Positions 1 to 32,000 of a DNA stretch of 32,000 bases are shown piece by piece. A program made the position numbers and the translations under genes. The notes under the pieces are model-generated. The model worked only from the letters and a program-made list of their open reading frames with translations. It was not told the DNA's origin and ran no database searches. Source of the stretch: Wolbachia endosymbiont of Onchocerca ochengi (GTDB taxonomy: Bacteria > Pseudomonadota > Alphaproteobacteria > Rickettsiales > Anaplasmataceae); the NCBI RefSeq assembly GCF_000306885.1, contig NC_018267.1, positions 210,001 through 242,000 of the forward strand, given 5' to 3'. Numbering within the stretch: the first letter of the stretch is position 1; each line of letters begins with the position of its first letter.

Positions 1-126
1 TGTAGCTACTTGGTTAAAATCAAGTTCTCTGGATATTAGTGTCTGACTGCTTGAGATGATACTTTTCGAACATGATTTAAATTATAATATTTCTAAGGTT
101 ATACTAAAATGACAAAAGAAAAGATA

Positions 127-768
127 CTAGACCTTCTTACACCTTTTGCCATCAAATTCGCACAAATCATGAATTATGCACGCATCACACAATGGTTTTT
201 GTGCTTTGCAAGTATATCTACCATGCAAAACTAGCCAATGATGAGCATAGAACAGACATTTCTTTGGAACTATATTTAAAAGAGACTGCTCTGTTTTAAA
301 CACATCTTTTTCTTTCACAAGCCCAATTCTATTACTTACTCTAAAAACGTGAGTGTCAACTGCTAATGTCGGAATGCCAAGCCCCGAATTTAAGAACACA
401 TTAGCGCTCTTTCTTCCTACTCCTGGTAAAGATAGCAAATCATTAAAATTTACAGGAACTTTACTATTGTACCGCTCAATCAATATTTTGCTGAGCTTAA
501 TTATGTTTTTTGCTTTAGAATTATATAAACCGATGCTACTTATGTGTTTCTTTAGTTCACTCTGCCCAAGATTTAGTATTTTCTCTGGCGAATCAGCAAT
601 ACTAAACAGTTCTTCTGTAACTTTGTTAACACTCCTATCAGCTGTCCGTGCTGATAAAATTATCGCAGTCAGCAACGTAAAGTGATTAGTATAATTTAGC
701 TCTACTTTCGGTGTAGGGTTTGATTGGCTAAATCTTTCAAATACCAATCTTACTTTTTTCGGATCCAT
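127..768 (-). CDS. nth: Endonuclease III (DNA-(apurinic/apyrimidinic site) lyase / thymine glycol glycosylase)
   Basis: 213-aa ORF. It has the HhH-GPD signature (LLSLPGVGRKSANVFL) and catalytic-region VDTHVFRV. The C-terminal 4Fe-4S ligand pattern C-x6-C-x2-C-x5-C is present (CKAQKPLCDACIIHDLC). Confidence 0.93.
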   Translation of the reverse strand: MDPKKVRLVFERFSQSNPTPKVELNYTNHFTLLTAIILSARTADRSVNKVTEELFSIADSPEKILNLGQSELKKHISSIGLYNSKAKNIIKLSKILIERYNSKVPVNFNDLLSLPGVGRKSANVFLNSGLGIPTLAVDTHVFRVSNRIGLVKEKDVFKTEQSLLNIVPKKCLFYAHHWLVLHGRYTCKAQKPLCDACIIHDLCEFDGKRCKKV

Positions 769-2030
769 TCATAGAGCTAAAAGCTTATGCTACATTGTTT
801 ACCATATAAATTCAATTACCTAAAATCTAAACTGCTGTTTAGTGTTAACACTAGATAGGAACAATGTTTACTTCATCGAAACCTTTCAGCTAACTTACTA
901 GTCACCTCCACAAAAAAACTTTTTAACAATAAATATAATCGATATTAATATCGATGTGAATCGCATACTATTTCAATAGATCAGTTTCTTTTAAACTCTA
1001 TCTTTTCGAGAAAACAAGAAACCAGAATTTCAATTATTACTGCCAATACAAACAAAGAAATAAGTATACTTATATCTACAGTTAATCTACTAGTAATAAA
1101 GTTCGCTGCCTAGCTAATAGCTCATTTTATTCTTGAATGCATTGTAGAAACTACACAATTCTTACACTTTTTCATAAACAAATCAGAAGCTTAATTAATA
1201 AATGATATTAAACGCTACCATCTACCATAAAAATAGTAATACTTGTAATAGTTAATAGAGCTAAAGGTAAAACACTAAAGTCTGAATAAATAGCAAAGAT
1301 TCTGTTTTACGAATTTTAATACCTAATACTTTTCTACCTTAATTACACTCTTACCTTTTTCTAAGAGAATTAATATGTTAAATAATTGCATGCCTAGCTT
1401 CTTTGCTTGGTACTGATTTAGTTTTTATACTAACCTTTTAACCTTTATTACTTCCTCGAAATAACGCAATCCTAGATCTTGCGAAACTTTCTCCATTCTA
1501 ACGATAAGTCAACTACATTTCTCAAGTCCTTCCTAAATCAGAGGTCTTTACTTTTCAACATAGACATTAATTCTGTGTGATTTCTTGCAACTACCTCTTC
1601 CAGTAATACTTAATTTCTTAAATATCTCTTTCCTATAATGAAACTGACACGTTGCTAAATGTCCTTCACTTTCAGCATTAACACTAACTTTAACGCAAGG
1701 ACTTTACGAAACTCTACAAAAGGCTAATACATTTTTCCAATTCTCAATAAGATTTATAAATTTAACCAAATCTACCCTTCCCCTACTTTATCAGGATAAT
1801 TTATAACACCAGTATTTTATATTACCCCTAGAAACTAACAAAAACTTGATAGCCTTCACCTACAACTTACCGAGCTTTTATTCCTAATACATTAAAACAA
1901 AAAACCACACCATCAACCTCTGGCTAATTTAACTTAAAAATATCAACTTACTACTATATCTATCCTATACAAACACTAGGGTACTTAAGTGTAGTACACT
2001 TAAACAGTATACGCAAGTGGTTAATAATAA

Positions 2031-3455
2031 CTAAACAAAAAAACCTTCTTTCCTATCATATAAATACAACTTATCCATTCTTACCACGTCAAAACTGTTT
2101 TCTTCGAGTTTGATTAGTAAGTCATTTACATCGTTGTTTGTAACAGTTTTCTTCTCATTATTTACAATAAACCTACAGGTTACTTGATCGCTTGAAGACT
2201 TTGAACTTCCTGGCCAAATTGCAAGCCCTTTTGAATATATTGTGATAACCTTTAGATTGCTTAACTCAAATAACTTAACTAGTTGATCAAAATCTGCTGA
2301 TTTATTCCAGGCAAGCGTTACATCGCTACCAACTAATTTTCTCACTTTGTAGTTCTGCTCATAGTCATATCGTATACTCACTTTGCTATCACCTAAATTA
2401 CTACTGATTATAAATTCAGGCAATATCTTAGGCTTTTTCCCCAAATTATTTACAACAGCCTCTGCAAATTCTTTTGTACCAACTTTCCGTTTGCTCTTCT
2501 CCTTATACAAATCAGCAGTATGTATTCCATCTTCCAAAGTCTTTAACCATGCATTATAAATTAGTTTTGCAGCATCTACTTGATTTACGTAAATTAGCAT
2601 ATATACCGCAGCATTTAAAAGCCCAGAAGGATTAGCTAAGTTCTTTCCTGCAATATCAGGAGCAGAGCCGTGAACCGCTTCAAACATTGCGTATTCACTA
2701 CCTATATTACTACCACCAACTAACCCAATAGAACCTAAAATTTGGGCCATTATATCTGATAATATATCTCCATACAAGTTCCCAGTTACTATAACATCAA
2801 AATTCCCAGGTTCAGTGGCAACACGCGCCATTCCAATATCAACTACATAATGTTCTGCCTTTATATCTTGGTACTTCTCTGCAATGCGATTAAATGCTGC
2901 GCGGAAAGTGCCATCAGTCATTTTCATTATGTTATCTTTAGTTAAGCAAGTCACTTTCTTTCTATTATGCTTTTTTGCATATTCAAAAGCATATCTGCAT
3001 ATCCTCTCTGAACCGGATCTAGTAATAATTTTAGTGCATTGGAAAGAATTACCAGTAAGTCTATGCTCTATCCCCGTATAAACGTCTTCCTCATTTTCGC
3101 GTATTATAACGGTGTCAAACTTACCAAATTTATTTTCTATAATAGGATGATACGAAATGCACGGTCTAATGTTCGCGTATAGTCCAAGATTTTTTCTAAG
3201 TGCAACATTCAAACTTCTGTGTCCCTTACCTTGAGGAGTTGTTATCGGAGACTTAAGTAACACCTTTGTCCTTTCAATAGATTTCCAGCCACTTGGAGAA
3301 ATTCCGTTAGACCATTTCTTATCATAAACAAGTTTTCCTATTTCAATAACATCCACTGAGATCTTTGCTCCTGCTTCACACAATATCAACAGCACCGCTT
3401 CCATAATTTCTGGCCCGATACCGTCGCCATATGCAACTGTAATTGGTGTTGACAT
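2031..3455 (-). CDS. icd: NADP-dependent isocitrate dehydrogenase (long Rickettsiales-type with C-terminal extension)
   Basis: The ORF track gives 2031..3542. The conserved N-terminus starts at MSTPITVAYGDGIGPEIM (ATG at 3455), preceded by the SD-like AGGGAAG. The 29 upstream codons are a hydrophobic read-through. Isocitrate/isopropylmalate dehydrogenase motifs are present (NLYGDILSD, GSAPDIAGKN). Confidence 0.9.
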   Translation of the reverse strand: MSTPITVAYGDGIGPEIMEAVLLILCEAGAKISVDVIEIGKLVYDKKWSNGISPSGWKSIERTKVLLKSPITTPQGKGHRSLNVALRKNLGLYANIRPCISYHPIIENKFGKFDTVIIRENEEDVYTGIEHRLTGNSFQCTKIITRSGSERICRYAFEYAKKHNRKKVTCLTKDNIMKMTDGTFRAAFNRIAEKYQDIKAEHYVVDIGMARVATEPGNFDVIVTGNLYGDILSDIMAQILGSIGLVGGSNIGSEYAMFEAVHGSAPDIAGKNLANPSGLLNAAVYMLIYVNQVDAAKLIYNAWLKTLEDGIHTADLYKEKSKRKVGTKEFAEAVVNNLGKKPKILPEFIISSNLGDSKVSIRYDYEQNYKVRKLVGSDVTLAWNKSADFDQLVKLFELSNLKVITIYSKGLAIWPGSSKSSSDQVTCRFIVNNEKKTVTNNDVNDLLIKLEENSFDVVRMDKLYLYDRKEGFFV

Positions 3456-5967
3456 AACTTCCCTGATATTAAAATGATTTAATGTTAATCTAAATAATAG
3501 AGCAGCACAAGTGATCGATACTACCGAAATTAGCATATTCATAGTTATTCAATAACATGTTTTTATAAGTATACAGTTATATTACAAAAGTAGGATTATG
3601 GATACTGAAGTAAATGTTAAAGTAAATCATATAGGTTTCATAAGGAATACTATAGCAGAAATACTCAACTTTTTGATATCCTTCCCTGACTTTATCTACG
3701 CATATTCATCTATACATTATTAGATGATTTGGATTACTTTCATTTTCTGCTTCATCTACACTACCATAACACAATCTTCTACATCTTTATAATTGAGCTA
3801 ATTTCATTTTAGTTTATGCTACTTAATTAATGTAAATAAACATTCTATGATAAATTTACAAACACGGTAGTGATAGATTACAAGCCTAATTAATACTTTA
3901 CGTGCTATAAAAGTGTAAACCTTAATAATATCTTTATCATCATATAAGATAGCTAAATTAACATTTACAAACTTACGATATGGTACACATAGTTTAGAAA
4001 AGTAAAGCTCACTAGTTTACGTACGTACAAAATTGGAGTCCAACACTACAAAGCTATATTTATCTATATATTAGCCTGTTCAATGATCTTATTGAGTTTT
4101 TCTATTACCTATACTGAAAAAGAAACCTGTAAAGATATAAGAAGCCTTTAATAACATTGCTAAGTATATAAAAGCAAAAACATAAAGATTTTGAAATTAT
4201 TGAAAGAAAAATGATAAACTTAATATCAAAATTACACAAAATTCTAGTAATAATTTCAGCACATATTCTACCTTATAAAGAGCAAAAAGCTCCTTTAAGT
4301 CCGGAGATGACGAAGCATCTATTCCTTTTTCTTACCAGGCCACTACAAAATTTCTTTATCATAAAATGCTTTAATCGGACTAGAAAACATTTATTACTCT
4401 AATAAAGAATTTTTGATAACAGTCTCAATATAACAACGATCTAGCGTTAAGTGAAAAAATGCTGAAATTGTATGATATACACAAAAACTGTACTCTCCTA
4501 TTAGAAAATCTAGATCTGATCTATATAAAGAAGGAGAATCATACACACATCAAGAAATATATGATAGCTATAATTTCTCTTAACCGAGATAATATTTTTT
4601 ATGTCTATAATTTAGCTATTACTCTAGACAAGCTTTCAGATTTCAAAATGCTACAACATTCTATTTAAAGATATTAAATATGACAACAAATTCAAAAGAT
4701 ATAAATGAAAAAACACCCATACCTAATGTAGAGGCAAGAGCAAAATTGATAAAACTTTATAAAGATACTTAACAACTCCGTAATTTTAATATTATCTCAA
4801 CTATTCTAGACAAAATATCATAAAATTTAAGAAAAAGTTAATCATTATAAGGTAGCTTCTTTCTAAGAAGACAATACAGTAAGGTATAAATGATAGTACC
4901 AAAGATAACTTACCAACCCGAGCCACCAAATAGAACAACAAAAGAATTATTAAAATTTATTCTAAATCTCTTTAATGCATTAGACAAACTATTTTCATCT
5001 GTTAAAAAGAAAGGAATACCTGCCAAAAATACTGAGATCCAATTTGCAGACGATAAACATATTCATGCTAAAACAAGATGGTTTTGAAAATGATAATCAA
5101 CTAAGCAGCTGCTATACTCTAGTAGCCAAAGAGCTTAGAGAAAAATCAATCGACTCACCACTTATATATGCTATTCAAGTAAACCCTGCTACAAAACAAG
5201 AGATCAAAAATAAAATGACAAATATATTTATGAAGGAATAAATTTCTCAAAGAAGAATAAGCACATCCACAAAGAAATAGATCCTTCTAAAAGAAATAAC
5301 AATTTGTTTAAGTAGAGATTATCCCAATTAGAAAATATGCAATACAACAAGAGCCTATATATGCTAAAATCTCTGTGATAAAGGACGTAAGCTAGCTATA
5401 TATTAGCACAAGAAAGATCAATTATTCAACCAAAGTAAATTCCACTGTAAAAAGATTGGAAAAGAAAGTAAAATCTATAAAAGCTAATTTTAACATTTAC
5501 CATGGATAAGTAAAAGGCAGAAAAAACAACGGAAAGAAAAAAATAAACAAATAAATATAAATCAGAAACTAATACAATAACAGGTTAACAAAGAGGAGTT
5601 GTAGACTACACCACTAGAAAAACTGTTGGCACTAATGTAAAAAAGGTAAAAAATATGAATAAGGTTATGATTTTAACACAAAAATAGAACAATTAAGAGT
5701 AGAGCTTAGAATTCTCAACTCTAAAAAGAGAATTCAATTTATGTTAAATAAAGAATAATAGGAAATTATCGATATAAAATCATCGATACACCACTTTAAT
5801 TGGGTAGTTCACGAGAGTATTAAAAATAAGAGTAGTTATTTTCTTATTAAGAAGAGTCAAAAGATGCAAACTATTATAATGAAGTATATTTTTACAAAGC
5901 AAATGCTTTTTGGTAAGTAAATCGACCTTGCATTTTATCTAGTTATTGATATTCTGAATAAAGAAAT

Positions 5968-6041
5968 CGGGGCATGGCGCAGTCTGGTAGCGCATTTGGT
6001 TTGGGACCAAAGGGTCGGGAGTTCAAATCTCTCTGCCCCGA
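5968..6041 (+). tRNA. tRNA-Pro (anticodon TGG)
   Basis: 74-nt cloverleaf folded by hand. Acceptor CGGGGCA/TGCCCCG, D-arm GCGC/GCGC, anticodon stem TTTGG/CCAAA with loop TTTGGGA, T-arm GGGAG-TTCAAAT-CTCTC, discriminator A. CCA is not encoded. Confidence 0.9.
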
Positions 6042-6244
6042 TCCTCTATGTTGGTTTTGATACGTTTCAAAAACTCTGTCAATAGACTAAATTAATTAGT
6101 ACATGCATTACCTTTTTTATATATCAACGTTTAACTTTATGCTACCAACTACTAATGCATATCTTACAGTATACATTTCTAAATAATTTTAGAAAATATT
6201 GGTTATTAGATAACATAATCAAAAATTTTTTCTTGATGTTCACT

Positions 6245-7136
6245 ATGGTTAAAGCTGTACAAATTAAAAGAACTAGAGAAATAAAAGTATTAGAATTTGT
6301 TAATAGTAGGTATAAGTGAGCCAAAGGATGAAGAAGCTTAGTACGTCCGTTAGCGCTTGGAGTGGAAGCAGTGGAAGTTGTCGAAAAGCTTGGTAAGAAA
6401 ATAAGCAATGACTTACAGATTGGAGATAGGGTTGGGTACTGCACAGCTCCAACAGGGCCATATTGTGAGAAACGTGTTATACACCAGAAATATTTGATAA
6501 AGATTCCAGATGAAATACCGGATGAAATTGTACCCATAGTATTACTCAAAGGCATGATAGCTCACCATTTAATTAACCAATCCTATAAAATAAAACCTGG
6601 CACCGCTGTGCTTGTACGTGGAGTTAATGGTGGATTAGGGCAGATAATATGTCAATGAGCAAATGATAAAAAATGAGTAGTAATAGGTTCTATAAGCTCT
6701 GACGAAAAAATAAAGATAGCTTTACAAAATGGCTGCATATATGCAATAAATTATCATGATAAAGACTTTGTTTCTAAGATTATGGAGATTACGCAAAACA
6801 AAGGAGTATGTGCAGTGCATGATCCTATAGGCTATGCTACACAGCAAACTTTTTTTCGAGTCTTTAGGAAAGTTTGGCATATATGTTTCTATGGACAAAT
6901 ATCAGGCAATGTTTCGATTAGCTCTCCCTTTACTTAGTTCACGTTCATTATATCATCATAAGCACAACAGACTCACCCTAGTGCTCACTTGCAGCGGAAA
7001 TCTTTGAGATGATAAGGAAGAAACTTTTGACTGTATAAAGATTAACAAAAAGTACAAATTCGATGAAATAATAGAAGCTTATTTTGATATGGAGAACAGA
7101 AAAGCAAGTGGATTAAATATTATAAAAATCTCTTAA
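6245..7136 (+). pseudogene. qor: NADPH:quinone oxidoreductase (zeta-crystallin/Qor, MDR superfamily) pseudogene
   Basis: Starts MVKAVQIKRTREIKVLEFVNSRYK, then TGA at 6317. Recognisable Qor segments continue across several stops and frameshifts: GVEAVEVVEKLGKK...GDRVGY, IAHHLINQSYKIKPGTAVLVRGVNGGLGQIICQ*, VVIGSISSDEKIKIALQNGCIYAINYHDKDF, and C-terminal ...FDMENRKASGLNIIKIS*. The N-terminal catalytic domain is shortened by an internal deletion. Confidence 0.85.
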
Positions 7137-7152
7137 GCAAATTTTGCCTACT

Positions 7153-9069
7153 TTAGCAGTAAGCAATGTTACTCTTAATTATCTCAATATTCTCCCTTGG
7201 TAGTTCCTTGATAAATCGCGAAGTATACATTGATTGCCACTGGTTATTCATTTCCCTTCTACCTGCACATGAAATAATTAACCTTTCTTTTGCTCTAGTT
7301 ATTCCGACATATGCAAGTCTTCTTTCTTCCTCTAAAGCTCTACCACTTTTATCTTCAAAGGATCTTTGATGCGGAAATAATCCTTCTTCCCAGCCAGGTA
7401 AAAACACGCATGGAAACTCAAGTCCTTTAGCTGCATGAAGAGTCATAACATATACAGTGTCATCACCACTCATATTATCGACTTCCGTCACCAAACTTAC
7501 ATGCTCCAAGAAAGTTGTGATATTATCAAAGTTTTTTAAAGATGAAATAAGTTCTTTAACGTTTTCTATCCGAGTTAAACCTATCACTTCCTCATTTTCA
7601 AGCATTTCCATATACCCTGATTGATCTGCTACGATTTTAACAAATTTATGCAATGGCTTTACGCTTACTATCTTTTTCCAAGCTTCAATTTTACTTAAAA
7701 AATCATTGAGTGAGAGCTTAATCCTTCCAATTACTTGATTGCTATCGACTAGTACTCTTGCTGCCCCAAAAAAAGAAGTCTTGTTATCTTGAGCAATTGT
7801 ATATATCTTTTTTAGAGTTGTAGTTCCTATACTCCGCTTTGGCCGATTTACAATCCTTTCAAAAGCCAAGTCATCATTGATGTTCACAACGAGTCTTAAA
7901 TATGCAATTATATCTCTGATTTCGTGACGTTCATAGAATTTTACACCGCTTATAATCTTATAGGGAATTGAATACTTTATAAAATATTCTTCCAGGATTC
8001 TAGTTTGAAAAATAGCTCTTACCAGGACCGCAATGTCACTAAATCTATATTTGTTGAGTTTTAATATCTGTTCACTTATGAACCTTGCTTCAGCCTTGCC
8101 ATCCCATAATTTTATTAGATTTACCTTTTCCCCTTCAGTATTTGTTGTCCATAATTTTTTTTCTAAGCGGGTTTTGTTATGATTAATAATATATGACGCA
8201 GTCGCAAGTATGTGGGATGTCGATCTGTAGTTACACTCCAATTTAACGGTTTTTGCATTTTTAAAATCGTTAGAAAATTTCAAAATATTTTCAACTTCTG
8301 CACCACGCCAACTGTATATTGACTGATCGTCATCTCCTACACAACAAATATTCGAATGTCCTTTTGCTAAATATTTCAGCCAAAGATATTGTATTACATT
8401 TGTATCTTGATACTCATCTACCACAATATATTTGAACTTGTTTTGGTAGTAGGATAGAGTTTCAGCCTCTTGATCAAAAAGTTGTATGTTGTACAATAAT
8501 AGATCACCAAAATCAACAGAGTTAAGGAACTTCAACCTTTCTTGATATTGGTTATAAACTTTAAGTGCAGTTACATATAAAGGTCTAAGTGATTGAATGC
8601 TCCCCACTTCAGACGGCAACAAGCACTTTTCTTTCCATTGCTGAATAACACTCATGACGGTCTTACATTTCTCTAAGAAGTAGTCGGGGTTTATTTCATT
8701 AATAATATTTTTTATTACCTGTAATTGATCATCCATACCAATAATTGTGAAATTAGAGTTTAAACCCACAATTTCAGCATGACGGCGCAAAATTTTTGCT
8801 GCAATAGCATGAAAGGTACCAAGCCATGGTATATTTACACCTGTAAGCTCAAGCACTCTCGATACCATTTCATTTGCAGCTTTGTTAGTAAATGTAACCG
8901 CTAATATCCCATTAGAACTAGCGTAACCATTTCTAATTATATGTGCTATTCTTGAAGTAATGGTTCTCGTTTTTCCTGTCCCAGCTCCCGCCAATATCAA
9001 AATTGGCCCATCTACATTAGTTACAGCTAATCGTTGTTCTGGATTCAGCAGTGAGAGATAATCGCCCAT
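7153..9069 (-). CDS. uvrD: ATP-dependent DNA helicase, UvrD/Rep/PcrA family (SF1)
   Basis: 638-aa ORF with Walker A AGAGTGKT, motif II VDEYQDTN, motif III CVGDDDQSIYSWRGA, and motifs V/VI (MTLHAAKGLEF, RRLAYVGITRAK). Confidence 0.92.
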   Translation of the reverse strand: MGDYLSLLNPEQRLAVTNVDGPILILAGAGTGKTRTITSRIAHIIRNGYASSNGILAVTFTNKAANEMVSRVLELTGVNIPWLGTFHAIAAKILRRHAEIVGLNSNFTIIGMDDQLQVIKNIINEINPDYFLEKCKTVMSVIQQWKEKCLLPSEVGSIQSLRPLYVTALKVYNQYQERLKFLNSVDFGDLLLYNIQLFDQEAETLSYYQNKFKYIVVDEYQDTNVIQYLWLKYLAKGHSNICCVGDDDQSIYSWRGAEVENILKFSNDFKNAKTVKLECNYRSTSHILATASYIINHNKTRLEKKLWTTNTEGEKVNLIKLWDGKAEARFISEQILKLNKYRFSDIAVLVRAIFQTRILEEYFIKYSIPYKIISGVKFYERHEIRDIIAYLRLVVNINDDLAFERIVNRPKRSIGTTTLKKIYTIAQDNKTSFFGAARVLVDSNQVIGRIKLSLNDFLSKIEAWKKIVSVKPLHKFVKIVADQSGYMEMLENEEVIGLTRIENVKELISSLKNFDNITTFLEHVSLVTEVDNMSGDDTVYVMTLHAAKGLEFPCVFLPGWEEGLFPHQRSFEDKSGRALEEERRLAYVGITRAKERLIISCAGRREMNNQWQSMYTSRFIKELPRENIEIIKSNIAYC

Positions 9070-9768
9070 TTGCAGTTCTATAGATTACAACCTCTTAAAA
9101 TTAAACCCATGATCCAAATATTGTAAAGGCTTTATTGGATATAACAGTAAGAAATATACTATTCAACAAATAATATATAATGAAAACGCTTGAATTTAGC
9201 TATTTTTGTTCTAGTGGTATCAGGTGTACATCGAGCTAAGGTAACTTAATCTAAACTAAAACTTCTATTTGTCAGTTAGGCAGGTAGAACTTTGAATGGC
9301 TTAAATGTAAAGTTCAATTCCCGCATTTCTATTTTTTCAACTTTAATAAGAAGCTCAAAAGTATAGTAGTTATACGCTGCAGGTTATTTGATAAGATTCT
9401 TATATGTTTTTAACTAAGTTTCAATATTATACTATAAAATAATAAGCTTTTTCTCAAAACTCTTTCCATGATTTACTTAAACTAGTTGATGTGTTACTAA
9501 AGTAAATTACCATATAAATTCTCATGGAGTATTAATAACTTTCTTAACCTAGACTATCTTATATATTATAGTCTAAAAAAACAAATATATAACTATACTT
9601 TAAGCTACATTAACTAACAATACATTATACATAGGTAACAATCTATAAAACTATCATGATAAGTCAACCTCACTATTTGTATTATATAAAGTTTTTGCTT
9701 TAAACTTACTTTAGCAGCAAAAACTATTAAAGAACATCAATAAAGGTGTTGTTGCGTATATGCTACGG

Positions 9769-9842
9769 TGGGATTGGTAGGACTCGAACCTACGACCAAT
9801 TCGTTATGAGCGAACTGCTCTAACCAACTGAGCTACAATCCC
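9769..9842 (-). tRNA. tRNA with CAT anticodon (elongator Met or lysidine-modified Ile2; not initiator)
   Basis: The reverse complement reads GGGATTG-TA-GCTC-AGTTGGTTA-GAGC-A-GTTCG-CTCATAA-CGAAT-TGGTC-GTAGG-TTCGAGT-CCTAC-CAATCCC-A. Position 1:72 is a paired G:C, which excludes fMet. Downstream is CCG, so CCA is not encoded. Confidence 0.88.
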
Positions 9843-9883
9843 ATTCATTAGGATTTATAATACACACAAAAATAAACTTATCA

Positions 9884-10207
9884 TCACCTTATCTCACTAT
9901 CAATCCAACTTGATAAATCATTTATTGTACCAGTTTTACGTGCAATTTCTTTACCATCTTGAAATATGATTAATGTAGGTATAGATTGAATTCCCCATTT
10001 ACTTGGAACCTCAGTTCCTTCACCTACATTAAACTTGCAGACCTTGATTTTGCCTGTTCTATCTCGGGCTAATTGTTCAATACGTGGCATTAAACTTTTA
10101 CATGGTCTACACCACTCAGCCCAAAAATCTACTAATACAAACCCTTTATAGTCAGTGACCTCAAACTTAAAACTTTGATCATCTACTGATGTAACATTAC
10201 CATTCAT
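9884..10207 (-). CDS. trxA: Thioredoxin with variant active site WCRPC
   Basis: 107-aa ORF with a thioredoxin fold pattern: VLVDFWAEWCRPCK...IPTLIIFQDGK. The CxxC is present, but the canonical Gly is Arg (codon AGA, checked on the DNA). Confidence 0.9.
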   Translation of the reverse strand: MNGNVTSVDDQSFKFEVTDYKGFVLVDFWAEWCRPCKSLMPRIEQLARDRTGKIKVCKFNVGEGTEVPSKWGIQSIPTLIIFQDGKEIARKTGTINDLSSWIDSEIR

Positions 10208-10323
10208 AAAATACTCAACTTAATTCATACAATATAACGCACTTGCCAGTAACTAATCAATTAAATTATTACTAAATAGCCTAAAAAATTGTCATAAAGC
10301 CTACACATAAGCAAAAACTTCTG

Positions 10324-10944
10324 TTACATCTGATGATCAAAAATATCCATATTTCCCCATCCCATCAGATCTAATCTAACACGAGTAGGAAGAAATTCAA
10401 AGCATTTTTGTGCCAATTCTTTTCTGTTTTCACGCTCCAGCATTGAATCTAGCTTTTCCTTTATTTTATGGAGATATAAAATATCAGACGCAGCATAATT
10501 TTTCTGCTTATCCGTTAAACTCTCACTTCCCCAATCAGAGGATTGTTGCTGTTTATTTAATTTGATATCAAGTAGCTCCAAGCATAACTCCTTTAAACTA
10601 TGATTATCTGTATAGGTGCGAACCAAACGTGAAGCTATTTTTGTGCAATAGCACGGCACTGCCCAAATTCCTAAATAGTAGCGTATTATGCTAACATCAA
10701 ACCGTGCAAAGTGAAATATTTTAGTTATATTTTCATCACCTAATATTTTTCTTAAATTTGGAGCTGTATAATTGTTCCTGAATTGAATTAAGTGAGCACT
10801 TCCATCATTAAAAGAGAGTTGCACAAGACATAATCTATCTCTGCCATGAAGCAGACCCATCGCCTCTGTATCAACGGCTATAGAACTTATGTTATCTGGC
10901 ATTAAGCTAGCCGGTAAGTCATCTTCATATACAAATATCCTCAT
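10324..10944 (-). CDS. rnd: 3'-5' exonuclease, short RNase D-like (DEDD family)
   Basis: 206-aa ORF. ExoI motif AVDTEAMGL, ExoII-like HFARFD, ExoIII YAASDILYLH. Its size matches the single-domain RNase D-like proteins of Rickettsiales. Confidence 0.85.
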   Translation of the reverse strand: MRIFVYEDDLPASLMPDNISSIAVDTEAMGLLHGRDRLCLVQLSFNDGSAHLIQFRNNYTAPNLRKILGDENITKIFHFARFDVSIIRYYLGIWAVPCYCTKIASRLVRTYTDNHSLKELCLELLDIKLNKQQQSSDWGSESLTDKQKNYAASDILYLHKIKEKLDSMLERENRKELAQKCFEFLPTRVRLDLMGWGNMDIFDHQM

Positions 10945-11092
10945 AAGGCTTTGTGGAATATTGAAAGACTAATAATAATTAAAAGTAAGTTTTAGTACAC
11001 AAATATATAATAATATAGTCCTTTAAATTTCAAGCATATATTGGGATTTACAAATTGTTGTATATACCTATAATTTAAGAATTAGGTTAACT

Positions 11093-11165
11093 GCGGAAGT
11101 AGTTCAGTTGGTAGAACGCAACCTTGCCAAGGTTGAGGTCGAGGGTTCGAACCCCTTCTCCCGCT
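11093..11165 (+). tRNA. tRNA-Gly (anticodon GCC)
   Basis: GCGGAAG-TA-GTTC-AGTTGGTA-GAAC-G-CAACC-TTGCCAA-GGTTG-AGGTC-GAGGG-TTCGAAC-CCCTT-CTCCCGC-T. All arms pair except a single A5:C68 mismatch in the acceptor stem. Confidence 0.85.
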
Positions 11166-11496
11166 CTTCACTTCCAAAGTCACCCAATCAAAAATTCTTC
11201 CGTTTCCCTTACTATAACACTAAAGTTATTTATTTATTCTTGTAATTTGCATAAACTAATAACAAAAAAACTTAAAGTATTTAATACCTCACACTCAAAT
11301 TTTGCACTATGTGCAACTTCACATCTTTATAAAATTTCTAAGTTTTGCTTGCAAAAGTTGAAACACACCTATAAGATACTTTATAATAGTAAATTTTTAA
11401 ATATTTATAGCTAAAATAACTTAAGTTATCAACAACCATCATTCCACTATATGTTAATCTTTAAAAAACACCACTAATAGACTACAGTATAGACTT

Positions 11497-11835
11497 TCAG
11501 TTAATAACAGCCAAGGTTCTTTCTGAAATGTCAATCTCTTTCATATCTAAAACTTTATCATCTTGGTCGAATGAAATCTGCAGGGATTTACTGCTATACT
11601 TTCTTTTTCCTAAGAAATTAGATTGTTTTATTTTATATGAAATGTAATACCAAATATTTTCATCAAATTGAGATATTAATGTTGGTGATCCCAAAGTGTG
11701 AACCACTTTTTCTTTGTCATCACCTATTTTTATCTTGTTCCACAACTCAACACTAATATCTGAAGTTCCGTGATTGTAAATAGTGTTCGTACAGTTTACT
11801 AAAAATAATAGAACCAAGTATATCAATACTCGCAT
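11497..11835 (-). CDS. bamE: Outer-membrane lipoprotein BamE (SmpA/OmlA family)
   Basis: The ORF track gives 11497..11892. The likely start is MRVLIYLVLLFLVNC (ATG at 11835), giving a signal peptide plus lipobox L-V-N-C. The mature part (KIKIGDDKEKVVHTLGSPTLISQFDENIWYYISY) fits the SmpA/OmlA pattern. The assignment rests on pattern and size only. Confidence 0.65.
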   Translation of the reverse strand: MRVLIYLVLLFLVNCTNTIYNHGTSDISVELWNKIKIGDDKEKVVHTLGSPTLISQFDENIWYYISYKIKQSNFLGKRKYSSKSLQISFDQDDKVLDMKEIDISERTLAVIN

Positions 11836-11970
11836 TTCTCTGAGATAAATCACTGTGAAATTACAATACACTAACAAATTACCTATAGTCAAATTTTATA
11901 AAAGTTAAATTGACTGATTTTTGGTATCGCTTAATATAATATTAACTTTAGAAAATAATTAGGGTACTCT

Positions 11971-12939
11971 ATGTCATTGTTAGAATCAGATCCAATATAT
12001 AAACCTTTTAATTACCCTTGGGCATATGATGCGTGGCTACAGCAACAAAGGATACATTGGATACCTGAAGAAGTTTCACTCGCTGACGATGTGAATGATT
12101 GGAAAACTAAACTTTCGGGTACGGAAAAAAACCTCCTAACTCAGATTTTTAGGTTCTTCACCCAAGCAGATATTGAGGTGAACAATTGTTACATGAGACA
12201 TTACACAAATATATTTAAACCAACAGAAATATGCATGATGCTTGCAAGCTTCTCCAATATGGAGACCATACACATTGCAGCCTATTCATACCTTTTAGAT
12301 ACAATTGGTATGCCAGAAAGTGAATATCAAGCATTTTTAAAATATGATGCTACGAGAAAGAAGTATGAGTACATGCTAGAGTTTGAGGAGAGTAAAAAAC
12401 ACGATAAGAAACATGTAGCTAAAACTCTAGCAGTGTTTGGTGCGTTTACTGAAGGATTGCAGTTATTTGCATCATTTGCAATTTTACTTAATTTTCAACG
12501 CTTTGGAAAAATGAAAGGCATGGGACAAATAATTGCCTGGTCAGCACGTGATGAAACTTTACACACTAATTCAATTATTAATTTATTCAACACTTTTATT
12601 AAAGAAAATAATGAAATTTGGAATGAGGAGTTCAAAGAGGAACTGTATTCTGCATGTCGCACTATTGTTAGACTTGAAGATGAATTTATAAAACTCGCTT
12701 TTGATTTAGGAGACGTTGAAGGATTATCTGCAGAGGAAGTACGCAGTTATATACGCTACATAGCAAACAGACGGTTAATACAATTAGATTTGAAACCCAT
12801 GTATAATATTAATAATAATCCTCTTCCATGGCTTGATGAAATACTAAATGGTGTAGAACATACAAACTTCTTTGAAAATAGAGTAACAGAATATAGCCGT
12901 GCAGCAACTCAAGGTACATGGGAAGAGGCTTTTAGCTAA
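11971..12939 (+). CDS. nrdB: Ribonucleoside-diphosphate reductase, beta subunit (class Ia R2)
   Basis: 322-aa ORF. Di-iron ligand motifs are present (ADIEV...E..H in FSNMETIHIAAYSY; FTEGLQLFASF; ARDETLHT), followed by a C-terminal R1-binding tail. Confidence 0.93.
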   Translation: MSLLESDPIYKPFNYPWAYDAWLQQQRIHWIPEEVSLADDVNDWKTKLSGTEKNLLTQIFRFFTQADIEVNNCYMRHYTNIFKPTEICMMLASFSNMETIHIAAYSYLLDTIGMPESEYQAFLKYDATRKKYEYMLEFEESKKHDKKHVAKTLAVFGAFTEGLQLFASFAILLNFQRFGKMKGMGQIIAWSARDETLHTNSIINLFNTFIKENNEIWNEEFKEELYSACRTIVRLEDEFIKLAFDLGDVEGLSAEEVRSYIRYIANRRLIQLDLKPMYNINNNPLPWLDEILNGVEHTNFFENRVTEYSRAATQGTWEEAFS

Positions 12940-13070
12940 AAGCGATACTAACAATAAAAAACTAATTAGCCTCTTTGCATTTTATTTGCTGTTATTTAAG
13001 TAACCTTAAACTTGTATTTAAGATCGATGAAGTATCACCACTAAAAAAATAACTAGTCTCATAGAATAAA

Positions 13071-13104
13071 GTGATTTATATGCTGTTCATAACATATAAA
13101 TCAC
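13071..13104. repeat. Perfect 12-bp-stem hairpin (GTGATTTATATG / CATATAAATCAC, 10-nt loop) in the nrdB-secA convergent spacer
   Basis: The arms are exact reverse complements at 13071-13082 and 13093-13104. The stem is AT-rich and no clean U-tract follows on the + strand. On the - strand it is followed by TTTATT. Terminator function is unproven. Confidence 0.25.
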
Positions 13105-13718
13105 TTACATAAACTTTAGAATACAAGATAAATCTTTAAAAAACCGTAACCATAAAAAGAAGAGAGTATTTGCTTAAATTATTCAACAATAGTAAAAATA
13201 TTAGCAATAATTAGAAGTCACACTAAGCATTTCAATAGGTCTTATACCAAGTACTTTAACTAGACCTCCACCCCTGATAACAAGCATAATTGTCAGCTAC
13301 ATTTCTGTAGTACCATTAACTGCAGTTCTCATCACAACTTCCTTCCTGCAGATTCACATTAATCATAATATAAGCGACCGTTAAAAGTAATTGCAAATTA
13401 TATACTTAAGTTGATTATTTATTGTAAGCATCGCAACTGGGCCGTCCTTGTTGCATATGTTGTTATTCCAATAACTAAATTATTAGATTCTCTACCGCAT
13501 CTGTATACCACAGCATATTATTTCCAATTGTAGCTACAACTGTAGCAGGTATTACAATTAAGACCATTAAAAGAAATGAAAAAAATATATCTAATAAAAC
13601 GATAAAACCACTAAAAGAAGAGAATTCAAGCCTTCTTTACAAGTAAAATCAGAGCGCTTACTAGATACGGCAAGTTAAATAAAGTTAGCTAATATAAAAG
13701 GCAAGCAGATCATAGCTG

Positions 13719-16370
13719 CTAATTTATCAAAGTAATCGCGCCATGGCAGTGCTTATATTTTTTGCCCGAGTTACAAGGACATTTATCGTTTCTTGAGACT
13801 TTTGGCAAATTGCTTCTTTTAATAAAATGTAACCTCTTACTCACTTCTTGGTTATCTGCTAACTTGAAGTAAGCTAGACGATGAACAGTGATCTCCTTCC
13901 ATTTTTCAAGCATCGACTCAAACATCAAAAAAGCTTCACGTTTAAATTCATTCAGTGGATCTTTCTGCCCCATGGCACGTAAATTTATGCTTTGTCTTAA
14001 CCTCTCTAAAATTGAAAGGTGTTCCCTCCATAAATGATCAAGTGTCATGACCATCACTTGCTTCACTACCTTGTTCCATAAATCTGTAGCGTGTTGACTA
14101 TTGAAATACTCTTCTTTCTCAGCAAAAAACTTCTGTATCTCATCATTTACATAATCCAATGCTTCTTGTTTATTCAAAAATTCTGCTAATACTTCTTTAT
14201 TAAGTGTTATTCCATACCTTGTATAGAACTCTTTAACAAGATCTTCAACATAATCCTCATAATAACCACTTTGCACCACACCTTCTATTATCGCCTTATT
14301 TACTTCACTATATACTTCAAATAAACCATTGATTTCATTCCCTAAGATGTGATTTCTCTGCTCAAAAATAACTTTACGTTGATTATTAATCACGTCATCA
14401 AATTTAAGCAGAGATTTTCGCACATCATAGTTTCGAGCTTCAACTTTTTTCTGTGCCTTCTCAAGCGCCTTATTAAGCCATGGATGATGAATAGCTTCAT
14501 TATCCTTTAGCCCTACCCTTTGTAAAAAGTTTCTCATTCTATCAGAGCCAAATATTCTCATTAAATCATCTTCAAGTGATAAAAAGAACTTAGAAAGTCC
14601 AGGATCACCTTGACGACCAGAACGACCACGTAATTGATCATCTATTCTCCTACTTTCATGTCTCTCAGTTCCAATAACACATAAACCACCAGCTTTTATA
14701 GCAATTTCCCTATCTCTTTTTACTCTTTCAACTATTTCTTGATATTTTTTTTCTCTTTCATCAGTATTTTTTATCTTCTTCAGCTCCACTTTTGCTATCA
14801 TTTCAGCATTTCTGCCAAGCTGAATATCAGTTCCACGTCCTGCCATATTAGTTGCTATAGTAATACTACCTGGTGCTCCAGCTTGTGCTATTATGTACGC
14901 CTCTTGTTCATGATAACGAGCGTTCAGCACTGAATGCTTAAGAGAGTGGCTTCGCAAAAGCGCAGAAAGCTTCTCAGAATTCTCAATACTCACTGTGCCA
15001 ACAAGGATTGGTTGAAGACGTTTGTGGCATTCTTCTACAAATTTTAATACAGCATTAAACTTTTCTTTTTCTGTACCATAAATTTCATCATCAATATCTA
15101 TTCTCTTTACAGGCACATTAGTTGGAATTTTCACTACATTTAGCTTATATATATCACGGAACTCTTCTGCTTCTGTTGCTGCTGTTCCAGTCATACCAGA
15201 GAGCTTATTATACATACGAAAATAATTCTGAAATGTGACTGATGCTAAAGTTTGGTTCTCATGTTGAATCTCAAGATTCTCCTTCGCTTCAAGTGCCTGG
15301 TGAAGACCATCAGAATATCTTCTACTTTCTATGATGCGTCCAGTAAACTCATCGACAATTACTACCTTGCCGTCCTTTATTATATAATCTTTATCAACAG
15401 TAAACAGCTTATGCGCACGTAATGCTTGATCTACATAATGAGTCATTACCATATTGTTGGTATCATACAACGAAGAATCCTCAGAAATGAGATTATATGA
15501 CCTAAGTAGCTCTTCCACACGTGAAATACCATCTTCAGTAAGGAACACCGCCCTACCCTTCTTATCTACCTCATAATCAGAATCAATTAATTTAATAACT
15601 ATTTTATTTATGAGTTTATATATCTGATTATTTTCCTCAATTGGACCAGAAATAATAAGCGGAGTCCGCGCTTCATCAATCAATATGGAATCTACTTCAT
15701 CTACTATCGCATAATTGAAACCTCTCTGAACCATATCTTCTTGAGAAAATTTCATATTATCTCGAAGGTAATCAAAAGCAAGTTCATTGTTTGTTGAATA
15801 TACAATATCTGCACTATAAGCTTCTTTCCTCTCTGCATCTGTCAAATCATTTGTAATAAACGCAACAGAAACCCCAAGAGAATTATATAATTTTCTCATC
15901 CATTCTGCATCACGTTTTGCAAGGTAGTCGTTAACAGTTACAACATGTACACCTTTTCCCTCTAAAGAATTAAGGTATGCAGCTAAAGTTGCAACAAGCG
16001 TCTTTCCCTCTCCTGTTTTCATTTCTGATATCATGCCATTATGAAGGACCATTCCACCAATTAGCTGAACATCAAAGTGTCTCATGTTAAGAAACCTACG
16101 AGAGGCTTCACGTACAACTGCAAAAGCAGGTATGAGAAGGCTATTTAATGTTTTCCCATTCTTTAATTCCTGTTTAAACTCCTCAGTTTTACTAGCAAGC
16201 TCCTCATCAGATAGGCTCTGCATTTTCGGCTCTAATGCATTTATTTGTTGAACAATTTTTCCAAAAGACTTTATTATCCTCCTATTTGTCATTCCCTTTA
16301 CAAAAAGGAGCAACAATATAAAAGTGAAAAACATAAGAATAGCTGTTAAAATTACAGCAAAATCTGACAT
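13719..16370 (-). CDS. secA: Preprotein translocase ATPase SecA
   Basis: 883-aa maximal ORF. Walker [13 protein letters not shown]-like [19 protein letters not shown], and the C-terminal zinc motif [14 protein letters not shown]. The start is ambiguous: ATGs at 16370, 16334 and 16292. The conserved SecA N-terminus only begins around ...[20 protein letters not shown]. Confidence 0.95.
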
Positions 16371-16764
16371 AAACTTAATTAACGCCCATTAAATATGAGA
16401 TTATATTACCAAACACAACCTACAGCAATGACATATTCGATTTAGAGAATCTTTACTTACATATTAAGGCAGTGAATAAAATAACTTACTGATCCTTTGC
16501 TTGGAAAGCTTTTCATCAATATATAAAGAATATGTTACATTATTTTAGATATTTAATAATCTTTAATTTTTATATAAAATGAAGTTTTTAGTAGAATGTA
16601 AATAGAAAATGAACAGTTTTAAAAAACTTAACAATTCTATATTTAAAGAAGAGAATCAGCTGACCAACAGATAATTAAGGTCATAAACTTTAAGTAAAAT
16701 TATTAATACTATATCTACCCCTCATAAACTAAGCAGTAAAATTGATTTTTGGTTAGCATTAACC

Positions 16765-19160
16765 ATGAAAGGCTTTGAAGTTTTTGATGATTATTTCTTT
16801 TGAAGATAAAAAGACAAGAAAACAAATCAAAAACTATCTCAGTTTAAGCTAAGTACTACAATACACGTTGTGCCTCAAAAATACTATACTTTTAAAGATT
16901 TGTTTATTAATGGAAATAATAGAAAGCTACAAAAAAAGAAGATTTTAGGTTACACAAATACTTTTTGGATCCTACCTTTAAAATCAAGCAAAACCTAAAT
17001 GCAAGAACAGGGGTACTATACTCGTCATTTATACTAATGTCAATGTGAATTTTTAAAAAGGCACAGAAAAGCAAAGTAGTATAGTGATACTATAGAAGCA
17101 TCCTGGAAGAGTTAAAGTTAATAAATGAACATTTAAAATATTTATGAAGATCAAAAAGAAACATGCTATAAGATAAAAAATCATACTGAGCTAAAAATAC
17201 TTCAGTTGTAGTAGTGATGGTGAAATAGAAAATTCTCTTACTTAGATTAAGGTTTGTAGTTAATCAACCTAATCACTCAAAATTAGATATTATTATTCAA
17301 GAAGAAGCATGAAACACAGACAAAATATCAAATAAAACAAGACATTGACACAGTTTTTGATTTTGCGCGCGAGAAAGTAGAGAGTAATGGGAAGAATGTA
17401 AGAGGCAAAGTTTTCTTACTTAACGAGAAAAGATGATTATTTTAAGAAAATTATAAACTATTTTCATAGTCTCAAATCTAAAGAAAATCTAGATGAATTT
17501 TAGCAAACCTTTATCTGAAACTAGAATTTTATTGATAGAAAAATACTACTAGATAAAATAGAAAAATACCTGGATGCTGCTGATACAGCAACATTAGTTA
17601 TTCTCACAGATTAAGCAGAAACCGGATAAAACACAATTAGCATTAGAATCTTGTTTAGAGTAAATTCTAAGAATATAAAGGAATAATTTGACTTGATACA
17701 AAAGATAGAAATAAATGCATTATTCAATGAGTACATCAAATTAGGGTGTAAACCAAGCATTATTTATGGTTATGAAGAAAACGTCTTTGAAGAAGATCAT
17801 GTTAAGTGTGTTAAAAGTTAGCTAGAATAGCCTCAATGTACCAGTGGTTACTGACATGCTATAATTTTCCCCTAATTACAAAAATACAGTAGGCTTACTT
17901 CCTACAAAAAAGACATTATTAACTTCCCGTTATAAATTTAGCTGGACAAACCCATAGAACACTAATTCTAGTGATGCTTTTAAACCTTAAGAGTCAAGTA
18001 GCCATATTCTTTAAATACTAGAAATAAAAGGAGAAAGACTAGACACAATTCAAGTAGATGCATTAGCAAAGATATTAAGTTATTACCTTTAACTTTAGCC
18101 TAAGCAAATGCCCACAAAGAAAACGCATATAAATATTTCAGACTATTTGAAAATTATAATGATAGAAAACAAACTTTATCGTCTGATAAAACATCGTTTA
18201 AAACATTCCATTCAGGTCTAATAGAGAGAATGCGGTAATAGTGTATAAAAAGCATACAGTAGAAAACAACAAAAAAAGATCCTTATATTTACTGATAGTC
18301 AACTGATTTACTGCTCGTACTTATTTAAGTAACAACTCTATCTCTCAGGTTTGACTAAAAATCTCCACTGATAATCAAAAAAATAACTCTTCTTCAGAAA
18401 CTTTCTATAAAGAATAAGGAATACTAATAAGCTATTCTATATTAACTATCAAAAAAGATTATAGCATGTTTAGTACGCATACTTAGTTCAGAAGATAACA
18501 AGACTAAAGTCAGAGAAGCGGAAAAACAAAAAAGAAACAAAAACTGTCTTTCAAAAAAAAGTTTCCCTTATATCCCTTATAATAGGGATAAATTGAAGAT
18601 TGTGCTAAGAAATAACAACTATTATCATCATGTTTAGATGTATTCCTATTTAAATATAGATAATTAACCAAAAGACAATTTTCTAGAAAAGAAAAAAGAG
18701 AGAAGAATTATCTTAAAAATTTACTAACATGAATTGATGATAGATACTCTGATTTAAGCAATCCTAAAAAGCAAAAGGAGTTGCTTGAATTAGCTCCTTA
18801 GTAGATGATGAGAAACATTACGATCTTGATCATTTCTAAATTGCTATTACACTGAAAAGCCTTGATATATATATATATATATATATTAATTAGGGTTTTT
18901 AAGTAACCATCAGAAAGCAAAAACGTCATTTAAACAGGCCTTGACAATTAAAGAAAAACACTATGAACCTCAATCATTTTGAAGTTGCTAAGTTACTCGC
19001 AAATTTCAGTACCGTTTACGGTGCTCTGGATAATTTTCAAAAACCAAAAGAATTGTTCAAACAGTCCTTACCTATTCTTAAAAAGATCATATACCTGATA
19101 GCCCAAAAGTTGTTAAATTATTGGTGAACTAGACGATATTTAGGTTTTTAGCAACATTGA
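16765..19160 (+). pseudogene. Decayed STAND NTPase: unknown N-terminal region + NB-ARC ATPase + 42-residue (KLC-type, TPR_10/12-like) TPR array
   Basis: The motifs are readable in correct order and spacing despite dozens of stops and frameshifts.
- Pre-P-loop and Walker A: NFIDRKILLDKIEKYL...LVILTD*AETG*NT (17525-17635).
- Walker B: WLLTCYNFP (17845-17871).
- RNBS-B: GLLPTKKTLLTSRYKFSW (17892-17945).
- GLPL: ALAKILSY/LPLTLA*ANAH (18060-18115).
- At least 4 repeats of ~126 nt, for example NHFEVAKLLANFSTVYGALDNFQKPKELFKQSLPILKK (18972-19085).
The outer boundaries are approximate. Confidence 0.7.
18865..18886. repeat. (AT)11 dinucleotide microsatellite
   Basis: 22 nt of uninterrupted ATAT... 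sit inside one TPR unit of the STAND pseudogene. Confidence 0.95.
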
Positions 19161-19181
19161 ATCAATAATAACTTACTTGAA

Positions 19182-20330
19182 TCACACTCCCAAAATTAAT
19201 CTGTTTGGATCTTCTATATAATTTTTTATTTTAACAAGGAAAGTTACTGCTCCTTTGCCATCAACTATTTTGTGATCGTAAGAAAGGGCAATGTACATTA
19301 TAGGCCTAATTTCAATTGAGTTACCCACAACAACTGGCCTGTTTTGTATTGAATGCATCCCAAGTATACCAGACTGTGGAGGATTTATTATCGGAGTAGA
19401 AAAAAGTGAACCATATATCCCACCGTTTGAAATGGTAAATGTTGCACCTTCCATTTCTGACACCTGTAACTTACCTTCGCGGGCTCTTTTACCAAGGGCA
19501 GCTAAAGTTAACTCAATTTCCGCAAATGATATCTGATCAGCACTCCGAATAACTGGCACAACAAGACCCTTATCAGTGCCAACAGCAACACCTATGTCAT
19601 AATAATGTTTATATATAATTTCATCGCCTAAAATTTCAGCGTTAATTTCAGGAATTTCTTTCAGAGCTTGCACCGCAGCCTTTATAAAAAAGGACATGAA
19701 ACCAAGCTTTATTCCATATTTCTTTTCGAAAATTTCTTTATATTTTGCTCTTAGATTCATTACGCTTTGCATGTCAATCTCATTAAATGTAGTCAGTGTT
19801 GCAGCAGTGTTTTGTGAAGCCTTCAAACGAGCAGCAATTACTTGCCTTATCTTACTCATTTTTATTCGCTTTTCTCTTCTCTCTCCACTCATTACACTTT
19901 CTGGCAGTTTATATATTGCAGGCTGTTCAGTTTTGCTTATATGGGCTACATCTGCTTTCGTTATTCTGCCTCCCATCCCAGTTCCTTTGACACTTTTTGC
20001 ACTGATTGCATTCTCTTCCATAATTTTACGAGCTGATGGAGCGTCTCTTATAACAGGGATTTCACTTTTATCTTCTTGCACCTCCCTTATAGAAAGCCTT
20101 GCTAATAATTGACCTGGACTTATTATATCATTTTCTTTTACAAGAAATTCAGTTATTTCCCCTGAAGCTTCTGCAGTTAATTCAAGTGCTGCTTTGTCAG
20201 TTTCAACTTCAAAGATTAAGTCATCTACTTTTACTGCTTCACCAATATTTCTTTTTATTTTGACTATACCTTCCGTAACTGATTCACCACCAAGAATCTC
20301 TGGCGCCCTGATTTCTATAATTTTACCCAT
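19182..20330 (-). CDS. sucB: Dihydrolipoamide succinyltransferase (E2 of 2-oxoglutarate dehydrogenase)
   Basis: Lipoyl domain (EVETDKAALEL), peripheral-subunit-binding domain (PSARKIMEEN...GTGMGGRITKADV), and catalytic domain with SYDHKIVDG. The ORF track starts at 20345. I prefer the ATG at 20330 (MGKIIEIRAP...) because GGAAGG lies 7 nt upstream. Confidence 0.92.
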   Translation of the reverse strand: MGKIIEIRAPEILGGESVTEGIVKIKRNIGEAVKVDDLIFEVETDKAALELTAEASGEITEFLVKENDIISPGQLLARLSIREVQEDKSEIPVIRDAPSARKIMEENAISAKSVKGTGMGGRITKADVAHISKTEQPAIYKLPESVMSGERREKRIKMSKIRQVIAARLKASQNTAATLTTFNEIDMQSVMNLRAKYKEIFEKKYGIKLGFMSFFIKAAVQALKEIPEINAEILGDEIIYKHYYDIGVAVGTDKGLVVPVIRSADQISFAEIELTLAALGKRAREGKLQVSEMEGATFTISNGGIYGSLFSTPIINPPQSGILGMHSIQNRPVVVGNSIEIRPIMYIALSYDHKIVDGKGAVTFLVKIKNYIEDPNRLILGV

Positions 20331-22104
20331 AAAACAACCTTCCATAACAACTTGCTATAACTTTATACATGAAAAGAAACGTATAATAAACTAACAAATT
20401 TATTTAGGATTAAAAAGAAGCCTATTACAACTTGCTTTTTACTAGTCTAATTTACGCATACTAATCTCCTATCAAGATTACTTTCAAAAGACAAAAGATT
20501 ACTTACAGCTTTTAAACGAATTCCTTCACTTGAAATTAATAATTCCATACTCTTCGCTAACATTAAACATTGTATTTTATACGCTTTCCTAAGTAATAGT
20601 GTAAAACATCACTTCTTGTATAGCCCAGCTACACGTTACAGATCCATGATCATACACTAAAACACCACAAAATTTTCTTTCAAATCAACTATTAATCTTC
20701 TCTCTTTCACATTATCAAACACTGAAAAACTATTATCATGATAAGATGTTTAATCATATAAAATCCAGTGTCCACATACCTATGGAAGCAATTTATCCAT
20801 CTTTAAGGAAAAAACTACCACAATAGAAGGCTCATACAGGTGAAAAATTACTCTGAATATCCCCTCTTGCTTGATAAATAAAATCGTGGATTATATAACT
20901 AGCTTTTTACCTACCAATATTCTTTATCTTCAACCACACTCCCATCAAATAACATTTAACATCAATAAATTTTCATTCACCTCACTAAAACATATACCAA
21001 ATGGATAAATGTAGAATGACCCTTGATCTTCAGAACACACTAACAGATGAGTGTATGTACAATCACCCATTTTAAGGTAAAACAGAAAATCTTAATAAGT
21101 ATAAACTACTTCCCTTTTTACCTTGCTCTTTGCTAATAACATAACTCCTAGTTAAATCTCCTGAAAGCTTATATCAAGAAAAGAAGCTCATAGTAAACTA
21201 ACCTCCAGTTTAAAGTCAAGAGTAAATCAGGGAAAGAAGAGTTGTCAATTCTTAGTAAAAAAGTAGCTGTTATATAGTAGCCTACAAAGATCACGCAAAT
21301 TTATATTTTCAAATTACATAATATCATCGCAAAAATAACCTTACTATATAATATTTTAAACGTTTTAAAGCTTAAGCTTGATGTTATTATGAATATAAAT
21401 TTTAAAATTATAAAATATAATAAACATTAACACAAAGAAACAAACAACAGAAATTTTCATACAGAATCAGGTAGAATTACAAAATCCGCTTCTATATTAT
21501 TGCCTTTTTAGAAAGTAGGTAAGCTTTCTACAGCAATAAAATTATCTAATATAATAGATGCACTGATTATAAACATCAACTTCTCGAATAACACTCAAGT
21601 TCATTCTATATATGATAATATCTTCGAACACAACCAAATCCATGAAGAAGCACAAGACAGAATATATAATATTGGACAAATTATGCTTCAGACAATAGAA
21701 GCTTATCCAATTCATCAAAAAATTATATATTTATTGACAAATTGATGGAAGATAGTAAATACAACACAAAAATACATAACTCAGTAATAGAACTTAACAA
21801 AAGAATGAATACAAGAATTCTTCCTATAGTGCTCAAATGTGAGCTATATATATACTACAAAAGGGCATTAAATTAAAAAGACAGAGGAAAAATAGGAAAG
21901 CAACCAATATAAGTAGCGTTATAAAAAAATTTAGAACTCATAATTTATTTATACCATCACCTAATGTCATAGAGATAGAGAATTCAAACATGAGTATAAG
22001 GGAAGTAGTTGAGAAAATAACATATCAGGTGCACAGACTTAGCCAAATTGATAGAGTTTACATAAAAGGTTAACTTACAATAGGCTCATATATCTAGGCT
22101 CATT

Positions 22105-22698
22105 TTAATAGAGAGCTTTAACTTCACCTAGCTTCTGTTTATTTTCCAGCCTATAATGGGCTAATAGTCCTGCATGGCTAGCATTTAATACAGGTAAACT
22201 ACAATCCATATATGTAGTGCAGTTATTGTTTATCATCCCAGTATCTAGACACTGGGATTTAGCAATGTTACGTACTACAGTTGGGTATGATAATGGTAAT
22301 AAATTGAAACTAAATAATTGTGTATAAAATCCTTGAGCATTTTTAATTATAGCCCTAATATTTTTTTTACTATTTGTACGAAGCAATGATATTGCGTATG
22401 CCTGAACTTCTAGTGTACTAACTCCATACAATGGCTTATCTGTAACAAGATTTATGCCTTTTGCAGCTGATATACCAACTCTAATTCCAGTAAAACTCCC
22501 AGGTCCAACTACTACCACTAAATGGTCTATTTCATTATAAGTATAGTTATGCCTACTGAACAGAGCATCTAAAACTTGAAAAAACGACTCTACGTGATTA
22601 TTGCTGGTGGAATTGTGTTCTACTAAACACTTACCACCATGATCGATTATCGCTATTGAGCTACTAGAACCTACAGTATCAATTGCTAAAATGGACAT
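22105..22698 (-). CDS. tsaB: tRNA N6-threonylcarbamoyladenosine biosynthesis protein TsaB (YeaZ)
   Basis: 197-aa ORF with the N-terminal ASKHA-fold pattern MSILAIDTVGSSSSIAII...VVVVGPGSFTGIRVGISAAKG. The C-terminal third is divergent and contains the palindromic element at 22235-22260. Confidence 0.85.
   Translation of the reverse strand: MSILAIDTVGSSSSIAIIDHGGKCLVEHNSTSNNHVESFFQVLDALFSRHNYTYNEIDHLVVVVGPGSFTGIRVGISAAKGINLVTDKPLYGVSTLEVQAYAISLLRTNSKKNIRAIIKNAQGFYTQLFSFNLLPLSYPTVVRNIAKSQCLDTGMINNNCTTYMDCSLPVLNASHAGLLAHYRLENKQKLGEVKALY
22235..22260. repeat. GC-rich palindromic element, copy inside the tsaB CDS
   Basis: The minus-strand read is AAATCCCAGTGTCTAGATACTGGGAT. The arms ATCCCAGT/ACTGGGAT flank a TCTAGA core, and it encodes K-S-Q-C-L-D-T-G-M. 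It shares both arms with the element at 30211-30235. Confidence 0.6.
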
Positions 22699-23562
22699 TA
22701 TTTAAGTTTACTATAGAGCTTTACAAATATTACAGTAAAGGCACCATTCATCTATAACTATAACATTCACTAAAATTATTATCAAATCAAACGCTACATA
22801 TAATGCAGTAATTAACAAGAGCATTTCCTGAGAAAACTTAGGATTCTCCTCAAGAAATAGATAACATTACTATAATTCCTCCTGCTGAACCGCAACGATA
22901 GCAAACTTAAATAAAAATAGAAAAGGAAAGTCACATAGTCTATTATATAACGCACAACCAGAAGTAATTATAATCAATTATATTATAATAAAAGAAAGCA
23001 ACCCACCCACAGGTAAAAGCTAGTAGTTATCGACACAATAAATAATACTATATCAAATTGCTTCACGTTTTTTACTCTCTGGCAAGAGCAAGCGGCAAGA
23101 TTGTATTACCAAACAGTACTCATTGCAGTAATAAATGCTCTAAGCATCATATTGCCTATACTAGTTACTTAACTTGGGATTTTGAATGAAGTTGCCGCTC
23201 CACACAAGAGAAAAATATAGAAGTAAACAAATGTTATATATAATAACAAAAATTACTGAGTAATCTTTTGAAGATTACAAGATAAAACCTGGTCATGCTG
23301 CCTTTTAAAGTAAGACCGAGTATAAATACCTGAATAACTGAAGTCAAAAACACTTTCAAATAAACTAAATCAAATCTGATATTTCGTATGAAAGTTTTTC
23401 ACTTATCCTCAATAGAAATACAAATATCACTATGCTGTATATAAATCCATAAACAAGAACATAAAAGTTAGAAAGCAGTACGGGTAGCTTAAACGACCAT
23501 GAAGAGTAATTGTTTTTATATATTATATTTTATATAAAATAAGTGTTTTGTAGATAAAACGC

Positions 23563-23817
23563 CTAATCAAGTAGGCGATTAAACTTGAAGCTAGATTCAA
23601 CATGAAAATCGTTATAATAAGCAACAATATAAATCTTATAGCTTATTACTAAGATTGTTAGCACTGCTAATATTAACGTAAAGACAATAAAAGGCATCAT
23701 AAACAGCAAAATTCCTTTGATGCTTAAATTTAACAAGCACAAAAGGGTTTTCACTTCTACTAGAACTAAATAACCAAAAAACATAACTAAAATAATATCA
23801 GCAAGTAATGTTAACAA
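23563..23817 (-). CDS. Hypothetical small hydrophobic ORF (possibly only a relic of a membrane-protein gene)
   Basis: 84-aa ORF, almost entirely hydrophobic with 2-3 TM-like stretches. I found no recognisable RBS or homology. It lies in the middle of a 3.4-kb decayed spacer. Confidence 0.2.
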   Translation of the reverse strand: MLTLLADIILVMFFGYLVLVEVKTLLCLLNLSIKGILLFMMPFIVFTLILAVLTILVISYKIYIVAYYNDFHVESSFKFNRLLD

Positions 23818-25139
23818 TTACAACATTTCTTAATATAGCAATATTATTAAGGAGATAATGGGTAAACCAGCCATTAAGTAAAACAAAACTACCTGAACCA
23901 CTATATATACTTATTAAAAACTTAACTTTAATCAATCAAAACCATGTAATCAGAGTTAGTTTTGAACTTTTTAATGGTTCCTTCAGAATTAAATTTTACT
24001 ATATCGAATAGCATGAAGTGCTTATAAAAAGAGAGTTTTCAAGGCTTAGAGTATATAATGTTAGTTTGTTCGTACAACACCTTAACCACTATTAAAACAT
24101 GTCAAGCTTAACCTGTGAGAACCAGAGCAGTAAGTAATACCTGCATTTGTGTAATGTGTGTTGTTTACTTCATGATCATACTTTTCCCCAAATTTACTAC
24201 CACTACCATATAAAAAAAATGCAATCAAGATCAAACAACTCTAATTTCAAGCTAAAATTTCAGTGTAGTAGTTGATTACAGCATTTACACCCTTTAGGAG
24301 TTTCACTTGCACAATCAGTTAGATTTTTCCTCATAAATTTACTAGTTAAGCAGCAGTAAAATTTATATCATCTGATAGACTATTTTTACAGGAAAGATTA
24401 GCAGCAACTAGATCGCTATGTTGTAAGTCATTTTCTCTTGTACATAATTAAGTCTCAGTTGAAAAGCTATTAAATCACAGGAGATATATAGCTTATTATC
24501 TGTTGCTTTAACTTTAATTTAAGTCTATTATAACCATAATAAATATTGGGTTTAATCTAAAAGATCATGTTTTTATCATACCTAACACTATTATTCTTCT
24601 TTTCATCATCACGTAAATTTGCATAGTTTATCCGGCAACCACTTACTCTACAAGCAGCTGTATAATTTTTTGAAGTATTGGTTAGTATACTCTAGCTAAT
24701 TAAGCTTTCTTACCATATTCAATCAACCCAAGTTCCAGACTTTTAATGATAAATACTATTCTTCATGTCTAATTTTCCTATGTCTAACATTTTTAGGTTT
24801 ACAACATTAAAACCCATTTGAGTATTTGAATAAACTTGCTGTAAATAAAGAAAGAGAAGTACAAATAACTCGAAATCTTATCTTTAGGCTGAATATTAAA
24901 AGAATCCTTGTTAAAAGGATCACTAAATCTCAAATCTATTTTTTTATCTAGTCCACATAAAATATTCCCTTGTCCAGAATTACTCTAGCATTAATACCAT
25001 TTTGTGAAAACAATACCAAAAGCAGTACAGCTAAGCAATAACTCAACTTTACAGATAAACTTAAGTCTTTATATAAAAACATAAGTTTAAGCTCAACATA
25101 GATAAAAAACAACTTCCAGAAGGCTACTTTGGCTAAATG

Positions 25140-25375
25140 TTAAGCTTTACTGCCAGTTTCTAAGCCATATTTTCCTAAACAACTCCTTACATCATCAGCT
25201 ACTTTTGCACTTAAAACACTGATTAATGTCTTATCAAGTAGACTCTCGTTTTTATGTTTCGGTAAATCTCTTGCACCTTAATTGAATCCTAAAATTGATA
25301 AAGTTTTTTTTCTTTATCTTGACGAATAGATATCATTAAATCATCTTTCTTTTTTACAGTTATAAAATCTTCCAC
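25140..25375 (-). pseudogene. Relic of an unidentified gene (3' ~79 codons) with a homopolymer frameshift and one in-frame stop
   Basis: The minus-strand read is VEDFITVKKKDDLMISIRQDKEKK. A frameshift follows in an A8 run (T8 at 25304-25311 on +). It then reads TLSILGFN*GARDLPKHKNESLLDKTLISVLSAKVADDVRSCLGKYGLETGSKA*. The composition is protein-like, but I cannot assign a family. Confidence 0.3.
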
Positions 25376-26102
25376 ACTTTATACTCTATACAGCAAATTT
25401 ATAAGCATAATGGAATTATAGCTAAATGTTAAACCACGGCACTTATTATGTGAGAAACATAAACTACAAACCTGCTACTATCTTTTGATAGAAATAGAGC
25501 CTTTCAAGCTTTTCCATTTACTCAATTTACCTGACATTTTATCAACAGCCAAAGTAACTGATGTGCTAATTAATGTAGCAACCCAAATAAAAGCAGTATA
25601 AATATAATTAAAAATTATATTAACAAATTTAGCTATTCTTGCAACTATGATCTTCTGCTTTGCCTGGTACACTTCCCAAGTAGCGTATCAACAAGCTCGA
25701 ATAACCCAAGTAATAGTTGTTTGTTATCAACTAATCTCTTTACTATTAAATATAACAAATATACAAATATTGAAATATAAAGATTGTAGAACTATAAAAG
25801 TGGTGCACTATAATCAATTCTACTATAAGATACATAATAGGCATACTTTTCATCACTTTTAAAACTGTGCAAACACTAAAAGCAAATTTCACTTTAGACC
25901 ACGACACTATCAATACAGTGGATAAATTTATAGGAATAGTTTTATATAATCTTGCTATTATTTTTTCTACAGAGAAATATTTCTATATTTAGCATTTTTC
26001 TAAAATTCTTATAAATCTCTGACATTTTCATTTTCAATGAATATACAATTATTGTTGCATCATTTAAAATGTATTAATTACATGTTGTACAAAAGCATAT
26101 AT

Positions 26103-26117
26103 TACGATACTATCGTA
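26103..26117. promoter_or_regulatory. 15-bp palindrome TACGATA-C-TATCGTA in the sodB leader (candidate operator, overlapping a possible -10)
   Basis: Inverted 7-mers separated by 1 nt, 26 nt upstream of the sodB ATG. A possible TTGTAC(26085)-17 nt-TACTAT(26108) promoter overlaps it. The SD-like motifs AGGAGG (26117) and AGAGG (26133) follow. Confidence 0.2.
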
Positions 26118-26142
26118 GGAGGTTAAGAATAAAGAGGTTAGT

Positions 26143-26742
26143 ATGAGTTTTACTTTACCTGAGTTACCATATGATAAAACAGCTTTAGAGCCCTACATAT
26201 CTGCAAAGACCTTGAATTTTCACTACGATAAGCACCATAGAGGATATTTAAATAAGCTCAATGAGCTAGTTGAAAATACGGACATGAAAATTGAAGAATT
26301 AATAACGAAAGTCCATGGCAATAGTAACAAAATTTCTATATTTAACAATGCAGCACAAGTTTGGAACCACACTTTCTATTGGAACTCAATGAAAAAAAAT
26401 GGCGGCAGCAAGCCTAAAGATGACAGTCTTCTCGCAAAAAAAATTCAAGATGATATTGGTGGCTTTGATAGATTTTATGAAGAATTTTTAAGTTATGGAG
26501 TAAGCCAGTTTGGTAGTGGGTGGGTGTGGCTAGTGCTTGAAAAAGGAAAACTCAAAATCACCAAAACTCCAAATTCTGACCTGCCATTAATCTATAATCA
26601 AGTGCCACTGCTTACTATGGATGTCTGGGAACATGCATACTACTTAGATTGCCAAAACCGCAAAATTGACTATATAAAAGCTTTTCTTAATCATTTGATT
26701 AACTGGGACTTTGCAGAAGAAAACTTGAAAAAGAACATATAA
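26143..26742 (+). CDS. sodB: Iron superoxide dismutase
   Basis: 199-aa ORF. Fe/Mn-SOD metal-ligand contexts are present (FHYDKHH, AAQVWNHTFYW, DVWEHAYYLD). The AGAGG SD lies 5-6 nt upstream. Confidence 0.95.
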   Translation: MSFTLPELPYDKTALEPYISAKTLNFHYDKHHRGYLNKLNELVENTDMKIEELITKVHGNSNKISIFNNAAQVWNHTFYWNSMKKNGGSKPKDDSLLAKKIQDDIGGFDRFYEEFLSYGVSQFGSGWVWLVLEKGKLKITKTPNSDLPLIYNQVPLLTMDVWEHAYYLDCQNRKIDYIKAFLNHLINWDFAEENLKKNI

Positions 26743-26743
26743 A

Positions 26744-28015
26744 ATGAATGCACCACAGGTAACAAGATTAGATAATGGTTTGCGCATAATAACTGAGCAA
26801 GTATATAATGTTGATCCCATAGCTTTTAATATACGAGTTGACGTTGGGAGTAGAGCTGAAAGCGCAAATCAAAATGGCATATCCCACTTTCTAGAACACA
26901 TGGCTTTCAAAGGAACAAAGACCAGAACTGCATTTGAAATTGCAAAAGCTTTTGACGACATAGGCGGAGTTTTCAATGCTAGTACTGGTAGAGAAAGCAC
27001 TAATTACTATGCAAAGATTCTTAAAAAAGATATAAAAACTGGCATTAATATATTAATAGATATATTAATGAATTCCACGTTTCCAGAAGACGAATTGAAA
27101 CGTGAAAAGAGTGTTGTAATACAAGAGATTTTTCAGACTAACGATTCACCAAGTGATATTATTTTTGACAGATATTTTGAGGTAGCTTATAAAAATCAAC
27201 CATTTGGTAGACCAATCTTAGGTACACAAGATACTGTAAAGTCTTTTAGTCGAGAAGATCTAAATAACTATATAAATGAGCATTACTTTAACAGAAATAT
27301 ACTATTTGCTGCTGCAGGAAATATTGAACATGAGGAAGTTGCTCAGTCAATTAAAGATTTTCTCTCAAAAACTCACCTAAAAGACCTGAAGAAAAGACAA
27401 AATGCAAGCTACACTGGTGGTGAATATTTAGAGTATCGTAAATTAGATCAGGTATACTTGATAATAGGTTTCCCCAGCGTTTCCTATCATGATGATAGGT
27501 ATCACACATTTCAAATACTTGATTCCATACTAGGAAGCGGGATGTCATCACGCTTATTCCAGGAAGTAAGAGAAAAACAGGGATTAGCTTACTCAGTTTA
27601 TTCTTTTAATTCTAGCTATACTGACACAGGAATGCTTTCCATTTTTGCTGGTACAGACAGCAGCAATTTAAGCAAATTTTTAAAATCTATAACGATGGAG
27701 TTGAAAAAATTGTCTACAAGTGATCTAAAGGAAGAAGAAGTAAACAGAGCAAAAGAGCGAGTAAAATCACAAATTTTGATGTCACGTGAGAGCGTTAGCT
27801 CTCGTGTTGAAGCGTTGGGCCACTACTATAGCACCTTTAATAAGTATATCAGTAAAAATGAACTAATAGAAAAAATTAGCGTAGTTACCACTACTGATGT
27901 AAAAGAAGCAGCAAAGGAGTTATTATCTCAACATGAGAAAACCACTTTAGCCGCAATTGGAGAAATTAAGTCATTGCCAAGCTATGATAAAGTAGTCTCT
28001 ATGCTTAGAACTTAG
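26744..28015 (+). CDS. M16-family zinc metallopeptidase (pitrilysin / mitochondrial-processing-peptidase-like)
   Basis: 423-aa ORF with the inverted zinc motif HxxEH (HFLEHMAFKGT) and a downstream Glu region (REKSVVIQEI). It starts 1 nt after the sodB stop, so the two are probably co-transcribed. Confidence 0.9.
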   Translation: MNAPQVTRLDNGLRIITEQVYNVDPIAFNIRVDVGSRAESANQNGISHFLEHMAFKGTKTRTAFEIAKAFDDIGGVFNASTGRESTNYYAKILKKDIKTGINILIDILMNSTFPEDELKREKSVVIQEIFQTNDSPSDIIFDRYFEVAYKNQPFGRPILGTQDTVKSFSREDLNNYINEHYFNRNILFAAAGNIEHEEVAQSIKDFLSKTHLKDLKKRQNASYTGGEYLEYRKLDQVYLIIGFPSVSYHDDRYHTFQILDSILGSGMSSRLFQEVREKQGLAYSVYSFNSSYTDTGMLSIFAGTDSSNLSKFLKSITMELKKLSTSDLKEEEVNRAKERVKSQILMSRESVSSRVEALGHYYSTFNKYISKNELIEKISVVTTTDVKEAAKELLSQHEKTTLAAIGEIKSLPSYDKVVSMLRT

Positions 28016-28210
28016 ACATCAAAATATAGATACAGATGCTGCCTCCTTCCTGTTATGGTTACTTTTAAAACACAATACTCATATAATTTCATGTCATACT
28101 ACAATAATTGTACAAGTATTGATCAAAGCAGTAAGCAAATAATTTTAATTGAAAAATAGTTTTTTTACTATATAAATGCTAATTTAAGGCAATCAAGTTA
28201 AGTAGTCAAA

Positions 28211-28732
28211 GTGGAAAATAATAAATATAGCTTAAGTTTAAGGATTATCCATTGGTTAATGGCTGCTTTCATTATCAGCATGCTTTGCCCTATGTTCTAT
28301 ATAAAAAGCTTACCAGTTAACAATAAAATTAAATCCAGTATATATACTATTCATAAAGCTTGCGGAATTACTGTCCTTAAATTGGTTGTAATACGAGCGT
28401 TTTTTCGCGCCTTTAGTTATGTTCCACCACTTTCAGCAAATCTTTCTCGATTTGAAGCCAATGTAAGCAAAGTGGTACATTTTGTTTTATATTTTCTAAT
28501 GGTACTGATGCCATTATCTGGTTATGTTATGTCCTCTGCTTCTGGCATAGAGATCAAATACTTTTTCCATATCCCTTTATTAATTAGTAAAAATAAAGAG
28601 CTAACTAATGTAGCAAACAAGCTACATTCAATATTTGCATACCTTATGTTATTTTTTATAACATTACATATAATTGGTGCTTTAAAGCACACATTCGTAG
28701 ATAAACAAAATATTTTTAAACGCATTATATAG
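28211..28732 (+). CDS. Cytochrome b561 family protein (CybB-like, di-haem membrane protein)
   Basis: 173-aa ORF with a GTG start. It has four TM helices with conserved His positions (RIIHW, VHFVLY, LHSIFAY, LHIIGALKH). Confidence 0.8.
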   Translation: MENNKYSLSLRIIHWLMAAFIISMLCPMFYIKSLPVNNKIKSSIYTIHKACGITVLKLVVIRAFFRAFSYVPPLSANLSRFEANVSKVVHFVLYFLMVLMPLSGYVMSSASGIEIKYFFHIPLLISKNKELTNVANKLHSIFAYLMLFFITLHIIGALKHTFVDKQNIFKRII

Positions 28733-28738
28733 CTTATT

Positions 28739-29779
28739 ATGTTAAGCAGCCTCTGGAAAAAAGGAGCGAATTTCCTTGGTAGTGATTTTGCAATAATGGG
28801 TGGTGCCATGAGCTGGGTTTCAGAAAGAAGCCTGGTTTCAGCAATCTCAAATGCCGGTGGTTTTGGTGTAATTGCATGCGGTGCGATGTCTCCTGATTTA
28901 CTGAAAAAAGAAATCATGGAGACACAAAAACTAACTAACAAGCCATTTGGTGTAAATCTAATTACTATGCACCCAAATTTGAATAAGTTGATAGATATAT
29001 GCATTGAAACAAAAGTAAGTCACATAGTTCTTGCCGGTGGATTGCCAATGAAGGCTAGTATAGAAAAAATCAAGAATATGGGCATAAAGGTAATATGCTT
29101 TGCGTCATCATTAAACCTTGCAAAGAGGTTAGTAAAAATGGGAGTAGATGCGTTAATAATAGAAGGAATGGAAGCAGGTGGGCATATAGGCCCTGTTAGT
29201 ACTTCCGTTCTCGTACAAGAAATATTGCCTCATTTTAAAAATAAGCAAACACCAGTATTTGTTGCAGGTGGGATAGGGAGAGGAGAAATGATAGTTAATT
29301 ATCTAGAAATAGGAGCAAGTGGTTGCCAAATAGGTACATTGTTTGTCTGCACGAATGAATCAATTGCTCATAAAAATTTTAAGGAAGTGTTTATAAAATC
29401 AGCTGCACGTAATGCAGTATCTTCTGTACAGATAAGTGCCGATTTTCCTGTAATTCCAGTAAGAGCTATAGCCAACAAAGCAAGTGACGATTTTATGAAA
29501 CATCAAAAAGAAATTATCGATAAATATCAAAAGGGACAGATTTCAAAAGAGGATGGGCAACTTGAGATAGAAAAATTCTGGTCTGGAGCTCTAAGAAGAG
29601 CAGTGATTGAAGGAGATGTTGAAACGGGATCTTTAATGGCCGGTCAAAGTGTTGGCATGGTTGATAGAGAAAAGCCTGTAAAAGAAGTAGTGAATATGTT
29701 AATTCAACAAGCAGATAGTTATATTGAAAGCAAATCTGCGGAAGCAGAAAACCCAGCAATTAGGAAAGCAAATAGTTAA
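28739..29779 (+). CDS. FMN-dependent oxidoreductase, nitronate monooxygenase / enoyl-ACP reductase II (FabK) family
   Basis: 346-aa ORF. NMO-family motifs are present: IMGGAMSWVS, SNAGGFGVI, IIEGMEAGGHIG and AGGIGRG. It starts 6 nt after the cytochrome b561 stop. Confidence 0.85.
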   Translation: MLSSLWKKGANFLGSDFAIMGGAMSWVSERSLVSAISNAGGFGVIACGAMSPDLLKKEIMETQKLTNKPFGVNLITMHPNLNKLIDICIETKVSHIVLAGGLPMKASIEKIKNMGIKVICFASSLNLAKRLVKMGVDALIIEGMEAGGHIGPVSTSVLVQEILPHFKNKQTPVFVAGGIGRGEMIVNYLEIGASGCQIGTLFVCTNESIAHKNFKEVFIKSAARNAVSSVQISADFPVIPVRAIANKASDDFMKHQKEIIDKYQKGQISKEDGQLEIEKFWSGALRRAVIEGDVETGSLMAGQSVGMVDREKPVKEVVNMLIQQADSYIESKSAEAENPAIRKANS

Positions 29780-30210
29780 CCAATAGATTCAGATTTTTTC
29801 TAGCTATAAAAATAGAACTAAAAATTACCTGACAAATTCTACCAGCTTTCTCATCACAAGAATGAAGGTATTTAGTTATCTTTAATTTGTGCGGATCAAA
29901 ATAACAAAAATATTACGTAGTTTGGTATTTTATACTTAATGCTTAATTTTTTACATTATATATACCTTATGTCTCTACAAAAATTTCTAGTTTTTACCTA
30001 TATAAGCCAAAATGTGTTCATATAGCCTTTAAGACATCATAGAATCCAATCTGCAAGATTAGAGGATACTATCTATCACAAAGTTACTTTTACCTTTTTT
30101 ATTTGGTAAATTTCTTGCATATTAAAGCAATTTATGCATAAACACTTATTTTTACAATCAATGGTGTTATTCCAATGTGTGATACCTGAACCTATATTTT
30201 TCTCCTTTTA

Positions 30211-30235
30211 AATCCCAGTGCTTGACACTGGGATT
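30211..30235. repeat. GC-rich palindromic element, intergenic copy
   Basis: AATCCCAGTG-CTTGA-CACTGGGATT has perfect 10-bp arms and a 5-nt loop. It shares the AAATCCCAGTG...ACTGGGAT arms with the tsaB-internal copy. Confidence 0.6.
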
Positions 30236-30696
30236 ACAGATGATCATAGTAATCCATTACAATCTAAAGAAAAAAAGAATAAAAAAGTATAGCTCTTTCA
30301 TTGAGTAAAACCTCATACAAACAAAAACAATAGTAAAAGTACATTACCTGAAAAATAACTGAATAATAAAAATCTTTACATTATTCTTGCAGAAGTCGTA
30401 TTCTTTCAGTAAGAATAGCACATTGTTACAAGAGAAATAACATTGGGGTTGATAAAAGCAGGGTTATTTGTTTTATGACTGCAGTGTTTGCTATAACAGC
30501 ATCCGGATTGCATTTAAGCTTTCTATCAAACAAGTTAATATCTATTAATGTGAATCATCATGTTAATATCAACACATCAATAAATAATGATAAAAACCAA
30601 ATATATATTACACTTGCAGTAAACAAGTAAATACAGTTCTTGCTCGTTGATGTGGAAGTTGCTATAATTAAAAGATATTTAAGAAATATTTAGCTG

Positions 30697-31074
30697 ATGC
30701 ATATTCAATTGAACAGAGTTTTAGTTTTCATAGCCTTGCTGAGCTTCAGTTTCGCATCATACTCTAGCAAAGCAAGTTTAGCAAGTACTGAATTAAAGGA
30801 TATACAAGAAATAATAAAAAACTTTATTTTTTCATTCTCAGTTAAAGATATTATAGAGAATATGAGTCCTTCAACAATTATAGGGTTATGTATAATTGCA
30901 GTGATATTTGCAATAGTGTTCAGGGGCTTAATCTTTTTCATAATAATGTTTGTTGGCATGTTGGTTATGATGCTTGGTAGCATAGAAAAAGCAACGGATT
31001 ACCTGAAAGAGAAATTTAACTTCTCAAAAAGTACAAGCTTACAATCCGATAGCAAAAAAGACAAAGATTATTAA
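30697..31074 (+). CDS. Hypothetical exported membrane protein; possible T4SS pilin-like (VirB2-type topology) component
   Basis: 125-aa ORF. It has an N-terminal signal peptide (MHIQLNRVLVFIALLSFSFASYSSKA). Two adjacent hydrophobic helices follow (STIIGLCIIAVIFAIVF RGLIFFIIMFVGMLVMMLGS), then a charged tail. It sits 55 nt upstream of virB4 on the same strand. It lacks the VirB3 signature (TRP...GVP N-terminal hairpin). The VirB2 assignment rests on topology and context only. Confidence 0.45.
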   Translation: MHIQLNRVLVFIALLSFSFASYSSKASLASTELKDIQEIIKNFIFSFSVKDIIENMSPSTIIGLCIIAVIFAIVFRGLIFFIIMFVGMLVMMLGSIEKATDYLKEKFNFSKSTSLQSDSKKDKDY

Positions 31075-31129
31075 GTATCACTTGCAGCATTTTAGTTACC
31101 TTTTATTTATTAAATGTACACGATGTTAT

Positions 31130-32000
31130 ATGCAACCAAAAATACTAACAATTAATCCTAAGCTTGGTGGAAAAAATAAATTAAATTTAGCATTATTAAA
31201 AAGTATTGATTTAGATTTTATCCCCTACTCCTGCCATTATAATGAAGAAACCATATTAACAAAACAGGGAGAATTATTAAAAATAATCAAGTTAGAAGAC
31301 TATTTCTCTGCTGAGAACTATAGTGACCTTAGAACTGAAATTAGAAAAAGTATATCAAAAAATATCAATAGCCTATATTTTACCGTTTGGGTTCATACTG
31401 TTAGAAAGCGTAACAAATTCCGCTTAAAATGGAATAAAACTGGAGACTTTTCTGATAAATTACATTCAACTTGGTTTAATAAACTCACTGACAGCAAATT
31501 ACATTATATAAATGAGCTATATATTGTACTAGTGTTTAGCAATTTCGGTAAGTATATTAATAGTTCGTTTTTTCTCAGTAGAATAAAGAATGAGCATAAG
31601 CTGTCATTAAGAGAAAATCATCACGAATTAAGGAAGGTAACTGATTTAATTCAAAGTGATTTAAAACCTTTCGGGGCCAAGAAGCTTGGTCTTAGGTTTA
31701 GTGAGGGTAGAGTATATTCTGAAATGACAGAATTTCTCCATTACATCGTTACGTTAACACACAAAGATTATCCAATACGTGAAATAGATCTGTCGCAACA
31801 CATTAAAGATTTAAAGGTAGCTTTTGGCTTTAATACATTTCAAACAACATTTGAAAATCAACAAAAGTTTGGCTCTATCTTTTGCATAAAAGAATATCGG
31901 GAAATTCCATTAGAGAATATAGACAGGTGTTTACAGCTTGACTCTGAGTTTATTATTACAGAAATAATAATATTTACTAGTAACAATAAAGCAGTTAAAG
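31130..32000 (+). CDS. virB4: Type IV secretion ATPase VirB4 family, N-terminal 290 codons (continues beyond window)
   Basis: This ORF is absent from the ORF track because it has no stop inside the window. My translation from the ATG at 31130 is MQPKILTINPKLGGKNKLNLALLKSIDLDFIPYSCHYNEETILTKQGELLKIIKLEDY...FTVWVHTVRKR...GAKKLGLRF...FGSIFCIKEYREIPLENIDRCLQLDSEFIITEIIIF. It is open to the window end. The FIPYS.H....I.TK.G.L pattern and the later blocks match the VirB4/CagE N-terminal domain. Confidence 0.85.
   Translation, partial: MQPKILTINPKLGGKNKLNLALLKSIDLDFIPYSCHYNEETILTKQGELLKIIKLEDYFSAENYSDLRTEIRKSISKNINSLYFTVWVHTVRKRNKFRLKWNKTGDFSDKLHSTWFNKLTDSKLHYINELYIVLVFSNFGKYINSSFFLSRIKNEHKLSLRENHHELRKVTDLIQSDLKPFGAKKLGLRFSEGRVYSEMTEFLHYIVTLTHKDYPIREIDLSQHIKDLKVAFGFNTFQTTFENQQKFGSIFCIKEYREIPLENIDRCLQLDSEFIITEIIIFTSNNKAVK

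Follow-up and report, generated by a model that had tools for sequence, protein, structure and literature searches.

The question that this locus raises is what occupies the space between secA and sucB in the Wolbachia endosymbiont of Onchocerca ochengi, where the annotation of the source assembly calls no gene. The interval belongs to a stretch of 32,000 nucleotides from contig NC_018267.1 (the window, to which all coordinates below refer), and both of its borders are intact genes read with the standard code. On one side is secA (13719–16370, minus strand), an 883-aa ORF with SecA Pfam domains and an exact protein match in GCA_902646625.1. On the other is sucB (19182–20345, minus strand), a 387-aa ORF whose longest-ORF protein had no exact record match, the start codon probably being different. 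Judged by the secA protein, the nearest relatives are uncultured Wolbachia WOLB0982 (98% identity) and wDimm, the symbiont of Dirofilaria immitis (90%). A sequence-only reading had seen in the gap the ruin of a large NB-ARC and TPR STAND NTPase. We are now highly confident that positions 16596–19143 of the plus strand hold a non-functional, long-dead Wolbachia pseudogene, whose ancestor joined a Cap4-like nuclease, an NB-ARC STAND module and TPRs, and for which we infer an Avs-like mechanism. Our literature search found no paper describing this relic.

The central evidence is a frameshift-aware alignment of P0003, an intact Wolbachia-type protein of 1022 aa, onto positions 16596–19129 (plus strand). 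Over the 822 codons aligned, identity is 55.6%, and the alignment passes through 27 in-frame stops and 30 frameshifts. Both ends of the ancestral gene are still recognisable: the start ATG at 16596 and the stop codon, a TAG, at 19141–19143. The C-terminal 'ELDDI*' (19126–19143) is the C-terminus of two further homologues, P0001 and P0015. The relic is thus longer than the extent of 16765–19160 proposed earlier; it fills the gap almost entirely, and its stop codon lies 38 bp from that of sucB.

Could such similarity have arisen by chance in low-complexity DNA, or could the stops and frameshifts be assembly errors? The genome has a G+C content of about 30%, and TPR-like peptides rich in K, E and L arise easily in AT-rich DNA; moreover, GCA_902646625.1 is a metagenome-assembled genome, and one related assembly likely contains a homopolymer error or slip. 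Nevertheless, we regard this explanation as having a negligible chance of being true. The DP score of the relic against P0003 was 1596, compared with 41.1±4.6 (maximum 56) for 200 dinucleotide-preserving shuffles (z ≈ 337), and the signal is confined to one strand; the reverse complement scored 34, and reversed proteins 37–44. The similarity also reaches beyond the TPRs into the non-repetitive nuclease and NTPase modules. As for assembly errors, secA and sucB are intact on the same contig, while 18 of the 27 stops are identical in the independent assembly of a sister strain, L001, which differs from the relic by 8.0%; two further positions are stops in both, in different codons, and most indels also recur. 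Taken together, the shuffles, the full-length alignment and the lesions shared with L001 rule out both chance similarity and assembly error.

Decisive for the identity of the ancestor was the comparison of the secA–sucB interval among related genomes, in which an intact homologous gene is present. Intact or lightly broken orthologues lie at this slot, on the strand opposite secA, in L003, L004, L008, L013, L015 and L016, and orthologous sucB and secA ORFs border the same slot in L002, L004, L006, L008, L013 and L015. As in the window, the orthologues of several arthropod Wolbachia are transcribed away from secA and towards sucB. Uninterrupted ORFs, situated either in the sucB–secA interval or immediately upstream of secA, encode 900 aa in L003, 866 aa in L004 and 1135 aa in L008 (P0001). 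Two very divergent allelic lineages, about 41% identical, exist at the locus. The relic belongs to the L008/P0003-type lineage, with which it aligns end to end; an L003-type query reached only its C-terminal third in tblastn. The same tripartite order runs colinearly through the orthologues and the relic: a nuclease-like domain at residues 1–300, NB-ARC at about 309–714 and TPRs from about 715. The ancestral protein, of about 850–1100 aa, therefore had an Avs-like nuclease–STAND–TPR architecture. Together with Pfam matches to NB-ARC and TPR_10/TPR_12 and PDB profile matches, these syntenic orthologues bear out the ruined STAND NTPase of the sequence-only reading. All of the peptide fragments quoted there were found in place by three-frame translation, and they are colinear on the intact homologue: NFIDRKILLDKIEKYLDAADTATLV of the relic pairs with NFVGREALLDKIEECLDASDTATLV, LLPTKKTLLTSRYKFSW with LLPTKGGKILLTSRYTFGW, and the TPR fragments with C-terminal TPR units. 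One fragment, 'KENAYKYFRLFEN', had been read out of frame; its true reading is KKTHINISDYLK, flanked by two frameshifts.

The relic's N-terminal portion (16596–17503, plus strand) aligns to residues 1–300 of P0003. An effector domain had been proposed here, and these ~300 codons indeed correspond to a putative Cap4-like PD-(D/E)xK nuclease fold, recognised only through a structure model followed by Foldseek. The N-terminal domain gave no nuclease-relevant family in Pfam at E ≤ 10, DUF4297/Cap4 included, and no meaningful match in a sequence-profile search of PDB sequences. The intact domain, modelled with AlphaFold (pTM 0.82, mean pLDDT 77), shows αβββαβ core elements. Foldseek matched it to Cap4 (7yib, E 4.8e-7), HamA (8zue_A, 7.2e-5), LmuA (9ux7_C, 1.2e-4) and Avs3 (8dgc_A, 3.5e-4), as well as to 6wam, each with a probability of 1.00, the fold match itself being moderate (query-normalised TM 0.42–0.49, high rmsd). 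Across 25 diverse homologues of the domain, F62, D63, D64, Q82, K84 and H85 are invariant and form an FDD…QxKH motif, which provides the conserved acidic residues and the (E/Q)xK element of such nucleases; D63, D64, Q82 and K84 presumably superpose on the catalytic residues of Cap4. Remains of this putative catalytic motif can be followed at 16777–16854 (plus strand) via the alignment to P0003. The FDD survives within 'FEVFDDYFF', and QxKH has become 'V*AKY', with Gln (Q82) replaced by TAA at 16845 and His by Tyr. Homologues of the domain are found in gene models from Daphnia and insects, and some are fused to ankyrin repeats.

The NB-ARC NTPase module, with its helical and winged-helix (DUF7779) subdomains, occupies 17528–18744 (plus strand) and aligns to residues 309–714 of P0003. 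Its Walker A motif (17609–17633, plus strand) is destroyed. The GLGGIGKT of the orthologues, invariant in the family alignment A3, reads 'TD*AETG' and, past a 1-nt insertion, 'KT' (TAA at 17612, frameshift at 17627); it no longer follows GxxGxGK[TS]. A broken P-loop had been recognised correctly. The second TAA, though, does not replace the Lys: the insertion makes this stop, and the Lys codon lies one base downstream. Consequently, the 'NTISIRILFR' read after it was out of frame, the true frame continuing as KTQLALE. Further along the plus strand, WLLTCYN (17845–17865) pairs with the ancestral Walker B WLLVCDN as had been claimed, its Asp changed to Tyr. LLTSRY (17916–17933), the RNBS-B or sensor-1 Arg motif, is still readable and the same in P0003, and T141 and R143 are invariant in A3. 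The GLPL-type remnant LPLTLA*A (18083–18106; ancestral HLPLALAQA) follows a frameshift at 18081. Read as VDALAKILS/LPLTLA*A, it pairs with VDILAKTLGHLPLALAQA, and the TAA indeed occupies the place of the Gln (18101); L195, P196, L197 and A198 of this motif are invariant in A3. Although mutated, the Walker B, RNBS-B/sensor-1 and GLPL motifs keep their canonical order and spacing.

Against the Pfam NB-ARC model (PF00931, threshold 23.5 bits), P0003 scored 27.1, L003 33.1 and L004 35.6, while P0001 remained below at 20.1; DUF7779 was also detected by Pfam in intact orthologues. Searched against PDB, the A3 profile matched AfsR (E 1.8e-18), NRC1 (1.2e-14), Roq1 (7e-14), ZAR1 (2e-10) and Apaf-1 (4e-10). 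These matches needed the profile of 14 sequences; a phmmer search of PDB with a single sequence of the NB-ARC module found nothing. NCBIfam NF040586 (cut-off 300 bits) was matched by P0003 (339), P0001 (350) and P0010 (347), with the L003 type below it at 230.

The C-terminal TPR sensor (18745–19143, plus strand) is supported by TPR_12 on the frame-corrected translation, by tblastn and by the alignment to P0003. It retains about three and a half 42-residue units of the TPR_10/12 type, compared with 6–9 in the intact orthologues, which score 65–238 bits with TPR_10/TPR_12 (PF13374/PF13424; E down to 1e-72). The TPR region of an orthologue matched the relic in tblastn with a summed E of 5e-18. 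Only part of the array envisaged by the sequence-only reading stood up. The ~126-nt spacing is exact for the last two units and distorted elsewhere by indels and by a (TA)11 microsatellite (18865–18886; period 2, 11 copies in Tandem Repeats Finder) that has grown inside a unit. Neither Tandem Repeats Finder nor direct-repeat searches recovered a 126-nt periodicity in the DNA, the units being visible at the protein level only. For the relic alone, the domain search that the sequence-only reading had named as a check on itself falls narrowly short. Its frame-corrected translation gave no NB-ARC match in Pfam, 28.6 bits with TPR_12 (cut-off 30.1; E = 1.6e-6) and 13 bits with TPR_10; the three raw plus-strand frames, with stops as X, gave nothing relevant, because frame changes are too frequent for unstitched frames. 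As the translation falls below the Pfam thresholds, the domains were assigned by homology to intact orthologues.

Overall, the relic is a genuine, old pseudogene, and its decay is consistent with neutral drift. Stops are equally dense in all six frames. In a single pairwise comparison with L001, it diverges by the 8.0% given above, next to 6.3% at third codon positions of secA and 8.9% at those of sucB, with 0.7–3.7% at first and second positions. The gene was inactivated before the split from the sister strain, and C/G→T/A-type stops, 1–2-nt indels and the microsatellite accumulated during later drift; some lesions do differ between the two strains. Parallel, further-decayed remnants occur in four other filarial Wolbachia: wDimm, wCtub, wDcau (weak) and wStur. 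The earlier suggestion that the lineage discarded such a system therefore holds as far as the loss is concerned, given the old shared lesions and the parallel filarial decay; its purpose we infer. The pattern is that of pseudogenes described for filarial Wolbachia such as wOo, in which a gene intact in insect strains carries many stops and frameshifts in the reduced filarial-type genome (PMC3514676). The relic falls within the 'repeat-motif protein' class, which is said to set insect strains apart from filarial ones (PMC3514676). It does not differ in principle from those filarial pseudogenes, except that it went uncalled in the source annotation. As a pseudogene it is real but rather ordinary, since gene decay is well known from this genome.

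Two further explanations would leave the sequence with some present-day role. It is extremely unlikely that the region still works as a gene, whether by stop read-through and programmed frameshifts or as small functional fragments. A 54-aa ORF at 18963–19127 does still encode a clean TPR unit, and reads have been reported for about 98% of wOo gene models, pseudogenes included; yet no protein was detected even for highly transcribed wOo pseudogenes (PMC3514676). The 27 stops and 30 frameshifts are crowded into 2.5 kb between flanking genes that use the standard code. The stops are of all three kinds, and decay has destroyed Walker A and Walker B as well as the QxK motif of the nuclease. Divergence at the third-codon-position rate and lesions that are partly strain-specific speak against it as well. 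Somewhat less remote, but still very improbable, is co-option of the decayed DNA for a non-coding role such as a small RNA, regulation of secA or sucB, or a terminator. In favour of this, the 225 bp beside secA are better conserved relative to L001 than the relic (96.4% versus 92.0% identity), and the 3' end of the relic lies close to sucB, as noted. This conserved segment (16371–16595) is the divergent intergenic region before the relic start, presumably the promoter and 5' region of secA. Against co-option, the divergence of the relic body is close to that of third positions in its neighbours. The only Rfam match in the interval was a chance microRNA match on the TA repeat (E 0.62), and wDimm has lost most of the relic while keeping secA and sucB. 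Nothing suggests that the sequence has any activity today beyond spacing secA and sucB.

With regard to known systems, the closest parallels are Avs3 and Avs7 (8dgc; PMC12803255), in which a Cap4-like nuclease fold, a STAND NTPase and a TPR sensor follow each other in the same order as in the Wolbachia orthologues. In this Cap4–STAND–TPR receptor mechanism, ligand binding by the TPRs leads to oligomerisation and then to nuclease activation (PMC12803255). Unlike these receptors, the Wolbachia protein has an NTPase of NB-ARC type (by Pfam and PDB profile matches) and a regular KLC-type TPR_10/12 array as its sensor; with about 1000 aa it reaches roughly half the length of Avs3 (2028 aa), and it comes from an obligate intracellular symbiont, the window copy being dead. 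With PADLOC v2, no Avs or other defence model matched the intact orthologues; the sole matches were to a generic TPR model and, inside the TPR region, to AbiTi at 22 bits. NF040586, the 'FxSxx-COOH system tetratricopeptide repeat protein', and AfsR (8k60) share NB-ARC, winged helix and TPRs with the family. The NF040586 model, however, begins at residue ~302 of the Wolbachia proteins, leaving the nuclease-like domain as an extra, and AfsR carries an N-terminal SARP DNA-binding domain in that place. The neighbours in all of the Wolbachia loci examined were sucB and secA or IS elements, and since no FxSxx-COOH partner genes were among them, the name is probably stretched too far when applied to them. 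Structurally, the N-terminal domain comes closest to Cap4 (a CBASS effector), HamA (Hachiman), LmuA (Lamassu) and the DUF4297 fold, with which it presumably shares the invariant acidic pair and QxK. The Wolbachia domain differs in having no sequence-level match and in being joined to an NB-ARC NTPase, where the known nucleases are fused to SAVED or partnered with a helicase or SMC protein. The NB-ARC, NACHT, TPR and ankyrin proteins encoded in the eukaryotic association module of phage WO (PMC5062602) are similar in belonging to the same genus, in combining a STAND NTPase with repeats and in having been considered in connection with programmed cell death. Those genes are prophage-borne and carry ankyrin, latrotoxin-CTD, OTU or CE-protease modules, whereas the sucB–secA gene is chromosomal with a nuclease-like N-terminus. 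Our literature search on the locus and its family in Wolbachia returned only the NB-ARC/NACHT proteins of the prophage EAM, whose genes are not the one described here. An origin as prophage cargo was rejected, P0003 having no tblastn match in 50,697 phage records.

By analogy with Avs3 and Avs7, the TPR array of the intact protein would bind a trigger protein and release autoinhibition, the ATP-bound NTPase would then oligomerise, and the clustered N-terminal nucleases would cut DNA. Such a chain of events would amount to abortive infection or self-destruction, most plausibly with a phage such as WO as its target, and on this analogy the ancestral role may have been anti-phage. A rival possibility, which we consider rather unlikely but worth keeping in mind, accepts the pseudogene as described and makes its ancestor an effector directed at the eukaryotic host cell. 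Such a role has been proposed for the NB-ARC, NACHT, TPR and ankyrin proteins of the phage WO module. Wolbachia proteins of the NB-ARC/TPR type have been assigned to the manipulation of host cell death (PMC5062602; PMC6133264), homologues of the N-terminal domain occur in arthropod gene models and in ankyrin-repeat fusions, and decay in obligate nematode mutualists would equally suit the loss of a host-manipulation factor. Against this, the gene stands on the chromosome between housekeeping genes instead of in a prophage module, and the phage records hold no match to it. It shares its architecture with Avs3 and Avs7, bacterial receptors of solved structure, and its NB-ARC/TPR part belongs to NF040586, a broad bacterial family with free-living bacteria among the matches.

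Returning to the anti-phage reading, it is tempting to extend it to the whole family, and we do so only tentatively, giving the full scenario a somewhat better chance than the host-directed one while still doubting it. The sucB–secA gene might be a chromosomal innate-immune receptor, Avs-like, of the NB-ARC clade and with a Cap4-type nuclease, that senses proteins from phage WO or from other mobile elements. The two allelic lineages might then reflect an arms race, the independent decay in all filarial Wolbachia examined might stem from relaxed selection after those lineages lost phage WO, and the N-terminal domain might represent a new, unannotated branch of Cap4/DUF4297 passed to, or shared with, arthropod genomes. 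The orthologue is also broken in the arthropod Wolbachia L006, L013 and L016, which may carry phage, and hence its loss is not specific to phage-free lineages.

Our results identify a relic, readable from start to stop codon, in 2.5 kb of DNA that had been left unannotated as "intergenic", and provide a clean worked example of gene decay in a reduced endosymbiont. They also draw attention to a poorly annotated Wolbachia family, which databases list as "tetratricopeptide repeat protein" or, misleadingly, as "FxSxx-COOH system", and whose architecture is NLR-like with a putative DNA-cutting effector. In insect strains the copies are intact or freshly broken; in those nematode strains that were examined, they are long dead. 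If the family does serve in defence against phage WO, this pattern would inform how phage pressure shapes symbiont genomes and, if true, may have a bearing on the Wolbachia–phage biology relevant to vector control.

The interval between secA (13719-16370, −) and sucB (19182-20345, −), in an AT-rich window of ~30% G+C, holds an old pseudogene of a predicted nuclease–NB-ARC–TPR STAND protein, on the plus strand at 16596-19143. The gap contains no ORF of more than 55 codons, the length of its longest survivor; stop density is equal across all six frames (69-85 per ~936 codons), and neither Pfam on the unstitched frames nor Rfam on the interval returned any family. A single TPR unit is still legible in a 54-codon ORF at 18963-19127. 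In SecA, identity is 98% to the sister strain L001 (an uncultured Wolbachia), 90% to the Dirofilaria immitis symbiont and 78-90% to other Wolbachia; the window thus comes from a Wolbachia genome that has a filarial strain as its nearest complete relative in our sample. Assembly GCA_902646625.1 encodes an identical SecA and has no gene annotated in the sucB–secA interval.

When the intact 900-aa protein of the Cantharis cryptica symbiont (L003) was compared with the window by tblastn, it matched this gap only, on the plus strand, through its C-terminal third (summed E = 5e-18). A protein-to-DNA aligner allowing frameshifts (BLOSUM62, gap 11/1, frameshift 12, stop −4) gave scores of 279 for the L003-type protein, 1312 for the syntenic protein of another Wolbachia locus, L008, and 1596 for the best reference, P0003, an intact 1022-aa protein named in the database only as 'tetratricopeptide repeat protein'. 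The reverse-complement strand and reversed proteins scored 33-44, and 200 dinucleotide-preserving shuffles of the interval 41.1±4.6 (maximum 56). The P0003 alignment (16596-19129) covers 822 codons with 55.6% identity and is interrupted by 27 in-frame stops and 30 frameshifts. It starts at an ATG at 16596 that pairs with Met1 of the orthologue, and a frame-shifted 'ELDDI*' at 19126-19143, just past the local alignment, matches the C-terminus of the homologues P0001 and P0015. Thus, the relic spans 16596-19143 and occupies the gap, leaving a 225-bp divergent intergenic stretch on the secA side and 38 bp before the sucB stop. The sequence-only reading had correctly recognised a ruined NB-ARC + TPR STAND gene here, and every peptide it quoted is present in the three-frame translation; its extent of 16765-19160 is corrected by these ends.

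In the intact orthologues, Pfam detects NB-ARC (27.1-35.6 bits against a gathering threshold of 23.5, with one orthologue at 20.1), DUF7779, which is a winged-helix region, and many TPR_10/TPR_12 units. A profile of the central module, built from 14 sequences and searched against solved structures, matches AfsR (E 1.8e-18), NRC1, Roq1, ZAR1 and Apaf-1, which makes the NB-ARC membership of the family secure. The NCBIfam model NF040586 ('FxSxx-COOH system TPR protein') also scores above its cut-off on P0003, P0001 and a third homologue, P0010, from residue ~302 onward. This 'equivalog' model explains why some RefSeq annotations bear that unusual product name, which is probably an over-annotation, since no FxSxx-COOH partner genes lie near the Wolbachia loci examined. 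Related NB-ARC + DUF7779 proteins of Rickettsia and 'Candidatus Tisiphia' (P0052-P0071; ~35% identity over the NTPase module) carry a LuxR-type HTH (PF00196); one NTPase core thus occurs with varied partner domains across Rickettsiales.

The relic itself is less readily classified by profiles. The proposed Pfam check, applied to its frame-corrected translation, gave no NB-ARC match and brought TPR_12 to 28.6 bits against 30.1 (E 1.6e-6); the domain assignment therefore rests on the 56%-identical intact homologues and on colinear motifs that are still legible, namely WLLTCYN, LLTSRY and LPLTLA*A. The P-loop is indeed broken: a TAA stands at 17612, and one nucleotide has been inserted at 17627. 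The Lys codon thought to have been lost survives, however, and after the insertion the true frame reads KTQLALE. 'NTISIRILFR' and 'KENAYKYFRLFEN', both assigned earlier to the gene, are out of frame. The suggested 126-nt spacing of TPR units holds exactly for the last two only, the rest being distorted by indels and by a (TA)11 run (18865-18886), and no DNA-level tandem array is detectable in the region. This perfect microsatellite arose within one TPR unit of the relic and gave a spurious weak Rfam match to mir-1277.

The first ~300 residues match no Pfam family and no PDB sequence. A profile search with this domain retrieved 67 relatives, mostly from Wolbachia and other Rickettsiales, none of which has an assigned domain; eight residues (F62, D63, D64, Q82, K84, H85, K118 and Y119) are invariant in a 25-sequence alignment. 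Some relatives are fused to ankyrin repeats, including the bacterial proteins P0138 and P0139, and some occur in gene models of Daphnia (P0144, P0145, P0170, P0184), Eufriesea mexicana (P0151), and a beetle and a moth (P0182, P0183). Transfer from symbiont to host, contamination or a wider family could explain this distribution. The AlphaFold model of the domain (pTM 0.82, mean pLDDT 77) has a core ordered α-β-β-β, then helices, then β. Foldseek matched it to PDB entries at probability 1.00, with moderate similarity (TMq 0.42-0.49): Cap4 of CBASS (7yib, E 4.8e-7; also 6wam and 6vm6), HamA of Hachiman (8zue), LmuA of Lamassu (9ux7, 9nxx, 9hr5) and the N-terminal nuclease of Avs3 (8dgc). All of these are Cap4/DUF4297-type PD-(D/E)xK DNA endonucleases that act as effectors in bacterial defence systems. 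Such fold matches point to a nuclease–NB-ARC–TPR ancestral protein, its nuclease being predicted from the model. A TAA (16845) now replaces the QxK Gln in the relic, and the His that follows the motif is Tyr.

As the sequence-only reading anticipated, relatives keep an intact orthologue in the same slot. In L003, the uninterrupted 900-aa ORF (7053-9755) lies directly upstream of secA on the opposite strand, and uninterrupted ORFs, likewise opposite to secA, are found in L004 (1528-4125), another Wolbachia locus, and in L008/P0001 (1548-4951). In L008, a T7 homopolymer at ~4750-4770 (−) shifts the frame at about codon 66 of the otherwise intact orthologue, while P0001 (1135 aa), from the same strain, reads through as if T8; either an error in the assembly or real homopolymer slippage could account for this. 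On the sucB side of L003 (5313-7043), IS elements (IS3-family transposase ORFs and IS4-like fragments) and lepA have replaced the usual neighbour, and the locus is thus a rearrangement point in some strains too. Two gene lineages, only ~41% identical (32% in the N-terminal domain), share the slot in different strains, and such depth is unusual for a syntenic gene with neighbours that are 86-90% identical; the relic belongs to the L008/P0003 lineage. Elsewhere, wStur has an end-to-end corpse in the slot (18 stops, 13 frameshifts), the Cruorifilaria symbiont retains 395 codons of the gene with 20 stops, the Dirofilaria symbiont 167 codons and the Dipetalonema symbiont a weak trace; three arthropod-associated assemblies have lightly broken copies.

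The interval is 92% identical to that of L001, and no more than 15 small indel blocks lie between the two sequences. L001 has the same stop codon at 18 of the 27 positions, and two more sites are stops in both strains with different codons; inactivation is thus older than the split, and an assembly error is ruled out by the 18 identical stops. The divergence of the relic (8.0%) matches that at third codon positions of secA (6.3%) and sucB (8.9%) and is far above that at first and second positions (0.7-3.7%), whereas the 225 bp by secA are better conserved (96.4%). Overall, the decay is ancient, fits neutral drift and has parallels in other nematode Wolbachia. This pattern agrees with published accounts of filarial Wolbachia: their genomes are highly degraded, prophage genes and genes for repeat-motif proteins make up the main difference from insect strains, and their pseudogenes are reported to be transcribed but untranslated (PMC3514676).

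A second unannotated pseudogene lies at 21299-22070 (+). It aligns over 244 codons, at 71% identity with one stop and five frameshifts, to an intact 249-aa ORF between sucB and tsaB of the Dirofilaria symbiont (L002 6122-6871, −; score 780 versus 39 on the other strand). Stretches without ORFs of at least 110 codons (3543-5966, 20346-22104 and 22699-26142) make coding density low across the window and may contain further gene relics; the middle stretch, the one covered by the analysis, holds this second pseudogene.

In Avs3 and Avs7, solved Cap4–STAND–TPR proteins, autoinhibition is lifted once the TPR sensor has bound a phage protein; the ATP-bound NTPase then forms a tetramer, and DNA is cleaved by the Cap4 domains brought together in it (PMC12803255). 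The order of modules is the same in the intact Wolbachia proteins, and so we take this mechanism as the most likely for them: ligand binding by the TPR region would release autoinhibition, the ATP-bound NTPase would tetramerise, and the assembled Cap4-like domains would cut DNA. A defence role, e.g., against phage WO, is plausible by the same analogy, although no PADLOC model matches the intact orthologues and the fold match is moderate. The main rival is a host-directed effector, a role proposed for different NB-ARC/NACHT proteins, those of the WO eukaryotic association module (PMC5062602). The gene studied here is chromosomal and flanked by housekeeping genes; together with the lack of any match in 50,697 phage records, this setting led us to reject prophage cargo.

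Pseudogenes are ordinary in filarial-type Wolbachia genomes. The present analysis adds the full extent of the relic, its intact syntenic orthologues, the identity of the N-terminal domain, and the age and parallels of the decay. Of greater interest is the intact family itself, possibly an NLR-like Wolbachia immune receptor that defence-system databases have missed.
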